Part shown: positions 1 to 64,000 of the stretch, one piece after another
How positions within the stretch are numbered: position 1 is the first letter of the stretch
How the letters are laid out: every line of letters begins with the position of its first letter
NCBI GenBank assembly: GCA_017934595.1
Contig: JAGBJG010000008.1
Location: 723-64,722 of the forward strand
Direction of reading: 5' to 3'
From: Bacilli bacterium
GTDB taxonomy: Bacteria > Bacillota_I > Bacilli_A > RF39 > UBA660
Length of the DNA: 64,000 bases
Made by a program: the position numbers and the translations under genes
Notes under the pieces: model-generated
Database searches by the model: none
The model's input: only the letters and a program-made list of their open reading frames with translations
What the model was told of the DNA's origin: nothing

Positions 1-1312
1 CATATACATCTCCAGCAGTAACAGTACCATGTCTTCTAACAACGCCATCATTGATAGCTAAGACATCACCATTTCCACATATAAATGTATTTTCTCTTGG
101 TATACCACATTCTACTGCTAAATCAGTATGTTCTTTTAGCATTCTATATTCACCATGAGCAGGCATTAAATATTTTGGTTTAATTAATCTTAACATTAAT
201 TTTAACTCTTCTTTATTACCATGACCTGATGCATGAATGTTAGATAAACTACTAGTAGTATATACTTTAACGCCTTGTAAACATAGTTTATTAATTGTTT
301 TAGATATAGCAAGTGCATTACCAGGAATAGCAGATGATGAGAATATTACTATATCAGATTGTTGTAATTTAATAGATTTATGTGTACCATTCGCGATTCT
401 AGATAAAGCACTTAAAGGTTCACCTTGTGTACCAGTACATAATAAACATACTTCACTAGGTTTTAATTTATTTGCTTCTTCTGGAGTTACTAATACATCT
501 TTACTAGTGATATATCCACCTTCAATAGAAATATCAATATTATTATCCATACTTCTACCAAATACAGCTACTTTTCTTCCATGCTTTTTACATGTTTCAA
601 GAATATGTTTAAGTCTATATATATTTGATGCGAATGTGGCAATAATAATTCTTGTATCACATGAATCAAATATTTCATTTAAGGCATTATCAACTAAAGA
701 TTCTGATTTTGATAATCCTTCGTTTAATACATTAGTACTATCACTAAGTAATAAAGTTACACCCTCATTACCTAATCTAGCCATTTCATATAAATTAGAC
801 ATAGGTCCAATTGGAGTTAAGTCAAATTTAAAGTCTCCAGTTGTAACTATAGTACCATTAGGTGTTTTAATAGCCATACCATGTGCATCTGGAATAGAGT
901 GAGTTACTAAAAAGAAACTAATCTCCATATTTTTAAATTTTATTACATCTTTTTCCGTATATACATGTAGGTTATCATACCTAATATTTCTATCTTCTAA
1001 TTTTCTTCTAATTAAGCCCATAGCTTGATTAGGTGCATAAATATCTGGAATATTAACCATTTGAAGTAGAAATGGAATACTTCCTATATGATCTTCATGA
1101 CCGTGTGTTATAAATAAACCTTTAATTTTACTTTCGTTTTCCTTTAAGTAAGTGAAATCTTGGATGACATAGTCAACACCTAATATTTCACCTTGAGGAA
1201 AAGTTATACCCGCATCAATTATTATTAATTCGTCACCGTGTTCAACACAGTACATATTTTTACCAACTTCACCAAGGCCACCCAAGGCAAAGACTAAGGT
1301 ATCAGTTTTCAT
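1..1312 (-). CDS. rnj: Ribonuclease J (metallo-beta-lactamase/beta-CASP RNase); N-terminal ~437 codons, C-terminus lies beyond the window start
   Basis: Reverse translation from ATG (1312..1310) gives MKTDTLVFALGGLGEVGKNMYCVEHGDELIIIDAGITFP...GLFITHGHEDHIGSIPFLL (HxHxDH motif). A GAAAGGAG RBS lies upstream. The gene is absent from the ORF track because it is open at the window edge; track ORF 237..902(+) is its antisense shadow. Confidence 0.85.
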   Translation of the reverse strand, partial: MKTDTLVFALGGLGEVGKNMYCVEHGDELIIIDAGITFPQGEILGVDYVIQDFTYLKENESKIKGLFITHGHEDHIGSIPFLLQMVNIPDIYAPNQAMGLIRRKLEDRNIRYDNLHVYTEKDVIKFKNMEISFFLVTHSIPDAHGMAIKTPNGTIVTTGDFKFDLTPIGPMSNLYEMARLGNEGVTLLLSDSTNVLNEGLSKSESLVDNALNEIFDSCDTRIIIATFASNIYRLKHILETCKKHGRKVAVFGRSMDNNIDISIEGGYITSKDVLVTPEEANKLKPSEVCLLCTGTQGEPLSALSRIANGTHKSIKLQQSDIVIFSSSAIPGNALAISKTINKLCLQGVKVYTTSSLSNIHASGHGNKEELKLMLRLIKPKYLMPAHGEYRMLKEHTDLAVECGIPRENTFICGNGDVLAINDGVVRRHGTVTAGDVY

Positions 1313-1399
1313 TTAAAAAATCTCCTTTCTTTTTAAATTTAATTCATTAATAAATTTGACTACATAATTATACCTTTTTTTTACTATTTTGTCTAGTTG

Positions 1400-1427
1400 T
1401 TGACAAAAATTCGGGGGGGGGTATAAT
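1400..1427 (+). promoter_or_regulatory. Sigma-A-type promoter TTGACA-N16-TATAAT with a G9 homopolymer in the spacer
   Basis: TTGACA is at 1400..1405 and TATAAT at 1422..1427. The spacer is aaaattc followed by nine G (1413..1421). An AGGAG RBS and ATG 1454 follow. Confidence 0.7.
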
Positions 1428-1453
1428 TATTTTATAAAATAGGAGTGTGTTTT

Positions 1454-2371
1454 ATGGAAGATAATCAAAATAATATTGAAGAAGTTAACCCGGTGGTAAT
1501 ACCAAAGGGCGAAAAGACTAAAAAAAGTAATACCTTAGTTATATTTTTAATAATTATAATTTTAGTTTTATTAGGAATATGTGGTTATTTTGTATACGAT
1601 AAATATTTTAGTAATAAACCAAGTGTTCCTAGTACAAATGAGCAAATTAATAATAGTGTAGACGACAGTAATGCAAATATCAACGATACAAATGATAATA
1701 ATCAGTTAAGCAATAATACGAATAATGATAGCTTAAACAATAATGGTGTAGTACTGACTGATGCTCAAATTAAGGAATTTGTAAAGGATTTAATAGATAA
1801 ATATTATGGAGCTTTTTATCATAATATGAATGTAGTATTCGGTAAATTTGATGATCGTATAAAGGTTGGAATGGCTATAAGTCACTTGGACCCTGGTAGT
1901 GTTCATATTCTTGAAGTTTCTTCTTTTAATGAATCTGATCATGATAAATTAAAGTCTCTTGTATGTTTTTATTCTGTTTCAAATTTTACAGCTTTCAAGG
2001 TAAAAGAGGTTGAATCAAAATATAAAGAATTATTTAATGAAGAAATGCCGAATGTTGAATCACCTTCTAGTGCAAGCCTAAACAAGTACTATCTTTTTGA
2101 AATGCAAGATGGTTGATATTATGTTTCGGGTTATCTATGTGGTGGTCCATATATCAATGATTATCCTAAATATGCTGTATCAAGTTATAATTTTGATGAT
2201 AATTTATTAGAAGTCTTTGTCAATACTATATATAATCCTGGTGATGGATTATCTATTAGTGGTGGCCCATCATGTTATCCAAGCAATGATAAAAAAACAA
2301 CATGTAGTTATAAACTTACATTTAAAAATGAAAATGGTAAATATATATTAGTTAATTCAGAAGAGGTATAA
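1454..2371 (+). pseudogene. Membrane-anchored N/D/S-rich surface protein gene interrupted by an in-frame TGA (2114..2116); the frame stays open for 84 more codons to TAA 2369..2371
   Basis: The ATG at 1454 follows an AGGAG RBS. There is an N-terminal TM helix (LVIFLIIIILVLLGICGYFVY) and an Asn/Asp-rich linker. After ...EMQDG-TGA the same frame reads YYVSGYLCGGPYINDYPKYAVSSYNFDD...KNENGKYILVNSEEV and ends directly at a hairpin terminator. Confidence 0.6.
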
Positions 2372-2388
2372 TTATACCTCTTTTATAT
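2362..2388 (+). terminator. Hairpin terminator after the extended ORF
   Basis: Stem agaggtat / atacctct (8 bp, loop aatt) followed by a T-rich stretch; it starts within the last codons of the 1454..2371 frame. Confidence 0.55.
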
Positions 2389-2434
2389 ACTTTAAAATCT
2401 TGACATGAACCATATTTTATAGTAATATTGTTCA

Positions 2435-2481
2435 TAGAGGAGATGGTCCTTGCCCGCTGGGGCTGGGGTCATCTCTTTTTG
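2435..2481 (+). ncRNA. Candidate ~45-nt transcript: promoter plus GC-rich hairpin plus T5, antisense to the 3' end of the 2469..3002 gene
   Basis: TTGACA (2400..2405), 17-nt spacer, TAATAT (2423..2428). Then GAGATGGTCC (2440..2449) pairs with GGTCATCTC (2467..2475), including G.U pairs that work only on the + strand, with an inner GCCC/GGGC stem, followed by TTTTT. Confidence 0.3.
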
Positions 2482-3002
2482 TATGCTTTAATCAAAATAT
2501 TATCTTTTTTAATTATGATTTTGTTTATCCATATACGTCGGCATACCCCATCTTTAAAAATATTCTCTGTTTGCTTAATAATGTAGTGTATTGGTATTTT
2601 GCAATCGGTTATGTCAATTATAAAATTATGTGATTGCTTTTCACAGTTTTTGATTGCGTTATCAATCGCGCGCATTAAACTTTTTGAATCTTTTAATTCC
2701 TTTAAATCCCAATATTCTCCATTCCACCAATAATCAGCCGTTTTAATATTGTTTGGTGAATTTACACGTGGCTTCATATAAATTTCCCCACCAAAAGTAT
2801 TTTCAATCCAATTGGCTACTTCTAGTTCTTTTAAAGAATAGTCTAAAACAACGTTTTTGCTGCCGTCTACAATGTATATTTTATCTTTTGAAATATAAAA
2901 GTAACTATCTAACACTTTGTGACTATTAGGTGTAGCTTTTTCTATCAATTCTTTTGTAATATCGATGTAATTAATATTTATATCTAAAGTTTCTAATGCC
3001 AT
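2469..3002 (-). CDS. Hypothetical protein with a possible PD-(D/E)xK (restriction-endonuclease-fold) motif
   Basis: 177-aa ORF. The segment ...IKTADYWWNGEYWDLKELKD... fits a D-x(n)-D/E-x-K pattern. No family was confidently recognised. Confidence 0.55.
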   Translation of the reverse strand: MALETLDININYIDITKELIEKATPNSHKVLDSYFYISKDKIYIVDGSKNVVLDYSLKELEVANWIENTFGGEIYMKPRVNSPNNIKTADYWWNGEYWDLKELKDSKSLMRAIDNAIKNCEKQSHNFIIDITDCKIPIHYIIKQTENIFKDGVCRRIWINKIIIKKDNILIKAYKKR

Positions 3003-3131
3003 AAATAAAATCCTTTCTATTATTTACAGCATACATCCTAACAATTATATAATATATTTTAATATTGAACAATCATAATTTGACAAAATAAAACATTTAG
3101 TATATTATAAACGCTTAACAGGGGGGATAAT

Positions 3132-3587
3132 ATGAATATTAAGAGTTATTATATAACTAAGAATGATATTGTAATTAAAGATTATGATAATAAGACTACA
3201 ATATTAGAGCTTAATCGTCAAAACCTAATGAATATGATTAATGACTTAGATACTCAAGTTAAGGAAAGTGCTGATGAAATTATAAGTAAGGAAGATCAAG
3301 CTTATAGAAAATTAATTAATGTATTATCTATCAATACTTTAGCTTCATTATTCTTAAGTTTTATCGTTTTCTTAGGATTTACACATGCTAGTTATATAGG
3401 TATGGTATTAGGTATTGTCTTATCTTTAGGTTTAGTTGTTTATTCTTTAATTATGACTTTCTTAGGCGCTAGAAAAATAAGAGGTTATAGAAAACAATAT
3501 AGAATCTATGAAGGTAGAGAAATATTAGTTAATATGTATAACAAATTATCAAAAGGCTTAGATGCAGAACTTGTGGATGTTTATTAA
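3132..3587 (+). CDS. Hypothetical membrane protein (two central TM helices)
   Basis: 151-aa ORF with a GGGGGG/ATAAT-ATG initiation region and hydrophobic segments LASLFLSFIVFLGF and GMVLGIVLSLGLVVYSLIMTFLG. Confidence 0.6.
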   Translation: MNIKSYYITKNDIVIKDYDNKTTILELNRQNLMNMINDLDTQVKESADEIISKEDQAYRKLINVLSINTLASLFLSFIVFLGFTHASYIGMVLGIVLSLGLVVYSLIMTFLGARKIRGYRKQYRIYEGREILVNMYNKLSKGLDAELVDVY

Positions 3588-3641
3588 TAAACATCTTTTT
3601 TTTGCATAAAAAATAATGTAAAATATATATAGGTGATATTA

Positions 3642-4610
3642 ATGGGCTTATTTGATAAATTTAAAAATCTATTTACTAAAGAGGAAAAAGCAGAAGTAGA
3701 AGTATATGAAAAAGGATTAGAAAAAACAAGAAATGAATTTGTTAATAAAATAAGTATCTTAAATAATAAATATAAAAAAGTATCTAATGAGTATTTTGAT
3801 GAATTAGAAGAAATATTTATTATGGCTGATATTGGTGTTAATACTGTGATGGATTTTATTGATAAGTTAAAGAAAAGAGTTAAATCTGAAAATATAGAAA
3901 ATAGTGAAGATTTAATGAATATCATCGTAGATGAAATGTTTATTATCTACGTTAATAACGATATTATTGTTAATAAAATTAATTATAATAATGATGGACC
4001 AACTGTTGTATTAATGGTAGGTGTTAATGGAGTTGGTAAAACTACTACAATTGGTAAACTTGCTAATAGAGAAATCAAAAATGGTAAGAAAGTATTATTA
4101 GTAGCAGGTGATACTTTTAGAGCTGGTGCAGTAGAACAACTAGTTGAATGGGGTAAAAGAATTGGTGCAGATGTAGTATACAAAAATGAAGCTGATCCAT
4201 CAAGTGTTATTTATGATGGTATTGATAAAGCAGTTAAAGAATCATATGATGTTGTATTTATAGATACAGCTGGAAGATTACAAAATAAAACTAATTTAAT
4301 GAATGAATTAGATAAAATCAATAGGGTTATAGGAAAACTTTTACCAGGGGCACCACATGAAACATTATTAGTTATAGATGGTACAACAGGTCAAAATGGT
4401 ATAAGTCAAGCTAAAAACTTTAAAGAAATTACTAATATTACTGGTATTGTATTAACTAAATTAGATGGTACTGCTAAAGGTGGTATAGTTTTAGCTATCA
4501 AAGAAAATGTAGGTATACCAGTTAAATTTATTGGTTTAGGTGAAAAGGCTGAAGACTTAAAAGTATTTGATATAGAAAAATATATCTATGGATTATTTAG
4601 GAGTGAATAG
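3642..4610 (+). CDS. ftsY: Signal recognition particle receptor FtsY
   Basis: SRP-GTPase motifs GVNGVGKTTTIGKLA, DTAGRL and TKLDGTAKGG. The start was moved to ATG 3642 (MGLFDKFK) behind an AGGTGAT RBS. Confidence 0.92.
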   Translation: MGLFDKFKNLFTKEEKAEVEVYEKGLEKTRNEFVNKISILNNKYKKVSNEYFDELEEIFIMADIGVNTVMDFIDKLKKRVKSENIENSEDLMNIIVDEMFIIYVNNDIIVNKINYNNDGPTVVLMVGVNGVGKTTTIGKLANREIKNGKKVLLVAGDTFRAGAVEQLVEWGKRIGADVVYKNEADPSSVIYDGIDKAVKESYDVVFIDTAGRLQNKTNLMNELDKINRVIGKLLPGAPHETLLVIDGTTGQNGISQAKNFKEITNITGIVLTKLDGTAKGGIVLAIKENVGIPVKFIGLGEKAEDLKVFDIEKYIYGLFRSE

Positions 4611-4611
4611 T

Positions 4612-4902
4612 ATGAAAGAAAGATTATATTTGATTACTCTATATGATTTATATGGTAATTTATTAACAGATAAACAACAAACATATTTTGAAGAATATTA
4701 TTTCAATAATTTATCTTTATCAGAAATGAGTGAATTATATGAAGTATCTAGAAGTGCAATAGGTAAATCCCTAAAAGAGATTGAATCTAAATTAAATAAT
4801 TATGAAGATAAATTAAAAATATATAATAAACTTAATAAGGTAAATAGACTTATTAAAGATGATTCATTAAAAACTAAGATAGAAGATATATTTAAAGATT
4901 AA
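4612..4902 (+). CDS. ylxM: YlxM/UPF0122 small HTH protein
   Basis: MKERLYLITLYDLYGNLLTDKQQTYFEEYYFNNLSLSEMSE..., in the typical position downstream of ftsY. ATG 4612 lies behind an AGGAG RBS. Confidence 0.8.
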   Translation: MKERLYLITLYDLYGNLLTDKQQTYFEEYYFNNLSLSEMSELYEVSRSAIGKSLKEIESKLNNYEDKLKIYNKLNKVNRLIKDDSLKTKIEDIFKD

Positions 4903-4924
4903 ATAAATATTATATAATGCATAT

Positions 4925-5032
4925 AGATGCATTAACTTGCATAAAATAAAAAGGAACACTTAATACGCTATGTTGAGTGTTGCCTGTAATTGGCAATCGC
5001 CTGTCTAAGCTTTAGTCAAGCGATGTTTTCTT
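4925..5032 (+). ncRNA. Candidate ~105-nt sRNA or leader, paralogous in its 5' ~45 nt to the sRNA candidate at 33575
   Basis: TATAAT at 4913..4918. The 5' module atatagatgcattaacttgcataaaataaaaagga closely matches 33571..33607. A hairpin AACACT/AGTGTT is present, and a 3' hairpin ATCGC (4996..5000)/GCGAT (5020..5024) is followed by GTTTTC. Confidence 0.3.
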
Positions 5033-5053
5033 ATATAATTGCTATAAATAACA

Positions 5054-5078
5054 AAGATATTAAATATATCTTTTTTTG
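5054..5078 (+). terminator. AT-rich hairpin plus T-run between the sRNA-like element and clpC
   Basis: aagatat-taaat-atatctt followed by TTTTT. Confidence 0.45.
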
Positions 5079-5142
5079 TTACCTGACATTAACCGACTTA
5101 TTATTTTTTGTATTTGGAATAGAATAATTATAGGTGATCAAA

Positions 5143-7449
5143 ATGTTTGGTAATTTTAATGAAGAAGCAAGAAAAGTATTAGTAGTAGCTAAAAAAGAAA
5201 TGAAGGAATTAAAACATCCTTATATAGGTAGTGAACATTTGATGTTAGCTATTTTAAAAGGTAATAATAGTATATCTAAAAAACTAAAATCCTACGATTT
5301 AACTTATGAAGTATTTAAAAAAGAACTATCTAATATAGTTGGTATAGGTAGTAGTGATACAAATGCTTTTTTGTATACTCCATTATTAAAAAGAGTAATT
5401 GAAAATGCTATTTTAGATAGTAAAGAAAATAATAATAGTGTTGTTACTATTGAACATTTATTTTCAGCTTTGTTAGAAGAAGGTGAAGGGGTCGCCATTA
5501 GGATAATGCTTGGAATGGGTATTGATCTAGAAAAATTATATGATGATTTTTCATATAAAATAGTTAATCATAATAAGAAAAACAAAAAGTTACTTGTTGA
5601 TGAGATGGGTGTAGATTTGACTTTGAAAGCAAGCAAAGGTGAATTAGATCCAGTTATCGGTAGAGATAAAGAAATACAAAGAGTAATAGAAATACTTTCT
5701 AGAAGAAGTAAAAATAATCCACTTTTAGTTGGAGATGCCGGAGTAGGTAAGACAGCTATAGTAGAAGGTTTATCATATATGATTACTAATTCAATGGTGC
5801 CTATTAATTTACAAAATAAAAGAATAATTAGTCTTGATATGGCTTCTTTAGTGGCAGGTACTAAATATAGAGGTGAATTTGAAGAAAGAATAAGAAATAT
5901 AATAGATGAAGTAGAAAATGAACCTGATATTATATTATTTATAGATGAGATTCATACTATAGTAGGTGCTGGTGGAGCAGAAGGGGCAATTGATGCATCT
6001 AATATATTTAAACCGGCTTTAGCTAGAGGTAGTATTAGAGTAATAGGCGCGACTACAATGGAAGAATATAAAAAATTCATTGAAGAAGATAAAGCTTTAT
6101 CTAGAAGATTCCAAAATATATTTATTAAGACGCCTGATAAGAAAACTGCTAAGAATATATTGATTGGGTTAAAACCTATATATGAAGATTATCATAATGT
6201 AATAATATCTGAAGATATAATTGATTTGATTATTAATTTATCAGATAAATATATTCACAATAGATATGAACCAGATAAATCTATAGATATTTTAGACGAA
6301 GTATGTGCTTATGTAAGTTTAAAAGAAACTAAAGAATCAAAAGAATATAATAAGATTAATATTAAATTAAAAGAAGTAACATCTATTAAAAATGAATATA
6401 TTTTAAAAAATGATTTTAAAGATGCTTTAACTTATAGAAAAGATGAAGAAGCATTACTTAGTAAATTAAACAATTTAGAATTAGATATATTAAAAAATAA
6501 AAATAGGAAAAAAGTTACTAAGAAAGATATTGCCTATATCTTTAATATGAAAACTAATATTCCTATATATGAAATAATGGATGATAATTTAAAAGTAATA
6601 AATAAAATAGAAAAAGATTTAAAAACTAATATTATAGGTGAAGATACTGCTGTTTTAGCTTGTATAGATGTTATTAAAAGAATTAAATTAGGATTTAAAG
6701 ATGATAATATGTGTTATTCAATGATGTTTGCTGGCCCAAGTGGAGTAGGCAAAACTAAATTAGCAACATTATTTTCTAAAGCTTTAGTAGGTGATAATTT
6801 AATTAGGCTTGATATGAGTGAATATAGTGATGCATCCAGTATAACTAAGATTATAGGTACATCGCCAGGATATGTTGGATATAAAGATTCGCATAATATT
6901 TTAGATGAAGTTAAAAATAAACCATTTTCAGTTATCTTATTAGATGAAGTTGAAAAAGCTCATTCAGATGTACTTAATTTATTTTTTCAAATATTAGAAG
7001 ATGGTAAAATCAAAAACTCATATGGTGAATATATATACTTTAATAATACAGTTATTATAATGACATCTAATATTGGATATAATGAATCCAATATAGGATT
7101 TAATAATAACTTTAATACAGATAGCAAGTTAAAAGATAATTTTTCTATTCCATTTATAAATAGAATTGATACTATAATATATTTTAATAAATTGAATGAA
7201 GATCATATTAGAAAAATAATAAATAATAGATTAAATATATTAAAAAAGAAATATAAGGATAAAAATATTCATTTAAAGATAGATAATAATGTAATAGAAG
7301 ATATTATAAATAAATCAGATTATATTAATTATGGAGCAAGAAAAATAGATAAGATAATCAAAGACGATATTGAAAATATTATTATAAATAGTGTTTTAAA
7401 TAGTGAATATAATATAGTTATTACTACAATTAATAAAGCATTAGCTTAA
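5143..7449 (+). CDS. clpC: ClpC-like class III stress AAA+ ATPase (two Clp_N repeats, two AAA modules)
   Basis: N-terminal Clp_N repeat (HPYIGSEHLMLAIL), Walker A GDAGVGKT and GPSGVGKT, and an IGF tripeptide in the second module. ATG 5143 lies behind an AGGTGAT RBS. Confidence 0.85.
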   Translation: MFGNFNEEARKVLVVAKKEMKELKHPYIGSEHLMLAILKGNNSISKKLKSYDLTYEVFKKELSNIVGIGSSDTNAFLYTPLLKRVIENAILDSKENNNSVVTIEHLFSALLEEGEGVAIRIMLGMGIDLEKLYDDFSYKIVNHNKKNKKLLVDEMGVDLTLKASKGELDPVIGRDKEIQRVIEILSRRSKNNPLLVGDAGVGKTAIVEGLSYMITNSMVPINLQNKRIISLDMASLVAGTKYRGEFEERIRNIIDEVENEPDIILFIDEIHTIVGAGGAEGAIDASNIFKPALARGSIRVIGATTMEEYKKFIEEDKALSRRFQNIFIKTPDKKTAKNILIGLKPIYEDYHNVIISEDIIDLIINLSDKYIHNRYEPDKSIDILDEVCAYVSLKETKESKEYNKINIKLKEVTSIKNEYILKNDFKDALTYRKDEEALLSKLNNLELDILKNKNRKKVTKKDIAYIFNMKTNIPIYEIMDDNLKVINKIEKDLKTNIIGEDTAVLACIDVIKRIKLGFKDDNMCYSMMFAGPSGVGKTKLATLFSKALVGDNLIRLDMSEYSDASSITKIIGTSPGYVGYKDSHNILDEVKNKPFSVILLDEVEKAHSDVLNLFFQILEDGKIKNSYGEYIYFNNTVIIMTSNIGYNESNIGFNNNFNTDSKLKDNFSIPFINRIDTIIYFNKLNEDHIRKIINNRLNILKKKYKDKNIHLKIDNNVIEDIINKSDYINYGARKIDKIIKDDIENIIINSVLNSEYNIVITTINKALA

Positions 7450-7584
7450 TTTTATGATTTTTAATAAATTAGTATATTTTTAGCGCGTATCAAAATTATA
7501 AAAATGGTAATATTTTAGCGAAAAATTATTAAAAAATATTGTCAAAAATATGCATTTATGCTATTATGTATATAGGGTGATATT

Positions 7585-8130
7585 ATGGATATAATGGACA
7601 TGGTAAAACAATCCTTAAACGCTAATAGTAGCATATCAGATGGTCTTAGACAAAACATCTATGAACTTGTTTTGATACTCCATACTAAATTCCCTGATGT
7701 AGACTTAACTAATTTATGCAACCGTTTAAGAAGTTTACAAGTTAAAAAATTAAATAAGTTTATAAATAATAATGTTTCTATGTATAGTAATGTAGAAAAT
7801 ATATTATATTTGAATAATGAAAAACTTAGTGGTGACTTTGATGCTAAACATGTATTAATGTATGAAATACTTAATATTGCTAGTTCAACTGAAACTACAA
7901 GAGGATTTATTCAAGATGGTAGATTTGAAGCATTGAATGTAGGTTACACTGAAATTATGGCTAACTTTTTAGTTGGTAATGAAAGTGATAAAGCTATGTA
8001 TCCTAATCAAGCAGCTGAGACAAATTTAATATCAATAATCATTGGTAATGATATCCTTAAAAAAGCATATTTTACAAATGATACAGAATTATTAATTAAG
8101 GGGTTCAATGATGCGGGGGTGCAAGTATAA
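7585..8130 (+). CDS. Hypothetical protein
   Basis: 181-aa ORF behind a GGGTGAT RBS and a TTGTCA-17-TATTAT promoter. It is translationally coupled (TAATG) to the next ORF. Confidence 0.6.
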   Translation: MDIMDMVKQSLNANSSISDGLRQNIYELVLILHTKFPDVDLTNLCNRLRSLQVKKLNKFINNNVSMYSNVENILYLNNEKLSGDFDAKHVLMYEILNIASSTETTRGFIQDGRFEALNVGYTEIMANFLVGNESDKAMYPNQAAETNLISIIIGNDILKKAYFTNDTELLIKGFNDAGVQV

Positions 8131-8567
8131 TGACAGTAACTGAAATAGAAGAAAAAATGGCTCAAACATTATATTATGGTAATGCTAAAGAAAGAGCTAT
8201 TACAGAAGAAGAAAAAGCAAGATTTGCTGGGTTAGAAGCACAAGGACACGAAAAGGCAGTTAACATGATTGTTGAAATGTCTAAAACTCCTGAAGCACAA
8301 GCTAAGATGACTCCAGAAGAAAAAGAGAATTTTGATTTAACAGTTAGTAGCATGTTTGATAGAGTAACTACAAATGTACTTATGAAAGAAGCAGAACAAA
8401 AACTTGCTGAAGTAACTGCAACTCATGAACAAGTTGTTGATGATGTTATGAACTTAGCTGGTGATATGGTAATTGCTAGTGCAGAAGCTACTGGAAATGC
8501 TTTACCTACTGATGCAGATTTATATTCAGAAGCTGATCAATCAATAGAAGGAAGTAGAAGTAGATAA
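8130..8567 (+). CDS. Hypothetical acidic Ala/Glu-rich helical protein
   Basis: 145-aa ORF. Its start overlaps the upstream stop (TAATG), and a strong terminator follows. Confidence 0.6.
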   Translation: MTVTEIEEKMAQTLYYGNAKERAITEEEKARFAGLEAQGHEKAVNMIVEMSKTPEAQAKMTPEEKENFDLTVSSMFDRVTTNVLMKEAEQKLAEVTATHEQVVDDVMNLAGDMVIASAEATGNALPTDADLYSEADQSIEGSRSR

Positions 8568-8582
8568 TATCTACTTTTTTTG
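8559..8582 (+). terminator. Rho-independent terminator
   Basis: agtagat-aat-atctact followed by T7. Confidence 0.75.
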
Positions 8583-8631
8583 TGTCATAAAATATATATT
8601 TTTAAATATACTTAAATGAAAGGGGAATACT

Positions 8632-9276
8632 ATGAAAAAGTTGATTCCATTTAAAAAAGAAATAGATTTAGGTAATTTATATGAAGTAACTAGTATATCT
8701 TTAGAACATAATTTATCTAAAAAAGATAATGTAGTGTCTGGTAATTTTATAGTTAGTGGTGAATATCTTACGACAGAAACTAGTAAAGATACAATACCAT
8801 TTAATTATGATATACCTTTTACTATTGATATTGATAATATGTATGATATTAGTAATGCCAGTATTGATATAGATGATTTTTATTATGAGATTATTAATAA
8901 TAAAATATTATCTATTAATATTGAAGTAAAACTTGATAAAGTAGAAGAATTACTATTAGAAAGAGAGGCTATTATGGATAATGTAGATTTATTAAGTGAT
9001 AATACTATAGATTTAGATGTAACTGATAATAATATAGAAATAAATAATTATAATGATGTAGTTATAGAAGATAAAGATATTAAAAAATCACTATTTTCTA
9101 ATTTGGATAATACAGACAATTATGTTAATTATAGAGTCTATATAGTAAGAGAAAATGATAGTATAGAATCTATAATGAAAAAATATAATGTTACTAAAAA
9201 TATATTAGAAGATTATAATGATTTAAATAATATGAAAATAGGGGATAAAATAATTATTCCATATGTTAAAGATTAA
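8632..9276 (+). CDS. SpoVID-like spore morphogenetic protein with a C-terminal LysM domain
   Basis: The C-terminus YRVYIVRENDSIESIMKKYNVTKNILEDYNDLNNMKIGDKIIIPY is a LysM motif. The gene is followed by a ysxE-like gene and lies near valS, as in the Bacillus spoVID-ysxE arrangement. Confidence 0.55.
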   Translation: MKKLIPFKKEIDLGNLYEVTSISLEHNLSKKDNVVSGNFIVSGEYLTTETSKDTIPFNYDIPFTIDIDNMYDISNASIDIDDFYYEIINNKILSINIEVKLDKVEELLLEREAIMDNVDLLSDNTIDLDVTDNNIEINNYNDVVIEDKDIKKSLFSNLDNTDNYVNYRVYIVRENDSIESIMKKYNVTKNILEDYNDLNNMKIGDKIIIPYVKD

Positions 9277-10153
9277 AGATGAATTAAGAAAATATAATTT
9301 AATTCCATATAGATATCAAAATGTAGGTAATGTAAGTATTGTAGATACTTCTAAAGGTAAATATGTTTTTAAAAAGAATATAGATAATAATATTTTTGAA
9401 TATTTAAATTCTAGGAACTTTAATTATTATCCTATAGTTATAAGTGAACCTTCATCTGATTATTTAATAACTAAATATATTAAAGGTATAGATATATCTT
9501 CTGAACAAAAGATTGATGATATGATAGATTTAGTATCATTATTACATAATAAAACTACCCACTATAAAGAAGTGGATAGTGATTCATATAATGAAATATA
9601 TGAGGATATATCTAATAATATAGAATATTTATATAATTATTATAATGATTTAATGACTATTATAGAAAGTAAAGTATTCATGAGTCCATCTGAATATATG
9701 TTATCTTTAAATATATCTAAAGTATATGAAAGATTAAGTTATGCATATAACGAGTTAAATAGATGGTATAAAAAAGTTAAGGATAAGAAGAAAAAAAGAA
9801 TGGTTTTGATACATAATAATTTAAGATTAGACCACTTTATTTTAGATGATAAACCATACTTAATAAGTTGGGATAAATCTAAATTAGATATGCCTATATT
9901 TGATCTATACAAATTATATAAAAATAATGAATCTTTTGATTTCAGTGAAGCATTAAAAAGATATGAACATGAGTATAAATTATTAGATTATGAAAAAGAA
10001 TTACTTTTTATATTAATATCATTACCAGATAAGATAGAATTTAATGATTCTAATATAAATATGTGTATGAAGATATCTAATATGATAAATATATTAGATA
10101 GAGCTAGAGAACTTACCTTACCAAATAATTTTGAAAAAACAAAAAATAATTAA
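9263..10153 (+). CDS. YsxE/CotS-family spore coat kinase-like protein
   Basis: 296-aa ORF with an N-terminal nucleotide-binding-like stretch (IVDTSKGKYVFKK) and IHNNLRLDHFIL (a catalytic-loop-like H-x-D/N). The start overlaps the spoVID-like gene. Confidence 0.55.
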   Translation: MLKIKDELRKYNLIPYRYQNVGNVSIVDTSKGKYVFKKNIDNNIFEYLNSRNFNYYPIVISEPSSDYLITKYIKGIDISSEQKIDDMIDLVSLLHNKTTHYKEVDSDSYNEIYEDISNNIEYLYNYYNDLMTIIESKVFMSPSEYMLSLNISKVYERLSYAYNELNRWYKKVKDKKKKRMVLIHNNLRLDHFILDDKPYLISWDKSKLDMPIFDLYKLYKNNESFDFSEALKRYEHEYKLLDYEKELLFILISLPDKIEFNDSNINMCMKISNMINILDRARELTLPNNFEKTKNN

Positions 10154-10294
10154 AAACCAAAATACAAAAACGAGGAATAAACTAAATCTTGTAACAACAA
10201 AGAACGCGATTAGAATTTGATATAGGAATAGTATTATAGCCGCGAATAAAAGTAAAAACCATATTCCTCTTTTGTTAAACCAACATCTATTCAC
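10118..10294 (-). CDS. Possible 58-aa two-TM hydrophobic small protein (not in track)
   Basis: GTG start preceded by AGGTGATATT, the same RBS spacing as gene 7585. Translation is MNRCWFNKRGIWFLLLFAAIILFLYQILIAFFVVTRFSLFLVFVFWFLIIFCFFKIIW. It could equally be a T-rich shadow frame. Confidence 0.25.
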   Translation of the reverse strand: MNRCWFNKRGIWFLLLFAAIILFLYQILIAFFVVTRFSLFLVFVFWFLIIFCFFKIIW

Positions 10295-10395
10295 AATATC
10301 ACCTGATATATAATATGAATTTATATATTAATGGTATAGGCTTTTAATTATTGTTTTTTTTATTCTTCTATTATATAATTATAATAGGTGATAGC

Positions 10396-11133
10396 ATGAA
10401 TAATAAAGGGTTTGCTATATCAAGTATTATGTATGGGATATTGATTATCTTTTTGATACTTGTTTTTTCAACATTATCTATTTTGGTTACAAGAGGTAAT
10501 TCTTTATCTAAGATTAAGAATAATGCTTTAAATACCATAATAGGTGGTAGTGATGATACTGCAGTAATGTCTAATATTGTAGCTGATTTTTCTTCGATGA
10601 ATATTACTTCTGATGCAGCTGATCATGTGACAATTAATTATAATATTAATGTATATTCTCCATATGGATATGTTATTGAAAGTAGTGTAAGTGGTAATAC
10701 AATTACATATACTGCTTCATCTTCTGGTGAAGTTATTGATACAGTAACTAAAACATTGGTGACAGATGCATCTCCATTAGTACATGATTATGAATATAAA
10801 AAAGGATATGAAAAAGTATTATTAAATCCAGGACTATATAAATTGGATGTTTGGGGAGCTAAAACAACAGCTAATGGTAATCATGCATCTGGATATTTAT
10901 ATTTAGAAGAAAAGAAAATTGTTTATATCTATGTAGGTGGTAAAGGAAGAACAGGCTATAATGCTGGCCATAGTCATATTTCATATAATGAAGGCTTATT
11001 ATCTACTTTAGGAGAAAATATTATTATATCTGATGGTTATATAGGTGGTGTAACTGAGGGTAATATAGAAAATGAAGTTAGGACTGGTAATGGAAAAGTT
11101 ACAATAACTAGTTTAATTTACTTTACAAAATAA
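10396..11133 (+). CDS. Pilin-leader (pseudopilin-like, lacks Glu+5) protein with a short version of the YK(I/L)(E/D)(L/V)WGA...GNGxxxIT domain
   Basis: ATG 10396 lies behind an AGGTGAT RBS. MNNKGFAISSIMYGILIIFLILVF is a class III signal-like leader. The C-terminal motifs YKLDVWGA, IVYIYVGGKG and GNGKVTITSL match those of the 41332 protein. Confidence 0.7.
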   Translation: MNNKGFAISSIMYGILIIFLILVFSTLSILVTRGNSLSKIKNNALNTIIGGSDDTAVMSNIVADFSSMNITSDAADHVTINYNINVYSPYGYVIESSVSGNTITYTASSSGEVIDTVTKTLVTDASPLVHDYEYKKGYEKVLLNPGLYKLDVWGAKTTANGNHASGYLYLEEKKIVYIYVGGKGRTGYNAGHSHISYNEGLLSTLGENIIISDGYIGGVTEGNIENEVRTGNGKVTITSLIYFTK

Positions 11134-11156
11134 ATAGATTAATATATAATACATGT

Positions 11157-11372
11157 AATGACTTTGATGAAGAGGAGTATAGTATCGTAGTATAAAGAGA
11201 GGAATCGGTTGGTGTAAGATTCTTATGAAAGTACTAGAAGGTAGCTTCGGAGTTTTTTATCTAAGTAAATAGGATATTACGGTCACGCGTTATAGTGTTA
11301 AGGTCTAGAAATAGATAAATTAAGGTGGTACCACGACTAGTTCGTCCTTTATGGATGGCTAGTTTTTTTATT
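11157..11372 (+). promoter_or_regulatory. T-box leader (valS)
   Basis: Promoter TTTACA (11122) -17- TATAAT (11145). AGAGA-type stem I elements are present, and a GTA codon sits in the candidate specifier region (aaaGTAc). The T-box core AAGGTGGTACCACG lies at about 11322..11335. Antiterminator: AAGG/CCTT plus ACGA/TCGT. Terminator: ACTAGTTCGTCC...GGATGGCTAGT followed by T7. Confidence 0.8.
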
Positions 11373-11387
11373 TGAAAGGGTGATTTT

Positions 11388-13913
11388 ATGTTAGATACTA
11401 AATATGATCATAATTCTGTTGAAGAAGGAAAATATGAAAAATGGTTAAATAATGGATACTTTAAATGTGATGAAAATTCAAGTAAACCTCCATTTTGTAT
11501 AGTTCTTCCACCTCCTAATGTTACAGGTGTATTACATTTAGGACATGCATGGGATGTTACATTACAAGATATCATTATTAGATATAAAAAGATGGAAGGA
11601 TATGATTCTTTCTGGTTACCAGGAATGGATCATGCTGCTATAGCTACAGAAGCTAAAGTTGTAAAAAGATTAAAAGATAAAGGTATCGATAAATATGAGT
11701 ATGGTAGAGAAAAATTCTTAGAAGCTTGTTGGGATTGGACACATGAACATGGTGATATCATTAGAAAACAATGGGCTAAAATGGGAATCGCATTAGACTA
11801 TACTAAAGAAAGATTTACTTTAGATGAAGGTTTATCTAAAGCTGTTAGAAAAGTATTTGTAGATTATTATAATGAGGGATTAATCTATCGTGGTGAAAAG
11901 ATAATTAACTGGGATCCAGCAGCTGAAACAGCTTTATCAAATGAAGAAGTTATTTATTCTGAAGAAAAATCAGCATTCTATCATTTAAAATATATGGTTG
12001 AAGGTACAGATGAATATTTAGATGTTGCTACTACAAGACCAGAAACATTATTTGGTGATACTGCAGTTGCCGTTAATGAAAATGATGCACGTTATCAAAA
12101 ATATATTGGTAAAAATGTAATTCTACCTATTATGAATAAACCAATCCCAGTTATTGCAGATGAACATGCTGATATGGAAAAAGGTACAGGTGTAGTTAAA
12201 ATTACTCCTGCACATGACCCTAACGACTTTGAGGTTGGTAATAGACATAATTTGGAAAGAATTTGTATCATGAATGATGACGCTACTATGAATGAAAATG
12301 TTCCTGAAAAATATAGAGGAATGACTAGAGAAGATTGTAGGGAAGCAGTTTTAAAAGATTTAGAAGAAGCAGGTTTATTATTAGAAGTAGAACCATTAGT
12401 ACATGAAGTAGGTCACTCTGAAAGAACAGGTGTTATGGTTGAACCAATGGTAAAAAAACAATGGTTTGTTAAGATGAGACCTTTAGCAGATCATGTATTA
12501 GAAACTCAAAAGAAAAAAGATGAAAAAGTTAACTTTGTACCTGCTAGATATGAAAAGACTATGAATCACTGGATGGAAATTACATATGATTGGTGTATTT
12601 CTAGACAATTATGGTGGGGTCATAGAATACCTGCTTGGTATAAAGGTGATGAAATATATGTAGGTATGGAAGCTCCATCTGAAGAAGGTTGGGTACAAGA
12701 TAATGATGTATTAGATACTTGGTTTTCTAGTGCTTTATGGCCATTCGCTACATTAGGTTGGCCAGATAATACTAAATTATTAGAAAAATATTATCCAAAT
12801 AGTGTGTTAGTTACAGGATATGATATTATTCCATTCTGGGTTAATAGAATGACTTTCCAAGGTGAAAAATTACTAGGTAAAAGACCATTTAAAGATTGTT
12901 TAATCCATGGTTTAATTAGAGATAAACAAGGTAGAAAATTCAGTAAATCATTAGGAAATGGTATTGATCCATTTGATATGGTTTCTTTATATGGCGCAGA
13001 TGCATTGAGATATTACTTAGCTACTGATGTTGCCCCTGGTACTGATATGAGATTTGATGAAGAAAAAATCAAATCTACATGGAATTACATTAACAAAATA
13101 TGGAATGCTTCTAGATTTACATTAATGAATATTGAAGGATTAAAAGAATATACATTTGATAATTTAACAAGTGAAGATAAATGGATTTTATCTGAATATG
13201 AAAAATGTATTCATGATACTAAGAAATTTATGGATAAATATGAATTCAATAATGCAGGTAATATTATCTATGAATTTACATGGGATAAGTTCTGTTCTAA
13301 TTATATTGAATTTGCTAAATTTAATAGTGATTCCTTAACTACAAAATCAGTATTATGTTATGTATTAACTGGTATATTAAAGATGTTACATCCATTTATG
13401 CCATATGTAACAGAAGAAATATATGGTATGTTACCAATTAAAGATGCAGAATCAATTATGATTTCAACATATCCAGAATATGATAAGAAATTCATTTTTA
13501 AAGATGATGCTAAATTAGTTGATGATAAGATTGAATTTATCAAAGCGTTTAGAAATGTTAAAACAGAAAATAATATTCCTAAAGACGCTAAAGTCATGAT
13601 TAATACAGATGATGAAATTATTATTAAGATGTTAAAATTACAAGATGTTATAATAACTAAACCTCTAGATATCAAATCATACAATGTTAAATATTCATCT
13701 TATGAAGCTACTATCTTCTATCAAAAAGAAGAAACTGAAGAAGATAAGATGCTATTAGAAAAACAAATTAGTGATTTAAAAGCATCTATTGAAAGAAGAG
13801 AAAAACTTCTATCTAATGAAAATTATGTTAATAAAGCCCCAGCTAATATAGTTGAAGCAGATAGGCAAAAATTAGAAGAAGAAAAAGCTAAATTAGAACT
13901 TCTATTAAAATAA
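11388..13913 (+). CDS. valS: Valyl-tRNA synthetase
   Basis: PPPNVTGVLHLGH (HIGH), KFSKSLGN (KMSKS) and a C-terminal coiled coil; 841 aa. Confidence 0.97.
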   Translation: MLDTKYDHNSVEEGKYEKWLNNGYFKCDENSSKPPFCIVLPPPNVTGVLHLGHAWDVTLQDIIIRYKKMEGYDSFWLPGMDHAAIATEAKVVKRLKDKGIDKYEYGREKFLEACWDWTHEHGDIIRKQWAKMGIALDYTKERFTLDEGLSKAVRKVFVDYYNEGLIYRGEKIINWDPAAETALSNEEVIYSEEKSAFYHLKYMVEGTDEYLDVATTRPETLFGDTAVAVNENDARYQKYIGKNVILPIMNKPIPVIADEHADMEKGTGVVKITPAHDPNDFEVGNRHNLERICIMNDDATMNENVPEKYRGMTREDCREAVLKDLEEAGLLLEVEPLVHEVGHSERTGVMVEPMVKKQWFVKMRPLADHVLETQKKKDEKVNFVPARYEKTMNHWMEITYDWCISRQLWWGHRIPAWYKGDEIYVGMEAPSEEGWVQDNDVLDTWFSSALWPFATLGWPDNTKLLEKYYPNSVLVTGYDIIPFWVNRMTFQGEKLLGKRPFKDCLIHGLIRDKQGRKFSKSLGNGIDPFDMVSLYGADALRYYLATDVAPGTDMRFDEEKIKSTWNYINKIWNASRFTLMNIEGLKEYTFDNLTSEDKWILSEYEKCIHDTKKFMDKYEFNNAGNIIYEFTWDKFCSNYIEFAKFNSDSLTTKSVLCYVLTGILKMLHPFMPYVTEEIYGMLPIKDAESIMISTYPEYDKKFIFKDDAKLVDDKIEFIKAFRNVKTENNIPKDAKVMINTDDEIIIKMLKLQDVIITKPLDIKSYNVKYSSYEATIFYQKEETEEDKMLLEKQISDLKASIERREKLLSNENYVNKAPANIVEADRQKLEEEKAKLELLLK

Positions 13914-13938
13914 GAGATTTTATATCTCTTTTCTTTTT
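13912..13938 (+). terminator. Rho-independent terminator after valS
   Basis: aagagat-tttat-atctctt followed by a T-rich run. Confidence 0.65.
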
Positions 13939-13985
13939 ATTATAAATAAAATATGGTATAATTAAATAGTATTAGAGGTGATGAT

Positions 13986-15140
13986 ATGAAGGTATGTATT
14001 ATACTTCCTAAGGGACTACCTGTGCCAGCTACAAAGGGTGGCGCAATAGAGACATTGATGAATGATATCGCGTTATGTAATGAAAAATATAACAAGTTAG
14101 ATATCACTATTGTATCAACTTATGAAGCAAAGGCTTTAGAAGAATCTAAGAAGTTTAAAAATACTAAATTTATTTATATTAACACTTCTAAATTATCATT
14201 TAAAATAAAAGCTTTAAAAGTTAGAATAGCTAATTTATTTGGTAAACATTTGAATACATATAATGAATGTGTTTTAGATGAAATAAAAAAAGATAAATAT
14301 GATTATGTCTTAGTAGAAGATGGCGCTTATCATTCTTTTGTTAGCTATTTAAAATATTTTAAAAAAGATCAAATGATATTACATTTCCATCATAATGGAA
14401 TGTCTGATGAATATGCAGATGCGACATTTGGTAGATTTATAGGTGTAAGTAAATTTGTTACAAATACATTTAAAAATTCATCATCTATAAAAAAATGTGA
14501 AGTTTTGAAAAATGGTATCAATATAGATAAATTTAAAAAGAATGTTACAGCTAAAGAAAAAGAAGAAATAAAAAGTGAATTAGGTTTTTCAAAAGATGAT
14601 TTTATTGTTATGTATTGTGGAAGACTAGCTCCTGAAAAGGGTGTTTTAGAACTTGTACGTGCTATTAACATGATAGATGATGATAAAGTTAAATTAATGC
14701 TAGTGGGATCAATTAATTTTGGTATGCAAGCTAAAAGTGAATATTTTGATATGTTAACAGAAGAAATTAATAAGACAGATAGAATTAAAGCAACAGGTTT
14801 TATTCCTAATAATGAAATATATAAATATTATAAAACTGCTGATATTGATGTAATACCATCAATATGTGAAGATGCTGCTCCTTTAGTTACAGTTGAAGTA
14901 ATGGCATCAGGAACACCATTGATAATAACTAAATCAGGTGGAGCTCCTGAATATGCATCTATTGATACAATTATTGTACCAAAAGATGATATGATATCAT
15001 CTCATTTAAAAGATGCCATTTTAAAACTATATAAAGATTCTAAATTAAGAGATAAGATGAGTAAGAGTGGCTTAGAAAAAGCAAAAGAATTTACCACTGA
15101 AAATTTCTATTTTGATTTTGTTAAATTATTTATAAAGTAG
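13986..15140 (+). CDS. GT4-family (GT-B) glycosyltransferase
   Basis: C-terminal EDAAPLVTVEVMASGTPLI (E-x7-E type motif); 384 aa. Confidence 0.8.
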   Translation: MKVCIILPKGLPVPATKGGAIETLMNDIALCNEKYNKLDITIVSTYEAKALEESKKFKNTKFIYINTSKLSFKIKALKVRIANLFGKHLNTYNECVLDEIKKDKYDYVLVEDGAYHSFVSYLKYFKKDQMILHFHHNGMSDEYADATFGRFIGVSKFVTNTFKNSSSIKKCEVLKNGINIDKFKKNVTAKEKEEIKSELGFSKDDFIVMYCGRLAPEKGVLELVRAINMIDDDKVKLMLVGSINFGMQAKSEYFDMLTEEINKTDRIKATGFIPNNEIYKYYKTADIDVIPSICEDAAPLVTVEVMASGTPLIITKSGGAPEYASIDTIIVPKDDMISSHLKDAILKLYKDSKLRDKMSKSGLEKAKEFTTENFYFDFVKLFIK

Positions 15141-15147
15141 GTGTATT

Positions 15148-16644
15148 ATGAGAACTAAAAAAGTTTTCTTAAATTTATTAAGTGAAGTACTTCCTCAACT
15201 AATAATCGCGGTTATTAGTTTTGTTCGTGTAAAAATATTTTTAACATATATTGGCGATGAAATATTAGGTGTATATCAATTATTCGGTCAAGTACTTGCA
15301 TACTTATCATTAGCTGAATTGGGTTTAACTGATGCGGCTATGTATTTCTTATATAAACCTTTATATGAAAAGAAAAATAAAGATATTTCTGCTTTAATAT
15401 CTGGTGTTAAGAAAAGTTTCAATTATGTAATGATGGCTATGTTAGTTATAGGATGTGCCTTATCATTTTTAGTACCACATTTAATAGCTGAAAATACACT
15501 ACCTAATCCTTTTATAATAACTTGTTTCATTTTAACTTTACTTGTAAATGTATTAGGATATTTTTCTACAACATATACAGTACTATTTAATGCTGATCAA
15601 AATAAATATAAATATTCTTTCTATACACAAGGATTACTTATATTAAGAAATATTGCTGATATAGTAGTAATTATATTCTTAAAGAATTTATATGCTGTAT
15701 TAGTAGTAGAAATATTATTTACATTATTACAAAATTTAGTAATGAAAGTATTATATAAGAAAAATTATCCTAATATATCAGTTAAAGAAAAACCAAATTA
15801 TGTATTTTGGTCAAAAACTAAATCTTTAATACCACATAAAATAGGTGGATTAATTGCTTATAATATTGATGTTATTTTAGTATCTAAAATATTAGGATTG
15901 GGTCATGTTGTTATATATAATGCTTATTATGCAATTACATCTGTTATATCAAATATAATTGGTAAGTTTAGTTCATCTACCTTAGCGTCTGTTGGTAACT
16001 TATTAGTTGCAGAGCCTAAAAAAGCTTATAATGTCTTTTTAGAATATAATGATATGTTATTCTTTATAGCTAATATTATATGTGTGCCTTTAGCTGTATT
16101 CTTAACACCATTTATAAGTTTATGGTATGGGGCTAATTATACTGTTGGTAATATTACAATGTATTTATTTATATTTAACTTATTATATGGAATTATAAGA
16201 ATAATTCTTAATGTATATTCTGGAGCAGCTGCCTTATATAAAGAAACTTTAATATGTACTTACTTAGAAGCTCTTATTAATTTAGTAGTTTCATTAGTAC
16301 TTATCTTAAACGGATTTGGTATAGCAGGATTACTAGCAGGTACAGCTTCGTCTATGTTAATATCTGAATTTATGATTAAACCGTCAATATTAAATAAACA
16401 TATCTTTAAATCATCAATATCTAAATATTATTTAGATTCATTAATATTATTTATTTTAATTATCGTTAATATAGTAATATTTAAATTTATTATGAATTAT
16501 TTTACTATATCAAATTTATTAATATGGTTTATATATGGTATAGTTATATTCATATTAAATTTTGGTTTAACATTTGTATGGTTTAAACTTTTAGGCAAAG
16601 ATGAATTCTTTAAAAGAATTACAGTTGTCTTTAAAAGGAGCTGA
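15148..16644 (+). CDS. wzx: Wzx-type (MOP superfamily) oligosaccharide flippase
   Basis: 498 aa, polytopic (12 or more hydrophobic helices), located inside a glycosyltransferase cluster. Confidence 0.7.
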   Translation: MRTKKVFLNLLSEVLPQLIIAVISFVRVKIFLTYIGDEILGVYQLFGQVLAYLSLAELGLTDAAMYFLYKPLYEKKNKDISALISGVKKSFNYVMMAMLVIGCALSFLVPHLIAENTLPNPFIITCFILTLLVNVLGYFSTTYTVLFNADQNKYKYSFYTQGLLILRNIADIVVIIFLKNLYAVLVVEILFTLLQNLVMKVLYKKNYPNISVKEKPNYVFWSKTKSLIPHKIGGLIAYNIDVILVSKILGLGHVVIYNAYYAITSVISNIIGKFSSSTLASVGNLLVAEPKKAYNVFLEYNDMLFFIANIICVPLAVFLTPFISLWYGANYTVGNITMYLFIFNLLYGIIRIILNVYSGAAALYKETLICTYLEALINLVVSLVLILNGFGIAGLLAGTASSMLISEFMIKPSILNKHIFKSSISKYYLDSLILFILIIVNIVIFKFIMNYFTISNLLIWFIYGIVIFILNFGLTFVWFKLLGKDEFFKRITVVFKRS

Positions 16645-16648
16645 TTAG

Positions 16649-17623
16649 ATGAAAGTTAGTATAATAGTTCCAGTATATAACATGGAAAAAAGATTAAATA
16701 AATGTTTAGATTCATTGACTAATCAAACATATAAAGATATCGAAATTATTATCGTTAATGATGGTAGTATGGATCGTAGCTTAGATATTATAAGAGATTA
16801 TCAAGCTAAAGACTCTAGAATAAATGTCATTAATCAAAGAAATATGGGTATCAGTGAAGCTAGAAATAATGGACTAGCTATAGCTACTGGCGACTATATT
16901 TGTTTCACGGATAGTGATGACTATATAGAACTTGATATGATAGAGGAATTAGTAAATAAGATAACTATGGATAAATCAGATATTGTAGTATGTGATTATT
17001 ATATGTTTGATGATCAAACTAGAAAAGTTATTGAAGTGGGTTACGATGAATTATTCGGTGGTAGTATTTATGATAATCCTAATATTATTAAAGATATTGA
17101 CTTCGCCCCATGGAATAAGATATATAAAAAAGAATTATTTGATTCTATCAAATTCCCTGTAAATACTAAGTATGAAGATTTTGAAGCTATTTTAAAAGTA
17201 TTTAGTAAAGCTTCTAAAATAACAAAATTAAATAAACCATTATATGATTATTATTTTAATATGTCTGGTGAAACAAGAAATCAAACAGTTAAAAATATGG
17301 ATATGTTAAAAATAGCCATTAATTTAGAAGAATATTTTGATTTTAATGGTAAGAGTGTAGTTTTAAGAGATGCTTATGTTTCAACAGTATCTGAAAAATT
17401 ATTACATTCTGCATCAACATTATTTAAAATAACTACTTTAAAAGTATGTTTAAAATATATAAATGATGTATATAAATATTTAAATAAATATCCTCATTGG
17501 AAAAAATTATATAGAAAAAATAAATTAGATAGTAATTATATAAAGTTTATAAGAGGACATAAATTTATGTTAAAGTTATATGCAATTTTAAGAATTACTT
17601 TATATAAGATAATAGGTAGGTGA
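16649..17623 (+). CDS. GT2-family glycosyltransferase
   Basis: MKVSIIVPVYNMEKRLNKCLDSLTNQTYKDIEIIIVNDGS...DSDD. Confidence 0.85.
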   Translation: MKVSIIVPVYNMEKRLNKCLDSLTNQTYKDIEIIIVNDGSMDRSLDIIRDYQAKDSRINVINQRNMGISEARNNGLAIATGDYICFTDSDDYIELDMIEELVNKITMDKSDIVVCDYYMFDDQTRKVIEVGYDELFGGSIYDNPNIIKDIDFAPWNKIYKKELFDSIKFPVNTKYEDFEAILKVFSKASKITKLNKPLYDYYFNMSGETRNQTVKNMDMLKIAINLEEYFDFNGKSVVLRDAYVSTVSEKLLHSASTLFKITTLKVCLKYINDVYKYLNKYPHWKKLYRKNKLDSNYIKFIRGHKFMLKLYAILRITLYKIIGR

Positions 17624-17627
17624 TAAT

Positions 17628-18524
17628 ATGGATAAAATAACTATTGTAACAGCGTTTTTTGATATAGGAAGAAAAGATTTTAAGGAAATACCTAGAAGTA
17701 ATGATAAGTATTTAGAATACTTTAAATTTTGGGCAAGAATTAAAAATGATTTAGTTATCTATACTGATAGTGTGATGGGACCAAAAGCCATGAAAGTAAG
17801 AGAAGAATTTGGTCTTAAAGATAAAACTAAACTAGTTATTATTGATGATATATCTACTATTGATAAAGAATTATTAGAAAGAATGCAAACAATTGATGGT
17901 AGTAAATCATTTTTAAATTTTAGATATAATCCAAACGCTACAGAAAATAATGGTCTTTATAATTATGTTATGTTGCTTAAAGCATGGTGTATAAAAGATG
18001 CTTCAGATAATGGTGTAAAGGGCCAAATAGCATGGTTAGATTTTGGTTATAATCATGGTGGGAAAAGATTTACTGATCCACTAGATTTTGATTTCGAGTG
18101 GAAATATGACTTTGGAAATAAGGTAACCTTATTTGCGTTAAAAGAAGATGATGGAGAACCTATATTTAAGAAAGTTCAATCTTTAGATCCTATTATTATG
18201 GGGGCGCCTTTTATAGTTCCAAGTAAATATGCTAATACTTTATGGGAATTAGAAAAAGAGTGTATGAATGAATTAATTGATGTAGGCTTTACTGATGATG
18301 ATCAGTTAATTATGCTTATGGCTTATAGAAAAAAGAAAGATATGTTTGATGTAAAAATCAGTGATTGGTTTATGCCAATTAGAGATTTTGGTGGAACTCA
18401 TTTAAAATATAAAGAATTATTCCAAGCTAAGAAAAATTTATTATATAGATATCGTGTAATAAAAAGAAATAATAGATATTTAAAAAGATTTAAAAAAGAG
18501 TTTTTAAAAGATTATTTAGATTAG
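17628..18524 (+). CDS. HtrL/YibB (WlaTC)-like putative glycosyltransferase
   Basis: The N-terminus ITIVTAFFDIGRKDFKEIPRSNDKYLEYFKFWARIKN resembles the HtrL_YibB family signature as I recall it. Confidence 0.5.
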   Translation: MDKITIVTAFFDIGRKDFKEIPRSNDKYLEYFKFWARIKNDLVIYTDSVMGPKAMKVREEFGLKDKTKLVIIDDISTIDKELLERMQTIDGSKSFLNFRYNPNATENNGLYNYVMLLKAWCIKDASDNGVKGQIAWLDFGYNHGGKRFTDPLDFDFEWKYDFGNKVTLFALKEDDGEPIFKKVQSLDPIIMGAPFIVPSKYANTLWELEKECMNELIDVGFTDDDQLIMLMAYRKKKDMFDVKISDWFMPIRDFGGTHLKYKELFQAKKNLLYRYRVIKRNNRYLKRFKKEFLKDYLD

Positions 18525-18533
18525 AGGTGTCAT

Positions 18534-19466
18534 ATGAAATTTAGTATAGTCATACCTGTTTATAATGTGGAAAAGTATATAGCTAAATGTTTAGATAGTA
18601 TTAAGAGTCAAACTTATGCTAATTATGAAGTTATCATTGTTAATGATGGTACTAAAGATAATTCTGTTGATGTGATAAATAAATATTTATCTGATCCAAG
18701 ATTTGCATTATATAACAAAAAAAATGGTGGATTATCTGACGCTAGAAATTATGGTATTAAATATGTAACTGGTGACTACATTATCTTTATTGACAGTGAT
18801 GACTATATTGAACCTGATTTGCTTAATAATTTAAATAATATTTTAAAGGAAAATGAATATGATATTATTAAGTATAAAATTAATATGGTAGATGATAAAG
18901 GTGCTTTAATTAGAAAAGAGGTATCTGATTTAGTAGAAGGTAAAATCGATTTAAAAGAAATTTTATCATTCGAATATTCAGAACCTGCATGGGCTTATGC
19001 ATATAATAAAGATTTCTTTATTAAAAATAAATTTATGTATCCCAAAGGACGTATACATGAAGATTTTGGATTAACTCCATATATATTAGTAAAAGCAAAT
19101 AGTATATATTATATGGATTACTATGGATATAATTATGTCCAAAGGGAAAATAGTATCGTTAATGGGTCTGAAAAAGCACGAAGAAGATGTGAAGATATGT
19201 TATATCATTTCGATAGCTTATATATATTGATATCAAATGATAATACTATATCAGAAGAAAATAAAAAATTAATATATAGTTATTTAGCTAATGGTGTAAT
19301 ATTAAAAGGTAATATCTTGGATAAGACTAATTTAAAATGGTATATTAAAGAAATCAAAAGTAGAGATATTACTAAATATTTAGCTTCTGATACATTAATA
19401 AGAAAGATGAAGAAACTATTTATAAAATTAAATATTTCTGCATACATTAAATCAACAACTAGATAG
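18534..19466 (+). CDS. GT2-family glycosyltransferase
   Basis: MKFSIVIPVYNVEKYIAKCLDSIKSQTYANYEVIIVNDGT...DSDD. Confidence 0.85.
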   Translation: MKFSIVIPVYNVEKYIAKCLDSIKSQTYANYEVIIVNDGTKDNSVDVINKYLSDPRFALYNKKNGGLSDARNYGIKYVTGDYIIFIDSDDYIEPDLLNNLNNILKENEYDIIKYKINMVDDKGALIRKEVSDLVEGKIDLKEILSFEYSEPAWAYAYNKDFFIKNKFMYPKGRIHEDFGLTPYILVKANSIYYMDYYGYNYVQRENSIVNGSEKARRRCEDMLYHFDSLYILISNDNTISEENKKLIYSYLANGVILKGNILDKTNLKWYIKEIKSRDITKYLASDTLIRKMKKLFIKLNISAYIKSTTR

Positions 19467-19476
19467 GAGAGATATT

Positions 19477-20799
19477 ATGAATATATCAAAAAGAAGTTTG
19501 AACATAATAGTGATATCTATTTATGTAATAACATTATTATGTGGTGCAGGGGCATTAATTTCAAATGATACAATTGAATTTGTAAGAAAAATATTAATGT
19601 TTACTTTACCTACACTAATGAATGCTTCTATGTTAATAGATCAAAAAGGAAATTTTAGTAAAATAAAAGATTATAAAGGTTATTTAATATTAATTATATT
19701 AAATCTTACATGGTATATTGTAACTATTATATTTGGTATTAATATTGGTGGTCAATCATTAACAGGATTTATTAATTTTACTAATATAATTTTATTAGTA
19801 TTCTTTATAACTCATGTTAATATTGATGAAGAAAATAAGAAAAAAATTATTAATGCATTTATATATTCAGCATTAATATGTTCTGTATATGGTATCTTAC
19901 AATATATATTTAAGTTTGATTTGAATACATTTTCGAATGATAAATATCCTGGTATAAATGGTAGAGTACCATCTACATTTTTCTTACCAACTTTATATGA
20001 TAAATATGCATGTATAATGTTCGCATTAGTATCATATTTAACATTAAAAGAAGATAAGTTATTATATAAAATATTATATGTAATAATAGGTATTAATATT
20101 GTGTTGACATTCTCAAGAGGTGGATTCATCGCGTTAATAATTGTTGTTTTAGTACATATTATTAGAACCATAATGTTAAAGAAATGGACTAATTTAATAT
20201 TACCATTATTATTAGTTATAATATCATTCTTAATACCTGGATTTGCATATTTATTCCAAAATACAGCTAATTATGTGTATGAAAAATTACATATTCCAAC
20301 TAATTTAAGGATGAGTCTTGTAGAGGAAGTGTCTGATGATTCAGTATCTACTGATCCAGAAGATGATATGTCTATAAGTTTTAGAAATTATTATAAAGGA
20401 ATTGGAAAACAAATTATTAAAGAATATCCAGTTTTAGGTATAGGATTAAATAACTATTCTTATATTTATAATAATCAAAATGTAACTTTATATATTGAAG
20501 ATACATCTGTTCTTGAAGAAAATCTTCCTTATATGTATCCACATAGTGGTTTTGTACAAATGGGTGCGGAGACAGGATATGTAGGATTAGTATTAATACT
20601 AGTATATCTGATATATGTATGTTATGATTATATTAGATATAGTGATAATAAATTTAAGTATTTTCCACTATTAATATTAGTATTATTCTTCTTAGGTAAC
20701 TATACAGAAAGCTTAATACAAAATAAACAATATATGTATATATTTATAATATTCTATGGTTTATTTAGTAATAGATATGAATTAAAGAAAAAGAAGTGA
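19477..20799 (+). CDS. wzy: Wzy_C-domain protein (O-antigen polymerase/ligase family), probable repeat-unit polymerase
   Basis: 440 aa, polytopic. Motifs TFSRGGFIAL, GIGLNNYSYIY and PHSGFVQMGAETGYVGL. Confidence 0.7.
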   Translation: MNISKRSLNIIVISIYVITLLCGAGALISNDTIEFVRKILMFTLPTLMNASMLIDQKGNFSKIKDYKGYLILIILNLTWYIVTIIFGINIGGQSLTGFINFTNIILLVFFITHVNIDEENKKKIINAFIYSALICSVYGILQYIFKFDLNTFSNDKYPGINGRVPSTFFLPTLYDKYACIMFALVSYLTLKEDKLLYKILYVIIGINIVLTFSRGGFIALIIVVLVHIIRTIMLKKWTNLILPLLLVIISFLIPGFAYLFQNTANYVYEKLHIPTNLRMSLVEEVSDDSVSTDPEDDMSISFRNYYKGIGKQIIKEYPVLGIGLNNYSYIYNNQNVTLYIEDTSVLEENLPYMYPHSGFVQMGAETGYVGLVLILVYLIYVCYDYIRYSDNKFKYFPLLILVLFFLGNYTESLIQNKQYMYIFIIFYGLFSNRYELKKKK

Positions 20800-20803
20800 T
20801 TAT

Positions 20804-21766
20804 ATGAAAGTTAGTATTATTGTACCAGTATACAATGTAGAAAAATATATTGATAAATGTTTATCTAGTTTAGTTAATCAGACTTTAAAAGATATCGAAA
20901 TTATTGTCGTAGATGACGATAGTCCTGATAACTCAAAAACTATAATAGATAAATATGTAAAAAAATATCCTAAAAAGGTTAGATATTTCCATAAAGAAAA
21001 TGGTGGACAAGGATCTGCTAGGAATTTAGGATTATCTAAAGCTAAAGGTGACTACATTGCCTATGTTGATAGTGATGATTATATTGAACCTAATATGATG
21101 GAAAAGATGTATAACAAAGCTATTCAAGATAATAGTGATATCGTTATATGTGGTAATAGGGAAGTAGATGAATCAGGTAAAGAGTTAAATATCAACTTAT
21201 CCACAGTATATAATAATCCTATTATTGATAGTATTTATGGCAATATGGCTGTATGGAATAAAATATATAAAAAAGATATTTTAAAAGATATGCTTTTTAG
21301 AGAAAAACTATGGTATGAAGATATTGACTTTACAACTAAACTTATTTTATCTACTGATAAAATATCGTTTATAAATGAACCATTATATAACTATTTAGTT
21401 AGATCTGGTTCTACTATGAATAATAAAAACTATAAAAGAAATTTAGAGTTGTTACCAGCTTTTGATGAAATAATTAAATATTTTAAAGCTAAGAAAACAT
21501 ATAAGAAAAATTACGATGAATTAGAATTTATTGCTTTCTATCATATATATGTAATGGGTATTGGTAGAATAATAAGTATCGATGCTCCAATGAAAGATAA
21601 AAAAGAAATTATCAATGCTTATAAAAAATATATGAAAGATAATTTTAAGACATTTAGAAAAAATAAGTATATTAAATATATGAGTAGAAATAGAAAGATA
21701 GTGTATAGACTTATTGATTTAAATTTATATAATACTATTAAGTTTATATTAGAGGTGAAAGCATGA
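20804..21766 (+). CDS. GT2-family glycosyltransferase
   Basis: MKVSIIVPVYNVEKYIDKCLSSLVNQTLKDIEIIVVDDDS...DSDD. Confidence 0.85.
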   Translation: MKVSIIVPVYNVEKYIDKCLSSLVNQTLKDIEIIVVDDDSPDNSKTIIDKYVKKYPKKVRYFHKENGGQGSARNLGLSKAKGDYIAYVDSDDYIEPNMMEKMYNKAIQDNSDIVICGNREVDESGKELNINLSTVYNNPIIDSIYGNMAVWNKIYKKDILKDMLFREKLWYEDIDFTTKLILSTDKISFINEPLYNYLVRSGSTMNNKNYKRNLELLPAFDEIIKYFKAKKTYKKNYDELEFIAFYHIYVMGIGRIISIDAPMKDKKEIINAYKKYMKDNFKTFRKNKYIKYMSRNRKIVYRLIDLNLYNTIKFILEVKA

Positions 21767-22941
21767 AAAAACTTACTATTTTAGCTTTACATCTTGGATA
21801 TGGTGGAATAGAAAACGCGGTTAGTTCATTAGCTAATAACTTATGTAATACATATGATATTGAAATTGTATCAGTTTATAAATTATATGATAAACCAGCA
21901 TATAAATTAAACAATAAAATTAATATAACTTATCTAATTAATAGTGATATAGCTATTAGAGTAGATGAATATAAAAAAATACTTAAAAAAGGTAAAATAA
22001 TAAAATTATTTAAAGTTTTATTTAGAGATTATAAACTTAATATATTTAAATTAATAGGTGATACATTTATTAGTATCAAAACTCTTAATGATAAGAAAAA
22101 TCTTTTAATAGAGTATATTAAAAATATGAAAACTGATATAGTCATATCTACAAGAAGTGAACATAATATACTTGTAAGTAAATATGCCAAAGATTGTAAA
22201 AAGATAGCATGGGAACATAATCATGGGGATATAAATTATATTAATGATGTTATAGATAGTTGCTACAACATAGATAGTTTAGTATTAGTATCAAAAGAAT
22301 TATATAATTTATATAAAGAGAATAATAAAAATAATAAATTGAATTTATTTTATGTACCAAATGTAATAGATAGTGTACCAAGTAAAACATCAAAATTAGA
22401 TAATAAAAAATTAGTATCAGTTGGTAGATTAGTTGAAGTAAAAGGCTTTGATGATATGATTGATGTAATGAAATTAGTTCATCAAAAAGATAAAGATGTT
22501 ACTCTTGAAATAATAGGTGATGGGGATCTATATGGCCATTTAAATCAAAAAATAAAAGATAATAATTTAGATGAAGTAATAACATTAGCAGGTTTTAAAG
22601 ATAAAAAATATATCAACGATTCATTAGCTAACTCATCATTATTTATATTAACATCACATTCAGAATCTTTTGGTATAGTTGTTATTGAAGCTATGGCTGC
22701 AGGTGTACCAACAGTCGCATTCTCATCTGCTGAAGGATTAAGAGAATTAATAAATAAAGATAATGGTATATTAATAGATAATAGAAATATTAATGATATG
22801 GCTTCCAAAATTATTGAATTACTTAATGATAGAAAACAACTTAAGGCTATGGGTAAATGCTCATATAAAAATTCATTAAATTATACACCTAATAAGGTTT
22901 ATAAATTGTGGTTAGATGTTATGAATGGTAAAAATGAATAA
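21763..22941 (+). CDS. GT4-family glycosyltransferase
   Basis: SHSESFGIVVIEAMAAGVPTVAF motif; the start overlaps the upstream gene (ATGA). Confidence 0.8.
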   Translation: MKKLTILALHLGYGGIENAVSSLANNLCNTYDIEIVSVYKLYDKPAYKLNNKINITYLINSDIAIRVDEYKKILKKGKIIKLFKVLFRDYKLNIFKLIGDTFISIKTLNDKKNLLIEYIKNMKTDIVISTRSEHNILVSKYAKDCKKIAWEHNHGDINYINDVIDSCYNIDSLVLVSKELYNLYKENNKNNKLNLFYVPNVIDSVPSKTSKLDNKKLVSVGRLVEVKGFDDMIDVMKLVHQKDKDVTLEIIGDGDLYGHLNQKIKDNNLDEVITLAGFKDKKYINDSLANSSLFILTSHSESFGIVVIEAMAAGVPTVAFSSAEGLRELINKDNGILIDNRNINDMASKIIELLNDRKQLKAMGKCSYKNSLNYTPNKVYKLWLDVMNGKNE

Positions 22942-23013
22942 TAAAATATAAAATGGGTATAATACTAATGTATTATTCCTTTTTTGTATATAAATAAAAA
23001 TGGAATAATGGGG

Positions 23014-23042
23014 TTGACTTTTTTCGTTATTATTGATATTAT
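23014..23042 (+). promoter_or_regulatory. Sigma-A-type promoter of the pilin gene
   Basis: TTGACT (23014..23019) -17- TATTAT (23037..23042), downstream of a hairpin terminator at about 22957..22990. Confidence 0.6.
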
Positions 23043-23072
23043 TATATTGTAGTAAGATAAGGTGGTGAGAAT

Positions 23073-23477
23073 ATGAATAAGAAAGGATTTACATTAATCG
23101 AATTATTAGCTGTAATCGTTATTTTAGCTATCATCGCATTAATCGTTACTCCAGTTGTTTCTAACATTATTTCTTCTGCTAAGAAAGCTGCAAATGCTCG
23201 TTCAGTAGAAGGTCATGTTAAAAATATCGAATATGCAATTATCCAAAAAGCATTCGAAGAAGGTACTGGTGACTTAGGTATATACAATGTAGCAGCTCCA
23301 GGTGGTGCTTTATCAGCTTCAGTTGATGCATTATTACCAGATGGTGATAAAATTACTTGTGAAAAATATACTATAGTAAATGGTACAGTTACAAAAGCTG
23401 AAACTTGTACTGCAGAAGGTTGGGGTACTGGTAACACATTTAATTATGCTGAAGGTTCAGGTGCTACTGCTCAATAG
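23073..23477 (+). CDS. Type IV pilin / pseudopilin (prepilin-type N-terminal cleavage/methylation domain)
   Basis: MNKKGFTLIELLAVIVILAIIALIVTPVV is a canonical G|FTLIE class III signal with Glu+5. It is 134 aa, and its GCT/GGT/ACT-rich codon usage suggests high expression. Confidence 0.9.
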   Translation: MNKKGFTLIELLAVIVILAIIALIVTPVVSNIISSAKKAANARSVEGHVKNIEYAIIQKAFEEGTGDLGIYNVAAPGGALSASVDALLPDGDKITCEKYTIVNGTVTKAETCTAEGWGTGNTFNYAEGSGATAQ

Positions 23478-23479
23478 CA

Positions 23480-23508
23480 AAAAAATAAGTGCTTAGGCAC
23501 TTTTTTTG
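23480..23508 (+). terminator. Rho-independent terminator after the pilin gene
   Basis: A-run, then aagtgc-ttag-gcactt, then T7. Confidence 0.8.
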
Positions 23509-23544
23509 ATGTCTTTTTTTTGCTATAATTATACTGGTGGTATT

Positions 23545-24951
23545 ATGAAAAAGATAGAGGATACTATTGGTGACATTTTAAAATTAAATATGAGTAAGGA
23601 ATCCGTAGACAAATTTAATATATATTTAATTATTTTTGGCTTAATTACTATGATGATTCCTAAAGCTTTATATAATTTTAAAATTGTAGAAATTCCAGAT
23701 TTGTATAATTATTTTTTGTTTTTATTAATACCAATGGTATATATTTTTATATACAACATCAAAAAAAAATATCACAAAAATTCTATTGATTTTATATTCT
23801 TAACAATATTCATGGTAATTGTTTTTGTATCTAGTTTACATGCGTTTAATCCATGGATAGCATTCTTCGGTGATGCAAGTAGAAAAACTGGATTTTTAAC
23901 ATATATTATCTATTATTTTATTTATATTAATTCAAAAAATATAAATAATAAAGAAGATGTATTTAAAATACTTAATATAATGTTTATTATAGGAATTATA
24001 AATACTATATTTGCATTATTACAATCATATTTACCATATAATAATATCTTTAATAAGCTATATGTAAATATGGCATATGGACTTATTGGTAATCCTAACT
24101 TTTTGGCAACTTTTGCCTTATTGCTGCTATCATTAAGTTTGTATATATCATTATTTATAAATAATAATAAATTTTACAAAATTGTATCTTATATAATGTT
24201 TGTATGTTTAGTATTATCTTCATCTACTGGACCTTTTCTAACATTTATATTATTACTATGTAGTTTATTTATATATATACTTATTAAAAAAAGAGATAAA
24301 CTAAAGAAATTAATAATATATACAGTAGTATTTATATTATTATTTATTGGTATAGAGGGATCAAGTATATATATAAATCAAAAAATATATAAGTATGAGG
24401 TAAAGAAAACAGGATTAATCAGTAAAGATATTACAAATATAATTAATATAATTGGGAATAAATTTTCATATAAAGATACGGTTAGTGATAATGTGGAATT
24501 GGATTATGAATATGATAAAGTTGATGCTGTCAATGCAGTATCATCTGGTAGATTATCTTTATATAAAATAGTTGCTAGATATATTAGTCAAGGTAATTAT
24601 ATTTGGTTAGGAACAGGCCCTGATAATATGAATATATATCATATAGATTGGGTTGATTCAAATAATCGTACGACGATGACAAATTATGATAAAGCTCATA
24701 ATGTTTATTTAAATGTACTAGCTGAAACAGGTATATTTAGTTTAATAGTTTATATAGCTTGGATAGTAAGTTATCATTTAAAAACAAAAAAATGCAAAAA
24801 TGAGTTAATGTATCTTTTATTATTTGGATTAATAAGTTATAATATACAAGGATTATTTAATATTGATGTATTTATGGTTATGCCGTATTATTTTATAATA
24901 GCAGGTATGCTTATGGGAATAGGTGATAAACTTGAAACAAGAAAACATTAG
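23545..24951 (+). CDS. Second Wzy_C / O-antigen-ligase-family polytopic membrane protein (candidate O-oligosaccharyltransferase)
   Basis: Start moved to ATG 23545 (MKKIEDT). Motifs [35 protein letters not shown] and [20 protein letters not shown] are typical of the WaaL/PglL/TfpO-type family. Confidence 0.7.
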
Positions 24952-26728
24952 AAACTTTTCTATAATCGCACATATAGATCATGGTAAATCAACATTAGCT
25001 GATAGAATCTTAGAAATTACAAATGCTGTAACAGAAAGAGAAGCTAAAGAACAATTACTTGATAATATGGATATAGAAAGGGAAAGAGGCATTACAATTA
25101 AATTAAATGCCGTACAATTACACTATAATTATAAAAATGAAGATTATATACTTCATTTAATAGATACTCCAGGTCATGTTGATTTTACATATGAAGTATC
25201 TAGAAGCTTAGCTGCTTGTGAAGGAGCTATCTTAGTTGTAGATGCTGCTCAAGGTATTGAAGCTCAGACATTAGCTACTTTATATCAAGCTTTAGATAAT
25301 AATTTAAGAATTATTCCGGTAATTAATAAAATAGATTTACCTAATGCGGATCCTGATAAAGTAAAAAAAGAATTAGTTGAAATTGGTTTCGATGAAGATG
25401 AGATACTTTTATGTTCAGCTAAAACAGGTGTAGGAATTAAAGAATTAGTTGAAGCTATTATTGATAGAGTTCCATCACCTAAAGGAGATATAAATAAACC
25501 ATTACAAGCATTAATATTTGATAGTTACTATGATTCTTATAGAGGAGTAGTTGCGTTAGCTAGAATAGTTAATGGTAGAATTAAATTGGGTGACAAGATG
25601 CATCTGATGGCTTCAAATGCTAATTATGATGTAGTAGAATTAGGTATTACTAATCCTAATAAAGTTGATAAAAAAGAATTAGTAGCAGGTGAAGTTGGAT
25701 TTATCTGTGGAAGTATTAAAGATATTAGAACTGTTAAAGTAGGAGATACTATAACACTAGAAGAAAATCCTTCTAAAGAACCTTTAAAAGGGTATAAGGC
25801 AATGAAGCCAATGGTATTCTCTGGATTATACCCACTTGAATCTTCTAAGTTTCCATTACTTAGAGATGCATTAGATAAATTAAAATTAAATGATGCATCA
25901 TTAGAATTTGAACCTGAAACATCTGAGGCATTAGGTTTTGGATTTAGATGTGGATTCTTAGGTCTATTACATATGGATATTATAGAAGAGAGAATTGAAA
26001 GAGAGTTTAATATAGAAATTATCGCGACTGCTCCTTCAGTTATTTATGAAGTAGATATGACAGATGGATCTACTATTATGGTAGATAATCCAGCTAATAT
26101 GCCTACTAGAGAAAAAATCAAATCAATTAAAGAACCTTATATTAAAACGAATATATTTGTTCCAAGTGAATATATAGGCGCGGTTATGAAACTATGTCAA
26201 GATAAAAGAGGTATTTATGTATCAATGGAATATGTAACTCCTACAAGAGTAAATATTCACTATGAGATACCTTTATCAGAAATAGTATATGATTTCTTTG
26301 ATAAATTAAAATCATCAACTAAAGGATATGCTTCATTCGATTATGAGATAATTGGATATAAACCAAGTGACTTAGTTAAGATGGATATCTTACTTAATGG
26401 TGATACAGTTGACGCTTTATCAATGATTGTACATAAAGATTTCGCGTATAATAGAGGTAAAGCTATTGTAAATAACTTAGCTAAATTGATTCCAAGACAA
26501 CAATTCCAAGTACCAGTACAAGCATCAATTGGTAATAAAGCCATTGCTCGTGCGGATATAAAAGCTGTTAGAAAAGATGTTTTGGCTAAGTGTTATGGTG
26601 GAGACGTATCACGTAAAAGAAAATTGCTAGAAAAACAAAAAGAAGGTAAGAAAAGAATGAAACAAGTTGGTAGTGTAGAAGTACCACAAGAAGCATTCTT
26701 ATCAATCTTATCTATGGATGATGAATAA
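24932..26728 (+). CDS. lepA: Elongation factor 4 (LepA)
   Basis: [32 protein letters not shown]. The probable start is TTG 24932, 5 nt after AGGTGA, overlapping the upstream gene. Confidence 0.95.
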
Positions 26729-26752
26729 CATTACTTAGGTAATGTTTTTTTC
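26727..26752 (+). terminator. Rho-independent terminator after lepA
   Basis: aacattac-ttag-gtaatgtt followed by T6. Confidence 0.8.
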
Positions 26753-26781
26753 ATTTTCACATATAATTTATTGGTGGTTAT

Positions 26782-27018
26782 ATGAAATTGTCAGATGTTA
26801 GAAATTATATACTTGAAAAAGGATTTGAAATTCGTTTAACTTCTAAGTATATAGATATTGTAAACTATACTGATATTGGACACTTTGATACTAGTAATAT
26901 AACTATTTATTATAAAGATGGCAGTGTATTAATAAAGGGTAGTAATATGACTATAAATAAACTTTTAAATAATGAAGTATTTATAGTAGGTAATATAAAC
27001 ACTATAGAACTGAGATGA
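26782..27018 (+). CDS. yqfC: Sporulation protein YqfC
   Basis: 78 aa, C-terminus ...NEVFIVGNINTIELR, immediately upstream of yqfD as in Bacillus. Confidence 0.7.
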   Translation: MKLSDVRNYILEKGFEIRLTSKYIDIVNYTDIGHFDTSNITIYYKDGSVLIKGSNMTINKLLNNEVFIVGNINTIELR

Positions 27019-27022
27019 TTAA

Positions 27023-28162
27023 ATGAATACAGTTTTAATTAATGTTAAAGGTAGAAATATTAATAATTTTATATATAAACTCCATAATAGCAAAATAAAT
27101 ATACTTAAAATAAAATATCTAAATAGTAAAGAAATAGATATAGAAGTATATTATAAAGATATAGATTTAATAAATGATATAAAAGGTATATATGAAATTA
27201 GTATAAAGAAATATAAAGGTATAAAAAGAATTAAAAATATGATTAATTATCATAAATTTTTTATTATATCTATATTTATAGGTATTTTAATTTTATATAT
27301 CTTAACTAATATTATTTATGATGTAGATATAATCTATAGTGGATCTAAATTAAAAGAAGATTTAACATATGAATTAAGAAAATATGGGATAACTAAATAT
27401 AGTTTTTCTAAAGATTATGATGCCTTAGAGAATATAAAAAATAAAATACTTATAGATATGAAAGATGAATTAGAATGGTTAACTATAGAAAAGAATGGTA
27501 CTAAATATATAGTTACTTTAGAACCTAGGAAAATAAATGGTAATGATAAAGATGATACTATTTATAATATAATAGCTAAAAAAGATGGAATTATTAAAAG
27601 AATGGATGTATCATCTGGTGATATAGTTAAAAATATTAATGATTATGTTAAAAAAGGTGATGTCATCGTAAGTAGTAATATTATGTTAAATGATAATTTA
27701 AAAACTAAAGTAAGAGCTTTAGGGGAAATATATGGTGAAGTTTGGTATAAAGTTCATATTGAATATCCACTTAATTATTATGAAGAAAAAGAAACAGGTA
27801 AGAAAAAGACAATTTATAATATTAAATTCATGGATAGATATATAGGAATAAATGGATTTAAAAATAAAAAGATAGAAGATATTTCTATCATAAAAAATGA
27901 CATTTTACCTATATCTATAAATAAACAAATACAAAGGGAAATAGAAATAATTGATTATAAATTAGGATACGAAGAAGCTTTATTAAAAGCACATCAATCT
28001 GCTAGAAAAAAGATAATGGATAGATTAGATGAAAATGAGTATATAATCGATGAAAAAGATTTGAAATATGAACCTAAAGATAGTAAAATAGTATTAGATA
28101 TCTTTTATACAGTGTATGAAAGTATAGGCGAGAGTGTAGGTGATATAGATGTTGTTCAGTGA
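27023..28162 (+). CDS. yqfD: Sporulation protein YqfD (stage IV sporulation)
   Basis: 379 aa with a single central TM (FFIISIFIGILILYILTNIIY). Size and position match yqfD. Confidence 0.7.
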   Translation: MNTVLINVKGRNINNFIYKLHNSKINILKIKYLNSKEIDIEVYYKDIDLINDIKGIYEISIKKYKGIKRIKNMINYHKFFIISIFIGILILYILTNIIYDVDIIYSGSKLKEDLTYELRKYGITKYSFSKDYDALENIKNKILIDMKDELEWLTIEKNGTKYIVTLEPRKINGNDKDDTIYNIIAKKDGIIKRMDVSSGDIVKNINDYVKKGDVIVSSNIMLNDNLKTKVRALGEIYGEVWYKVHIEYPLNYYEEKETGKKKTIYNIKFMDRYIGINGFKNKKIEDISIIKNDILPISINKQIQREIEIIDYKLGYEEALLKAHQSARKKIMDRLDENEYIIDEKDLKYEPKDSKIVLDIFYTVYESIGESVGDIDVVQ

Positions 28163-28757
28163 TAATATAAAAGCAATTCTAATAGATATGTGGCCAACTA
28201 TCCTTTTAATAACAGTAGTGGCATTATCAATGAGATTAACTTATGTATTAAAAAATAAAGAAAAATTTGTTTTATACAAAGATTTAATGTTTTATTTCTT
28301 TATAACATATATACTATGTTTATTCTATGTTGTAACATTCCAAGATGTGTCTTGGTCAACATCTAATTTCATACCATTTAAAGAAATATTAAGATATAGT
28401 ATAGGTTCAAGCCTATTTTATAAAAATGTACTTGGTAACATGGTTATGTTTGTACCATTTGGATTCTTTGTATCATATTTCTTGAAACTAGAAAAAGTTT
28501 ATGGTATAACTTTAATTACATTATTAACATCTATAACTATTGAGGTAACTCAATTACTTATAGGTAGAGTATTTGATGTTGATGATTTATTACTTAATTT
28601 AGTAGGTGGTGTATTTGGATATTTACTATATGAGGTAATACATAAAGTAAGAATTAAATTACCTAATTTCTTGAAAAAAGATTATATCTATAATATAATA
28701 ATGATACTTTTAATAATTGTATTTGGATTTTATGTAGTAAAGGTGGTTTTTGCATGA
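28149..28757 (+). CDS. VanZ-like family membrane protein
   Basis: Four TM helices; EVTQLLIGRVFDVDDLLLNLVGGVFGYLLY is a VanZ-type C-terminal motif. Confidence 0.7.
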   Translation: MLFSDNIKAILIDMWPTILLITVVALSMRLTYVLKNKEKFVLYKDLMFYFFITYILCLFYVVTFQDVSWSTSNFIPFKEILRYSIGSSLFYKNVLGNMVMFVPFGFFVSYFLKLEKVYGITLITLLTSITIEVTQLLIGRVFDVDDLLLNLVGGVFGYLLYEVIHKVRIKLPNFLKKDYIYNIIMILLIIVFGFYVVKVVFA

Positions 28758-29212
28758 ATAAAATAGAAATATTTAATACATTAGATAAGGAAATAAAAGA
28801 ATTAACTGAAATAGAAAAATTAATGAATTATGCATGTGATTATATGAAGTTAGATAATGTAACTTTTAATATAATCATAGTAGATAACGAGAAGATTCAT
28901 GAAATAAATAGAGAATATCGTGGTATAGATAGACCTACAGATGTTATATCTTTTGCTTTAGAAGATGAAAAGGACATGCTACTAGATAGTGAAGCAGGTA
29001 GAATACTAGGTGATATTTATATTTCATTAGATAAGTGCATTGAACAAGCTAAAGAGTATGGACATAGTTTTTTAAGGGAATTAGCCTTTTTATCAGTACA
29101 TGGTTTTCTTCATCTACAAGGATATGATCATATGAAAAAAGAAGATGAAGAAGTTATGTTTAAACTACAAGATGAAATATTAGATAGTTATGGAATAAGG
29201 AGAGACGTATGA
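28754..29212 (+). CDS. ybeY: rRNA maturation endoribonuclease YbeY
   Basis: SVHGFLHLQGYDH (the H-x-x-x-H-x-x-x-x-x-H zinc motif). Confidence 0.92.
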   Translation: MNKIEIFNTLDKEIKELTEIEKLMNYACDYMKLDNVTFNIIIVDNEKIHEINREYRGIDRPTDVISFALEDEKDMLLDSEAGRILGDIYISLDKCIEQAKEYGHSFLRELAFLSVHGFLHLQGYDHMKKEDEEVMFKLQDEILDSYGIRRDV

Positions 29213-30096
29213 AGTCAGGTTTAATTGGACTAGTTGGTAGACCTAATGTAGGTAAATCAACATTAGTTAATAGTATTGTTGGTAGAAAAGTAGCTATTGT
29301 ATCTAACAAACCACAAACTACCAGAAATTTAATACAAGGTATTTATAATGATGAAGACTCTCAAATTGTATTAATGGATACTCCTGGTATACATAAACCA
29401 AATCATAAATTAGGTGATTATTTAAATAAGGAAGCTTATTATACTATTGATGATGTTGACGCCGTTATGTTTCTAGTTCCTGCTAATGAAGAGATTGGTG
29501 GGGGAGATAAATTTATTATTGATAAATTAAAAGAAGCAAATAAGCCAGTTATCTTAGTAATAAATAAAATTGATACTATTAAAAAAGAAGATTTATTAAA
29601 TAAGATAGATAGTTATAAAGATCTATATCCATTTAGTGATATAGTACCAGTTTCTGCGTTAAAAAAAGATAATGTAAAAACATTAATTAAAGTACTTAAA
29701 AATTATTTGACTGATAATGTTAAATATTATGATGATGATTATTATACAAATAAAAGTACTAATTTTATGATAGCTGAGATAGTAAGAGAAAAGATAATGA
29801 ATCTTACTCATGAAGAAGTACCACATTCAGTTACTTGTATAGTAGAGAGTGTAGAAAAACATAATAATGCATTTGAAATATCAGTATGCATTATTGTTGA
29901 TAGAGATTCACTTAAGAGAATTATTATAGGTAAAGGTGGATCTATGTTAAAAGAAGTTGGTACTAAAGCTAGAGTAGATATAGAAGAATTATTAGGTACA
30001 AAAGTATTTTTAAATCTATATGTTAAGACGATGAATAAATGGCGTGATAAAATGAATTACTTAAAAGAATTAGGTTTTTATGATATAGATGAATAA
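29209..30096 (+). CDS. era: GTPase Era
   Basis: GRPNVGKSTL, DTPG, NKID and a C-terminal KH domain (IIGKGGSMLKEVG). Confidence 0.95.
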   Translation: MKSGLIGLVGRPNVGKSTLVNSIVGRKVAIVSNKPQTTRNLIQGIYNDEDSQIVLMDTPGIHKPNHKLGDYLNKEAYYTIDDVDAVMFLVPANEEIGGGDKFIIDKLKEANKPVILVINKIDTIKKEDLLNKIDSYKDLYPFSDIVPVSALKKDNVKTLIKVLKNYLTDNVKYYDDDYYTNKSTNFMIAEIVREKIMNLTHEEVPHSVTCIVESVEKHNNAFEISVCIIVDRDSLKRIIIGKGGSMLKEVGTKARVDIEELLGTKVFLNLYVKTMNKWRDKMNYLKELGFYDIDE

Positions 30097-30134
30097 AATA
30101 GATAAAATAATATCATTATATATTAGGTGATATT

Positions 30135-30224
30135 ATGAAAGATTTATTATGGGATTTATTTAAATCTACAGGTAAAATAGAATATTACATGAAATATAAA
30201 GAATTAGAAAAGAAAGGAAAGTAG
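30135..30224 (+). CDS. yqzL: YqzL-like small protein (29 aa; not in ORF track)
   Basis: AGGTGATATT-ATG, translation MKDLLWDLFKSTGKIEYYMKYKELEKKGK. It sits in the era-recO gap, where Bacillus has yqzL. Confidence 0.65.
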   Translation: MKDLLWDLFKSTGKIEYYMKYKELEKKGK

Positions 30225-30225
30225 T

Positions 30226-30951
30226 ATGGTTGAAGCAGTAGAAGGTATAACAGTGTTTGAAAAAGACTATGGTGAGACTAGTAAGATATTAACTATTATT
30301 ACTAAAGAACATGGTACAATTAGTGTTATATCAAAAGGATGCAAAACTACTAAAAGTCCTTTAAGAAGTGTAAGTTCGAAATTAATTCATGGAGTATTTC
30401 ATGTATATTATAAAGAAGGTAAATTATCAACTTTAAAATCAGTAGATGTTATAGATAGATATAAAAATATCTATGCTGATTTAAAAATGATTAGTTATGC
30501 AAGTTTGCTTTTAGAATTATCATCACAAGTAATAAAACAAAATGATGATAGTAATATTTATGATATACTTAATGCAGCTTTAAAAAAAATAGATGAAGGA
30601 TATGATCCTATGATTGTATCTGATATAGTTAGTTTAAAATATTTAGAATACTTAGGTGTTATGCCATCATTGGATGCATGTAGTATATGTGGTTCTAATA
30701 AAAGTATTGCCACATTATCTAGTGATGCAGGTGGATATGTATGTAATAACTGTAGAACAAATGAACCAATTGTATCAGAAAAAGCAATTAAATTAGTTAG
30801 AATGTTTTACTATGTCGATATAGCTAAAATATCTAAATTAGATATATCTGATAATGTTAAATTAGAAATACATAATTTTATAGATAGATATTATGATAGA
30901 TATACAGGAATATATTTTAAAACAAAGAAGTTATTGAAAGTAAGTGAGTAG
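30226..30951 (+). CDS. recO: DNA repair protein RecO
   Basis: 241 aa with an OB-fold N-terminus and the Cys cluster CSICGS...CNNC. Confidence 0.88.
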   Translation: MVEAVEGITVFEKDYGETSKILTIITKEHGTISVISKGCKTTKSPLRSVSSKLIHGVFHVYYKEGKLSTLKSVDVIDRYKNIYADLKMISYASLLLELSSQVIKQNDDSNIYDILNAALKKIDEGYDPMIVSDIVSLKYLEYLGVMPSLDACSICGSNKSIATLSSDAGGYVCNNCRTNEPIVSEKAIKLVRMFYYVDIAKISKLDISDNVKLEIHNFIDRYYDRYTGIYFKTKKLLKVSE

Positions 30952-30952
30952 T

Positions 30953-31387
30953 ATGAATGATTATAAATTTATAATAGTACCAATTTTTACATTAGCATTA
31001 TGTCAAATAATAAAGTTTATTGTTGAATCAATTAAGACTAATAAATTAGATTTTAAAAGATTATTTTCAGGTTCAGGTGGAATGCCAAGTAGTCATACAT
31101 CAATGACTACATCTTTAGCTACTATGATACTATTAAATGGAGATCCTAAAAGTATTGAATTCGCGATTAGTTTAGTTTTACTTTTAATTGTAGCTTATGA
31201 TGGTATGAACGTAAGATTAGAAACAGGTAAACAAGCTAAAACATTAAATAAATTAGTTGATTCAATATTTAAGAAAAATAAATATGATAAATTAAAAGAA
31301 GAAATGGGTCATAAACCTAAAGAAGTATTATTTGGAATAATTTTAGGTATTTTAGTAGCACTATTTTATACATATGTTGTATTATAA
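30953..31387 (+). CDS. Divergent PAP2 / DUF212 (YuiD-like) membrane protein
   Basis: GSGGMPSSHTS motif, four TM helices. Confidence 0.7.
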   Translation: MNDYKFIIVPIFTLALCQIIKFIVESIKTNKLDFKRLFSGSGGMPSSHTSMTTSLATMILLNGDPKSIEFAISLVLLLIVAYDGMNVRLETGKQAKTLNKLVDSIFKKNKYDKLKEEMGHKPKEVLFGIILGILVALFYTYVVL

Positions 31388-31389
31388 TA

Positions 31390-31541
31390 TTGACTTAATA
31401 AATAAAATGAATTAAACTATTGTTATACATGTGATGACGGTGTGGAAAGCCCGAGCAATATACGAATGAGTGTTCTTATAGAATAAGTAAGGTGGGACAG
31501 TCCTTTGGGGCCCTTACAACTATAGGAACATTTTATTTTTT
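31390..31541 (+). promoter_or_regulatory. Promoter plus structured GC-enriched leader with a three-tier terminator hairpin; contains a T-box-antiterminator-like bulged helix (class uncertain)
   Basis: TTGACT (31390) -17- TAAACT (31413). P1 is GTTCTTATAG (31472..31481) paired with CTATAGGAAC (31520..31529). P2 is GTAAGG/CCTTAC. A 7-nt bulge reads TGGGACA. P3 is GTCC-ttt-GGGGC. The run ATTTTATTTTTT follows. AAGGTGGGACAGTCC resembles the T-box core. Confidence 0.5.
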
Positions 31542-31551
31542 GGAGGTTTTT

Positions 31552-32193
31552 ATGGAATATTTGGTAGATAAGGAGAAATCTATCGTAGTAAAAGATACTA
31601 ATAATGAAATTATATTTACTGATATAGATGCTTTAAAGAGTTTTCTACACAAGCTAATTTTGTCAAAACGTATTATTTCAGCCTCAGCTAATTCATATGA
31701 TGATAGTAAAAAAGGAATTAAGCATACAATATATGAGTATTCTACAGAAGATAGCAAGGTTAGATTTACTGAGAATATGAAAAATGCATATCCAGATTTA
31801 TTCATAGAAATAAATACAAAGAAAGTTCAGGATATGTATGCTGCAACTAAGATGGAAATTATGAATGGCAAAAGAGATGTATTTATTGATGTTGCTAAAT
31901 ATAGTGAGAGAAAAAATGTATGTAAAATAGTTGAAGATGATGTATTTAAATATATGTTGTTTACTGATAAATCTGGTAAATTAACAGAACAAGAAATGGC
32001 AAAATTAGATAAATTAGTAGAAACATATATAGATATAAGTGGTATAAATCCTAAATATAGATATCTTACTGATTTAGGAATTATAAAAAGTGAAGGAAGA
32101 AATTTTATTGGTAAAGGTGAGCCAATAGAATATATAGTAAATAGGAAGGTGTTAATGTATGAAAGAAAAAGTAACAATGGAAGAATTAGTTAA
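31552..32193 (+). CDS. Hypothetical soluble protein (213 aa) co-transcribed with and overlapping glyQS
   Basis: ATG 31552 lies behind GGAGGTTTTT. The ORF stays open for 213 codons in an AT-rich genome, and its end overlaps the glyQS start by 35 nt. Confidence 0.6.
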   Translation: MEYLVDKEKSIVVKDTNNEIIFTDIDALKSFLHKLILSKRIISASANSYDDSKKGIKHTIYEYSTEDSKVRFTENMKNAYPDLFIEINTKKVQDMYAATKMEIMNGKRDVFIDVAKYSERKNVCKIVEDDVFKYMLFTDKSGKLTEQEMAKLDKLVETYIDISGINPKYRYLTDLGIIKSEGRNFIGKGEPIEYIVNRKVLMYERKSNNGRIS

Positions 32194-33538
32194 CTACTGT
32201 AAACAATATGGCTTTATATTCCAAGGTAGTGAAATTTATGGAGGACTAGCTAATAGTTGGGATTACGGTCCTTTAGGAAGAGAACTTAAAAATAATATTA
32301 AAAATGCTTGGTGGAAGAAATTTATTGAAGAAGAAATTCATAACTATGGATTAGATTCTGCAATACTTATGAATCCAGAAGTATGGGTTGCGTCAGGTCA
32401 CGTTGCTTCATTCGCAGATCCATTAATCGACTGTAAGAAATGTAAATCAAGAGAAAGAGCAGATAAATTAATTGAAGAATTTACTGGTGGCGCTGAAACT
32501 GGTGATGGATGGGATAATGAAAAATTAGAAAGATTCATTGCAGATAATAAAGTACCATGTCCAAAATGTGGTGCATGTGATTTTACACCAATTAGAAAAT
32601 TCAATTTATTATTTGAAACTCATCAAGGTGTAACTGAAGATAATAAAAGTAAAGTATATCTAAGAGGTGAAACAGCTCAAGGTATATTTGTTAACTTTAA
32701 TAATGTACAAAGAGCCATGAGAGCTAAAGTACCATTTGGTATTGGTCAAATTGGTAAATCATTTAGAAATGAAATTACTCCAGGTAACTTTATCTTTAGA
32801 ACAAGAGAATTTGAACAAATGGAATTAGAATTCTTCTGTAAACCTGATACTGATTTAGAATGGTTTGCTTATTGGAAAAAGTATTGTCTAGATTTCTTAG
32901 AAACAATAGGTTTAACTAAAGAAAACTTAAGATATAGAGATCATTCTAAAGAAGAATTATCATTCTATAGTAAAGCTACTACAGATATTGAATATTTATT
33001 CCCAATGGGTTGGGGTGAATTATGGGGTATAGCAGATCGTACAGATTATGACTTATCAGTTCACATGAATCACTCAACTAAAGATTTAAGATATTTAGAT
33101 CCTGAAACTAATGAAAAATATTTACCATTTGTAATTGAACCATCTGTAGGTGTAGATAGACTTTTCTTAGCTACATTAACAGAGGCTTATACAAAAGAAA
33201 AATTAGAAAATGATGAAAGAGAAGTATTAAAAGTAAAACCTTTCTTGGCGCCTTATAAGGTTGCAGTATTACCATTACTTAAAAAAGTACATGGTGAAAA
33301 AGCTATGGAAGTATATAATATGTTAGCTAAACATTTTATGACAGCTTATGATGAAACTGCATCAATTGGTAAGAGATATAGAAGAGAAGATGCAATTGGT
33401 ACACCTTTCTGTGTTACTATAGATGATGAAACATTAAATAATAATATGGTAACTATAAGAGATAGAGATACTATGGAACAAGTTAATATTAAATTAGATG
33501 ATTTAGTATCTTATATTGAAGAAAGAATTAGTTTATAA
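32159..33538 (+). CDS. glyQS: Glycyl-tRNA synthetase (alpha2 single-chain type)
   Basis: GSEIYGGLANSWDYGPLG, FRNEITPGNFIFRTREFEQMELEFF, GVDRL. Confidence 0.96.
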   Translation: MKEKVTMEELVNYCKQYGFIFQGSEIYGGLANSWDYGPLGRELKNNIKNAWWKKFIEEEIHNYGLDSAILMNPEVWVASGHVASFADPLIDCKKCKSRERADKLIEEFTGGAETGDGWDNEKLERFIADNKVPCPKCGACDFTPIRKFNLLFETHQGVTEDNKSKVYLRGETAQGIFVNFNNVQRAMRAKVPFGIGQIGKSFRNEITPGNFIFRTREFEQMELEFFCKPDTDLEWFAYWKKYCLDFLETIGLTKENLRYRDHSKEELSFYSKATTDIEYLFPMGWGELWGIADRTDYDLSVHMNHSTKDLRYLDPETNEKYLPFVIEPSVGVDRLFLATLTEAYTKEKLENDEREVLKVKPFLAPYKVAVLPLLKKVHGEKAMEVYNMLAKHFMTAYDETASIGKRYRREDAIGTPFCVTIDDETLNNNMVTIRDRDTMEQVNIKLDDLVSYIEERISL

Positions 33539-33539
33539 G

Positions 33540-33568
33540 TTGACTTTAAAATTAAAAACATCTATAAT
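33540..33568 (+). promoter_or_regulatory. Near-consensus sigma-A promoter TTGACT-N17-TATAAT
   Basis: TTGACT at 33540..33545 and TATAAT at 33563..33568, starting 2 nt after the glyQS stop. Confidence 0.65.
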
Positions 33569-33574
33569 GTATAT

Positions 33575-33690
33575 AGATGCAAGAAATGCATAAAATTAAA
33601 AAGAGGAGTATTTGATTGCTACGTCAGATGCTTTACTCGATATAAGTCAAGAAAACACCAGAGCTAGTTGATTCTGGTGTTTTCGTTTGA
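33575..33690 (+). ncRNA. Candidate ~110-nt sRNA (type I antitoxin-like), convergent with the small toxin-like ORF
   Basis: It is driven by the promoter at 33540. It has a 5' hairpin ATGCA/TGCAT and ends at the 12-bp hairpin 33651..33684 followed by a T-rich tail. No convincing ORF is present. Confidence 0.45.
33651..33684. terminator. Bidirectional terminator hairpin shared by the convergent sRNA and the small ORF
   Basis: GAAAACACCAGA-gctagttgat-TCTGGTGTTTTC, a perfect 12-bp stem with U-rich ends in both orientations. Confidence 0.7.
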
Positions 33691-33691
33691 G

Positions 33692-33799
33692 TCACTTACT
33701 ACGATTATTCGTTATAAGTGCGAGTGTATAAAACACTATTACTAGTCCGAAGACTACTAATTCCACGTGGGACCCCCTTCTACGATAATTTCTTATCAT
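33692..33799 (-). CDS. 35-aa hydrophobic peptide, type I toxin-like (not in ORF track)
   Basis: GGAGG, a 9-nt spacer, then ATG (33799). Translation is MIRNYRRRGSHVELVVFGLVIVFYTLALITNNRSK: a basic N-terminus, one TM helix and a polar charged tail. The stop lies 8 nt before the shared terminator. Confidence 0.5.
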   Translation of the reverse strand: MIRNYRRRGSHVELVVFGLVIVFYTLALITNNRSK

Positions 33800-33924
33800 A
33801 AAAGATCACCTCCTAACAAATTAAGAAATATTTCGAAATTGGTTAAGAGTAAAACACCTGAACTATCAAATATCCTCTAGATAATTATATAACATTTGTT
33901 CGTATAAGTAAATGTTTTCAAGCA

Positions 33925-34491
33925 TTATTTTAGTATTTTATCTACAAGGCCATATCCTAAAGCTTCTTCTGCTGATAGATAGTGGTCTCTTTCTGTATCT
34001 AGTTCTATATCTTTAATATCTTTACCAGTATTATTACTTAATATATGATTTAATTTATCTTTTAATTTAAGAATATGGTTAGCTACAATATTAATATCTG
34101 TTGCTTGACCTTCTGCTCCTCCTAGGGGTTGATGTATCATGACTTCACCATTAGGTAAGATATATCTTTTACCTTTAGTACCACTAGATAATAATACTGC
34201 AGCCATAGAAGCAGCCATTCCAATACATATAGTTGATACATCACTTTTGATAAAGTTCATTGTGTCATATATAGCCATACCAGAAGTAATAACTCCACCT
34301 GGAGAATTAATATAAATACTAATATCATCATGATTAAGTGAATCTAAATATAAAAGCATCGCGACAACATTATTAGCTAATGTATCATCAATTTCACCAC
34401 TTAAAATAATAATTCTATCTTTTAATAACCTTGAATATATATCATAAATACGTTCACCATTACTACTTCTTTCAATAATAGTTGGAATCAT
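33925..34491 (-). CDS. clpP: ATP-dependent Clp protease proteolytic subunit
   Basis: [11 protein letters not shown] (active-site Ser), HQPLGG (His); 188 aa. Confidence 0.96.
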
Positions 34492-34601
34492 ATTTGCCTC
34501 CTAATATATATAATATCGATTATTATAAATAATATGCATTAAAAAGTGTGACAAAATACCATATTTTTGGTAAAATAATTATAAGAGAATAGAGGGATAT
34601 T

Positions 34602-36266
34602 ATGACTCGTATGTTTAAAGTAAATTATAAAGATGAAACATTTGAAGTAGAAGAAGGTACAACTTTAATTGAAATAGCTAAGAAATGTCAAAAATATTAT
34701 AATTATCCTATTATGGTTGCTAAAGTAGATAATGACATCGTTGGCTTAAATTATGAAATTTCTAAAAAATGTGAAGTAGAATTTTTCGATAGATCAAGTT
34801 CATTAGGTAATGATGTATATTCAAATTCTGCATATATGATGATGGTACTTGCTATTAAAAAAGTATTTGGTGATGAAGTTGATGTAGAAATCAATAATTC
34901 AATAGATAATGGTGTATGCTGCGAATTACTTAATCATAAATTAACTAAAGAATTATTATCTGACATTAAAAGTGCGATGGATGAAATTAGAAAAGAAGAT
35001 TTAATTTATACATCTATGAATGTTAGAAGAACTGATGCCATGAAATATTTTAAAAAGATTAAAAAAATGGATAAAGTTAATGTACTTAAGTATATATCTA
35101 ATAGTTATGTCACATTATATAGATTAGATGATCATTATGATTATTTCTTCAGTAAGTTAGCGTATTCTACTAAGGATATAACTGATTATAAATTGTCATA
35201 TATCAATGATACATTATTTATTATTTCAACACCTAGTTTAGAACATCCTGATGAAATATTACCTTATAAAAATGTTCCAAAGATAGTTGAAAAATTTCAA
35301 GAATCTAATGAATTTGGTAAAAAAATAGGTATCAATAATGCAGCTGATTTAAACTATACAGTTTCAATTGGTGAAGTAAAACACGCGATTAGAATGTCTG
35401 AATTACATTATGAAAAAAATCTTATGGATTTAGCTGAAGATATATATTTAAGAAAAGATAGTGTTAAAATAGTTTTACTAGCTGGACCATCTAGTAGTGG
35501 TAAAACAACATCAGCTAAGAAATTGTCATTATATTTAGAAACAAAAGGATTTAATGTAATTACATTATCTACAGATGATTATTTCCTAGATAGAGATGAA
35601 ACACCAAAAGATGCCGATGGCGAATACGATTTCGAAAGTATTCACGCGATAGATTTAAAACTATTTAATAGTCATCTAACTAAGTTACTTAAAGGTGAAA
35701 AAGTTAATATACCTAGATATAACTTTGTAGAAGGTACTAAAGAATTTGAAAAAAATTATATTAAAATGAATGAAAAAGATATTTTAGTTATAGAAGGATT
35801 ACATGCCTTAAATGAAGAATTAACATCTTCTGTACCTAGAAAAAATAAATATAAGATTTTTATCGCGCCATTCACACAATTAAATATTGATAATCATAAT
35901 AGAATACATACTTCTGATACAAGAAGATTAAGAAGAATTATAAGAGATAATAGAACTAGAGGAAGAGGCGCTGCTGATACACTTCGCATGTGGGGTAAAA
36001 TAAGAAGTGGTGAATTCAAATGGATTTATCCATTCCAAAATGATGCTGATGGTATTATTAATTCAGCCCTACCTTATGAATTAGGTGTCTTAAAAACTTA
36101 TGTTGAACCACTTTTATATTCTGTAGATGAAGATGATGAAATGTATCCAGAAGCAATAAGATTAATTAACATATTAAGAAACTTATTACCTATACCTAGT
36201 GATTATATTCCAAGTGACTCTGTTATAAGAGAATTTATAGGTGGTAGTGGTTTCTATGATATATAG
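34602..36266 (+). CDS. TGS-domain plus uridine-kinase/PRK-like P-loop nucleoside kinase family protein
   Basis: The N-terminal TGS-like beta-grasp (VNYKDETFEVEEGTTLIEIA) resembles the ThrRS N-terminus. Also present are LLAGPSSSGKTT (Walker A) and STDDYF. Confidence 0.7.
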   Translation: MTRMFKVNYKDETFEVEEGTTLIEIAKKCQKYYNYPIMVAKVDNDIVGLNYEISKKCEVEFFDRSSSLGNDVYSNSAYMMMVLAIKKVFGDEVDVEINNSIDNGVCCELLNHKLTKELLSDIKSAMDEIRKEDLIYTSMNVRRTDAMKYFKKIKKMDKVNVLKYISNSYVTLYRLDDHYDYFFSKLAYSTKDITDYKLSYINDTLFIISTPSLEHPDEILPYKNVPKIVEKFQESNEFGKKIGINNAADLNYTVSIGEVKHAIRMSELHYEKNLMDLAEDIYLRKDSVKIVLLAGPSSSGKTTSAKKLSLYLETKGFNVITLSTDDYFLDRDETPKDADGEYDFESIHAIDLKLFNSHLTKLLKGEKVNIPRYNFVEGTKEFEKNYIKMNEKDILVIEGLHALNEELTSSVPRKNKYKIFIAPFTQLNIDNHNRIHTSDTRRLRRIIRDNRTRGRGAADTLRMWGKIRSGEFKWIYPFQNDADGIINSALPYELGVLKTYVEPLLYSVDEDDEMYPEAIRLINILRNLLPIPSDYIPSDSVIREFIGGSGFYDI

Positions 36267-36275
36267 GAGGTTTAT

Positions 36276-37280
36276 ATGATAAGAGTAGCAATAAATGGGT
36301 TTGGTAGAATTGGTAGACTAGTATTTAGAATAATGGAAGAAAATCCTAATTTAGAAGTAGTAGCTATAAATGATTTAACTAATGCTGAAGATTTAGCTTA
36401 TTTACTTAAATATGATACTGCTCATAGAAACTATAGAGTAGATGATATTACTAGTGAAGAGGGTTATTTAATCGTAGGTGGTAGAAGAATTAAAGTATAC
36501 GCTGAGACTAATCCAGCTAATCTACCATGGAGAGAATTAGAAATAGATGAAGTATTTGAATGTACAGGAAGATTTACTAATAAAGAAGATGCAATGGCAC
36601 ATATTATGGCAGGAGCTAAAAAAGTAATTATATCTGCTCCAGCTAAAGGTGATGTCAAAACAATAGTAGCTAATGTAAATGATGATATCTTAGATGGTAG
36701 TGAACAAATTATATCAGCTGCGTCTTGTACAACTAACTGTTTAGCTCCAGTACTAAATGTCTTAGAAAAAAACTTTGGTATTAAAAAAGGTTATATGACA
36801 ACTATCCATGCTTATACTAATGATCAATCATTATTAGATTTAAATCATAAAAAAGGATATGCATCAAGAAGGGGACGTGCAGCTGCTGCTAATATCGTTC
36901 CAACTTCTACTGGTGCTGCTGAAGCTATAGGTAAAGTAATACCTAGTTTAAATGGTAAATTCAAAGGTAATGCTATGCGTGTTCCAACTATAACTGGATC
37001 AATGATAGATTTAACATTAGAACTAGTTAAGCCTGCAACTAAAGAAGAAATTAATGCATGTTTTAAAGCTAATCAAAATGAAACAATTAAAGTTACTAAT
37101 GATCCTATTGTATCAAGTGATATTATAGGTTCAGATGTAGGAGCTTTAGTAGACTTACTTTTAACTGATACATTAGAAGATGGTAGTTTAGTTAAAGTAA
37201 TAGCTTGGTATGATAATGAGATGGGCTATAGTCATCAAATGGTTAGAACAGCTTTAAAATTAGGTGAATTTATAAAGTAG
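36276..37280 (+). CDS. gap: Glyceraldehyde-3-phosphate dehydrogenase, type I
   Basis: INGFGRIGR, SCTTNCLAP, WYDNEMGYS. Confidence 0.96.
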   Translation: MIRVAINGFGRIGRLVFRIMEENPNLEVVAINDLTNAEDLAYLLKYDTAHRNYRVDDITSEEGYLIVGGRRIKVYAETNPANLPWRELEIDEVFECTGRFTNKEDAMAHIMAGAKKVIISAPAKGDVKTIVANVNDDILDGSEQIISAASCTTNCLAPVLNVLEKNFGIKKGYMTTIHAYTNDQSLLDLNHKKGYASRRGRAAAANIVPTSTGAAEAIGKVIPSLNGKFKGNAMRVPTITGSMIDLTLELVKPATKEEINACFKANQNETIKVTNDPIVSSDIIGSDVGALVDLLLTDTLEDGSLVKVIAWYDNEMGYSHQMVRTALKLGEFIK

Positions 37281-37355
37281 ATTTTATCTACTTTTTTTCA
37301 TTTATCTATTTATTTCGTATTATTAAAATGCTATAATTTAAGTAGGGTGGTTTTT

Positions 37356-39404
37356 ATGGATAAAAATAGTAGTATAATTTTAGATTATCTAACTGATAGA
37401 GGCAAACCTATAAGTGCTGAAGGTATTGCTAATTATTTAAAGTTGGATAATTTTTTAGTTGAAAAGATATTATCTGAATTAAAATTAGAAAATAAAGTAG
37501 AAAAAAAAGGTAATAAGTATCGTGCTACTAATTATGTAACAGGTTTTGTAAAAATATCTAATAACGGTAAAATGTATATTAATCATGATAATAAAAAAAT
37601 ATTGTGTAATAATATTAGTGGATCTGAAATTACAGAGGGAGATTCTGTTTTATTTAAAATAACAAAAAAAGAAAAGAATTTTTGGTATGGTGAAATAGTT
37701 GGAATTGTTGATAAACGTATTAGAAATAATGTTGGTACTGTTATAAGTAGAGAAGGCGAACTTGTTATAAAAGGTAAAGATAAAAAATCCAATATATACA
37801 TTTATCCTAATTCTAAAGTTGTATCTGGTGATATAGTTAAATATAAACTAGGTGATAGAATAAGAGATTCTTTTTACGAAGGTGAAGTATTAGATGTAGT
37901 TGGCCGTGTAGATGAACCTAAAAGTGATATGACATCTATATTAGTAACTAATAATTTCCATGTTAAATTTCCAGAGGAAGTAATGGAAGAAGTTAAGAAA
38001 ATCGATGAAACAATTAGTCTAGAAAATAGACGCGATTTAAGAAATAATTTGATATTTACAATCGATGGTGATGATACTAAAGATATAGATGATGCAATCG
38101 AACTTGATAAACGTGATGATGGTACATATAAATTAGGTGTACATATAGCTGATGTTTCAAATTATGTTAAAATAGGTTCTGCATTAGATAATGAGGCATT
38201 CTTCCGTGGGACATCAGTATATCCACCATCTTCAGTAATACCAATGTTACCACATGAATTATCTTCTGGTGTATGTTCATTATTTGAAAATACAGATAGA
38301 TATGCACTTTCATGTGTAATGGAATTTTCATCAAGTGGAGACTTTATGGACTGTGAATTTTTTCCATCAGTTATTAATTCGAAAAAGAAAATGGCTTATT
38401 CAAAAGTAAATAGATTATTGGATACAGATACTCCATTTGGTTATGAAAAATTTGCGTCTGAATTAAAATTAATGAATGAATTTAAAAGTGTATTAAGAAA
38501 AAAAAGATTTGAAAATCAATCAATTAATTTTGATATTCCTAAATTAGGTGTTAAATTAAATGACTTAGGTACTCCTATATCCATTTATCAAGAGATACGT
38601 GGTGAAGCAGAAAAGTTAATTGAAGAATTTATGTTAATCACTAATATATGTACTGGTATGGTGGAAGATCGATATGGTTATGGCGCTTTCCGTACGCATG
38701 ATGTACCTGATATAGATAAACTTTATAAAGCAACATCAATTTTAGAAAAATTAGGCATTAAAATTCCTAAATATAATGATATAACAAAACACAAATTTAT
38801 TATTGAATTATCAAATAATATTAAAAATGGTTCATATAAAGATTTAGGTGAAGAATTATTATTGAAATGTATGTCTAGAGCTCAATATTCAAGAGTTAAT
38901 ACTGGACATTATGGTCTTAATTTTAAAAGATATGCACAGTTTACTTCTCCAATAAGAAGATATCCTGACTTAACTAATCATAGAGTAATAAAAGATATAT
39001 ATGGAATTGCAAATCCAAATTTTCCAACAGATAGAAAAGCATATTTAAATAATGTTTGTTCACACGCATCTATGCAAGAAAGAAATGCGGATGCTGCAGA
39101 AGCTATAATTAAGAAAATGAAAATGGCAGAGTTTATACAAGATGAAGTTGGTAAGGATTATGAAGGTCAAGTAGTAGATGTATATGCTAATTCTATAGAA
39201 GTTAAATTATCTAATGGTATTACTGGTACTATAGATCTAGGAGAAGGTAAAGATTTCAATAATTTTTCAGTACGAGCAAATGGTAAGACATATAGATATG
39301 GTCAAATGTTAAATGTTGCTATTGAAGATGTTTCGATAAATCCTGCAGTAATATCATTAGTAGATACAGATGTAAAAAGATTATCAAAAAAATATAAACA
39401 CTAA
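37356..39404 (+). CDS. rnr: Ribonuclease R
   Basis: RNB motifs TIDGDDTKDIDDA and FTSPIRRYPDL, with a C-terminal S1 domain. ATG 37356 lies behind GGGTGG. Confidence 0.9.
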   Translation: MDKNSSIILDYLTDRGKPISAEGIANYLKLDNFLVEKILSELKLENKVEKKGNKYRATNYVTGFVKISNNGKMYINHDNKKILCNNISGSEITEGDSVLFKITKKEKNFWYGEIVGIVDKRIRNNVGTVISREGELVIKGKDKKSNIYIYPNSKVVSGDIVKYKLGDRIRDSFYEGEVLDVVGRVDEPKSDMTSILVTNNFHVKFPEEVMEEVKKIDETISLENRRDLRNNLIFTIDGDDTKDIDDAIELDKRDDGTYKLGVHIADVSNYVKIGSALDNEAFFRGTSVYPPSSVIPMLPHELSSGVCSLFENTDRYALSCVMEFSSSGDFMDCEFFPSVINSKKKMAYSKVNRLLDTDTPFGYEKFASELKLMNEFKSVLRKKRFENQSINFDIPKLGVKLNDLGTPISIYQEIRGEAEKLIEEFMLITNICTGMVEDRYGYGAFRTHDVPDIDKLYKATSILEKLGIKIPKYNDITKHKFIIELSNNIKNGSYKDLGEELLLKCMSRAQYSRVNTGHYGLNFKRYAQFTSPIRRYPDLTNHRVIKDIYGIANPNFPTDRKAYLNNVCSHASMQERNADAAEAIIKKMKMAEFIQDEVGKDYEGQVVDVYANSIEVKLSNGITGTIDLGEGKDFNNFSVRANGKTYRYGQMLNVAIEDVSINPAVISLVDTDVKRLSKKYKH

Positions 39405-39429
39405 AAGCCACACATTGTGTGACTTTTTA
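39403..39429. terminator. Bidirectional terminator between rnr and DUF1016 copy 1
   Basis: aaaag-cCACAC-att-GTGTGa-cttttt. Confidence 0.6.
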
Positions 39430-40311
39430 ATTTACAATATACTCTCTTGATAATATTCTTTTATCAGAAGTATATTCTATAATAAATTCATTATTTTTTC
39501 TACATAGTATAATTCCAATAGTTTTATTATGATTTATCTTTTTTAAATTAATATCAATATAATTCATATATACTTGGACTTGTCCTATATCTTGTTTTCT
39601 TAGTTCATTTAATTTTAGTTCTATAACTATATAACAATTATATTCAATATTAAATAGTAATAAATCAATATAATTATATCTATCGCCCAGTTTAATAGGA
39701 TATTCATTTTTTATAAAAGTAAATCCAGTACCTAATTGTTCTAAGAATGAAGGTATATCTTCCATAATTAACATTTGTAATGCTTTTTCTTTTACTATAT
39801 CGACATTATTAGGATTATTTATAATAATAGGATTAGGAATATTATCAGGTAGAGTAGTAGTTTCATTATTAGATAGTTTTAATTTAGTATCTTTAGGTAA
39901 TCTTTCATATTCATTTGACTTAATTCTTTCTCTTAATTTATCACGACTAAGATTCAATGATATAGTTTTTTCAATATAATAATTAATTTCGTTAATATTT
40001 TTTATAGAAATAAGTTCTATCCAATGGCTCCATGTCAATTGGTGCGCGAATTGCGCACCTTTTTGAATTGACATATAAAATTGTCTCGTTCGTTTTAGTG
40101 ATGTGACATCATATCCTTTACCTAATTCTATTGTTAACTTAATGGAATATTGCTTTATAATACCTTCACCATAATGTTTGCCTGCATCATATAGTAATTT
40201 ACCAACATTGTATCTAGTTTCCAAGTTATGTTTGTTCTTAGAATAATCTTTAACTTTACTGTATACCTCGTTATTTATTAATTCATTTTTGATTAGTTCG
40301 TAATAATTCAT
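39427..40311 (-). CDS. yhcG: DUF1016/YhcG-family PD-(D/E)xK nuclease, copy 1
   Basis: LTWSHWIEL (N-domain motif). The C-terminal nuclease core is YIDLLLFNIEYNCYIVIELK (D...E-x-K) followed by QVQVYMNY. The start overlaps the end of copy 2. Confidence 0.8.
   Translation of the reverse strand: MNYYELIKNELINNEVYSKVKDYSKNKHNLETRYNVGKLLYDAGKHYGEGIIKQYSIKLTIELGKGYDVTSLKRTRQFYMSIQKGAQFAHQLTWSHWIELISIKNINEINYYIEKTISLNLSRDKLRERIKSNEYERLPKDTKLKLSNNETTTLPDNIPNPIIINNPNNVDIVKEKALQMLIMEDIPSFLEQLGTGFTFIKNEYPIKLGDRYNYIDLLLFNIEYNCYIVIELKLNELRKQDIGQVQVYMNYIDINLKKINHNKTIGIILCRKNNEFIIEYTSDKRILSREYIVN
39691..39939. repeat. About 249-bp near-identical block shared by copies 1 and 2 (partner 40584..40832)
   Basis: By eye about 10 mismatches in 249 nt at a constant offset of 893 nt, while the flanking gene parts are far more diverged. 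This is a mosaic, gene-conversion-like pattern. Confidence 0.8.
40032..40074. repeat. Intragenic GC-rich hairpin, copy 1
   Basis: + strand: ATGTCAATT GGTGCGC gaatt GCGCACC tttttg AATTGACAT. Inner stem 7 bp, outer stem 9 bp. Confidence 0.85.
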
Positions 40312-41219
40312 AAATTACCTCCTGTTAATTCATATTCCCTTACTGATATTCTTTCGTCAGATGAATATTCAATGACATATCTATTTTCTTTTTTACATAT
40401 AATAAGACCTATAGTTTTATTTTGATTTGATTCTTTTACATTTTTATCTATATAGTTAATATACATTTGAACTTGTCCTATATCCTGCTTTTTTAATTCA
40501 GTTACTTTTAATTCTATAACAACAAAACAATTGTATTTATAATTAAATAATAGTAAATCAACATAATTATATCTATTACCTAATTTAATAGGATACTCAT
40601 TTTTTATAAAAGTAAATCCAGTACCTAATTGTTCTAAGAATGAAGGTATATCTTCCATAATTAACATTTGTAATGCTTTTTCTTTTACTATATCAACATT
40701 ATTAGGATTCTTAATAATAATTGGGTTAGGAATATTATCAGGTAGAGTAGTAGTTTCATTATTAGATAGTTTTAATTTAGTATCTTCTGGTAATCTTTCA
40801 TATTCATTTGACTTGATTCTTTCTCTTAATTTTCTAACTGACAAATTTTGCGTTTCAACTAATCTAATGTAATAATTTATAATATTGATATTGTTAAGTG
40901 GGATAAGTTCGACATAATGAGACCAAGTTAATTTTCGCGACAATGTCGCGACATTTGAAAATAATAAATAAAACTGTCTGATTCTTAATAATGTTTTGTA
41001 ATCATACTTTTTATTAACTTCTTTAACTAATTTAATAGCATATTCCTTTATTAAATTTTCACCATATTTAGCCCTAGTTTCTCCTCCTTGGGCCTCAATA
41101 AGTAATTTACCTACATTATATCTAGTCTCTAAGTCATGCTTATTTTTAGAATAATCTTTAACTTTACTGTATACTTCGTTATTTATTAATTCAGTTTTTA
41201 TTAGTTCATAATAATTCAT
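40308..41219 (-). CDS. yhcG: DUF1016/YhcG-family PD-(D/E)xK nuclease, copy 2
   Basis: LTWSHYVEL; YVDLLLFNYKYNCFVVIELK; QVQMYINY. Confidence 0.8.
   Translation of the reverse strand: MNYYELIKTELINNEVYSKVKDYSKNKHDLETRYNVGKLLIEAQGGETRAKYGENLIKEYAIKLVKEVNKKYDYKTLLRIRQFYLLFSNVATLSRKLTWSHYVELIPLNNINIINYYIRLVETQNLSVRKLRERIKSNEYERLPEDTKLKLSNNETTTLPDNIPNPIIIKNPNNVDIVKEKALQMLIMEDIPSFLEQLGTGFTFIKNEYPIKLGNRYNYVDLLLFNYKYNCFVVIELKVTELKKQDIGQVQMYINYIDKNVKESNQNKTIGLIICKKENRYVIEYSSDERISVREYELTGGNL
40584..40832. repeat. Partner of the 249-bp block
   Basis: See 39691..39939. Confidence 0.8.
40935..40951. repeat. Intragenic GC-rich hairpin, copy 2 (homologous position)
   Basis: TCGCGAC aat GTCGCGA. Confidence 0.85.
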
Positions 41220-41225
41220 AATATA

Positions 41226-41264
41226 CCTCCTATAAACTTAATATGCCAAAACTTTTTTATATCC
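41226..41264. repeat. Left arm of the perfect 39-bp inverted repeat
   Basis: cctcctataaacttaatatgccaaaacttttttatatcc is the exact reverse complement of 43923..43961. It covers the SD and 5' region of DUF1016 copy 2. Confidence 0.9.
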
Positions 41265-41331
41265 TTTTTTATATAGTAAAAAACTTGTTTAATTTTAATA
41301 TTTAGTTTATAATTAATAATAGGGTGAGAAT

Positions 41332-43884
41332 ATGAATAAGAAGGGTTTTACATTAACTGAATTAATCGCGATATTAGTAATAATTTCAATTGTAGCTTTA
41401 ATAGCAGTACCAGCTGTAGTTAATTCAATTAAAAATAATAATCATGATTCATATAACGGTGTAGTAAATGATATTATATTGGCTTCAGAAACATATGCAG
41501 CTAATATGGGTGCTTCTATAGTTCAAGTATCAGTAGAAACTTTAAAACAAGCAGGATATTTATCACCTGATTTAAAAAATCCAATTGATAATTCTGATTT
41601 CAATGGTTGTGTATATATAGTTAATGGTGACCCTATATATAAAGAAGAAACTTGTAGTACAATTATAAAAAATGTAGACGGTGTAAGATTATATAAAGAT
41701 AGCATATTAAATGGATTAGATCCTGTATTAGATAAAGGATTAATTCCTGTTACAATCGGTGATGATGGAACAGTAACAAAAGCATCAATCGCGACTGAAT
41801 GGTATAATTATGGTGAAAAAAGATGGGCAAATGCCGTAATACTTAAGGGTAGTGATAATTATATTGAAGGTCAAACTATCCCTGAAAATAATATAGATGC
41901 ATATTTTGTATGGATACCTAAATTTAAATATAAATTATTTGATATGGGTAATTATACAACTTATTCTGGTACATCTAAACCAGATACTAGTAATGCGAAA
42001 ACATTAGATATAGTATTTGATCCAGTGAATACTACTGATTCAGATACTAGTTGTATGACTCCTCTAACTAGTGGGGCAAGTGGTAACTGTGCAGTAGGCA
42101 AGTATATGACTCATCCATCATTTATTACATTAGGAGTAAATGGATATTGGGTTGGTAAATATGAAACAAGTGGTACAACATCTGATTTAGATGTTAAACC
42201 TAATGTCTCATCTTTAAGAAGTACTACTGTAGGTGATTTCTTTACTTCAATGTATAACTATAATAGAGATTTAGACTCTCATATGATGAAAAATACAGAA
42301 TGGGGAGCAGTTGCATATTTATCCTTATCAAATTATGGCATAAATGGTGAAGTAAGAATTAATAATAGTTCGACTTATACAACTGGATGTGCGGCCACTG
42401 TAGCTAATACTACTAATGTTGGAGTTAGTCAATCAGATCATTCTGAAGGATATTATAATGGGTGTGAAAACGCGTATAATACAGCTACAGGATATTTAGC
42501 TTCAACTACTGGTAATATAACGGGTGTTTATGATATGTCTGGTGGTGCAAGGGAGTATTTAGCAGGATATATTAGTGGTGCAGGTGGTGGATTTACACCA
42601 TCAAGTTACAATGGCAAATATTATGATGTTTATGATTCTAATAGTTCAGTTAATTCTTATAATTACAGAATTTTAGGTGATGCGACTGGTGAAATGGGAC
42701 CATTTTATAAATATTCAGACAGTGATAATAATCAAAGAATTCATAGCAACTGGTTTGCTGATGGTTCTGATTTTATTGAATCTTCTGATTCATGGTTTGC
42801 ACGAGGCAACAATCATTATTATGGCGTGGTAGCAGGGCAAGCAGAATTTCATAAAGGTGCTGGCACAGATAGTAGTACTTTTAGTTCTCGTCTAGTTTTA
42901 GCTCCTGGTAGTACGGCTCGTGAGACTGCTTTAGGAACAACATGGACTTTTGATTATACAGGAAATGCACAAACATTTACTGTACCTGAAGATGGTAATT
43001 ATAAAATTGAACTTTGGGGAGCCCAAGGTGGAGCTTTATTTGATGAAGCTAATTATGGCGGTTATACTAGTGGAATATTGCCATTGAGAAATGAAAAATT
43101 ATATATTTATGTTGGCGCACAAGGTAATCAAGTTAGAAATGTAACTTTCAATGGTGGTGGATATGGTGGTGTCACGAATGGTATTAATAATAGTGGATCT
43201 GGCGCAGCTGGTGGTGGAGCCACTGATATCCGATTAGAAAATGGTGAATGGAATAATTTTAGCAGTTTAAAATCTAGAATTATGGTTGCTGCCGGAGGTG
43301 GTGGTTCAGCCTCAACTGCTTTATATTCGACAGCAGGACAGCATTCCTCAGCTGGTGGTCTTATTGGTTATAGTGGTGGTTATTATTCCGGCCATAGCTA
43401 TGTAATGCAGGAAGGTCAGGGTGCTTCACAAATAACAGGAGGCGCAGCAGGCGTTAATCATTATTCGTCGACTGGAACTAATTATGCTGGTACATTTGGT
43501 ATTGGTGGTAATAGTAATAGTACATCGGATAATAATGGTGCAGGTGGCGGCGGTGGCGGTTACTATGGTGGCGGCGCTGGTGGTGGTACTGCTGGCGGTG
43601 GCGGTGGCCAAGGTGGCGGCGGCGGTTCATCATTTATATCTGGATATTTTGGATGTAATGCTATCGCTGAATCTTCAACAGCATCTAATATAACACATAC
43701 AAATCAATCTAATCATTATAGTGGCAAAGTATTTACAAATGGTATAATGATAGATGGTGCAGGATGTAATTGGTCTACTGGTAGTGCTACTAACTGTGGC
43801 ACCAATCAACCACAACCTGATGGTACTATGGCAGTTGGTCATTCTGGTAATGGTTATGCTAAAATAACATTGATGTCATATTAA
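41332..43884 (+). CDS. Large pilin-leader protein: prepilin-type N-terminus, FGE-sulfatase (SUMF1)-like domain, and a glycine-rich (polyglycine) C-terminal domain
   Basis: MNKKGFTLTELIAILVIISIVALIA (G|FTLTE). NTEWGAVAYL, GVYDMSGGAREYLAGY and WFARGN resemble FGE-sulfatase motifs. YKIELWGAQGG, LYIYVGAQG, GGGATDIRL, GAGGGGGGYYGGGAGGGTAGGGGGQGGGGGSSF and GNGYAKITL mark the Gly-rich domain. Confidence 0.85.
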   Translation: MNKKGFTLTELIAILVIISIVALIAVPAVVNSIKNNNHDSYNGVVNDIILASETYAANMGASIVQVSVETLKQAGYLSPDLKNPIDNSDFNGCVYIVNGDPIYKEETCSTIIKNVDGVRLYKDSILNGLDPVLDKGLIPVTIGDDGTVTKASIATEWYNYGEKRWANAVILKGSDNYIEGQTIPENNIDAYFVWIPKFKYKLFDMGNYTTYSGTSKPDTSNAKTLDIVFDPVNTTDSDTSCMTPLTSGASGNCAVGKYMTHPSFITLGVNGYWVGKYETSGTTSDLDVKPNVSSLRSTTVGDFFTSMYNYNRDLDSHMMKNTEWGAVAYLSLSNYGINGEVRINNSSTYTTGCAATVANTTNVGVSQSDHSEGYYNGCENAYNTATGYLASTTGNITGVYDMSGGAREYLAGYISGAGGGFTPSSYNGKYYDVYDSNSSVNSYNYRILGDATGEMGPFYKYSDSDNNQRIHSNWFADGSDFIESSDSWFARGNNHYYGVVAGQAEFHKGAGTDSSTFSSRLVLAPGSTARETALGTTWTFDYTGNAQTFTVPEDGNYKIELWGAQGGALFDEANYGGYTSGILPLRNEKLYIYVGAQGNQVRNVTFNGGGYGGVTNGINNSGSGAAGGGATDIRLENGEWNNFSSLKSRIMVAAGGGGSASTALYSTAGQHSSAGGLIGYSGGYYSGHSYVMQEGQGASQITGGAAGVNHYSSTGTNYAGTFGIGGNSNSTSDNNGAGGGGGGYYGGGAGGGTAGGGGGQGGGGGSSFISGYFGCNAIAESSTASNITHTNQSNHYSGKVFTNGIMIDGAGCNWSTGSATNCGTNQPQPDGTMAVGHSGNGYAKITLMSY

Positions 43885-43912
43885 GATATAAGGAAACTTA
43901 TATCTTTTTTTT
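43883..43912 (+). terminator. Strong rho-independent terminator
   Basis: aagatataag-gaaa-cttatatctt followed by T8. Confidence 0.85.
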
Positions 43913-43922
43913 GGAAAAAAGA

Positions 43923-43961
43923 GGATATAAAAAAGTTTTGGCATATTAAGTTTATAGGAGG
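43923..43961. repeat. Right arm of the perfect 39-bp inverted repeat
   Basis: ggatataaaaaagttttggcatattaagtttataggagg; covers the SD and 5' region of DUF1016 copy 3. Confidence 0.9.
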
Positions 43962-43967
43962 TGAATT

Positions 43968-44861
43968 ATGAATTATTATGATGAGATAAAAGAAAGATTA
44001 ATTAAAAGCGAAATATATGATAAAGCAAAAGACTATGCGAAAGATAGAAATAAAGTTAATGTATACTATGAAATAGGTAAGTTATTAAGCGAAGCAGGTA
44101 AGGAGTATGGCAAAAATATAATTAAACAATATTCAGAAAAATTAATGATTGAAGTGGGTAAAAAATATAATGAAAGAAATTTGAGATATATGAGGCAATT
44201 TTATGAAGTGTTTTCAGGCACAAAATGGAACGCATTGCGTTCCAAATTGAGTTGGAGCCACTATAGAATTGTTTTATCACTTAAAAATACTGATGAAATA
44301 ATATATTATTTAACAGAATGCGAAAATAGGAATTTAACGTACAGACAATTGGACGAATTAGTTAGATGTGGTTATTATAATAGGTTAAGTGATAATACTA
44401 AAAGTAAATTAGCAATAGAAGATAAATTGGGAATAAATGATTTAATACCCAATCCTATAATTATAAAAAATGATTTGTTAACTGAAAATATATCTGAATA
44501 TGCACTTAAACAGATGATATTAAATAATTTGGATGATTTTTTAAAACAACTAGGATATGGATATTCTTATGTTGGTAATGAATATAGAATTAAGATAGGT
44601 GATAGATATAATTATATTGATTTACTACTATATAATATAGAATTTAATTGTTATGTTGTAGTTGAGCTTAAGATAACTGAATTTAAAAAAGAACATATCG
44701 GACAAGTTTTAGTATATATGAATTATATAGATGAACATCTAAAGAAGATTAATCAAGATAAGACAATAGGTATAATCATATGTAAAGAAGATAATGAGTA
44801 TGTTATTAAGTATTGTTTTGATGATAGAATTATAGTAAGAAAATATGAATTGATAGGATGA
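43968..44861 (+). CDS. yhcG: DUF1016/YhcG-family PD-(D/E)xK nuclease, copy 3 (more diverged)
   Basis: LSWSHYRIVL; YIDLLLYNIEFNCYVVVELK; QVLVYMNY. Confidence 0.8.
   Translation: MNYYDEIKERLIKSEIYDKAKDYAKDRNKVNVYYEIGKLLSEAGKEYGKNIIKQYSEKLMIEVGKKYNERNLRYMRQFYEVFSGTKWNALRSKLSWSHYRIVLSLKNTDEIIYYLTECENRNLTYRQLDELVRCGYYNRLSDNTKSKLAIEDKLGINDLIPNPIIIKNDLLTENISEYALKQMILNNLDDFLKQLGYGYSYVGNEYRIKIGDRYNYIDLLLYNIEFNCYVVVELKITEFKKEHIGQVLVYMNYIDEHLKKINQDKTIGIIICKEDNEYVIKYCFDDRIIVRKYELIG
44227..44243. repeat. Intragenic GC-rich hairpin, copy 3 (homologous position)
   Basis: GGAACGC att GCGTTCC. Confidence 0.85.
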
Positions 44862-44863
44862 GT

Positions 44864-44944
44864 TTTTATGAATTGTTTTCGATTGTAAAATTGTACCCAC
44901 TGGGTGTAAATTTGAGTTGGAGTTATTATAGAGAATTATTATAA
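44864..44944 (+). pseudogene. 26-codon fragment of a fourth DUF1016 gene (hairpin-containing segment only)
   Basis: FYELFSIVKLYPLGVNLSWSYYRELL* is colinear with copy 3 FYEVFSGTKWNALRSKLSWSHYRIVL. The nucleotide anchors ttttatgaa, tgttttc and ttgagttggag are shared. Confidence 0.65.
44892..44908. repeat. Hairpin in the DUF1016 fragment (homologous position)
   Basis: TGTACCC act GGGTGTA: 7 pairs if two G.U pairs are allowed, which holds only for sense-strand RNA. Confidence 0.6.
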
Positions 44945-44960
44945 TAAAAAAATGATGTTA

Positions 44961-45233
44961 TTACATCATTTGATAAGTAGAATTATTATAGTTAGTATTA
45001 GATATCATAGCTTCTAAATTACTAACTCTTTTTTCTAATGCATTAATTTGATTATATAAACTGTTATTATCTACACCTGTATAACTAGATGTTGTTTGCA
45101 TAATAGTATTCATAGGTTGATTACTCATATCCATATTCATTGGCATATTATAAGCCATAGGCATCATAGGCATTACTGGTCCCATATAAGGCATTCCCAT
45201 AGGCATTGAATTGCAATCTCTATCTTTATTCAT
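44961..45233 (-). CDS. Met/Pro-rich small protein with a C-terminal coiled-coil-like segment
   Basis: 90 aa. The N-terminal half is SMPMGMPYMGPVMPMMPMAYNMPMNMDM. A hairpin terminator (aaatgatgt-aat-aacatcatt) lies downstream on the minus strand. Confidence 0.6.
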   Translation of the reverse strand: MNKDRDCNSMPMGMPYMGPVMPMMPMAYNMPMNMDMSNQPMNTIMQTTSSYTGVDNNSLYNQINALEKRVSNLEAMISNTNYNNSTYQMM

Positions 45234-45333
45234 AAATATTCCTCTTTTCTAATTTAATATATGTTATTATTTTAAATTGGTTCATAATTTACTATTGTGG
45301 TTAATTTTGGTATAATTTATATAGGTGATTTAT

Positions 45334-45960
45334 ATGCGTCTTAGACATATTAAAAATGCAGATCAAGATATTAAAAAATCAAAGTATTATGTAGATGATC
45401 CAGAAAGTTATAAAGGATCTTTTAATAAACTATTTAATAATAAGAAACCAATTCATTTAGAAATAGGTATGGGTAAAGGTAATTTCATAATTGAAATGGC
45501 TAAAAGATTTCCTGATATCAATTTTATTGGATTAGAAAAATTTGATAGTGTATTAGTTAAAGCTGTGGAGAAGTTGGAATCTATAGAATTAGATAATTTA
45601 AAACTTATATGGTATGATGCAGCTACTATAGATAATCTTTTTGACAAAGAAATAGATACATTATATTTAAACTTTTCAGATCCATGGCCTAAAAAAAGAC
45701 ATGCAAAAAGAAGATTAACACATGAATCTTTCTTAGAAAAGTATGATAAAATATTTAAAAATACAAATAATATTATTATGAAGACTGATAATAGAAAGTT
45801 ATTTGAATATTCAGTTAAGTCATTCACTGATTATGGATATAAGATAGAGGATATATCATTAGACTTACATAGTGATGAAGTTGATATAGTTGAAACAGAA
45901 TATGAGAAAAAGTTTACTAAGAAGGGTAATGTTATATATAAAGTAAATGTAAATAAATAG
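45334..45960 (+). CDS. trmB: tRNA (guanine46-N7)-methyltransferase
   Basis: HLEIGMGKGNF (SAM-binding), NFSDPWPKKRHAKRR. ATG 45334 lies behind AGGTGAT. Confidence 0.9.
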   Translation: MRLRHIKNADQDIKKSKYYVDDPESYKGSFNKLFNNKKPIHLEIGMGKGNFIIEMAKRFPDINFIGLEKFDSVLVKAVEKLESIELDNLKLIWYDAATIDNLFDKEIDTLYLNFSDPWPKKRHAKRRLTHESFLEKYDKIFKNTNNIIMKTDNRKLFEYSVKSFTDYGYKIEDISLDLHSDEVDIVETEYEKKFTKKGNVIYKVNVNK

Positions 45961-46026
45961 TAAAAAATAATAAAAAAGTAAGAAAAAGTATTGAAAAGAT
46001 GTTATAATTTAGATGGTAGGTGAATC

Positions 46027-46641
46027 ATGAAAAAAATATTATTACTTATGATTACCTGTTTATTAATTACAGGATGTACTGTAGTTAGGATAGATACAGA
46101 TAGTATTAACAATATAACAGGTGTTATATTAGAAAAAGATAATACTCTATATAATCATGTTGGTAAAGGTTATAAATACTATATCCCAAGAGGAATTACA
46201 TATATCGACACAGTCGGACTAAATGATGTGTTATATTCAAATGGTAATTATTATTACTTATATATAGACGCTCCGGGATATATAAAGAATATAGAATATG
46301 ATTATAAAGAAGATAAGAATTTATATTATTCTAAAAAAATAGATATTAATGATAAAAAAGGTTATTTAGAAATAAGTGAAGATGATAAAAAGTATTCAAT
46401 TAAGTTCGTATATAATTATGGAACTTTTGAAGCTATTGTAGATGAAAATAGTATTAATGAAGTAGTTACTGAAGCCTCATATATATTATCATCTATAAAA
46501 TATAACGATAAAGTTATATCATTATCACTTAATGATGATTACTTTATTAATAGAGAGGAACAATATAAAGAATTTATTTCAAAAGGAACAACTGGTAATT
46601 TCTTAAAAGCGCCGGATGAAGTTCCTGAGGATGCAGAATAG
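46027..46641 (+). CDS. Lipoprotein of unknown function
   Basis: Signal peptide with lipobox MKKILLLMITCLLITG|C. Confidence 0.7.
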   Translation: MKKILLLMITCLLITGCTVVRIDTDSINNITGVILEKDNTLYNHVGKGYKYYIPRGITYIDTVGLNDVLYSNGNYYYLYIDAPGYIKNIEYDYKEDKNLYYSKKIDINDKKGYLEISEDDKKYSIKFVYNYGTFEAIVDENSINEVVTEASYILSSIKYNDKVISLSLNDDYFINREEQYKEFISKGTTGNFLKAPDEVPEDAE

Positions 46642-46652
46642 GAGAGGATTGA

Positions 46653-47435
46653 ATGAAAGTATTTGATAAGATTAAAGACTTATTTGCAGATGAAGATGAA
46701 GAAGAAGTAGTTGATACTGTTAAAAAAGAAGTTATACAAGTAGAAATACCTGCCCCAAAAAATCCTGTTATTGAAAAGAAAGAGGAAGTCATACCTACAG
46801 TTACTAAGGAAGAAGATGCTTCACCATTCTTTGATGATACAGATTTTGACGAAATCAAAAGAAGTAATCCAACATTAGAGGAAATGTATGCTAAAGAAGA
46901 AAAGAAAGAAGTATACAAAGGTAGAAAAGAAGAAGGTAAAAAACATTTTGAGCCAACTCCAATTATATCTCCAGTATATGGTGTTTTAGATAAAAACTAT
47001 AAGAAAGATGATATAGTTAATAAAGCTGAGCCGCCTAAAGAAAATAGAAATATAACTTTGGATGAAGTAAGAAATAAAGCTTATGGCACATTGGAAGATG
47101 AATTAGAAAATACTTTATTTGGTAGAACTTCTATAATGTTCCAAGATAATGACAAAAAAGCTGAATTAAAAGAAATTGAAAAAGATTTAAAAGAAACTGC
47201 AGCTGCTATTGAAATGCTAAATGATGAAGATGAAGGTACTGTAGTTATTACTGAAAAACCAAAACATGAAAAAAAGGAAATCGAAGATAATACTGAAGAT
47301 TTAGAAGACACTATGATAGCAACAGCATTAGAAGTAGCAGAAGAAGAAAAGAAAGAAGAAAAAGAAGACGATACAAAATTATCAGAAAATGATTTATTTG
47401 ATTTAATTGATGATATGTATGGAAAAGGGGAATAA
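46653..47435 (+). CDS. Hypothetical acidic Glu/Lys-rich protein
   Basis: 260-aa ORF with a GGAGAGGA RBS. It is low-complexity E/K/D-rich, and track ORFs 46574..46918(-) and 47081..47311(-) are its shadows. Confidence 0.6.
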   Translation: MKVFDKIKDLFADEDEEEVVDTVKKEVIQVEIPAPKNPVIEKKEEVIPTVTKEEDASPFFDDTDFDEIKRSNPTLEEMYAKEEKKEVYKGRKEEGKKHFEPTPIISPVYGVLDKNYKKDDIVNKAEPPKENRNITLDEVRNKAYGTLEDELENTLFGRTSIMFQDNDKKAELKEIEKDLKETAAAIEMLNDEDEGTVVITEKPKHEKKEIEDNTEDLEDTMIATALEVAEEEKKEEKEDDTKLSENDLFDLIDDMYGKGE

Positions 47436-47438
47436 TTT

Positions 47439-47717
47439 ATGATTGATATTGAACTATTCTTAAAAGTAATATTCTATATAAGTTTGATTATACTAGTAGT
47501 AGCAGGAGTAGTACTTGTCATAAAATTAATATTTACACTAAAGAAAGTTGATGGTATTTTAGATAATGTAGATCATAAAGCAAATCAACTTAATGGTGCT
47601 TTTGATATTGTTGATAATGTTACAGGCGCGATTAATGGTGTATCTGGTAAGATAGCTACTGCTATATATGATACAGTTAATAAATTTACTGATAGAAAGA
47701 AGGATAAAAATGAGTAA
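47439..47717 (+). CDS. DUF948-like small membrane protein
   Basis: N-terminal TM (VIFYISLIILVVAGVVLVIKLIF) followed by a helical tail. Confidence 0.5.
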   Translation: MIDIELFLKVIFYISLIILVVAGVVLVIKLIFTLKKVDGILDNVDHKANQLNGAFDIVDNVTGAINGVSGKIATAIYDTVNKFTDRKKDKNE

Positions 47718-48129
47718 AAGAGGTATGGGTAAATTTTTAGTAGGAGCTGGAATAGGAGCTGCTATAACAGCTTTGTTCACAACTGAAAAAGGAAAAGAAT
47801 ATCAAGCTAAAATTTCTTCTATGTGTGAAGAAATGATTAAAAAAGTAAGAGAATTAGATTCTAATGAAGTTAAAGAAAATATCGAAAACAAAATTGCAGA
47901 TATTAAAAATGAATTAGCTGATTTAGATAAAGAAAAAGTAAAAGAAAAAGCAAAAAAATTAGCTAAAGATATTGAAGTTAAAACTAAAGAATTAGCTAAA
48001 TACGCTAAAGAAAAAGGTACTCCAGTAATGGAAGAAATGGCTGAAAATTTAAGAGTTGAAGCTGTTAAAGCTACAAAAGCTGTACTAAATAAATTAGAAA
48101 AATCTAAAAAAACTAAAAAAGAAGCTTAG
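47710..48129 (+). CDS. YtxH-like general-stress-type protein
   Basis: MSKRGMGKFLVGAGIGAAITALFT (YtxH-type N-terminus) followed by K/E-rich helices. ATG 47710 overlaps the upstream gene end. Confidence 0.55.
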   Translation: MSKRGMGKFLVGAGIGAAITALFTTEKGKEYQAKISSMCEEMIKKVRELDSNEVKENIENKIADIKNELADLDKEKVKEKAKKLAKDIEVKTKELAKYAKEKGTPVMEEMAENLRVEAVKATKAVLNKLEKSKKTKKEA

Positions 48130-48235
48130 GCTTCTTTTTACATTGCCTTAACATCTAATATATACTAAGTATTTATTTTATAATAAATATTATGTTATAA
48201 TATTTGCGGAGTAGTTTGAAAGGACAGTTGATATA

Positions 48236-49414
48236 GTGAAAAAATGTATTACAGACTATGATTTGAATAATAAAAAAGTAATTATCAGAGTTGATTTTAA
48301 TGTGCCTATTACTGATGGACATATTACTGATGATAATAGAATTAAAGAGTCTTTGAAAACTATAAAATATGCTATAGATAATAAGGCTAAAGTAATTTTA
48401 TTATCACATTTAGGTAGAATTAAAGATGTTTCTGATTTAGAAAAAAATGATTTAAGTATTGTTGCTATTAGACTTAGTGAATTACTATTTAAACCAGTTA
48501 AATTTGTTAATGCCACTAGAGGTATTGATGTAGAAAATACTATTAATAGTATGGAACCTGGTGATGTCGTATTACTTCAAAATACTAGATATGAAGATTT
48601 AGAAGGAAATAAGGAATCAGGTAATGATATAGAACTAGGTAAATACTGGGCTAGTTTAGGTGATATATTCATTAATGATGCATTTGGAACATCTCATAGG
48701 GCTCATGCATCTAATGTTGGTATAGCTTCTAACTTACCTAATGGAATAGGATTTTTAGTACAAAAGGAATTAGATTCTATGTTACCGGTAATGGAAAATC
48801 CAGAAAAACCATTCACGTTAATTTTAGGTGGAGCTAAAGTAAAAGATAAAATAGGATTAATAGATAATATGATAGATAAAGTAGATTATATCTTAATAGG
48901 TGGAGGAATGGCTTATACATTTTTAAAAGCTAAAGGATATAATGTAGGATCTTCAATTATAGATGATGAATCTATAGATTATGTAAGTAATTTAATGAAT
49001 AAATATAGTAATAAAATAATATTACCAATTGATACATTAGTGTCAATTGATTTAGAGGGTAAGACATGTGATACTAAAGATATCAATAATATTTCATCTA
49101 ATGAAATAGGATTAGATATCGGACCTAAAACAATAGATTTATTTAAAGAATATATACATCAAAGTAACACTATTATAATGAATGGACCAATGGGTATGTT
49201 TGAAAAAGATATTTATAGTAATGGTACTAAAGAAGTATTATCAGCTATGATGTCAGTTAAAACTGTAATTATAGGTGGAGGAGATACTGCATCAGCTGCT
49301 ATTAATATGGGATATAAAAATTCATTTACTCACATATCCACAGGTGGTGGAGCATCATTAGAGTTACTTGCTGGTAAAAAACTACCTGGAATCGAGGTTA
49401 TCCATGAAAAATAG
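48236..49414 (+). CDS. pgk: Phosphoglycerate kinase
   Basis: VIIRVDFNVP, NTRYEDLEG, FGTSHRAHAS, GGGDTA, STGGGASLE. Confidence 0.95.
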   Translation: MKKCITDYDLNNKKVIIRVDFNVPITDGHITDDNRIKESLKTIKYAIDNKAKVILLSHLGRIKDVSDLEKNDLSIVAIRLSELLFKPVKFVNATRGIDVENTINSMEPGDVVLLQNTRYEDLEGNKESGNDIELGKYWASLGDIFINDAFGTSHRAHASNVGIASNLPNGIGFLVQKELDSMLPVMENPEKPFTLILGGAKVKDKIGLIDNMIDKVDYILIGGGMAYTFLKAKGYNVGSSIIDDESIDYVSNLMNKYSNKIILPIDTLVSIDLEGKTCDTKDINNISSNEIGLDIGPKTIDLFKEYIHQSNTIIMNGPMGMFEKDIYSNGTKEVLSAMMSVKTVIIGGGDTASAAINMGYKNSFTHISTGGGASLELLAGKKLPGIEVIHEK

Positions 49415-50402
49415 AAAATTAAATTTTTTAATACTTTTATTATTTACATCATTAGTATTATATTTCACTTTAAAAGATAATTTTGGTGAAGTAATGGGTT
49501 ATATTCTAACTATGAAACCTATATGGTTTGTATATTCAATATTACTTATGATGGCTTATTGGTTTTTTAAAGCTTTAATCACAACTAAGTATGTTAGATA
49601 TTATAATGATGATTATCCTTTTAGAAAAGCATATAGATTACAACTTGAGACAATGTTTTTCAATGGTGTAACACCATTTTCATCGGGTGGAGGTCCATTC
49701 CAAGTATTGTCACTTAAAAAAGATGGCGTTAGAATTCTTAATAGCGCGAATATAATGGTTATATCATCATTCTTACATCAATTATCATTATTCTTTTTTA
49801 TGACAGTATCAGTAATAGCCAATAGATTTTTAAAGTTATATGCTGAATCTATAACTATAAGAAATTTATGTATATTTGGGTATATTATATGTATTATATT
49901 TATGGCATTTTTACTTCTTATTATGTTTAATGAGAAATTTAATAAAGCTATTGTAAAAATAGTTATCAAAATTCTTAATAAAGCACACATAGTTAAGAAT
50001 AAGGATGAAGTAAAAAAGAAATGGTTAGATTATGTAGATAGCTTAAATGAAGGATCAAAAATTATTAGAAGTAACAGGCGTGATTTTATTATCTGTGCTT
50101 TCTATAATATAGTAGCTATGTTAGCTTATATCTTAGTTGCTTATACAGTCGCGATAGGTATGGGTATTAATATAGAAGTATATAAAGTTATAATAACTAC
50201 ATCATATGTATTAATGATTGGTATGTTTGTTCCAATTCCAGGTGGTACTGGAGGACTTGAATATTCATTTGCTAATATGTATGCTAACTTCATAAATGGT
50301 GGAATATTAGGTTCATTTATGTTAGTATGGAGATTTATAACTTATTATGTAGGTATCGTTTTAGGTGGTATAGTTCTTAATTTTAAGAAGAGTAGTAAGT
50401 AG
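49404..50402 (+). CDS. UPF0104 / lysyl-PG-synthase-TM-region-like (flippase-like) integral membrane protein
   Basis: The start MKNRKLNFLILLLFTSLVLYFTLKD overlaps the pgk end. It has about 8 TM helices and a PIPGGTGGLE motif. Confidence 0.55.
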   Translation: MKNRKLNFLILLLFTSLVLYFTLKDNFGEVMGYILTMKPIWFVYSILLMMAYWFFKALITTKYVRYYNDDYPFRKAYRLQLETMFFNGVTPFSSGGGPFQVLSLKKDGVRILNSANIMVISSFLHQLSLFFFMTVSVIANRFLKLYAESITIRNLCIFGYIICIIFMAFLLLIMFNEKFNKAIVKIVIKILNKAHIVKNKDEVKKKWLDYVDSLNEGSKIIRSNRRDFIICAFYNIVAMLAYILVAYTVAIGMGINIEVYKVIITTSYVLMIGMFVPIPGGTGGLEYSFANMYANFINGGILGSFMLVWRFITYYVGIVLGGIVLNFKKSSK

Positions 50403-50440
50403 TTAGTTTTGAGAAGTTTTTTATTAAGCTTCTTTTGTTT

Positions 50441-50455
50441 TGTCAAAATTCGACA
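50441..50455. promoter_or_regulatory. Palindromic pair of Spo0A-box-like heptamers upstream of spo0A
   Basis: TGTCAAA (50441..50447) and TTCGACA (50449..50455, the reverse complement of the consensus 0A box TGTCGAA). Confidence 0.45.
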
Positions 50456-50545
50456 AAATAGTACTTATTAAGACAAAACTAGATAATATTCATTCTAGAT
50501 TTTAAAAAGAAGCAAGACTATAATTATAATATAAGGAGATACAAT

Positions 50546-51316
50546 ATGGAAAAAGTTAAAATGTTAGTAGTAGATGATAATGTTTTATTGTTGGATGCTT
50601 TAAAAGAATATTTTAATGGAAGTAATTGTATTGATATAAAATATACAGCTTGTGATGGTGAAGAGGCTATTAATATATTAGAAAAGAATAATGATATTGA
50701 TATGGTATTATTAGATATTATTATGCCTAAAAAAGATGGTATATATGTTTTAGAAGAAATGAGAAAAAGAGGCATTAATAAAAAAGTTATAGTTGAAACT
50801 AGTTATGATACAGAAGATATCATTCATATGGTTGGTAGAATGGGAGCTAGCTATTTTATATCAAAACCATATGATATGAAAGATTTAGAAAATAGAATTA
50901 TATCATTAAGTGATTTATCTGATCCTGATATAGGAAAGATAGTATCATTTGTAGATGGTGATTTACAAGTAACGATTACAAAGATGTTACACGAATTAGG
51001 AATTCCTTCACATATTAAAGGATATTCATATATAAGAGAGGGAATAACACTTTTATATGATGATCCTAAAATGATAGGTAATATTACTAAAAAGTTATAT
51101 CCAGAATTAGCTAGAAGATATAATACAACAACATCTAGAGTGGAAAGAGCTATGAGGCATGCAATAGAAGTAGGTTGGACAAGATCTGATTGGAAATTCA
51201 CTGAAGATTTATTTGGTCAAAGTGTTGATTTTGATAAAGCTAAACCAACTAATTCAGAGTTTTTAGTTACCTTAGCTGATAAACTTAGATTAGATAATAA
51301 TAGGGTTAATGTGTAG
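50546..51316 (+). CDS. spo0A: Sporulation master regulator Spo0A
   Basis: Receiver domain (VVDDN...LLDIIMPKKDG...ISKP) and the Spo0A-specific C-terminal domain (HELGIPSHIKGYSYIREGI...TTTSRVERAMRHAIEVGW). Confidence 0.95.
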   Translation: MEKVKMLVVDDNVLLLDALKEYFNGSNCIDIKYTACDGEEAINILEKNNDIDMVLLDIIMPKKDGIYVLEEMRKRGINKKVIVETSYDTEDIIHMVGRMGASYFISKPYDMKDLENRIISLSDLSDPDIGKIVSFVDGDLQVTITKMLHELGIPSHIKGYSYIREGITLLYDDPKMIGNITKKLYPELARRYNTTTSRVERAMRHAIEVGWTRSDWKFTEDLFGQSVDFDKAKPTNSEFLVTLADKLRLDNNRVNV

Positions 51317-51321
51317 ATATT

Positions 51322-51351
51322 AAAAAGGAATAAAAAATATTCCTTTTTTTC
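51322..51351 (+). terminator. Rho-independent terminator after spo0A
   Basis: aggaata-aaaaa-tattcct followed by T6. Confidence 0.8.
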
Positions 51352-51417
51352 ATGTTTTTTACTTTATTTTAATAGTTTAAGTATGCTATAATGTAACTAG
51401 AAATAAGGTGATATAAG

Positions 51418-52680
51418 ATGAATATAGTAATGCCCGCAGATACGTTTTTAGTTATTAACCGCACTGTTATGCGTGATGATGATCGTCTTATACTTACCAT
51501 GTTATATGAACCAATAATAGGGTCTATGGCAGTAGGCCTTTATTTTACTTTATGGAATTATTTAGATAGAAAAGATATTATATCATCTAGTTTAACTCAT
51601 CATTATTTAATGAAAAGTACTCATTTAAGTATGGAAAAGATTATGGAAGCTAAAGAAGTATTAGAAGCTATTGGTCTTATTAAAACATACGTTAAAGAAA
51701 CTGATGATATTAATGATTATGTATATGAACTTTATTCACCATTAGAAGCATACGATTTCTTTAAAGATCCAATTATGGCTACATTACTTCGTGATGCTTT
51801 AGGAATTAATGAGTACAAAAGAATTGTTGAATATTTTAAATTACCTACTATTGATTTAAAAGGTTATAAAAATATATCAAATAGTTTTAATAATGTATTT
51901 AAAACTGTTAGTGTCATGGATTTAGCTGATGTAAATAATATTAAAAGAGAAAATAGACTTGGTATTGCTTATGAACCAACTATTGATTTAGATAATATTA
52001 TAAGTTTAATTCCATCACAAATGTTAAATATAAGAAGTGTTAATAGTAAAGTAAAAGATTTAATTTATAAACTTGCTTTAGTATATAATTATGATGATTC
52101 TAAAATGAAAGATATTATTATGAGTTCTATAGATGACGCTCATAAGATAGATATAAATTTACTTAAAGAAAACGCAAGAAAATTATATAGATTTGAAACT
52201 AATAATAGTAAAATTAGTCTTATATATAAAAATCAACCAGAATATTTAAAAACTAATCTTACAAGAGTATCATCTAAGAATAAAATGATATATAGATTTG
52301 AAACAGAATCTCCATATGATTATTTAGCTTCTAAAAACGGATGTGAATTATCAAGAGAGGAAACTGATATTCTAAAGATGTTACTTATTGATATTGGTTT
52401 AAATCCAGGAGTAACTAATGTATTACTTGATTATGTTTTAAGTACAAGTGAGAATAAATTAGTTAAATCATTTATAGAAAATAAAGCATTAGAATGGAAA
52501 CGTAGTAATATTAATACCGTTCCAGATGCAATGGAAAAGGCTAAAGAAGAAAGAAAGAAGAAGGCTAAAATAACTAAAACTACTACTAAAGAACCATCTT
52601 GGTTTGATAAAGATATTGAAACAGATGAACTTACAGAAGAAGAGGAAAAAGCATTTAGAGAAAGATTAAAGGCGATGTAA
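51418..52680 (+). CDS. dnaB: Replication initiation/membrane attachment protein, DnaB(Bsu)/DnaD-domain family
   Basis: 420 aa, located upstream of and adjacent to dnaI. It has DnaD-like repeats and a K/E-rich C-terminus. Confidence 0.7.
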   Translation: MNIVMPADTFLVINRTVMRDDDRLILTMLYEPIIGSMAVGLYFTLWNYLDRKDIISSSLTHHYLMKSTHLSMEKIMEAKEVLEAIGLIKTYVKETDDINDYVYELYSPLEAYDFFKDPIMATLLRDALGINEYKRIVEYFKLPTIDLKGYKNISNSFNNVFKTVSVMDLADVNNIKRENRLGIAYEPTIDLDNIISLIPSQMLNIRSVNSKVKDLIYKLALVYNYDDSKMKDIIMSSIDDAHKIDINLLKENARKLYRFETNNSKISLIYKNQPEYLKTNLTRVSSKNKMIYRFETESPYDYLASKNGCELSREETDILKMLLIDIGLNPGVTNVLLDYVLSTSENKLVKSFIENKALEWKRSNINTVPDAMEKAKEERKKKAKITKTTTKEPSWFDKDIETDELTEEEEKAFRERLKAM

Positions 52681-52681
52681 T

Positions 52682-53605
52682 ATGAAGAAAGTATTAGATG
52701 AATTAGAAGAAAATGGCTTTAAGGCTAAGTTAAATTATGATTTAGAAAAAGCTTATGATGAAGCTTTAAAAGATGAAGATTTTAAGGCTTTAGTTACTAA
52801 ACTTGGTATACAAAGAAAATTCTTAATTAAATATACATCTTTATTAGAGCAATCTGCTAAAGAATACGCCAATTGCGTGAAATGTAAGGATAAGTTTGAA
52901 TGCGGAAATAAAGTATTAGGTTATTGTTATTTACCTAGAGTAGTAGAAGATAATAAATTAGTTTTTGAATATCAAATATGTAAAAATTATAAAGACTATT
53001 TAGAAACAATTAAATATCGTGATAATGTATATTTCAATCATATCCCAGAAGACATTAAAAACGCTAGTTGGGATAATGTATTTATGAATGATAAAAAAAG
53101 ATTAGAAGTAATTGAATACTTAAATAATTTTATAAAAGCATATAAAAAGAATAACCATATTAAAGGGGCTTACTTAAATGGAAGCTTTGGCGCTGGTAAG
53201 ACATATTTAGTTAGTGCTGCATTTAATGAATTAGCTAAAGATGGTTTTAAATCAGCTATTGTTTTTTGGCCAGAGTTTCTACTAGAACTAAGAAGTTCTT
53301 TTGAAACAGATTTTAAAGCTAAATATGATAATGTGAAAACAGTTCCAATATTACTTATAGATGATATAGGGGCTGAATCAGTTACAGAATGGAGTAGGGA
53401 TGATATATTATGCCCATTACTTCAATATCGTATGGAAAATCATTTAACCACATTCTTTACATCAAATTTAACTATTGATGAATTGGATGAACATTTTTCA
53501 AATACAAAGAATAAAGTGGATAAGGTTAAAGCAAGAAGAATTATAGAAAGAGTTAAGCAACTTACTGATGATTTAGTTATGGTTAGTAAGAATCTTAGAA
53601 AATAG
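52682..53605 (+). CDS. dnaI: Primosomal helicase loader DnaI
   Basis: N-terminal Cys cluster (CVKCKDKFECG), Walker A GSFGAGKTYL, Walker B LLIDDIG. Confidence 0.88.
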   Translation: MKKVLDELEENGFKAKLNYDLEKAYDEALKDEDFKALVTKLGIQRKFLIKYTSLLEQSAKEYANCVKCKDKFECGNKVLGYCYLPRVVEDNKLVFEYQICKNYKDYLETIKYRDNVYFNHIPEDIKNASWDNVFMNDKKRLEVIEYLNNFIKAYKKNNHIKGAYLNGSFGAGKTYLVSAAFNELAKDGFKSAIVFWPEFLLELRSSFETDFKAKYDNVKTVPILLIDDIGAESVTEWSRDDILCPLLQYRMENHLTTFFTSNLTIDELDEHFSNTKNKVDKVKARRIIERVKQLTDDLVMVSKNLRK

Positions 53606-53615
53606 AGGTTTTTAT

Positions 53616-55514
53616 ATGAAGAAGGATGTAGAAGATATAAAGTCAAAAAGTAAATTATTATTTAACAATGAAGTAGAAGCTACTGATTTGAAAATTCTTT
53701 TTGATTATAGTACTAACTACAACCTTCTTTTTGATATAGTAGATGATATAATAAACGCGGTATCTCATATAAAAGCAACTTCACGTCCTGGTAATTATCA
53801 ATATTTGCTCCGCTTGGTACCGTGTATTGCCAAACTTATATATTTTGAAGATATAATGGAGACTTCACCAATATATCATAAAATAGAAGAAGCAATAAAT
53901 ATAATATCTATTGAATTAACTAAGATACATAGTAAAAAATTAAATCAACTACTCGCTAAAATTCAAAGTTCCTTAATAAAAATTGTAGATATACTTGACA
54001 GTGAAGAATATATAAATAGGCATATAGTTGAAGCGGAAGAAAAAGAAAAACTTCGTATAAGACGTGAGCAAGCTAAACAAATAATTAGATATATCTTATT
54101 TGAAGTAAAAGATATTAAATTATTAATTAACATCAAAAATGAATATATAAAAGAAGCGATTAAGTTAGATATAGATTACATTATAAGAAAAGTATGTGAT
54201 GAATATTTATATGGTGTATATGCTTTTGATGAATATTATGTAAAACTATTCTTATTTCTATCTGCAGAACCTAATTTTGAGGTATCTGCATATGCCGATA
54301 ATATGCAATATATCATTAATACATTTAAAGAATTCATGACTGCAGAAGAAAATAGTGAAGTAGTAGAGTTACATAAAGATAGAATGATGTATATTTTAGA
54401 AAAAATTACTACACGTGATTGTAAAAGAAAATATGATATTCCTACACCTATTAAATCCACTGATTTTAATTGTGATTTTAATATTAATGTAGGTAATAAT
54501 ATAATTGATTTGAGGAATAAGAAATATATATTTACAATAGATCCAAATGATGCGACATGCTTGGATGATGCTTTATCTTATGAGGTGTTACCGAATGGAA
54601 ATGTTTTAATTGGTATATATATTGCGGATATAACTGATATAGTATTGGCAGGTTCAAACTTAGATGAATATGCATATAATATAGCTGAAACAATTTACTA
54701 TAGTAAAGAAATACCAATGTTACCTAAAGCTATATCGAGTGATTTTGGATCATTAAGAGTAGGAGCAGATAAATTGGTTCAAGCATTTACTTTTGAAGTG
54801 GATCCGGAATATACAATAGTCGATGCAAGAGTTGATAGGGCACTTATAAGAGTAAATGATAATTATACTTATGGAAAAATTGATGAATTAATTTTAAATG
54901 GTGGTAATCTACCATTTGCTAATGATTTAAGAAATCTATATGATTATTCAAAATATTTACTTGGTAAAAATGTTAGGAGACAAATATATATGCATTCCAA
55001 GGAAGCATTGGATCCAACACGTAAAGCAAATGATAGATTTGGTAATAATCCGAGTAATAGAATTATTAGTGAATTAAAAGTATTAACTAATTCTCATTGG
55101 GCTTTAAAGGCATGTGAATTTGATATACCTTTTATATTTCGTAATAATTTAAAAAATCAGAAGACAGGTAATCCCAACTTTACTAGTATAATTACAGATC
55201 CAGAATTTGTATCAATTAAATGTGCATTAGCTGCTTCTTATGGTACATCCTATTATTCAGCTTTGAATGAAGGACATTTTGGACTTGATGTAGATGCATA
55301 TGCCCATATTGCAATACCACTAAGAAATTATTGTGCTGAATTTAATCAAAGAATGATTGGCAATTACTTTTTAGATCAAGATATATATAATGTTGATGCT
55401 GATGTTCTTAGAGAAACAGCCTCATCTTTAGCTGATTATTTGAACGAAAGAATTCTTTTAAATAAAATGTATATAGATGAATGCTATAACAAGAAAAAAA
55501 TGTTGACAAAATAA
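53616..55514 (+). CDS. RNB-domain (RNase II/R family) paralog with an unknown helical N-terminal half and altered catalytic motifs
   Basis: FTIDPNDATCLDDALSY compares with the canonical IDGDDTKDIDDA of the rnr gene in this window. GHFGLDVDAYAHIAIPLRNY compares with GHYGLNFKRYAQFTSPIRRY. Confidence 0.65.
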   Translation: MKKDVEDIKSKSKLLFNNEVEATDLKILFDYSTNYNLLFDIVDDIINAVSHIKATSRPGNYQYLLRLVPCIAKLIYFEDIMETSPIYHKIEEAINIISIELTKIHSKKLNQLLAKIQSSLIKIVDILDSEEYINRHIVEAEEKEKLRIRREQAKQIIRYILFEVKDIKLLINIKNEYIKEAIKLDIDYIIRKVCDEYLYGVYAFDEYYVKLFLFLSAEPNFEVSAYADNMQYIINTFKEFMTAEENSEVVELHKDRMMYILEKITTRDCKRKYDIPTPIKSTDFNCDFNINVGNNIIDLRNKKYIFTIDPNDATCLDDALSYEVLPNGNVLIGIYIADITDIVLAGSNLDEYAYNIAETIYYSKEIPMLPKAISSDFGSLRVGADKLVQAFTFEVDPEYTIVDARVDRALIRVNDNYTYGKIDELILNGGNLPFANDLRNLYDYSKYLLGKNVRRQIYMHSKEALDPTRKANDRFGNNPSNRIISELKVLTNSHWALKACEFDIPFIFRNNLKNQKTGNPNFTSIITDPEFVSIKCALAASYGTSYYSALNEGHFGLDVDAYAHIAIPLRNYCAEFNQRMIGNYFLDQDIYNVDADVLRETASSLADYLNERILLNKMYIDECYNKKKMLTK

Positions 55515-55536
55515 ATATAAGTGATAAAATTAATGT

Positions 55537-55733
55537 ATAAATCAATGAAAAAGGACACGATTATTTAGTAGAGTTTATAGAAAGTCAGTGGTTGATGGAA
55601 ACTGATAACAAAGCTTAATAATTACTACCTTTGAGTGGCTATTAAAAGTTAGCCCGGCAATGCCGTTATCAAATTAAGTAAATAAAAGGATGGTACCGTC
55701 ATTATGACTCCTTATGCCATCCTTTTTATTTTG
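55537..55733 (+). promoter_or_regulatory. T-box leader, threonine specifier
   Basis: Promoter TTGACA (55503) -16- TAAAAT (55525). Stem I elements are AGAAAGTCAGTGG. ACT at 55624..55626 is followed by A (ACC is also adjacent). The T-box core is AAGGATGGTACCGTC. Antiterminator: AAGGA-TGGTACC-GTCAttaTGAC-TCCTT. Terminator: AAAGGATGG/CCATCCTTT followed by a T-run. Confidence 0.8.
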
Positions 55734-55748
55734 TTTTAGGAGGTTTTT

Positions 55749-56408
55749 ATGAGTGATGAAATGAGAATTAACCTGCGTGGTATGGATGAATGGAATGCTA
55801 TTTGTTATTTCAGTGATGATGAACAAGAGGTTATTGATCAATATTTAGATGAGGTAAAGGAAGATACTGATTATTATAATGTTGTCTTAGATTTTAGTGA
55901 TTGTGATAAATTGCAAAATATAATTCACACTATTCCAGATAATAATATGAAGAAAGCTGTTTTATATAATGTTTATGAACAATATTTATATTACAAAATA
56001 ATAAAAGCAGCTAATTTGGAAAATGAAATTCCAATAGAAGAAACGGGTGAAGTTTTATTTTCAGATACAATTAGATCTTTATATGAAACTGGATTTTTGT
56101 ATTGGGAGGATATAGCAGATGCGCTTAAAAAGAAGGCTAAAGATAATTCAAATAGGGGTATCGCTAGAATCCACTTACCATTAGATAGTGTCGCAAATAT
56201 AGAATTTCAACAAGCTATTAATTTTTTATTTATATGGCGTGGTAAAATTTCTATGGTTGGTTATACAACAAAAAAACTATTAAATTATTATACAAATAAT
56301 GGTACATTGGTACAGTCTAATGGTGATTATATATCATTAAAATCTGATAAGAAACAAGAAGAAGATACCATTGAACTGGAAAATAAAAGAAAAAAATTTA
56401 TGATATAA
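55749..56408 (+). CDS. Hypothetical soluble acidic protein (219 aa) encoded between the Thr T-box and thrS
   Basis: ATG lies behind AGGAGGTTTTT immediately after the T-box terminator. The 219-codon ORF ends 13 nt before the thrS RBS/ATG. Confidence 0.6.
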   Translation: MSDEMRINLRGMDEWNAICYFSDDEQEVIDQYLDEVKEDTDYYNVVLDFSDCDKLQNIIHTIPDNNMKKAVLYNVYEQYLYYKIIKAANLENEIPIEETGEVLFSDTIRSLYETGFLYWEDIADALKKKAKDNSNRGIARIHLPLDSVANIEFQQAINFLFIWRGKISMVGYTTKKLLNYYTNNGTLVQSNGDYISLKSDKKQEEDTIELENKRKKFMI

Positions 56409-56421
56409 GGGAGGAAAATTT

Positions 56422-58188
56422 ATGATAAACATATTAGAGGATGAAAGATTAAAAAAATTAAATCATAGTTGTGCTCACTTAATGGCACAAGCAATTAGAC
56501 ATTTATATCCAGAAGTAAAATTTTGGGTAGGTCCAGCAATAGAAGAAGGATTTTACTATGATATGGATCTAGGTAATAATACTATTACAGAAGATGATTT
56601 TGAAAAAATCGAAAGAGAAATGAAAAAATGCTCTAAAGATAACAAAAGAATCGTTAGAAGAGAATTAACTAAAGAAGAAGCTTTAGAAATGTTTAAAGAT
56701 GATCCATATAAATTAGATTTACTTTCTAGAATGGATGAAAATGAACAAGTAATTTCATGCTATTCACAAGGTGATTTCACTGATTTATGTCGTGGTGGTC
56801 ATGTTGATACAACTAAAGAAGTAAAATATTTTAAATTATTAAAAGTATCAGGTGCGTATTGGAAGGGTGATGCGAAAAATAAAATGTTAACTCGTGTCTA
56901 CGGAATATGCTTTGATACAGAAGAAGATTTAAATAATCATTTACAAGAACTTGCTGAAGCAAAAGAAAGAGATCATAGAAAAATTGGTAAAGATTTAGGT
57001 ATTTATATGATGTCTGATTTAGTAGGTAGAGGTCTACCAATGTATTTACCAAATGGTTTCACATTATGGAATACATTAGAAAATTATATTAGAGATAAAG
57101 AAATCGCAAGAGGATATGTCCATGTTCAAACTCCACCTTTAGGTAATGTTGAATTATATAAAACATCTGGACACTTAGAACATTATAAAGATTCAATGTT
57201 CCCAATCATGGAAGTAGAAGATGAAGAATATGTACTTCGTCCAATGAATTGTCCACATCATATGGTTATGTATTCAAATGATCTACATTCATATAGAGAA
57301 CTTCCAATTAGAATAGCAGAAATCGCAAGAGACTGTAGATATGAAGCATCTGGTTCATTAAAGGGAATTGAAAGAGTTAGAACATTCTGTCAAAATGACT
57401 GTCATATTTTCTGTACACCAGAACAAATTGAATCTGAATTCAAAGGTGTAGTTGATTTAATTTTAGAAGTATATAAGGAATTAGGAATAAAAGAATATAA
57501 ATTTGAATTATCATTAAGAGATCCAGAAGATAAAGTTAAATATCATCATGATGATGAAATGTGGGATTTAGCTGAAAATAAACTAAGAGAAGTTTTAAAA
57601 GATTTAAAAGTTGACTACGTAGAAAAAATAGGTGAAGCTGCATTCTATGGACCTAAATTAGATGTTCAAATTAAACCAGCAGTAGGTAATGAAGTAACAT
57701 TATCAACTTGCCAATTAGATTTCTGCTTACCAGCAAAATTTGATTTAAAATATGTTGATAGTGATGGTTCTAAGAAAACTCCAGTAGTTATCCATAGAGC
57801 TATATTAGGTACATTAGATAGATTTATTGCATTATATCTAGAAATGACAAAAGGAGCATTACCAACTTGGTTAGCCCCTGTTCAAGTATCAGTTATACCA
57901 GTATCAAATGAATATCATTTAGAATACGCAAAAAAGGTAGTTGATAAATTAAAAGCTGCAGGTATCAGAGTTAACTTAAATGATAAAGAAGAAAAACTAG
58001 GTTATCGTATGAGAGAAGCTCAAACTAAAAAAATTCCTTATACTTTAGTATTAGGCGATAAAGAATTAGAAGCAAATACAGTTAACTATAGAGTATTTGG
58101 TTCACAAGAACAAACTTCAATCGATTTAGATGAATTTGTTTCTATGATTAAAAAAGTTATAGATGATAAAGAATTACTTAAAAAGTAA
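56422..58188 (+). CDS. thrS: Threonyl-tRNA synthetase (lacks the N-terminal TGS domain)
   Basis: It begins at the editing domain (HSCAHLMAQA). Class II core includes RPMNCPHH, RVRTFCQNDCHIF and the anticodon-binding domain; 588 aa. Confidence 0.95.
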   Translation: MINILEDERLKKLNHSCAHLMAQAIRHLYPEVKFWVGPAIEEGFYYDMDLGNNTITEDDFEKIEREMKKCSKDNKRIVRRELTKEEALEMFKDDPYKLDLLSRMDENEQVISCYSQGDFTDLCRGGHVDTTKEVKYFKLLKVSGAYWKGDAKNKMLTRVYGICFDTEEDLNNHLQELAEAKERDHRKIGKDLGIYMMSDLVGRGLPMYLPNGFTLWNTLENYIRDKEIARGYVHVQTPPLGNVELYKTSGHLEHYKDSMFPIMEVEDEEYVLRPMNCPHHMVMYSNDLHSYRELPIRIAEIARDCRYEASGSLKGIERVRTFCQNDCHIFCTPEQIESEFKGVVDLILEVYKELGIKEYKFELSLRDPEDKVKYHHDDEMWDLAENKLREVLKDLKVDYVEKIGEAAFYGPKLDVQIKPAVGNEVTLSTCQLDFCLPAKFDLKYVDSDGSKKTPVVIHRAILGTLDRFIALYLEMTKGALPTWLAPVQVSVIPVSNEYHLEYAKKVVDKLKAAGIRVNLNDKEEKLGYRMREAQTKKIPYTLVLGDKELEANTVNYRVFGSQEQTSIDLDEFVSMIKKVIDDKELLKK

Positions 58189-58219
58189 TTCTTTTTAATT
58201 TTTTTAAAAAAATTTTAAA

Positions 58220-58254
58220 ATTGTAACTTTATTGTAACTTTCAATTGTTATACT
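58220..58254 (+). promoter_or_regulatory. Tandem 11-bp direct repeats (ATTGTAACTTT x2) abutting a TATACT -10 box: probable OmpR-family regulator site for the ABC operon
   Basis: Repeat 1 is 58220..58230 and repeat 2 is 58231..58241. A partial third copy (caATTGTta) follows, then TATACT at 58249..58254. The repeats occupy the -35 region. Confidence 0.5.
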
Positions 58255-58275
58255 GAATATGAAAGAGGTGAAAAT

Positions 58276-58947
58276 ATGGAAATTTTAAAAGTTGAAAATT
58301 TATCCAAAGTATATGGTAAAGGAGACAATAAAGTCATTGCTTTGGATAATGTAAGTTTTAGTGTAGAGAAAGGGGAATTCGTTGCCATAGTAGGTGCATC
58401 AGGATCAGGTAAATCTACGTTACTACATTTATTAGGTGGAGTAGATAGACCAACATCAGGTAAAGTATTTGTAGATGGAATTGATATCTATAAAATGAGC
58501 GATGATAAACTTGCTATCTTTAGAAGAAGACAAGTAGGTTTAATATATCAATTCTATAATTTAATACCTATATTAAATGTAGAAGAAAATATATGCCTAC
58601 CAATGTCTTTAGATGGTAGAGAAGTAGATCCTGAAAAATTAAAAGAATTATTAAATTTATTAGGATTAAGTAATAGAAAAAAACATTTGCCTAATCAATT
58701 ATCAGGTGGTCAACAACAAAGAACAAGTATTGGTAGGGCATTAATAACTAATCCAACTATCATTTTAGCAGATGAACCAACAGGTAACTTAGATTCTAAA
58801 TCAAGTGATGAAATAGTCGCATTACTAAAAAAATCTAATAAAGAATATAAACAAACAATTATTATGATCACACATAATATGGAAATAGCTAAAGAAGCAG
58901 ATAGAATTATTAAAATTGAAGATGGACACATAGTTAGTGAGGTATAA
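58276..58947 (+). CDS. ABC transporter ATP-binding protein (MacB/BceA-type)
   Basis: GASGSGKST (Walker A), LSGGQQQR (signature), ILADEPTGNLD (Walker B). Confidence 0.92.
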   Translation: MEILKVENLSKVYGKGDNKVIALDNVSFSVEKGEFVAIVGASGSGKSTLLHLLGGVDRPTSGKVFVDGIDIYKMSDDKLAIFRRRQVGLIYQFYNLIPILNVEENICLPMSLDGREVDPEKLKELLNLLGLSNRKKHLPNQLSGGQQQRTSIGRALITNPTIILADEPTGNLDSKSSDEIVALLKKSNKEYKQTIIMITHNMEIAKEADRIIKIEDGHIVSEV

Positions 58948-58949
58948 TT

Positions 58950-61538
58950 ATGGATTTACTAAATAAGTTAACAATAAAGAATTTAAAATTAAATAAGAAA
59001 AGAACTATTGTTACTATTATTGGTATTATGTTATCAGTTGCTTTGATAACTGCAGTCGCATCAGTGTATACAAGTGGTACTAAATCACTTATTAAATATG
59101 AAGCAGATATGATAGGAGATTTTCATGTTGCATACTTTGATGTAGATAAAAAAGATTTATCAGTAATAAGTAATAATAAGGCAATTAAAGATTTTTACTT
59201 AGTTAAAAATGTAGGATACTCTAAGATAGATTCTAAAAATGATTATAAACCTTATGCTTATATAAAATCATTTAATAAAAAAGCATTAGAAAGTTTATCT
59301 GTCAATTTAGTGGAAGGTAGAATGCCTGAAAATAGTAATGAAATATTAGTTCCATTACATTTAAAGACTAATGGTAGATTAGAAATTAAAGTAGGTGAAG
59401 AATTAACTTTAGAAGTTGGTAATCGTGAATTAGATGGTACTACATTAAATCAATTTAATCCTTATCAAGATGGTGAGCAATTAGTTGATACAACATCACA
59501 TAAATATAAAGTAGTAGGTATTACTGAAAGACCTGCAAATAATATTGAAGGTTATGAAGCACCTGGATATACATTTATAACTTATGGTGAAGATATAGAC
59601 GATGGATTATATGATGTTTATACAAAATATAATAAACAAGGTTTAAAAAAATTATATGAAGTAACAGGTAATATTTTGGGTGTAGATGGTATAAAATTTG
59701 ATAAATGTATGAATGAATTTGAAAACATGTCAAAAGAAGAATTAGATGCATGTGATGAATTAACATCAAATATTAAATATAATACTACTGCAAATGAATA
59801 TTTAATTGCTTTAGAAACAAATCCATTAAAAAGTGATATGGTAACTGGATTAGAAACATTTGTAATAATAATAGTTATTATTATAATAGTTACATCAGTT
59901 TTCTGTATTAAAAATAGTTTTGATATATCTATAACAGAAAAAATAAAACAATATGGTATGTTAAAAAGTATTGGTTCAACTCAAAAACAAATTAAGAAGA
60001 ATGTTTATTATGAAGCTACAATATTAGGATTATTTGGTATTCCATTAGGTGTATTATTAGGTTTTCTTGCTTCATTTATATTAATGATTATAAGTAACTT
60101 ATTTGTTAAAGATTTAATACAAGTAGATTTATCATTCTCATTCTCGTGGTTAGCTACATTAGCTGCTATAGTATTAGGTGTAGTAACAGTATATTTATCT
60201 GCATTATCATCAGCTAGAAAAGCATCAAAAGTTTCTCCTATAGAATCAATAAGAAACTCTGGTAGTATTAAAATTAATCCAAAAAAAATAAAATCTCCAA
60301 AATTTATTAATAAGATATTTGGAGTGGGCGGGGTAATTTCTTATAAGAATTTAAAGAGAAATAAAAAGAAATATAGAACTACAGTTATATCTATAATTGT
60401 ATCAGTGTTTACATTTGTTGCATTATCATCATTCATGGATATTATCTTTAGAAGTATTAAAGAAGATTTCCAAACAACTGAATTTAATTTATCTGTATTT
60501 ATACAAGATCCTGACAGTAAAACTAAAAATATAGTTAATAATCTATTAGATGATACAGTTATTGAATCGTCTTATACAATGAATGATGCATTATTTATGA
60601 GCAACATTAAAACTTCAAGAGAATATAAGGAACTTGATCCAAATGATACTGCTACAGAATATTATACTAATATCATTGGTCTAGGAGATAAAGAATATAG
60701 GGAATATTTAAAAAAGATTAACGTCAAATATGATGATGTTAAAGATAAAGTTATTTTAGTAGATAGTATTAAAATAATTAAATATGATGATTCAAATAAA
60801 AGACATGATTATTCAGTTCGTAGATTTGATTACAAAAAAGGCGATATTATAGATGGTGTAGTTAATAAAAACATTAATGATAAAAATATCAGTGTTACAA
60901 TTGGATATGTAACTAGTGAAAGACCATTTGGATATGAACTAAATAATAGACAACCTCATATTGTTATGCATGAAGAATTATTTAATAAATATATTGAGTC
61001 ATATACATCTGATACATATATTAAATGTACTGATCCTAATAAGTTACAAGATAGTTTTGATAATGCATTAAAGGATTATACATATGAAATATATAATGTT
61101 AACCAAAACTACAAGATGATGAATAATTTATATACGTTAGTTTCAATATTTATGTATGGATTTATTATTGTTATTTCATTAATTGGAATTACTAATATTT
61201 TTAATACAATAACTACTAACATGGAATTAAGAAAAAGAGAATTCGCAATGTTAAAATCAGTAGGTATGACTAAGAAAGAATTTAATCGTATGATTAGATT
61301 AGAAAGTATGTTTATGGGATTTAAGTCATTATCATTTGGTATTGTATTTGGTGTTGCTATATCATATGCAGCATTTAAAGCTATTGATCAAGATATATTA
61401 ACATATCAATTCCCGATAAAAGGAATAATTATTTCTATAGTTGTTGTATTACTATTAATATCATTAATAATGAAATATTCAATCAGTAAAATAAATAAAC
61501 AAAATACAATTGAAACTATTAGAAATGAAAACATTTAA
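58950..61538 (+). CDS. ABC transporter permease with two FtsX-type modules and large extracytoplasmic domains
   Basis: 862 aa with TM clusters near residues 20, 300-420, 480 and 740-850; KSIGSTQKQI and LKSVGMTKKEF are FtsX-type cytoplasmic loops. Confidence 0.85.
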   Translation: MDLLNKLTIKNLKLNKKRTIVTIIGIMLSVALITAVASVYTSGTKSLIKYEADMIGDFHVAYFDVDKKDLSVISNNKAIKDFYLVKNVGYSKIDSKNDYKPYAYIKSFNKKALESLSVNLVEGRMPENSNEILVPLHLKTNGRLEIKVGEELTLEVGNRELDGTTLNQFNPYQDGEQLVDTTSHKYKVVGITERPANNIEGYEAPGYTFITYGEDIDDGLYDVYTKYNKQGLKKLYEVTGNILGVDGIKFDKCMNEFENMSKEELDACDELTSNIKYNTTANEYLIALETNPLKSDMVTGLETFVIIIVIIIIVTSVFCIKNSFDISITEKIKQYGMLKSIGSTQKQIKKNVYYEATILGLFGIPLGVLLGFLASFILMIISNLFVKDLIQVDLSFSFSWLATLAAIVLGVVTVYLSALSSARKASKVSPIESIRNSGSIKINPKKIKSPKFINKIFGVGGVISYKNLKRNKKKYRTTVISIIVSVFTFVALSSFMDIIFRSIKEDFQTTEFNLSVFIQDPDSKTKNIVNNLLDDTVIESSYTMNDALFMSNIKTSREYKELDPNDTATEYYTNIIGLGDKEYREYLKKINVKYDDVKDKVILVDSIKIIKYDDSNKRHDYSVRRFDYKKGDIIDGVVNKNINDKNISVTIGYVTSERPFGYELNNRQPHIVMHEELFNKYIESYTSDTYIKCTDPNKLQDSFDNALKDYTYEIYNVNQNYKMMNNLYTLVSIFMYGFIIVISLIGITNIFNTITTNMELRKREFAMLKSVGMTKKEFNRMIRLESMFMGFKSLSFGIVFGVAISYAAFKAIDQDILTYQFPIKGIIISIVVVLLLISLIMKYSISKINKQNTIETIRNENI

Positions 61539-61560
61539 GAGAGTATTAACTCTCTTTTAT
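61537..61560 (+). terminator. Hairpin after the permease gene
   Basis: aagagagt-atta-actctctt followed by ttat. Confidence 0.55.
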
Positions 61561-61583
61561 GTTATAATTATATTGGTGATATT

Positions 61584-62234
61584 ATGATTTTACTTGTAGA
61601 TGACAATAAAGAAATATTAGATGGTTTATCATTTTCATTAAAAGAAGCTGGATATAGCGTAGAAGAAGCATTTAATATTAATGAAGCTAAAGAAAAATAT
61701 ATGGATGCATCTATTGTTATACTTGATATAACACTTCCTGATGGAAATGGTTTTGATTTCTATAAAAATTATTTATGTGATAGAAATATACCAACTATAT
61801 TTTTAACCGCGAATGATAGTGAAGTCGATATAGTAAAAGGTCTAGAATTAGGTGCGGATGATTATATGACTAAACCATTTTCTACTAAAGAATTATTGGT
61901 TAGAATTAAAAAAATATTAATGCGTAAAGAAAATAATACAGTAATTAAGATTAAAGATATAGAATATGATATTGATAAAATGAAATTAACTAAAAATGGT
62001 GAAGATATTAAACTTACATCTATAGAACTTAATATATTAAATTTACTTTTTGTATCTAAAGGTGGCATTGTAAGACGTGATGCAATATTAGATAAGATAT
62101 GGGAACTTACAGGTAATGATGTCGATGATCATACATTAACTGTATATATTAAAAGATTAAAAGATAAAATAGGTTCTGATATTATTATTAATGTTAAAGG
62201 ATTGGGTTATAAGTTATATGAAGAAAATAAATAG
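61584..62234 (+). CDS. OmpR/PhoB-family response regulator
   Basis: Receiver domain (LLVDDN...ILDITLPDGNG...MTKPF) plus a winged-helix C-terminus (VYIKRLKDKI...GLGYKL). Confidence 0.92.
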   Translation: MILLVDDNKEILDGLSFSLKEAGYSVEEAFNINEAKEKYMDASIVILDITLPDGNGFDFYKNYLCDRNIPTIFLTANDSEVDIVKGLELGADDYMTKPFSTKELLVRIKKILMRKENNTVIKIKDIEYDIDKMKLTKNGEDIKLTSIELNILNLLFVSKGGIVRRDAILDKIWELTGNDVDDHTLTVYIKRLKDKIGSDIIINVKGLGYKLYEENK

Positions 62235-63414
62235 AATTATTATTATACTTATTATATTATTGATACCTATAGTATTATATAGTGTATATAAAATATCTGA
62301 ATATAAAGAATATAATAAAAATTATAACAATAAAATAAATTATATTATTGACTATGTTAAGACAAATACATCATTAAGTGATGATGATATTTTAAAAATG
62401 ATTAATAATAATGAACTCAATCATAATCTAATAGATAAATATGGATATAATATATCAAATATAGGTATTATAAATAATAATGTATCTTATACAAAATATT
62501 TTATAATTGAAATATCAATATTGTTGGGTACAATTATATTATTTATGGCTTTCTATTTATATGATAATTATAAGAAAAAGAAAGAACTAGATGATATTAT
62601 TAAACTAATTGATAATATAAATCATCATAATTATGACACTCAAATAGATTCAATGAGTGAAGATGAATTATCGATATTAAAAAGTGAAATATATAAAACA
62701 ACTATAATGTTAAGAAGTATCGCGGATAATTCAATTAAAGATAAAGAAAATTTAAAAAAGGGTTTAGAAGATATATCACATCAATTAAAGACACCTTTAA
62801 CTTCAATTATGATTAATTTAGATAATATCTTAGATAATCCAAATATGGATGATACAACTAGAAATAGCTTTGTTAAAAAAATAAAAAAAGAAACTTATAA
62901 TATTAAAAACTTAGTAACATCATTATTAAAATTATCGGAGTTTGATGTTAATACCATTGAATTTATAAGAAAAGATATTAAAGTAAAAGAATTAATTGAT
63001 GAGAGTATAGAAAAAGTATCTTCTTTAGCGGATTTAAAAAATATCAAAATTAATATAGACTGTAATAAAACTGATACTTTATATTGTGATAAGATGTGGG
63101 AAGTAGAAGCTATATCAAATATCATTAAAAATGCATTAGAACATTCTAATATAGATAGCGTAATAGATATAGAATATAGTGATAATAAAGTGTATAAAAA
63201 GATACTTATTAGAAACTATGGTTCAACCATTAGTGAAGAAGATCAAAAGCATCTATTTGAAAGATTTTATAAAGGAAGTAATTCAAATAGTGATAGTGTA
63301 GGTATAGGTCTATCATTATCTAGAAATATCATTAATATGGATAATGGTAATATTTATGTTGAATCAGGTAATAATAAAACAGAATTTATAATTAAGTATT
63401 TTAAAAAAATCTAG
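62218..63414 (+). CDS. Sensor histidine kinase (two N-terminal TMs, short loop; Bce/intramembrane-sensing-like)
   Basis: ATG 62218 overlaps the regulator gene end. H-box EDISHQLKTPLT, N-box NIIKNALEHS, G-boxes RFYKGS and VGIGLSLS. Confidence 0.9.
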   Translation: MKKINRIIIILIILLIPIVLYSVYKISEYKEYNKNYNNKINYIIDYVKTNTSLSDDDILKMINNNELNHNLIDKYGYNISNIGIINNNVSYTKYFIIEISILLGTIILFMAFYLYDNYKKKKELDDIIKLIDNINHHNYDTQIDSMSEDELSILKSEIYKTTIMLRSIADNSIKDKENLKKGLEDISHQLKTPLTSIMINLDNILDNPNMDDTTRNSFVKKIKKETYNIKNLVTSLLKLSEFDVNTIEFIRKDIKVKELIDESIEKVSSLADLKNIKINIDCNKTDTLYCDKMWEVEAISNIIKNALEHSNIDSVIDIEYSDNKVYKKILIRNYGSTISEEDQKHLFERFYKGSNSNSDSVGIGLSLSRNIINMDNGNIYVESGNNKTEFIIKYFKKI

Positions 63415-63456
63415 AATAAAATTTAATTTTACCTATATACTTTAATAGGTGAGATT

Positions 63457-63948
63457 ATGATTAATAAAAAGAATATATGGTTTTTAACTTTATTTAGTTT
63501 AGTTTTAGTATTAAGTGTATATTATATAACTATGCCTAATGATGTTTTATTAGAAACTAGTAAGTCCATTGATAGTATAGAAACATCTGTGGTAGAAGAA
63601 AGTGAAGCTGCATCTTTAGTTGCTTTAAGAGTAGAAAAAGAAGAAAAAGTATTAAATGAAATGGAAAACTTAAATAATATTTTAACTGATGTGGCTAAGA
63701 CAACTGAAGAAAAGAATAATGCATATGAGAAGATGAAAAGTTTAAATGATGTTAAAAGTGAAGAATCTAGTTTAGAGAAAAAAATAAAAGATGCATTTAA
63801 TATATCATCTGTTGTTACTTTAGATGGCGATAAGATAAATGTAGTAGCATCTAAAACTGATCATACGAAAGAGTTGGCTAACAATATTATGCGAACTGTT
63901 CAAGATAACTATGAAAATAAGATGTATGTAAGTGTTAAATTTGAATAA
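63457..63948 (+). CDS. spoIIIAH: Stage III sporulation protein AH (SpoIIIAH)-like
   Basis: The N-terminus KKNIWFLTLFSLVLVLSVYYI and C-terminus LDGDKINVVASKTDHTKELANNIMRTVQDNYENKMYVSVKFE parallel the B. subtilis SpoIIIAH termini as I recall them. Confidence 0.7.
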   Translation: MINKKNIWFLTLFSLVLVLSVYYITMPNDVLLETSKSIDSIETSVVEESEAASLVALRVEKEEKVLNEMENLNNILTDVAKTTEEKNNAYEKMKSLNDVKSEESSLEKKIKDAFNISSVVTLDGDKINVVASKTDHTKELANNIMRTVQDNYENKMYVSVKFE

Positions 63949-64000
63949 AATAGGTACTCATCTTCACAAAATAGATAATCCTTCATAAAATAATATGGAA

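Follow-up and report, generated by a model that had tools for sequence, protein, structure and literature searches.

Close to the start of the window (the whole stretch of 64,000 nucleotides that was analysed), between the gene for RNase J and a conserved gene for a 151-aa membrane protein, lies a strain-specific accessory module headed by a consensus promoter whose spacer consists mostly of a run of nine G. The module sits in the gap between RNase J and ftsY, in a window of 26% GC that belongs to a genome of 1.0 Mb, assembled in 18 contigs and about 27% GC overall (26.8%). The parts of the module and the sites that adjoin it are as follows.

1367..1395, minus strand: promoter-like site of the RNase J gene, TAGACA-17-TATAAT, divergent, an 11/12 match in a consensus scan
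1398..3073, no strand assigned: strain-specific accessory module of about 1.7 kb with approximate bounds, holding the poly-G promoter, an anchored-protein gene, a hairpin RNA element and a CdiA_C-like gene
1400..1405, plus strand: -35 hexamer TTGACA
1406..1412, plus strand: non-repeat part of the spacer, AAAATTC, near-identical to AAAATTTC at the second poly-G locus of the genome
1413..1421, plus strand: G9 homopolymer GGGGGGGGG, the predicted slippage tract, on the non-template strand and flush against the -10
1422..1427, plus strand: -10 hexamer TATAAT
1440..1444, plus strand: Shine-Dalgarno sequence AGGAG, 9 nt before the ATG at 1454
1454..2116, plus strand: coding sequence of 220 aa under the standard code (P0002 in public collections), ending at the in-frame TGA 2114-2116
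2117..2371, plus strand: in-frame continuation, 85 codons past the premature TGA, kept in full-length homologues
2359..2384, plus strand: hairpin resembling a terminator, where the full-length frame ends
2400-2481: promoter-like TTGACA-17-TAATAT with nothing behind it but a 19-bp GC-rich hairpin and UUUUU (-27.5 kcal/mol, z = -4.7)
2469..3002, minus strand: 177-aa gene with a CdiA_C (PF18451) toxin-like domain (E = 1.4e-15), convergent
3121..3126, plus strand: G6 run that serves as ribosome-binding site for the conserved gene of the 151-aa membrane protein

The preliminary description had placed TTGACA at 1400..1405 and TATAAT at 1422..1427 on either side of a 16-nt spacer, with nine G at 1413..1421 filling most of it, and both the exact positions and the composition of the spacer (AAAATTC followed by G9, 1406-1421) were recovered here. 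The promoter matches the sigma-70 consensus at 12/12 positions and is the top site of the region in a consensus scan, and its layout, TTGACA-7 nt-G9-TATAAT, encloses a homopolymer of at least about 7 nt between a recognisable -35 and -10. Past the -10, the ribosome-binding site follows at 13 nt and the ATG at 27 nt. On the other side stands, back to back with the poly-G promoter, the promoter-like site of RNase J, and only 5 nt separate the two -35 hexamers; the RNase J site belongs to the conserved flank, and its sequence is kept in all of the strains in which the module is missing.

Runs of this kind are exceedingly rare in the genome, as had been claimed from the window. Counted over the whole genome, G/C runs of 4 nt number 520 and those of 5 nt number 67, after which there is one run of 6, three of 7 (with non-promoter G7 tracts at C12:34700 and C14:13517), none of 8, one of 9 and one of 11; from composition, only 0.024 runs of at least 9 nt and 0.0004 of at least 11 nt are expected genome-wide. 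Within the window, the other G/C runs of at least 5 nt are one G6, three G5 and one C5. The only two runs of at least 8 nt in the genome, the G9 and a G11, both stand flush with TATAAT in consensus promoters of cell-surface protein genes, an arrangement (adjoining TATAAT, with TTGAC[AT] 6-9 nt upstream) that a random tract would attain with p ~3e-6 per tract. The placement of G tracts in promoters is non-random, and the near-absence of runs of 6-8 nt (1, 3 and 0) suggests that slippery tracts have been purged elsewhere in the genome.

An origin of the run in errors of sequencing or assembly, such as the poly-G produced by two-colour Illumina chemistry, is exceedingly improbable. Artefacts of this sort do exist, and many of the poly-G promoters in related metagenome-assembled genomes (MAGs) lie at contig ends, but the G9 tract is internal to its contig with unique sequence on either side. 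The same tract is present in three ENA scaffolds and one Logan contig with 100% identity over 4.2-6.6 kb, so that independent assemblies by different assemblers return it unchanged. Because the tract is contig-internal and reproduced in this way, we do not regard it as an artefact of assembly, and its exact position within a consensus promoter, shared with 55 sites in the family and at least 120 in other species (described below), likewise argues against an artefact.

The G11 run lies at 751-761 on the minus strand of contig C12 and is the only other long G/C run in the genome. The promoter to which it belongs reads TTGACT-AAAATTTC-G11-TATAAT-gttttatagaatAGGAG-...ATG, with a 19-nt spacer, and the window site reads TTGACA-AAAATTC-G9-TATAAT-tattttataaaatAGGAG-...ATG; the layout common to the two is TTGAC[AT]-AAAATT(T)C-Gn-TATAAT-...-AGGAG. 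Behind the G11 promoter stands a type IV pilin-like gene with an fn3 domain, whose product begins with an N-terminal methylation/cleavage motif followed by a hydrophobic helix, as expected of a prepilin (PF07963 N_methyl, E = 1.1e-7, above the cut-off; sequence MKKKGFTLIELLAVIVILAIIAL). The contig of our genome (C12:1-775) stops within the repeated fn3 region of this gene, a region in which two assemblies disagree, and in a longer assembly of the same clone (L053:3710-5884) the product is a protein of 724 aa with a thrombospondin-like CSASCGGG motif and a glycine-rich, ALK_LTK_GRD-like C-terminus. A similar picture is seen in the one congeneric genome that was examined (G001), where the only two G runs of at least 8 nt both adjoin TATAAT before pilin-like genes, one as TTGATT-9 nt-G8 with a spacer of 17 nt and the other as TTGACA-9 nt-G10 with a spacer of 19 nt. 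The two loci of each genome thus differ in tract length, being G9 and G11 in the source genome and G8 and G10 in the congener.

In a survey of the family, for which one genome was taken from each of 151 genera, G7 followed by TATAAT (GGGGGGGTATAAT) occurred 55 times in 10 of the 151 genera, with a maximum of 30 occurrences in one genome (G102). The same 151 genomes gave 2 occurrences when the sequence was reversed and 2 when C7 replaced G7 (CCCCCCCTATAAT). Every family locus that was fetched consists of a -35-like hexamer, 7-10 nt, a tract of G7-G13 and TATAAT, and the spacers of these promoters as assembled measure 15 nt in 2 cases, 16 nt in 1, 17 nt in 2, 18 nt in 8, 19 nt in 12 and 20 nt in 4. 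Some genera (represented by G102, G142, G116, G065 and G156; loci L019-L048) bear many poly-G promoters on paralogous surface-protein genes, and the number of G varies among near-identical paralogous promoters, namely 7/10/11 in G102, 10/11/13 in G142 and 9/10 in both G116 and G156. The genes behind poly-G promoters are of a consistent kind: a hydrophobic N-terminal segment (anchor, signal or prepilin) is found in 22/25 of their ORFs versus 27% of this genome's ORFs taken as background (p = 3e-10). Many of the family's poly-G copies lie no more than about 50 nt from a contig end, which we attribute to the breaking of short-read assemblies by length-heterogeneous homopolymers. The poly-G-driven proteins of G142 were considered as homologues of the window protein; their architecture is alike, with no significant homology.

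The design also extends beyond the family. When GTDB species representatives were scanned for TTGACA-N6-9-G>=9-TATAAT, at least 120 stretches were returned, and most of the matches listed are gut MAGs of Clostridia, Christensenellaceae, Bacilli, Anaeroplasmataceae, Saccharibacteria, Treponema and Fusobacterium, with a few isolates among them (e.g., Blautia luti, a Streptococcus sp. and Streptobacillus notomytis). One family member with a poly-G promoter (G114) is recorded as 'uncultured Bacilli bacterium' from rabbit gut, and the sample names attached to the assemblies of the clone studied here suggest a ruminant gut catalogue. A metagenome scan with TTGACAAAAATTCGGGGGG did not find this locus and returned the same design in unrelated taxa only. 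As a separate observation, two metagenome contigs from an unrelated taxon of about 36% GC (L055 and L056) have near-identical upstream flanks and the same start of the spacer, TTGACAAAAATTC, one of them carrying G9 at the contig end and the other G12 followed by TAGAAT.

The preliminary description had proposed that tract length be compared among strains, and such a comparison can be made at the locus itself. A homologue of the downstream protein (P0003) leads to contig L068 (ENA ERZ842392), the only other strain found with the module, whose RNase J flank is 94% identical to that of the window and whose intergenic region is identical at 138/141 positions. The promoter of L068 is otherwise the same and carries G8, and hence a 15-nt spacer, against the G9 of the window; the coverage of this contig is 2.5x, at which a homopolymer miscall is possible. 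Tract length therefore differs where the flanks are conserved, both between L068 (G8) and the window (G9) and among the paralogous promoters of relatives, which differ by 1-4 G. Within the clone, all assemblies, which are 100% identical, have G9 at the window site and G11 at the pilin locus; an exact-protein look-up returned only clonal copies of the module, all with G9, and the Logan contig of the clone was seen in four samples. The clone occurs in SRR12529170 and in the runs of SAMN15830100, SAMN15830130 and SAMN15830140. The majority tract length is stable across the samples of the clone.

Would the gain or loss of one G matter to the promoter? The perfect TTGAC[AT]/TATAAT pairs of the genome have spacers of 15 nt (1), 16 nt (14), 17 nt (25), 18 nt (3) and 19 nt (1), the sole 19-nt spacer being that of the pilin promoter itself. 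Since the genome's own promoters are almost all spaced by 16-17 nt, a change of one G in either direction should alter promoter strength. The earlier claim that such a change would bring the spacing to 17 or 15 nt holds, with G8 giving 15 nt and G10 giving 17 nt in a genome that prefers 16-17 nt. G9 (16 nt) and G10 (17 nt) fall within the ordinary promoter range, and G8 and tracts of at least G11 fall outside it. This spacer preference predicts a rheostat of the porA type; it also suggests that the assembled form of the window promoter is active, and that of the pilin promoter inactive. The G9/16-nt state is probably ON or intermediate, because 16 nt is within the range of ordinary active promoters in this genome, and the G11/19-nt state of the pilin switch is probably OFF.

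We consider it likely that the G9 tract is a hypermutable promoter-spacer switch in this lineage. Under this reading, slipped-strand mispairing at replication would add or remove one G at a time, and the number of G would move TTGACA relative to TATAAT (15 nt at G8, 16 nt at G9, 17 nt at G10 and 18 nt at G11), such that transcription of the surface-protein gene could be dialled to strong, weaker or off among the cells of one clone. Slipped-strand phase variation of this promoter, as had been put forward for the locus, gains support from comparative data, in particular from the twin site in the same genome, the congener, the 55 sites in the family and the G8 of L068. Slippage would not be unrestrained, because mismatch repair is present and intact, with MutS as an ORF of 856 aa and MutL as one of 592 aa; for the same reason a moderate switching rate is likely. 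With the tract flush against the -10, the bases beside the -10 would always be G, including that at -14, which is one half of the extended -10 TG motif used by this organism. In the ordinary promoters of the genome, G is found at -14 in 28% of cases versus about 10% at neighbouring positions, and TG occupies -15/-14 in 26/130 promoters. A flush G tract would be expected to preserve the G contact at -14 whatever its length, and the enrichment of G at this position may explain why G is preferred over C on the non-template strand (55 vs 2 in the 151 genomes).

The spacers of the family members sit less comfortably with a switch, in that a model in which 17 nt is the ON state does not predict spacers that are mostly of 18-19 nt. 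Either most of these promoters are parked off, or spacers built on a G tract have a different optimum. It is here that a rival reading has to be weighed, according to which the tract is a static promoter element of stable length, for example a regulator binding site or a rigid A-like spacer, within a portable promoter cassette, and the length differences between paralogues and strains are ordinary slow indel divergence. That most family members are at 18-19 nt rather than scattered about 17 nt would be in keeping with such an element, as would the preference for G over C beside the -10 (55 vs 2), which implies that the identity of the base matters besides the length of the tract. The intact mismatch-repair genes and the finding of G9 and G11 unchanged in every assembly of the clone, over several samples, point the same way. 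Against this, near-identical paralogous promoters differ in the number of G only, the G8 and G9 forms of the present locus are embedded in flanks identical at 138/141 positions, and the contigs of relatives frequently break at the tract. Runs of 6-8 nt have been purged elsewhere, and runs of 9-11 nt survive only in these promoters; known tracts of the same length and position, furthermore, are hypermutable (PMC7864442, PMC3899988). On balance we hold a static element to be unlikely.

A switch is of interest chiefly for what it would control. The product of the gene behind the promoter had been described as a membrane-anchored, Asn/Asp-rich protein, and this part of the description stands, with an N-in transmembrane anchor followed by a disordered linker; the gene itself is cut by a TGA at codon 221. 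The frame after this stop is still open and conserved, and homologues align past it, which had suggested genetic code 4 (TGA = Trp), a possibility that was ruled out genome-wide. Among 393 long ORFs delimited by TAA/TAG, 72 of the 79 in-frame TGA codons fall in the first or last decile, where they either precede the true start codon or serve as the true stop, and TGG is used 1138 times. In each of seven window genes that were checked, TGA is found upstream of the real start or in the final few codons. The code of the genome is standard and not of the Mollicute type, and the downstream gene is therefore one of 220 aa with a premature stop. Because the 85 codons past the TGA are open and conserved, either the nonsense mutation arose recently or termination at this codon is leaky or bypassed by readthrough.

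For searches and folding only, a conceptual read-through product of 305 aa was used (P0001). Its AlphaFold model (mean pLDDT 72.5, and decent at residues 100-305) comprises a transmembrane helix at 27-52, a disordered Asn/Asp-rich linker at 54-99 and a folded domain at 100-305, of which the premature TGA cuts off five of the six C-terminal beta-strands in the model together with the most conserved motifs of the family. What is left in the 220-aa product is an N-terminal cytoplasmic tail, the transmembrane helix, the linker and the first part of the ectodomain. For the ectodomain, Pfam gave no family above the cut-off, and Foldseek against the PDB gave nothing at E<0.001, with only a weak resemblance to NTF2-like folds or curved sheets. 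The protein family is tiny, with 13 representatives at E<1e-10 among 1.8 billion, and a search of genome contigs with P0001 found no related loci. When the gene is compared between L068 and the window, conservation is seen over the first ~57 codons and at the 3' end, whereas the part that encodes the ectodomain has no nucleotide similarity and an amino acid identity of 35-38%; by this comparison the difference looks to be an allele replacement, of a type typical of exposed, diversifying proteins. An anchor, linker and ectodomain, a swapped allele and a module that is missing from nine strains together make this gene a target of the contingency type. Separately, the tail and transmembrane anchor (aa 10-100) recur with 43-67% identity on unrelated ectodomains (P0142, P0145 and P0148-P0151; L200); one of these proteins, P0145, was considered for its shared N-terminal anchor, and its promoter is an ordinary one without a G tract.

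The remainder of the module offers some indication of its history. Nine other strains of the same species-level cluster, obtained from look-ups of RNase J variants (eight read as DNA and one by gene table), have 21 nt (ttttatatattatgagtataa) in place of the module between RNase J and the 151-aa membrane-protein gene, such that the two genes are 160 nt apart (the latter at 3132 in the window). The left junction lies 2 nt upstream of the -35, and the poly-G promoter thus arrived with the module; at the module boundaries no target duplication and no recombinase were seen. The CdiA_C-like gene is an orphan, without a delivery domain and without an obvious immunity gene, and a search for sequence relatives of its product in the PDB found none. 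Overlapping its stop codon in antisense is the hairpin element at 2400-2481, which might act as a second terminator or give rise to a tiny antisense RNA; Rfam gave no match over 1200-3700. In L068 the CdiA_C-like gene is mostly deleted and the anchored-protein gene intact, the reverse of the situation in the window. Overall, the module looks dispensable and decaying.

The locus may accordingly have to be read as a relic, that is, as a tract which is or was a slippage switch and which now heads a decaying cassette whose gene has been inactivated by a nonsense mutation. This reading is compatible with the hypermutable switch that we favour, and we hold it tentatively, rating it somewhat below an even chance. 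Under the standard code the TGA at codon 221 removes five of six C-terminal strands, the module is missing from the nine other strains, and L068 shows decay of the partner gene instead. The promoter, on the other hand, still matches the consensus at 12/12 positions, the 220-aa anchored product might keep some function, and the 85 open and conserved codons past the TGA speak of a recent mutation, a leaky stop or readthrough. Whichever holds, the proposed switch may have little consequence in this clone, because its gene has a premature stop and the cassette is accessory and apparently decaying; the truncation of the gene makes its practical importance for the clone small.

Slippage in a promoter spacer has clear precedents. 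In Mycoplasma hyorhinis, slippage of a poly-A tract in the promoter spacer controls the vlp surface lipoprotein genes; here the repeat is poly-G, and the genome, unlike that of M. hyorhinis, is not of the type in which TGA encodes Trp. The fimbrial genes hifA and hifB of Haemophilus influenzae are controlled by spacer-length slippage of TA repeats in overlapping divergent promoters (PMC3899988). The promoter-like site of RNase J is likewise divergent from the poly-G promoter and back to back with it, and yet the tract, poly-G rather than TA, is confined to the surface-protein promoter's spacer and leaves the spacing of the RNase J promoter unaffected. In Neisseria meningitidis porA, the transcript level follows the number of G in a spacer poly-G tract and is graded rather than purely on/off (PMC3899988, section 3.2), and poly-G/C tracts in general are less stable than poly-A/T tracts (PMC3899988). 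In Treponema pallidum, transcription of tp0126, with a poly-G tract between -35 and -10, is best at a 17-nt spacing, and the tracts of the tp0126, tprL and tprE,G,J promoters are poly-G of about 7-12 nt whose lengths vary within isolates around a dominant length (for tp0126 and tprL, between 7 and 11), the effect of length having been demonstrated by fragment-length analysis and reporters (PMC7864442).

By its architecture, the present locus would belong to this porA/tp0126 type of promoter-spacer phase variation. Like porA (and also opc and fetA, with poly-C), it has a homopolymer in the -35/-10 spacer of a sigma-70-type promoter that serves a surface protein, and like tp0126 it has poly-G between the -35 and -10 of a putative surface-protein promoter. 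The differences are of host and of design. In contrast to Neisseria, the host is an uncultured, mismatch-repair-proficient, low-GC member of the gut Bacilli and not a pathogen, and where Neisseria uses both G and C, the tract here is nearly always non-template G (55 vs 2) and always flush with the -10. Compared with T. pallidum, the phylum and the target proteins are other ones, and the present switch is proposed on comparative evidence.

Spacer slippage is textbook knowledge for a few pathogens, and current discussion of phase variation in gut commensals centres almost exclusively on invertible promoters. In the literature on phase variation of gut commensals we met with invertons and with pathogens, and found no homopolymer promoters in gut Firmicutes. 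In uncultured, genome-reduced gut Bacilli, long G runs occur almost exclusively in promoters of surface proteins, as seen at this locus, at its twin, in the congener and in about 7% of the family's genera. We regard it as evenly balanced whether poly-G promoters make up a widespread and undescribed class of contingency switch in mismatch-repair-proficient gut commensals (uncultured Bacilli, Clostridia, Christensenellaceae and others). If so, dozens would be at work in certain genomes, forming a 'phasome' of switches ahead of genes for pilin-like and membrane-anchored surface proteins. Their design would be one of non-template G, set flush with the -10 so as to preserve G at -14 irrespective of tract length, and with a spacer that rests for the most part at 18-19 nt; the cassette of the window would be a portable copy, brought into the RNase J-ftsY gap together with a variable surface-protein gene. 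The family-wide pattern and its design rules are of more interest than the single locus. The poly-G signature offers a simple way to predict stochastically expressed surface structures, such as pili and anchored proteins, in organisms that are unculturable. It also carries a warning, in that MAG assemblies will break or mis-count at poly-G promoters, and a gene that is present in a metagenome need not be expressed.

A last observation, which speaks in favour of the switch, concerns the other G run of the neighbourhood, the G6 that forms the ribosome-binding site of the 151-aa membrane-protein gene. Here six strains have G6 and three (L072, L073 and L078) have G7, and between L078 and the window the extra G is the sole difference across the stretch. 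A G7 in the same ribosome-binding position also precedes another gene of the genome, at C10:29839-29845.

Follow-up and report, generated by a model that had tools for sequence, protein, structure and literature searches.

A probable type I toxin–antitoxin-like module between glyQS and clpP, from an unannotated family in uncultured gut Bacilli

The glyQS–clpP spacer

The DNA analyzed here is a stretch of 64,000 nucleotides (the window) from a genome with a GC content of 26%. A 386-bp spacer separates glyQS from clpP in the window, and the module that we describe sits inside it. All the features that an initial annotation had recognized in the spacer are present when read from the sequence, either where it had placed them or a few bases away. 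The features of the locus, together with those of a second site (site B), are as follows.

32159–33538, plus strand: glyQS, from Pfam families
33540–33568, plus strand: promoter of the sRNA (putative antitoxin), TTGACT-17-TATAAT, 11/12 match
33575–33692, plus strand: predicted sRNA of ~118 nt, with predicted ends; fold z −4.7, matched by covariance model R2
33577–33591, plus strand: 5′ hairpin of the predicted sRNA
33592–33603, plus strand: A-rich linker of the predicted sRNA
about 33603–33638, plus strand: hairpin 2 of the predicted sRNA
33651–33684, both strands: sRNA terminator hairpin, perfect 12 bp (arms 33651–33662 and 33673–33684, 10-nt loop), co-varying in the family
33680–33689, plus strand: T tract of the predicted sRNA
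33588–33638, minus strand: probable 3′ end of the peptide mRNA from the family layout, i.e. hairpin 33638–33603, complementary to sRNA hairpin 2, and then CUCUUUUUAAUUUUAU
33694–33692, minus strand: stop codon TGA of the peptide gene, read from the sequence
33692–33799, minus strand: putative toxin ORF of 35 codons, MIRNYRRRGSHVELVVFGLVIVFYTLALITNNRSK, read from the sequence
33809–33813, minus strand: Shine–Dalgarno (SD) sequence GGAGG, with a 9-nt spacer to the ATG at 33799, read from the sequence
33842–33850, minus strand: anti-SD segment ACUCUUAAC, predicted by folding to pair with GUUAGGAG(G)
33847–33877, minus strand: predicted 5′ end of the peptide mRNA, GAGGAUAUUUGAUAGUUCAGGUGUUUUACUC, able to pair with the 3′ region of the same mRNA and resembling sRNA hairpin 2
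33884–33912, minus strand: promoter of the peptide gene, TTTACT-17-TATAAT, 10/12 consensus match
33902–33889, minus strand: CGAACAAATGTTAT, a GAAC-N4-GTTC-like box in the spacer of the peptide promoter, from a motif search
33925–34491, minus strand: clpP, from Pfam families
4913–5045, plus strand: site B, an orphan second sRNA copy (−10 box 4913–4918, RNA 4925–5045; R2 score 83.9 bits)

Genetic code 4, with read-through of TGA, was considered and rejected. TGA ends 10 of the 46 long ORFs of the window, TGG makes up 0.64% of its codons, and table-11 ORFs of at least 200 aa cover 85% of it. TGA is therefore a genuine stop codon.

The two facing genes

On the plus strand the −35 box of the sRNA promoter begins 1 nt past the glyQS stop codon. 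This near-consensus promoter, which had been noted before, is the best match in a 1.7-kb scan, and is closer to the consensus than the promoter of the peptide gene (11/12 compared with 10/12). Promoters elsewhere in the family appear, by eye, to differ in strength in the same way. A count of hexamers resembling promoters gave 14, with 12.3 expected from shuffled sequence.

At its 3′ end the predicted sRNA extends as far as the peptide stop codon. The perfect 12-bp hairpin, found 8 nt past the peptide ORF as had been reported, probably also ends the glyQS transcript; on the minus strand it forms part of the 3′ UTR of the peptide transcript. No terminator separates clpP from the peptide gene in the window, so that read-through from clpP could also supply transcripts of the peptide ORF. 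A small plus-strand ORF within the sRNA (TTG start, 19 aa, MIATSDALLDISQENTRAS) was rejected, as it is not conserved in other modules. Rfam gave no match over the locus (gathering scores, and E up to 10), site B or four family loci (E up to 1).

Direct reading bears out the GGAGG sequence, 9-nt spacer, ATG and 35-codon ORF that had been proposed for the minus strand. The gene encodes a hydrophobic peptide of less than 60 aa, with a basic N-terminus, one transmembrane (TM) helix and a polar tail, and has its own translation signals. The minus-strand promoter is the same element as proposed, but reads TTTACT-17-TATAAT from 33912 to 33884, and not TTACTT-16-TATAAT. Similarly there is a 5′ UTR, but with a start near 33877 it extends ~63 nt to the SD sequence (~78 nt to the AUG) rather than ~90 nt. 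By background, ATG-initiated ORFs of 20–40 aa with an SD sequence and a hydrophobic stretch (a Kyte–Doolittle 15-residue mean, KD15, of at least 2.8) occur three times in 486 kb of related DNA, counting both strands.

In profile searches with Pfam and NCBIfam, neither gave a meaningful match up to E = 10 for the window peptide or for ten family peptides, including any to Fst_toxin. By exact look-up in a collection of 15 billion proteins, the window peptide and nine relatives have never been called as genes. A phmmer search with the 35-aa peptide against 1.84 billion representatives had a sole match, a repetitive protein of 220 aa (P0001), which we judged to be a chance hydrophobic similarity and rejected.

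A family of sRNA–peptide modules

We found ~25 related copies of the locus in gut and rumen metagenomes and MAGs, none of which had been annotated. A motif scan gave 21 metagenome loci, and covariance models recovered copies outside their training set, namely L033, at 80.8 bits, and the fourth copy of L093. All share the same sRNA architecture of a strong promoter, 5′ hairpin, A-rich linker, hairpin 2 and terminator. The promoter and its TATAATGYATWTAG context are kept in the 21 motif loci and in L006, and are diverged but recognizable in L033. The three sRNA helices are 96.4% paired, compared with ~30% for slid partners, and compensatory changes are found in 11 of the 19 sRNA pairs.

The covariance model R2 was built without window sequences. 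Its best match in the window is at 4925–5045 (83.9 bits, E = 2e-11) and its second is a full-length match at 33575–33702 (40.1 bits, E = 2.8e-4), with the next at E >2, values that are rough because the calibration was short. At 40 bits, the sRNA of the glyQS–clpP spacer is a divergent member of the family. At the level of sequence, the plus strand thus carries an adjacent, convergent antisense RNA gene with a promoter, terminator and covarying structure, its overlap with the peptide mRNA following from the geometry.

All but four of the copies with enough flanking sequence face a convergent ORF of 24–36 aa, preceded by an SD sequence and placed at a fixed offset. The encoded peptides have a basic N-terminus and one TM helix. 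There are 20 distinct modules with a facing ORF (19 from the motif scan plus L033), in which the peptide stop codon lies ~85–130 nt downstream of the −10 box of the sRNA. The SD spacing is 7–11 nt in all the family ORFs. Their N-termini are of the MNKKDF, MKKDN or MKKRNF type, followed by the TM helix (KD15 = 2.8–4.2); the consensus of the 27-aa peptides is MNKKDFLISSLLIIIILLIILLFIVLL. The ratio pN/pS is 0.26 in the 27-aa group and 0.43 in the 24-aa group, with pS >0.5. The family peptide ORFs are under purifying selection.

The window peptide stands apart from these sequences. With a KD15 of 2.81 it is less hydrophobic, and its N-terminus is different. The only other known sequence of its subtype, in L091, differs solely by R7K. 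With a peptide this divergent, and one other sequence of the subtype, purifying selection is shown at the level of the family rather than of the window ORF.

The upstream side of the peptide gene is also conserved, and the family promoter reads T(T/A)TACACGAACA...TTCGTG(T/G)TATAAT. In the promoter spacer, from the −35 to the −10 box, 9 of the 19 modules have a GAAC-N4-GTTC-like box resembling that of LexA, and the window module is one of them; the background is 0.02 per 125 nt. The signal exists at the level of the family, and a search for the box in the window alone is not significant.

Predicted structure of the peptide mRNA

Both RNAs fold far better than shuffled sequences, with z = −4.7 for the sRNA and −6.9 for the peptide mRNA. 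The T tail of the 12-bp hairpin is weak on the minus strand, and the peptide mRNA probably ends at a second, better terminator beyond the shared hairpin. The same layout is present in every family member, the A-rich linker of the sRNA being the complement of the U tract of the mRNA. Given the second terminator, the overlap of the two RNAs is probably ~100 nt, and not ~40 nt. The geometry supports the earlier proposal of complementary 3′ ends, but the overlap probably extends past the shared hairpin.

In the window mRNA the AUG lies inside a predicted 13-bp hairpin, in addition to the predicted pairing of the SD sequence. Hairpins of the type CCUCC-GAAA-GGAGG are the equivalents in other modules, and local sequestration of the SD sequence is predicted in nearly all of them.

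The minimum free energy structure of the 290-nt window transcript closes the 5′ end with the 3′ end. Using RNAduplex, the 5′ end of the window mRNA pairs with its cognate 3′ segment at −41.5 kcal/mol, compared with −15 to −27 kcal/mol for the segments of other modules. Over the family the cognate 5′–3′ duplexes have a mean of −30.8 kcal/mol, with −21.8 for permuted partners and −14.2 for shuffled sequences; the cognate pairing was matched in none of 20,000 permutations. The 5′–3′ pairing co-varies between modules. Complementary 5′ repeats like those of par were looked for and rejected, because none is present; the repeat is inverted, and explains the 5′–3′ closure instead.

Distribution and orphan copies

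The module is absent from a strain with a 98% identical GlyQS, in which the glyQS–clpP spacer is just 21 nt. It is likewise absent from the closest GlyQS relatives (L005, L007–L010 and L112–L115, thus including L113), so that no second species with the peptide subtype of the window was found. In L005 a single hairpin serves both glyQS and clpP. Modules occupy the same site in L006, L104 and L033. L093 contains a tandem array of modules, and other copies lie near genes for EngA, ParC/GyrA, L11, MurG, an M16 peptidase and MerR. The motif scan gave no matches in viral contigs.

Site B lies upstream of the gene for a ClpC-type ATPase (5134–7449, in which ClpC domains were found). It has no facing peptide ORF, but retains ~20 nt that resemble the toxin 3′ end, and this remnant gives it the appearance of a decayed module. 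The sRNA has similarly been kept and the toxin half deleted in L100 and L093d. The four orphan sRNA copies look like decayed modules that have lost the peptide gene.

An ATGCA..TGCAT palindrome near clpC and clpP was considered as a protein operator of a Clp regulon and rejected, since its spacing varies from 4 to 6 nt, a change in one arm is accompanied by one in the other (TGAAA/TTTCA and GAAGA/TCTTC are examples), and the majority of copies lie away from clp genes.

Comparison with known type I systems

The closest known systems include TxpA/RatA, BsrG/SR4, BsrE/SR5 and YonT/SR6 of Bacillus subtilis, which are also convergent with the antisense RNA on the 3′ side of the toxin. In the window and in all family members the antisense RNA lies over the 3′ end of the toxin mRNA in this manner, a layout that is general for Gram-positive families (T1TAdb; PMC8594479). 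The TxpA/BsrG group also shares a small single-TM toxin, a 5′ UTR whose structure partly sequesters the SD sequence and, likely, duplex-triggered decay. There are however clear differences. There is no peptide homology to that group and no Rfam match for the RNA. In most of the new peptides the TM helix is the last element and the charged residues are N-terminal. The antisense overlap goes no further than the stop codon and does not take in part of the ORF, and a co-varying 5′–3′ closure is built into the mRNA. The B. subtilis loci of the TxpA/BsrG type are prophage-borne, whereas the new modules lie between housekeeping genes and their motif is absent from viral contigs.

Fst/RNAI–RNAII (the par locus of pAD1) and SprA1/SprA1as are similarly convergent, with a bidirectional terminator, a hydrophobic peptide of ~30 aa and a Firmicute host. 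In par, translation is blocked through direct DNA repeats that provide complementary 5′ segments over the toxin's translation start. In the new family the repeat is inverted in the DNA, so that the sRNA and the 5′ end of the mRNA are alike in sequence rather than complementary; the sRNA carries GGAG and not CCUCC. The interaction in par lies outside the overlap (PMC8594479). In Fst the TM helix comes first and the charged tail is C-terminal; the new family has the reverse polarity of charge. An architecture of the Fst/TxpA/BsrG type had been suggested from the sequence, and it applies to the small TM peptide with a convergent sRNA, but there is no homology detectable with Pfam or NCBIfam.

In full-length hok and AapA1 mRNA, a long-distance 5′–3′ interaction locks the RNA. 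Hok/Sok of R1 and AapA1/IsoA1 of Helicobacter pylori thus share with the new family a 5′–3′ fold-back and SD sequestration, both predicted here; the fold-back is found computationally in the window and in the cognate pairs. The antisense RNAs of Hok and AapA1 target the 5′ or translation-initiation region, and trimming of the 3′ end activates the mRNA; in the new family it is the 3′ closure element that the antisense RNA covers. Those systems belong to Gram-negative hosts and have no sequence homology to the new family. There is no mok-like leader ORF here and no match to HOK_GEF (Pfam), and the sRNA is at the 3′ end rather than in the 5′ leader.

TisB/IstR-1, DinQ/AgrB and SymE/SymR of Escherichia coli are SOS-controlled by a LexA-type operator in the toxin promoter. 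Here the corresponding box is a candidate operator, and the gene organization is different. Neither LexA nor RNase III was found among ten window ORFs tested (~150–325 aa). Our search of the literature found no type I system described for these uncultured gut Bacilli with reduced genomes.

A model for the function of the module

Taken together, these data make it likely that the 386-bp spacer contains a self-contained type I toxin–antitoxin-like module, belonging to an unannotated family of uncultured low-GC gut Bacilli. The initial annotation had described such a pair, with the mRNA of a hydrophobic peptide and a convergent sRNA overlapping its 3′ end, and this is supported by the sRNA family, the facing ORFs, the 5′–3′ closure and the patchy presence of the module. 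From the sequence we infer the transcript ends, the toxicity of the peptide, its neutralization by the sRNA and the nuclease involved. In this model the minus strand would give a structured mRNA of ~290 nt encoding a 35-aa single-TM peptide, presumed to be a membrane-damaging toxin. Its translation would be held down by the anti-SD/SD hairpin, the AUG hairpin and the long-range 5′–3′ pairing, all predicted. The plus strand would give, from a stronger promoter, an sRNA of ~118 nt with perfect complementarity to the final ~100 nt of the toxin mRNA, stop codon through terminator. The 3′ partner of the closure falls within this target, which makes the sRNA a mimic, in sequence, of the mRNA 5′ end. 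If the pair behaves like txpA/RatA and bsrG/SR4, the extended duplex would lead to cleavage of the RNase III type and the toxin mRNA would be degraded, so that no peptide would be expected to be made while the sRNA is present. Retention of the sRNA at sites where the toxin half is gone lends indirect support to such neutralization. On the other side, binding of the sRNA at the 3′ end would open the 5′–3′ closure and could in principle activate translation, which counts against the model. So does the persistence of orphan sRNAs with intact promoters, which could mean a separate function of the sRNA. Further points against it are the divergence of the window peptide and of its sRNA within the family, the potential read-through from clpP, and the failure to find RNase III among the window ORFs tested.

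The peptide might instead be a small, non-toxic membrane protein, such as an accessory subunit or a regulator, whose level is tuned by a cis-antisense sRNA. We regard this as unlikely. The conservation of the peptide ORFs under purifying selection proves coding and not toxicity, the window peptide is only moderately hydrophobic and no homology to any proven toxin was found, all of which would suit such a protein. Yet the layered silencing by SD hairpin, AUG hairpin and 5′–3′ closure is typical of type I systems and unusual for accessory peptides, and tandem multi-copy arrays are also typical of these systems. Furthermore, near-identical strains differ in the presence of the module, the peptide half has been lost repeatedly with the sRNA kept, and there is no fixed neighbor gene as a partner. 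It is still less probable, and we would give it little weight, that function resides mainly in the sRNA, acting in trans or as a leader and perhaps linked to Clp proteolysis, and that the facing ORF is secondary. One sRNA copy is upstream of clpC and one adjoins clpP, the orphans (window 4925–5045, L100 and L093d) keep an intact promoter and structure, and conservation within the module is highest in the 5′ half of the sRNA. Most sRNA copies, however, adjoin unrelated genes, and site B looks decayed given its toxin 3′-end remnant. Moreover hairpin 2 and the terminator, where the sRNA is variable, change in concert with the 5′ end and 3′ UTR of the cognate mRNA, as expected if the peptide mRNA is the target of the sRNA, and complementarity to the U tract of the mRNA terminator accounts for the conserved A-rich linker.

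A chance ORF in a long spacer, with a hairpin that is simply a bidirectional terminator for glyQS and clpP and promoters that are AT-rich look-alikes, is hardly credible. In its favor, shuffled sequence at 26% GC contains promoter-like hexamers about as often as the real one; both glyQS and clpP lack a dedicated terminator in this strain, and one hairpin serves both in L005. This reading is nevertheless already contradicted by the comparative data. Some 20 independent modules, spread over many loci, repeat the arrangement; they have conserved promoters on both strands, covarying RNAs and substitutions of the coding type, set against a background of three such ORFs in 486 kb.

For the type I module, a bolder proposal can be made, which we offer tentatively and consider more doubtful than probable. 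The family could be lineage-wide and use a mechanism not previously described, in which the mimic sRNA, by binding the 3′ partner of the closure, unlocks it and makes a ~100-bp decay duplex in one step, the LexA-like operator gates transcription of the toxin, and the orphans (e.g. that upstream of clpC) are retained as anti-addiction elements. If this were true, there would be SOS-inducible type I toxins in a lineage derived from Gram-positive bacteria.

Type I systems are almost invisible to annotation, and the covariance model together with the peptide pattern can annotate such loci in MAGs. The family combines the 3′-overlapping antisense control of Bacillus with the 5′–3′ fold-back lock of hok and AapA1, features usually present in separate groups. 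With the antisense RNA sitting on the lock, it would provide a clean system for studying how opening of the mRNA is coupled to decay or translation. Both RNAs and the peptide exist in more than 20 natural variants, a ready dataset for covariation, and the single-TM peptides of 24–36 aa are candidate membrane-active toxins. The patterns of presence, absence and orphan copies can serve as strain-level markers.

The glyQS-clpP spacer

GlyQS (32159..33538, plus) and ClpP (33925..34491, minus) are separated in the window by a 386-bp spacer with the following features.

33540..33568, plus: sRNA promoter TTGACT-17-TATAAT, the top-scoring promoter candidate of the region (11/12)
33651-33662 paired with 33673-33684: perfect 12-bp hairpin, beginning 8 nt past the ORF stop
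33799..33692, minus: 35-codon ORF MIRNYRRRGSHVELVVFGLVIVFYTLALITNNRSK, read from the sequence, with ATG at 33799 and stop TGA at 33694..33692
33813..33809, minus: Shine-Dalgarno (SD) GGAGG, followed by a 9-nt spacer and the ATG
33912..33884, minus: peptide-gene promoter TTTACT-17-TATAAT, from a promoter scan

The SD, spacer, ATG and ORF, the hairpin and the near-consensus plus-strand promoter are all present as the initial annotation had them. The minus-strand promoter is the one given there as TTACTT-16-TATAAT near 33880..33905, read here as TTTACT-17-TATAAT at 33912..33884. The genome uses TGA as a genuine stop: 10 of 46 long ORFs terminate with it, the TGG share of codons is normal (0.64%), and table-11 ORFs cover 85% of the window.

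Compared with shuffled sequences, both predicted RNAs have far more stable folds (z -4.7 and -6.9). In the predicted mRNA fold the SD is paired with upstream ACUCUUAAC and the AUG lies within a 13-bp hairpin. The sRNA -35 box is 1 nt from the glyQS stop codon, so glyQS read-through would also carry the putative antitoxin sequence. No terminator is found in the window between clpP and the putative toxin promoter, and a clpP-toxin co-transcript is therefore possible; the related loci L006 and L104, unlike the window, retain the clpP terminator. The glyQS gene overlaps the preceding lineage-specific ORF (31492..32193), and no T-box is detectable upstream of it.

The plus-strand RNA belongs to a structured family

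A second stretch of the window, 4891-4953, repeats the plus-strand promoter and the 5' portion of its RNA (81% identity, 64 nt). The part common to both window copies and L006 was taken as a family motif (TATAATGYATWTAG, 10-18 nt, CATAAAAT, 0-1 nt, AAAAA) and scanned against metagenome contigs, giving 21 loci, among them L093 with three tandem matches. All have a TTGAC/TTGAAA-17-TATAAT promoter and a hairpin at the extreme 5' end, followed by a AAAAUAAAAAAGGA linker, a second hairpin (hairpin 2) and a terminator. Across 21 aligned sequences, pairing in the three helices reaches 96.4%, falling to 87.6% with the 3' letters shuffled and to ~30% with partners slid. Both-sided changes occur in 11 of 19 pairs. 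Since family members share descent, counts across the family do not represent independent events.

The covariance model finds two copies outside its training set, a fourth in L093 and one in L033 (80.8 bits), from a rabbit-gut Bacilli MAG, in which the sRNA gene likewise comes immediately after glyQS. With both window copies left out of its training set, a second model matches the window at 4925-5045 (83.9 bits) and at 33575-33702 (40.1 bits); the latter has E 2.8e-4 and no other window match falls below E = 2, these E-values being rough. The plus-strand RNA, though divergent, can thus still be recognised as belonging to the family. Rfam has no family at the glyQS-clpP locus.

Peptide genes face the sRNA

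In 20 distinct modules (19 from the motif scan plus L033; L091 duplicates the module of the window) the sRNA faces a convergent ORF that starts with ATG and has its SD 7-11 nt before it, against a background of 3 such ORFs per 486 kb of related DNA. The encoded peptides, 24-36 aa long, have a basic N-terminus and a helix of extreme hydrophobicity; examples are MNKKDFLISSLLIIIILLIILLFIVLL, MKKDNIFFKLIIIILLAIVVLLVI and MKKRNFIIKVLNRIIIILIIIVVILFVIKTSIYPLG. The stop codons follow the sRNA -10 box by ~85-130 nt (close to 120 nt for peptides of 24 and 27 aa) and, in the modules inspected (window, L006 and L104), fall at the sRNA terminator. Comparisons inside length classes give pN/pS values of 0.26 (45 pairs) and 0.43, with pS > 0.5. 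On these substitution patterns, the family ORFs are coding sequences under purifying selection.

The window subtype is so far known from just two near-identical sequences, those of the window and L091, the only other strain with this exact module. L091 differs by R7K in the peptide and by TATAAT to TACAAT in the toxin -10 box (window 33887), with zero changes throughout the sRNA gene.

The initial annotation had proposed an Fst/TxpA/BsrG-type toxin and a search with type I toxin profiles. The peptide matches none of these in any sequence test; it has no match in Pfam or NCBIfam, and the other family peptides likewise match no known toxin family. Exact look-up gives no record of it as a called gene, and a search of 1.84 billion representative proteins yields no real relative. 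The single match was to a repetitive protein, and the likeness looks like chance. The family peptides are absent from a collection of 15 billion proteins.

Complementarity between the two RNAs and within the mRNA

The toxin promoter is conserved across the family as T(T/A)TACACGAACA...TTCGTG(T/G)TATAAT (TTTACTTATACGAACAAATGTTATATAAT in the window), and the 5' UTRs of the toxin mRNAs have an anti-SD/SD hairpin, e.g. CCUCC-GAAA-GGAGG. The first ~30 nt of each mRNA resemble the hairpin-2 region of the cognate sRNA, which makes them complementary to the opposite DNA strand. Read on the minus strand, this stretch is a hairpin and then a U tract, the complement of the A-rich sRNA linker. We read this as the real mRNA terminator and the 3' partner in a closure of the predicted mRNA ends.

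Cognate 5'/3' duplexes have a mean energy of -30.8 kcal/mol, compared with -21.3 for off-diagonal non-cognate pairs, -21.8 for permuted partners and -14.2 for shuffled 3' segments; the observed cognate mean was reached in 0 of 20000 permutations. The window duplex is the strongest of the modules (-41.5), and the MFE structure of its 290-nt predicted transcript (33877 to 33588) has both ends closed together. The two predicted RNAs are complementary at their 3' ends, as originally suggested. With the probable mRNA terminator lying past the shared hairpin, the overlap is probably ~100 nt (33590-33692) and not just the 12-bp hairpin.

Between the -35 and -10 of the peptide-gene promoter, 9 of 19 modules have a GAAC-N4-GTTC-like box (Gram-positive LexA/Cheo-type; background 0.02 per 125 nt). 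It lies at 33889-33902 in the window, where taken alone it is not significant (3 matches vs 2.25 expected), and also in the toxin promoters of L006, L092, L093, L097, L102, L104 and L105. The box raises the possibility of SOS control of the putative toxin.

sRNA copies without a peptide gene

Of the sRNA copies with adequate flank, four have no facing ORF: site B of the window, L100, L093d (the fourth copy in L093) and L099, whose flank of just 173 nt is uninformative on this point. L100 and its intact relative L104 share the glyQS-clpP site. These near-identical loci (L100 2419-2620, L104 4230-4544; GlyQS 63% and ClpP 84% identical to the window) differ by a clean deletion of exactly the ORF and its promoter, leaving the sRNA gene abutting the clpP terminator. 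By this comparison L100 is a natural 'antitoxin-only' allele, with the antitoxin role putative. Site B (4913-5045, plus), flanked by a ylxM-like ORF and, downstream, by a gene for a ClpC-type ATPase (5134..7449), is of the majority 'GGAACAC' type and its 83.9 bits come from a model that excludes it. Its promoter and terminator are intact, the facing peptide ORF is absent, and ~20 nt resembling a toxin 3' end remain. From their sequences, such copies look like decayed modules that kept the sRNA.

L093 (2800-4230, minus) has a tandem array within 1.4 kb, adjoining a MurG gene: four genes for sRNAs and three for peptides, the latter of two different subtypes; one toxin has its promoter region swapped for another sRNA promoter.

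The junction in related genomes

GlyQS relatives come from rumen and gut metagenomes and are named 'Bacilli bacterium', 'Firmicutes bacterium CAG:582' and 'Mycoplasma sp. CAG:877/956', labels that we take to belong to GTDB order RF39; the GC content of the window is 26%. Among close relatives the junction (window 33539-33924) is a hot spot of variable content. The 387-bp spacer of L006 (GlyQS 90% identical) repeats the architecture seen in the window: TTGACT-17-TATAAT immediately past glyQS and, on the opposite strand, TTTACA-17-TATAAT, an anti-SD/SD pair and ORF MKRENYFLKLIIVILLAIVILLVI. In L005 (GlyQS 98% identical) the junction is 21 nt (4381-4401) with a single bidirectional hairpin, and in L113 33 nt (3890-3922). 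L007 and L008 have three extra genes (4379-6100), one encoding an NT5C-family protein, and L003 and L004 a different convergent gene straight after an identical ClpP (L003 1296-1449). The spacer is therefore an insertion/deletion unit and not ordinary intergenic DNA.

Relation to known systems

The comparisons establish two convergent, conserved and structured predicted transcription units whose complementarity co-evolves, and a family of peptide ORFs that is under selection and has its translation signals silenced in the predicted folds. By analogy with TxpA/RatA and BsrG/SR4, and with the fold-back locks of hok and AapA1, the sRNA would pair with the mRNA 3' region and displace the 5' end, and the duplex would trigger duplex-dependent decay; without sRNA, the stable closed mRNA would eventually yield a membrane-active peptide. 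We infer the direction of regulation from the same analogy. The module is functionally like the 3'-overlapping Bacillus systems, with a hok-like lock in addition, but no sequence test places it in Fst, TxpA, BsrG or Hok, and it lacks complementary 5' repeats of the par type. Gram-positive families generally share the layout of TxpA/RatA and BsrG/SR4 (PMC8594479). On computational grounds, a new family of a known, type I toxin-antitoxin-like kind is well supported. Full-text searches give no paper pairing RF39 with toxin-antitoxin systems, and the five naming type I systems and Mollicutes together are, by title and abstract, on other subjects.

Elsewhere in the window, a T-box leader at 11155-11352 (plus, 109 bits), upstream of an 841-aa ORF, is the sole Rfam match at gathering score. 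A stand-alone 177-aa ORF (2469..3002, minus) has a CdiA_C toxin domain (PF18451, E 1.2e-15); it is possibly the C-terminal module of a polymorphic toxin, or else an orphan cassette for a toxin.

Follow-up and report, generated by a model that had tools for sequence, protein, structure and literature searches.

A small inserted island of DUF1016/YhcG nuclease paralogues carrying an intragenic palindrome and an exchanged cassette

Organization of the locus

The locus lies in a 64-kb stretch of DNA (64,000 nucleotides, referred to here as the window) and contains three old DUF1016/YhcG paralogues, a relic of a fourth copy and one unrelated gene. Copy 1 (39427..40311, 294 aa) and copy 2 (40308..41219, 303 aa) are both on the minus strand; the two genes probably form one operon, given that the stop of copy 2 and the start of copy 1 overlap. 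They are followed on the plus strand by an 850-aa pilin-leader gene (41332..43884), by copy 3 (43968..44861, 297 aa) and by the relic (44864..44944), which consists of 26 codons and a stop, translates as FYELFSIVKLYPLGVNLSWSYYRELL and keeps only the palindrome segment described below. All of these reading frames are where the original prediction had placed them. The copy 3 protein is about 49% identical to those of copies 1 and 2, and the 63 nt upstream of copy 3 are similar to the sequence upstream of copy 2.

DUF1016_N and YhcG_C are present in all three copies (E 1e-22 to 1e-36), with scores of 78.8-91.6 bits for PF17761 (cut-off 32.8) and 114-124 bits for PF06250 (cut-off 32.5). Copy 1 combines a putative ParB-like helical N-domain with a PD-(D/E)xK nuclease domain, and copies 2 and 3 have the same domains and catalytic residues. 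The motif E...D...E(I/L/V)K is the PD-(D/E)xK catalytic motif (Kosinski 2005, PMC1189080); its residues E203, D216, E231, L232 and K233 (copy 1 numbering) are invariant across the three copies. No solved DUF1016 structure was returned by a sequence search of the PDB. The PDC-S02 profile HMMs of PADLOC, which represent a candidate single-gene phage defence, also match all three copies (E 4e-57 to 5e-67, with 4e-57 for copy 1). A literature search found no experimental report of phage protection by PDC-S02, and scans of viral contigs gave one locus with a YhcG query and none with an alignment of the three copies.

The 5.5-kb block between rnr and orf90 is an insertion, since in a related species rnr is followed by one terminator and then directly by orf90. 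Hairpins mark the two edges of the block: a bidirectional, terminator-like one separates rnr from copy 1 on the left (39403..39427), and on the right another lies between orf90, which is convergent, and the relic (44934..44987). An island at this point had been guessed from the position downstream of rnr, a common site of smpB/ssrA; the insertion itself is borne out, and neither smpB nor ssrA is present at the rnr-orf90 site of that species either. The window contains no tRNA or tmRNA genes. The 850-aa product has an N_methyl prepilin leader, ComGC-like, and a C-terminal ALK/LTK glycine-rich domain (ALK_LTK_GRD). It is cargo of the island, unrelated to DUF1016 and not one of its conserved partners: the window shares no synteny with 80 DUF1016 loci, and the pilin-leader protein does not recur among their neighbours.

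Recombination between the copies

Copies 1 and 2 are mosaics. The block at 39691..39939 in copy 1 (minus strand) differs from 40584-40832 in copy 2 at 9 of 249 bp, close to the roughly ten differences estimated earlier by eye, and contains an exact run of 98 nt. Its dS of 0.16, against about 1 between the paralogues elsewhere, identifies this block of about 250 bp as one recent gene-conversion tract. The first 120 nt are also alike (107 identical), as had been noted, and here the likeness stands while recent exchange does not: dN is 0.02 and dS 0.91 over the first 110 nt, a pattern pointing to conservation at the protein level. The region around the hairpin was correctly described as diverged; copies 1 and 2 are about 60-65% identical there, the same level as each shows with copy 3.

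Conversion is still under way in the population. Over 20,894 nt the window differs from another sample only by a patch of five SNPs in copy 1 (39802..39832, minus strand), and at each of the five the other sample's copy 1 has the base of copy 2. The patch also accounts for the finding that an exact database look-up of the window's copy 1 returned no record. The mosaic was made by ordinary homologous recombination between tandem copies.

The layout had been read as a shufflon, an hsdS-type system or a silent-cassette system. Part of that reading holds, in that conserved blocks flank a variable block and partial, non-expressed copies lie beside full genes. The evidence gives no support to a programmed shufflon, hsdS-type or inversion switch. 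As the original prediction had remarked, no recombinase or reverse transcriptase is visible; none occurs in the Pfam labels of the genes called up to about 10 kb away in both directions. The arms formed by the inverted copies are 73-79% complementary, with exact matches of at most 24 and 14 nt, so neither the locus recombinase nor the near-identical inverted crossover repeats of a shufflon are found. There are likewise no signs of a diversity-generating retroelement, with no reverse transcriptase within about 10 kb and copies that differ at all base types. A comparison across related strains had been suggested. A single arrangement was seen in all 6-7 metagenome contigs carrying the exact proteins; these contigs are assemblies, not long reads, and could hide minority variants.

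It could still be argued that the copies are frequently inverted or recombined by a site-specific recombinase or reverse transcriptase encoded elsewhere, giving programmed phase or specificity variation. Inverted copies, the partial copy and the alternation of conserved and variable blocks would suit such a system, tyrosine recombinases adjoin DUF1016 genes on several plasmids, and inversion targets have an excess of DUF1016 genes next to them (PMC9881135). In that study, however, DUF1016 is the neighbour of the inverted genes and not the target, and each of the other 80 loci has its copies on a single strand. Together with the short inverted matches, the missing enzyme and the single arrangement, this makes programmed switching most improbable. 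What was supposed to be a phase-variation locus is replaced by a small inserted island of paralogues under ordinary gene conversion.

A palindrome within the coding sequence

The hairpin of the original prediction is a perfect palindrome, present in each copy at one fixed place. In copy 1 it is GGTGCGC-AATTC-GCGCACC (40041..40059, minus strand, 7-bp arms; 63.7 bits with a covariance model), in copy 2 it is TCGCGAC-ATT-GTCGCGA (40935..40951, minus strand; 59.7 bits), and in copy 3 it is TGGAACGC-ATT-GCGTTCCA (44226..44244, plus strand, 8-bp arms). The copy 3 palindrome codes for W87-S92, which connect the helices 69-83 and 96-102. The relic carries TTGTACCC-ACT-GGGTGTAA (44891-44909, plus strand), with 8 pairs including 2 G.T. 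It had been proposed as a silent, hairpin-only fragment, and it was recovered independently at 40.4 bits (E 3e-6) by a covariance model trained without it, as the sole match outside the three genes in the window.

A perfect palindrome occurs at one fixed codon position in about 100 relatives, where 94.6% of cells are paired and compensatory changes are seen at 8 of 8 pairs; shuffling gives 52.9%, and slid registers 26-47%. Perfect arms of at least 7 bp are present at the site in 91 of 129 genes, whereas distant flanks contain 44 such hairpins in 892 kb. Of 18 genes drawn from six phyla, 16 have the palindrome, and its codon position is unchanged. Its arms range from 6 to 15 bp among phyla; those of E. 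coli K-12 yhcG reach 15 bp. E. coli yhcG has three palindromes with the common core CAGAC-N3-GTCTG, and an array of relics at a related locus, L015, shares the core CGAC-N3-GTCG. The palindrome is a family-wide feature across phyla, maintained through compensatory changes, which also change the amino acids encoded. Palindrome, cassette and ParB-like domain are not described in the literature found under DUF1016, YhcG, PDC-S02, PF06250 or COG4804.

The constraint appears to act on DNA: there is no preference for G.T pairs, and the symmetry reaches the central base. Non-Watson-Crick cells comprise 21 A.C, 11 G.T and 32 of transversion type, and the first loop base is A in 88 of 99 sequences, compared with 43% A at comparable third codon positions. 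If so, this is a clear case of selection on DNA overriding protein sequence within a gene, one that would be misread by gene finders and dN/dS scans. The lack of tolerance for G.U pairs led us to reject a helix in the sense-strand mRNA. A -1 frameshift site formed by the A-run and the hairpin was also dropped; there is no spacer between A-run and stem and no conserved alternative frame.

A signal at the RNA level has also to be weighed, either an intrinsic terminator of antisense or convergent transcription that would protect the expression of a toxic nuclease, or a regulatory hairpin in the mRNA. In the window, as in related Bacilli, an A5 run (T5 on the other strand) precedes the hairpin. 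On the plus strand the copy 1 palindrome resembles a terminator, having TTTTT after a stem of 8 pairs in which G-T is allowed. Antisense terminator-like sites number 8 in the window against 1.6 expected, and 9 against 0.1 at L015; short relics keep the A-run and are positioned between convergent genes; and antisense RNA has been reported at the 5' end of yhcG in E. coli (PMC7967276). The combination of GC-rich stem and T-run is nevertheless confined to the antisense strand of this clade. The T-run is lacking in the Proteobacteria, Actinobacteria, Cyanobacteria and Clostridium examples inspected, so a terminator does not explain the family-wide palindrome. Nor are G.U pairs favoured on either strand, and the symmetry extends to loop bases that a hairpin would not need. 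An Rfam search gave nothing in the region of the window and only chance-level matches in E. coli yhcG. We consider an RNA signal quite unlikely.

The palindrome might instead be functionless, an old quasi-palindrome in a loop-coding stretch tolerant of change, whose arms are kept perfect by template-switch correction during replication. Templated correction predicts both the restriction to Watson-Crick pairs and the symmetry up to the centre, the residues it encodes connect two helices, and the stretch has expanded to three units in E. coli. Against this stand a very large enrichment over background, a codon position held in six phyla at the cost of forced amino-acid changes, and perfect palindromes surviving in relics whose flanks carry stop codons; we regard a functionless palindrome as very unlikely.

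The variable cassette and its relics

The palindrome lies within a variable cassette, approximately 44163..44342 in copy 3 (plus strand; gene nt 196-375, aa 66-125), which holds a helix that aligns with the recognition helix of ParB, the palindrome, the LSWSHY helix and the next helix. In many genomes this segment of about 180 nt has been swapped between genes that are otherwise 90-100% identical. Among 20 pairs selected solely on 3' halves at least 90% identical, 14 diverge at gene nt 196-375, and in one tandem pair (L030) identity is 100% across 470 nt but about 55% within the cassette. An E. coli yhcG allele has its cassette replaced likewise. Exchange is seen only as cassette replacement on the evolutionary scale and as one conversion between full copies. 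Hairpin-only relics recur downstream of DUF1016 genes, with more than 30 in 80 related loci.

These features raise the question of whether the palindrome itself initiates recombination: it would form a hairpin or cruciform, or stall replication, be cut, and be repaired from another copy or a relic, so that the cassette is replaced. The cut could possibly be made by the gene's own nuclease, whose domain is nearest to NucS and the archaeal Holliday-junction resolvases (PMC1189080). The process would be akin to that at yeast HO/MAT or at the G4 of Neisseria pilE. Such a role is consistent with a variable cassette that surrounds the palindrome, with palindrome-keeping partial copies adjoining the genes, with constraint at the DNA level, and with E. 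coli, where a truncation coincides exactly with the 3' arm of the 33-nt palindrome and an 80-nt deletion takes out two palindromes. Against it, 8-bp arms such as those in the window are short for extruding a cruciform, the arrangement is stable in the population, and relics often have no homology on both sides of the palindrome. Initiation is in our judgement unlikely as the explanation, and it is compatible with a protein-binding site, not exclusive of it.

A proposed reader of the palindrome

The N-domain offers a candidate reader. Its structure model (pLDDT 89) shows a helical domain from residue 3, and the best 25 Foldseek matches are all ParB/Spo0J/Noc DNA-binding domains, with probabilities up to 0.99 but E values of 0.6-4. 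The second-best profile match in the PDB is Spo0J (E 0.057), in which LSMGHGRTLL aligns with LSWSHYRxLL, and Pfam HTH_ParB has a sub-threshold match in 9 of 50 members (16.2 bits, cut-off 22.6). None of the three ParB signals reaches the usual level of significance (Foldseek E 0.6-4, HMM E 0.01-0.06), and there is no match to the N-terminal CTPase domain of ParB (ParBc).

The explanation we favour, at slightly less than even confidence, is that the locus is an island of DUF1016 paralogues shaped by homologous recombination, in which the cassette couples a putative ParB-like reader to its own palindromic site. The N-domain would be a helix-turn-helix of the ParB/Noc type and the palindrome the site bound by its dimer, like the parS inside spo0J. 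Reader and site, within about 200 bp, would be inherited and exchanged as one unit, so that paralogues could keep different specificities while the remainder of the gene is homogenised. Binding would either repress the nuclease or hold it in place at the gene that encodes it, and the relics would derive from unequal recombination between tandem copies. A broader claim, that DUF1016/YhcG, a very widespread candidate defence family, is self-referential as a whole, with ParB-like reader and recognised palindrome in one cassette of about 180 nt whose specificity and target move together when paralogues and relic cassettes recombine, and with the palindrome an operator, a cleavage or recombination site, or both, is offered as a tentative possibility.

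Several observations stand against a binding site. Arms varying from 6 to 15 bp are more easily understood if the element forms a structure than if it is a fixed site for a protein; R76, Q77, F78 and Y79 of the putative recognition helix are invariant between copies with different palindromes; relic palindromes differ from that of the adjacent intact gene; and an antisense intrinsic terminator is a further reading that suits the element in low-GC Bacilli. Co-variation of protein and palindrome is no proof of recognition, since linkage by itself would produce it.

Comparison with known systems

In the ParB/Spo0J-parS and Noc-NBS systems a palindromic site is bound by a helix-turn-helix dimer, and Lin and Grossman reportedly placed one B. 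subtilis parS inside the spo0J coding sequence in 1998. DUF1016 resembles these systems in a putative helical HTH domain, for which they give the best structural match (below family thresholds), in the common motif LSxGH(A/G)RxLL, in a palindrome of similar size (16-19 bp), and in a site inside the gene of its presumed binder, in a protein stretch that tolerates change. It differs in that it has no N-terminal CTPase domain and has a PD-(D/E)xK nuclease as partner domain, the site varies between paralogues, and binding is putative.

Type I restriction hsdS genes, whose target-recognition domains are exchangeable, likewise have a conserved frame around a variable specificity segment that recombination swaps from copy to copy, and partial copies nearby, and DUF1016 genes are often found inside type I R-M operons. 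Unlike hsdS, the DUF1016 locus has no invertase or inverted-repeat crossover sites, its exchange occurs on evolutionary and population scales only, and its variable segment carries a palindrome. Neisseria pilE/pilS and yeast MAT/HO share with it an expressed gene beside promoterless partial copies, a variable region with conserved flanks, and a special DNA structure in or beside the converted region. Here, however, the product is a cytoplasmic nuclease and not a surface antigen, and the observed conversion homogenises (copy 1 to copy 2) instead of diversifying.

The phage lambda O gene contains the repeated, dyad-symmetric iterons of ori-lambda, to which its own product binds, in a linker-coding stretch, much as E. 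coli yhcG contains three tandem palindromes with one common core; O is a replication initiator, whereas DUF1016 is a nuclease, with no evidence of an origin here. The direct relatives are PDC-S02/DUF1016 (YhcG), of which the three copies are members and for which no mechanism is described. DUF1016/YhcG is among the commonest uncharacterised nuclease families, occurring in E. coli K-12, in type I R-M operons, on plasmids and in ICEs, and the palindrome in its coding sequence, its swappable cassette and its ParB-looking N-domain provide handles that can be tested directly in E. coli K-12.

Genes of the locus

Three DUF1016/YhcG nuclease genes, a short fragment and a pilin-leader gene had been placed here from inspection of the DNA, and ORF calling found the genes at exactly the claimed positions: copy 1 (39427-40311) and copy 2 (40308-41219) on the minus strand, overlapping by 4 nt, followed by an 850-aa ORF (41332-43884) and copy 3 (43968-44861) on the plus strand. 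All three copies carry DUF1016_N and YhcG PD-(D/E)xK domains far over the Pfam cut-offs, retain the catalytic E...D...ExK residues and match the PADLOC profile PDC-S02, a candidate defence family (E about 1e-57 to 1e-67). The 850-aa protein has a prepilin methylation motif, together with an ALK/LTK glycine-rich domain; its ComGC match is sub-threshold. Its gene reaches 41% G+C in a genome of 25% G+C and contains GGN-rich repeats, and two short-read contigs (L002, L003) both end right after it, 35 nt upstream of copy 3. Flanking this gene is a 142-nt inverted repeat (41141-41282 versus 43905-44046, 79% complementary) to which copies 2 and 3 each contribute their 5' end and about 63 nt of upstream sequence; it probably reflects homologous promoter regions. 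The segment at 44864-44944, which reads FYELFSIVKLYPLGVNLSWSYYRELL and then a stop, is a genuine relic of a fourth DUF1016 gene: a covariance model trained on other genes recovers it at 40.4 bits (E 3e-6) and gives no further match in the 64-kb window beyond this relic and copies 1-3.

A palindrome inside DUF1016 genes

Each window copy contains a perfect GC-rich palindrome at one codon-alignment site, just 5' of a conserved L-(S/T)-W-S-H motif, and the arms differ: GGTGCGC/GCGCACC in copy 1, TCGCGAC/GTCGCGA in copy 2 and TGGAACGC/GCGTTCCA in copy 3. The relic has a palindrome as well. Among 80 related loci from uncultured gut and rumen Bacilli, perfect arms of at least 7 bp occur at this site in 91 of 129 DUF1016 ORFs, the background being 44 hairpins with such arms per 892 kb of distant flanking DNA. 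Alignment of 99 distinct 57-nt segments gave 94.6% paired cells, where shuffled controls gave 52.9% and displaced registers 26-47%, and all eight palindrome pairs show changes on both sides. The encoded residues shift accordingly (VSTLSTQ, GATLWHQ, VAPLVPQ, WQTLSAK and others), with 79 distinct palindromes in the 99 genes.

The yhcG gene of Escherichia coli K-12 (L084 9828-10955; NC_000913.3 3367827-3368954) has three tandem palindromes about 39 nt apart with a common core, CAGAC-N3-GTCTG. The third is perfect and 33 nt long (gene nt 378-410, AAAGATTTGGCAGAC-GCT-GTCTGCCAAATCTTT); two shorter ones precede it, the first of which is also perfect in other strains (ATTCGCCAGAC-AGT-GTCTGGCGAAT). Of a wider set covering Proteobacteria, Bacteroidota, Cyanobacteria, Actinobacteria, Firmicutes and Fusobacteria (18 genes), 13 show perfect arms of 6-15 bp at the homologous site, and another three carry arms of 11-15 bp, each with two mismatches. 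Our main result is that the DUF1016 hairpin is a family-wide palindrome, as these comparisons show. Neither the window region nor that of E. coli yhcG matches an Rfam family, and the palindrome goes unmentioned in the papers found for DUF1016, YhcG, PDC-S02, PF06250 and COG4804.

Symmetry at the level of DNA

The non-Watson-Crick cells comprise 21 A.C, 11 G.T and 32 of transversion type, so, in contrast to structured RNAs, neither strand shows a preference for G.U pairs. Loop base 1 falls on a third codon position and is A in 88 of the 99 sequences, compared with 43% A at comparable codon positions elsewhere in the same genes; this A is complementary to loop base 3 in 84, which leaves the central base alone free. 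A hairpin has no need of such symmetry. Because G.U pairs are not favoured and the loop bases are symmetric, the patterns point to a constraint on the dyad symmetry of the DNA itself, which could be caused by a symmetric protein site, a cruciform or templated self-correction; a neutral, self-correcting quasi-palindrome we consider quite improbable. An A5 run ahead of the stem in low-GC Bacilli produces a consensus intrinsic terminator on the antisense strand, and in E. coli a stationary-phase antisense RNA, G0-10703, reportedly overlaps the yhcG 5' UTR by 128 bp (PMC7967276). The terminator feature is missing from the palindromes of the other phyla examined, and with the pairing counts we judge an antisense terminator or RNA hairpin rather unlikely.

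An exchangeable cassette around the palindrome

Many gene pairs of the related loci carry unrelated palindromes in spite of 90-96% identity outside the hairpin region. When 20 pairs were selected solely by an at least 90% identical 3' half, 14 diverged, chiefly at gene nt 196-375 (aa 66-125), a segment of about 180 nt that we call the cassette; nt 1-180 and 406-450 remain similar. In one tandem pair (L030) identity is 100% over 470 nt and drops to about 55% in the cassette, and the same pattern occurs in the tandem pairs of L004, L011 and L018, between L015 and L034 (two loci of one MAG) and between genomes. In E. coli, yhcG is present in 4,465 of 5,426 complete genomes, with at least 80% of the gene covered in only 3,349. 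The JML285 allele falls to about 65% identity at nt 240-420, with 95-100% elsewhere, and carries different perfect palindromes. In another genome an 80-nt deletion removes two palindromes, and in several the 3' arm of the 33-nt palindrome is precisely where the gene breaks off (matches run to query nt 406); in Ec387 (L183 2501-3302), the one truncated case examined, a small transposase gene follows yhcG. The 33-nt palindrome may be an insertion or deletion hotspot. Such ends bear on a reading in which recombination begins at the palindrome, possibly through a cut made by the gene's own nuclease; we regard it as fairly unlikely, and it is compatible with the model preferred below.

Copies 1 and 2 of the window had been described as mosaics. 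Their near-identical 249-bp block has 9 differences (about 10 by the first count), and codons 131-213, which hold a 98-nt exact run, give dS 0.16 and dN 0.02. The first 120 nt are indeed similar (107 of 120 identical), but with dS 0.91 and dN 0.02 over codons 1-37 this similarity is old and reflects constraint on the protein. Codons 38-130, which include the hairpin, are as diverged (dS 1.07, dN 0.46) as they are from copy 3, and codons 214-300 give dS 0.90 and dN 0.20. On these regional values the two genes are therefore old paralogues with a single recent gene-conversion tract. Over 20,894 nt, the contig of a further sample departs from the window at five positions only (39802-39832), all five within the recent tract of copy 1; at each of them its copy 1 equals copy 2, which shows conversion still at work. 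Given cassette replacement in the related loci and in E. coli, the window mosaic is thus a single case of a general architecture.

Relics and fusions

Across the 80 loci the palindrome model matches 163 copies, each on the gene strand; over 30 are not part of an intact gene, and most of these sit just downstream of the last DUF1016 copy. Part of these relics are 5' gene fragments and others are short units in which A5, the palindrome and AATTRAC are kept between stop-filled flanks. Units form arrays of 3-7 with 35-200 nt spacing downstream of a DUF1016 gene on two contigs of MAG CAKOXW01 (L015 8920-9450 and L034 8880-9140); the unit is A5, an 8-3-8 palindrome and AATTRAC, most share the core CGAC-N3-GTCG, and none is the palindrome of the adjacent gene. 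Proteins of 402-404 aa (P0003, P0006, P0008, P0040) combine in frame a 5' DUF1016 module, spanning aa 1 to about 107 and bearing one palindrome, with a whole gene that bears a different one; the two are joined at ...LKNIDEI|KEKLL, and one fusion cluster has 328 members. Such proteins suggest that unequal recombination has recurred between the NIDEINYY segment after the hairpin and the MNYYDEIK start of the gene.

Insertion, switching and genomic context

A related species (PRK 79%, Gap 76% and TrmB 80% identical) keeps the gene order of the window, and its rnr is separated from the stop of orf90 by nothing but a single bidirectional terminator; the block spanning about 39428 to 44950 is therefore an island inserted between these two genes, as had been guessed. 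No integrase or flanking repeats were seen for it, and the 64-kb window has no tRNA or tmRNA gene. The neighbouring orf90 (44961-45233, minus strand) encodes a 90-aa Met/Pro-rich product (MPMGMPYMGPVMPMMPMAYNMPMNMDM...) that is kept in the related species (L104, L105) and gave no family match.

The original prediction likened the locus to shufflon, hsdS-type or silent-cassette variation. A programmed switch driven by a recombinase or reverse transcriptase is highly improbable: neither enzyme is encoded by the genes called up to about 10 kb away in either direction, in line with the first inspection; the longest exact matches between inverted copies are only 24 and 14 nt; tandem copies in the 80 related loci are on one strand in every case; and one arrangement is seen in all contigs carrying the exact copy 2 or copy 3 protein (6-7 places, in assemblies, which can miss rare variants). 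DUF1016 has been reported as a neighbour of inversion targets and not as a target, since type I R-M and BREX loci carry it (PMC9881135). The proposed mechanism is thus largely not supported, and the cassette idea stands at an evolutionary scale. Plasmid-borne DUF1016 genes (L091, L092, L093, L099, L101) lie within type I R-M operons or beside tyrosine recombinases: between hsdM/hsdS/hsdR genes in Methylobacter, Aeromonas and Nostoc, and directly adjoining recombinase or integrase genes on IncHI1B/IncP, Legionella, Ilyobacter and Hymenobacter plasmids.

The array has comEC, the gene of the DNA-uptake channel, as its immediate upstream neighbour in 21 of 56 related loci; the genes downstream are assorted housekeeping genes. 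Loci with adjoining comEC include L037, L049, L055, L058, L061, L063, L064, L068, L070, L073 and L074, among others, with comEC upstream of position 8001. With this neighbour, and with the window copies flanking a ComGC-like leader, a link of DUF1016 to DNA uptake is possible.

A ParB-like domain and a model for the cassette

In the AlphaFold model of copy 3 (pLDDT 77.5 full-length; 89.3 and pTM 0.84 for the N-domain alone), the palindrome-encoded residues W87-S92 connect helices 69-83 and 96-102. The nuclease domain most closely resembles EndoMS/NucS, Cas4 and MGME1, which agrees with earlier fold recognition pointing to archaeal junction resolvases (PMC1189080). For the N-domain, all 25 top Foldseek matches in the PDB are ParB/Spo0J/Noc DNA-binding domains, at weak E values of 0.6-4; several are in complex with their palindromic sites, namely 4umk (probability 0.99, rmsd 3.0 over 105 columns) and 6y93 (TM 0.73 on the target). 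Sequence results that are not strong alone agree with this likeness: Spo0J is second-best in a PDB profile search (E 0.057, LSWSHYRxLL aligned to LSMGHGRTLL), and Pfam HTH_ParB matches copy 3 and 9 of 50 homologues below threshold. By the Spo0J alignment, the cassette would contain the putative recognition helix and the palindrome, along with the next two helices. The embedded co-varying palindrome, the exchangeable cassette and the ParB-like domain appear undescribed so far, and all are directly testable in E. coli K-12.

The model we prefer, tentatively and at somewhat less than even chances, is that a ParB-like reader and the palindromic site to which it binds are encoded together in the cassette. 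Site and reader would be inherited and swapped as one unit, paralogues would keep separate specificities while the scaffold is homogenised, and a nuclease that may be toxic would be repressed or tethered through the putative binding. The shared cores of the three E. coli palindromes and of the L015 relic array fit several sites per protein. Binding sites within the gene of their own binder are known from parS, which lies within spo0J, and from the lambda iterons within gene O, and the proposed DUF1016 cassette would be comparable to both.
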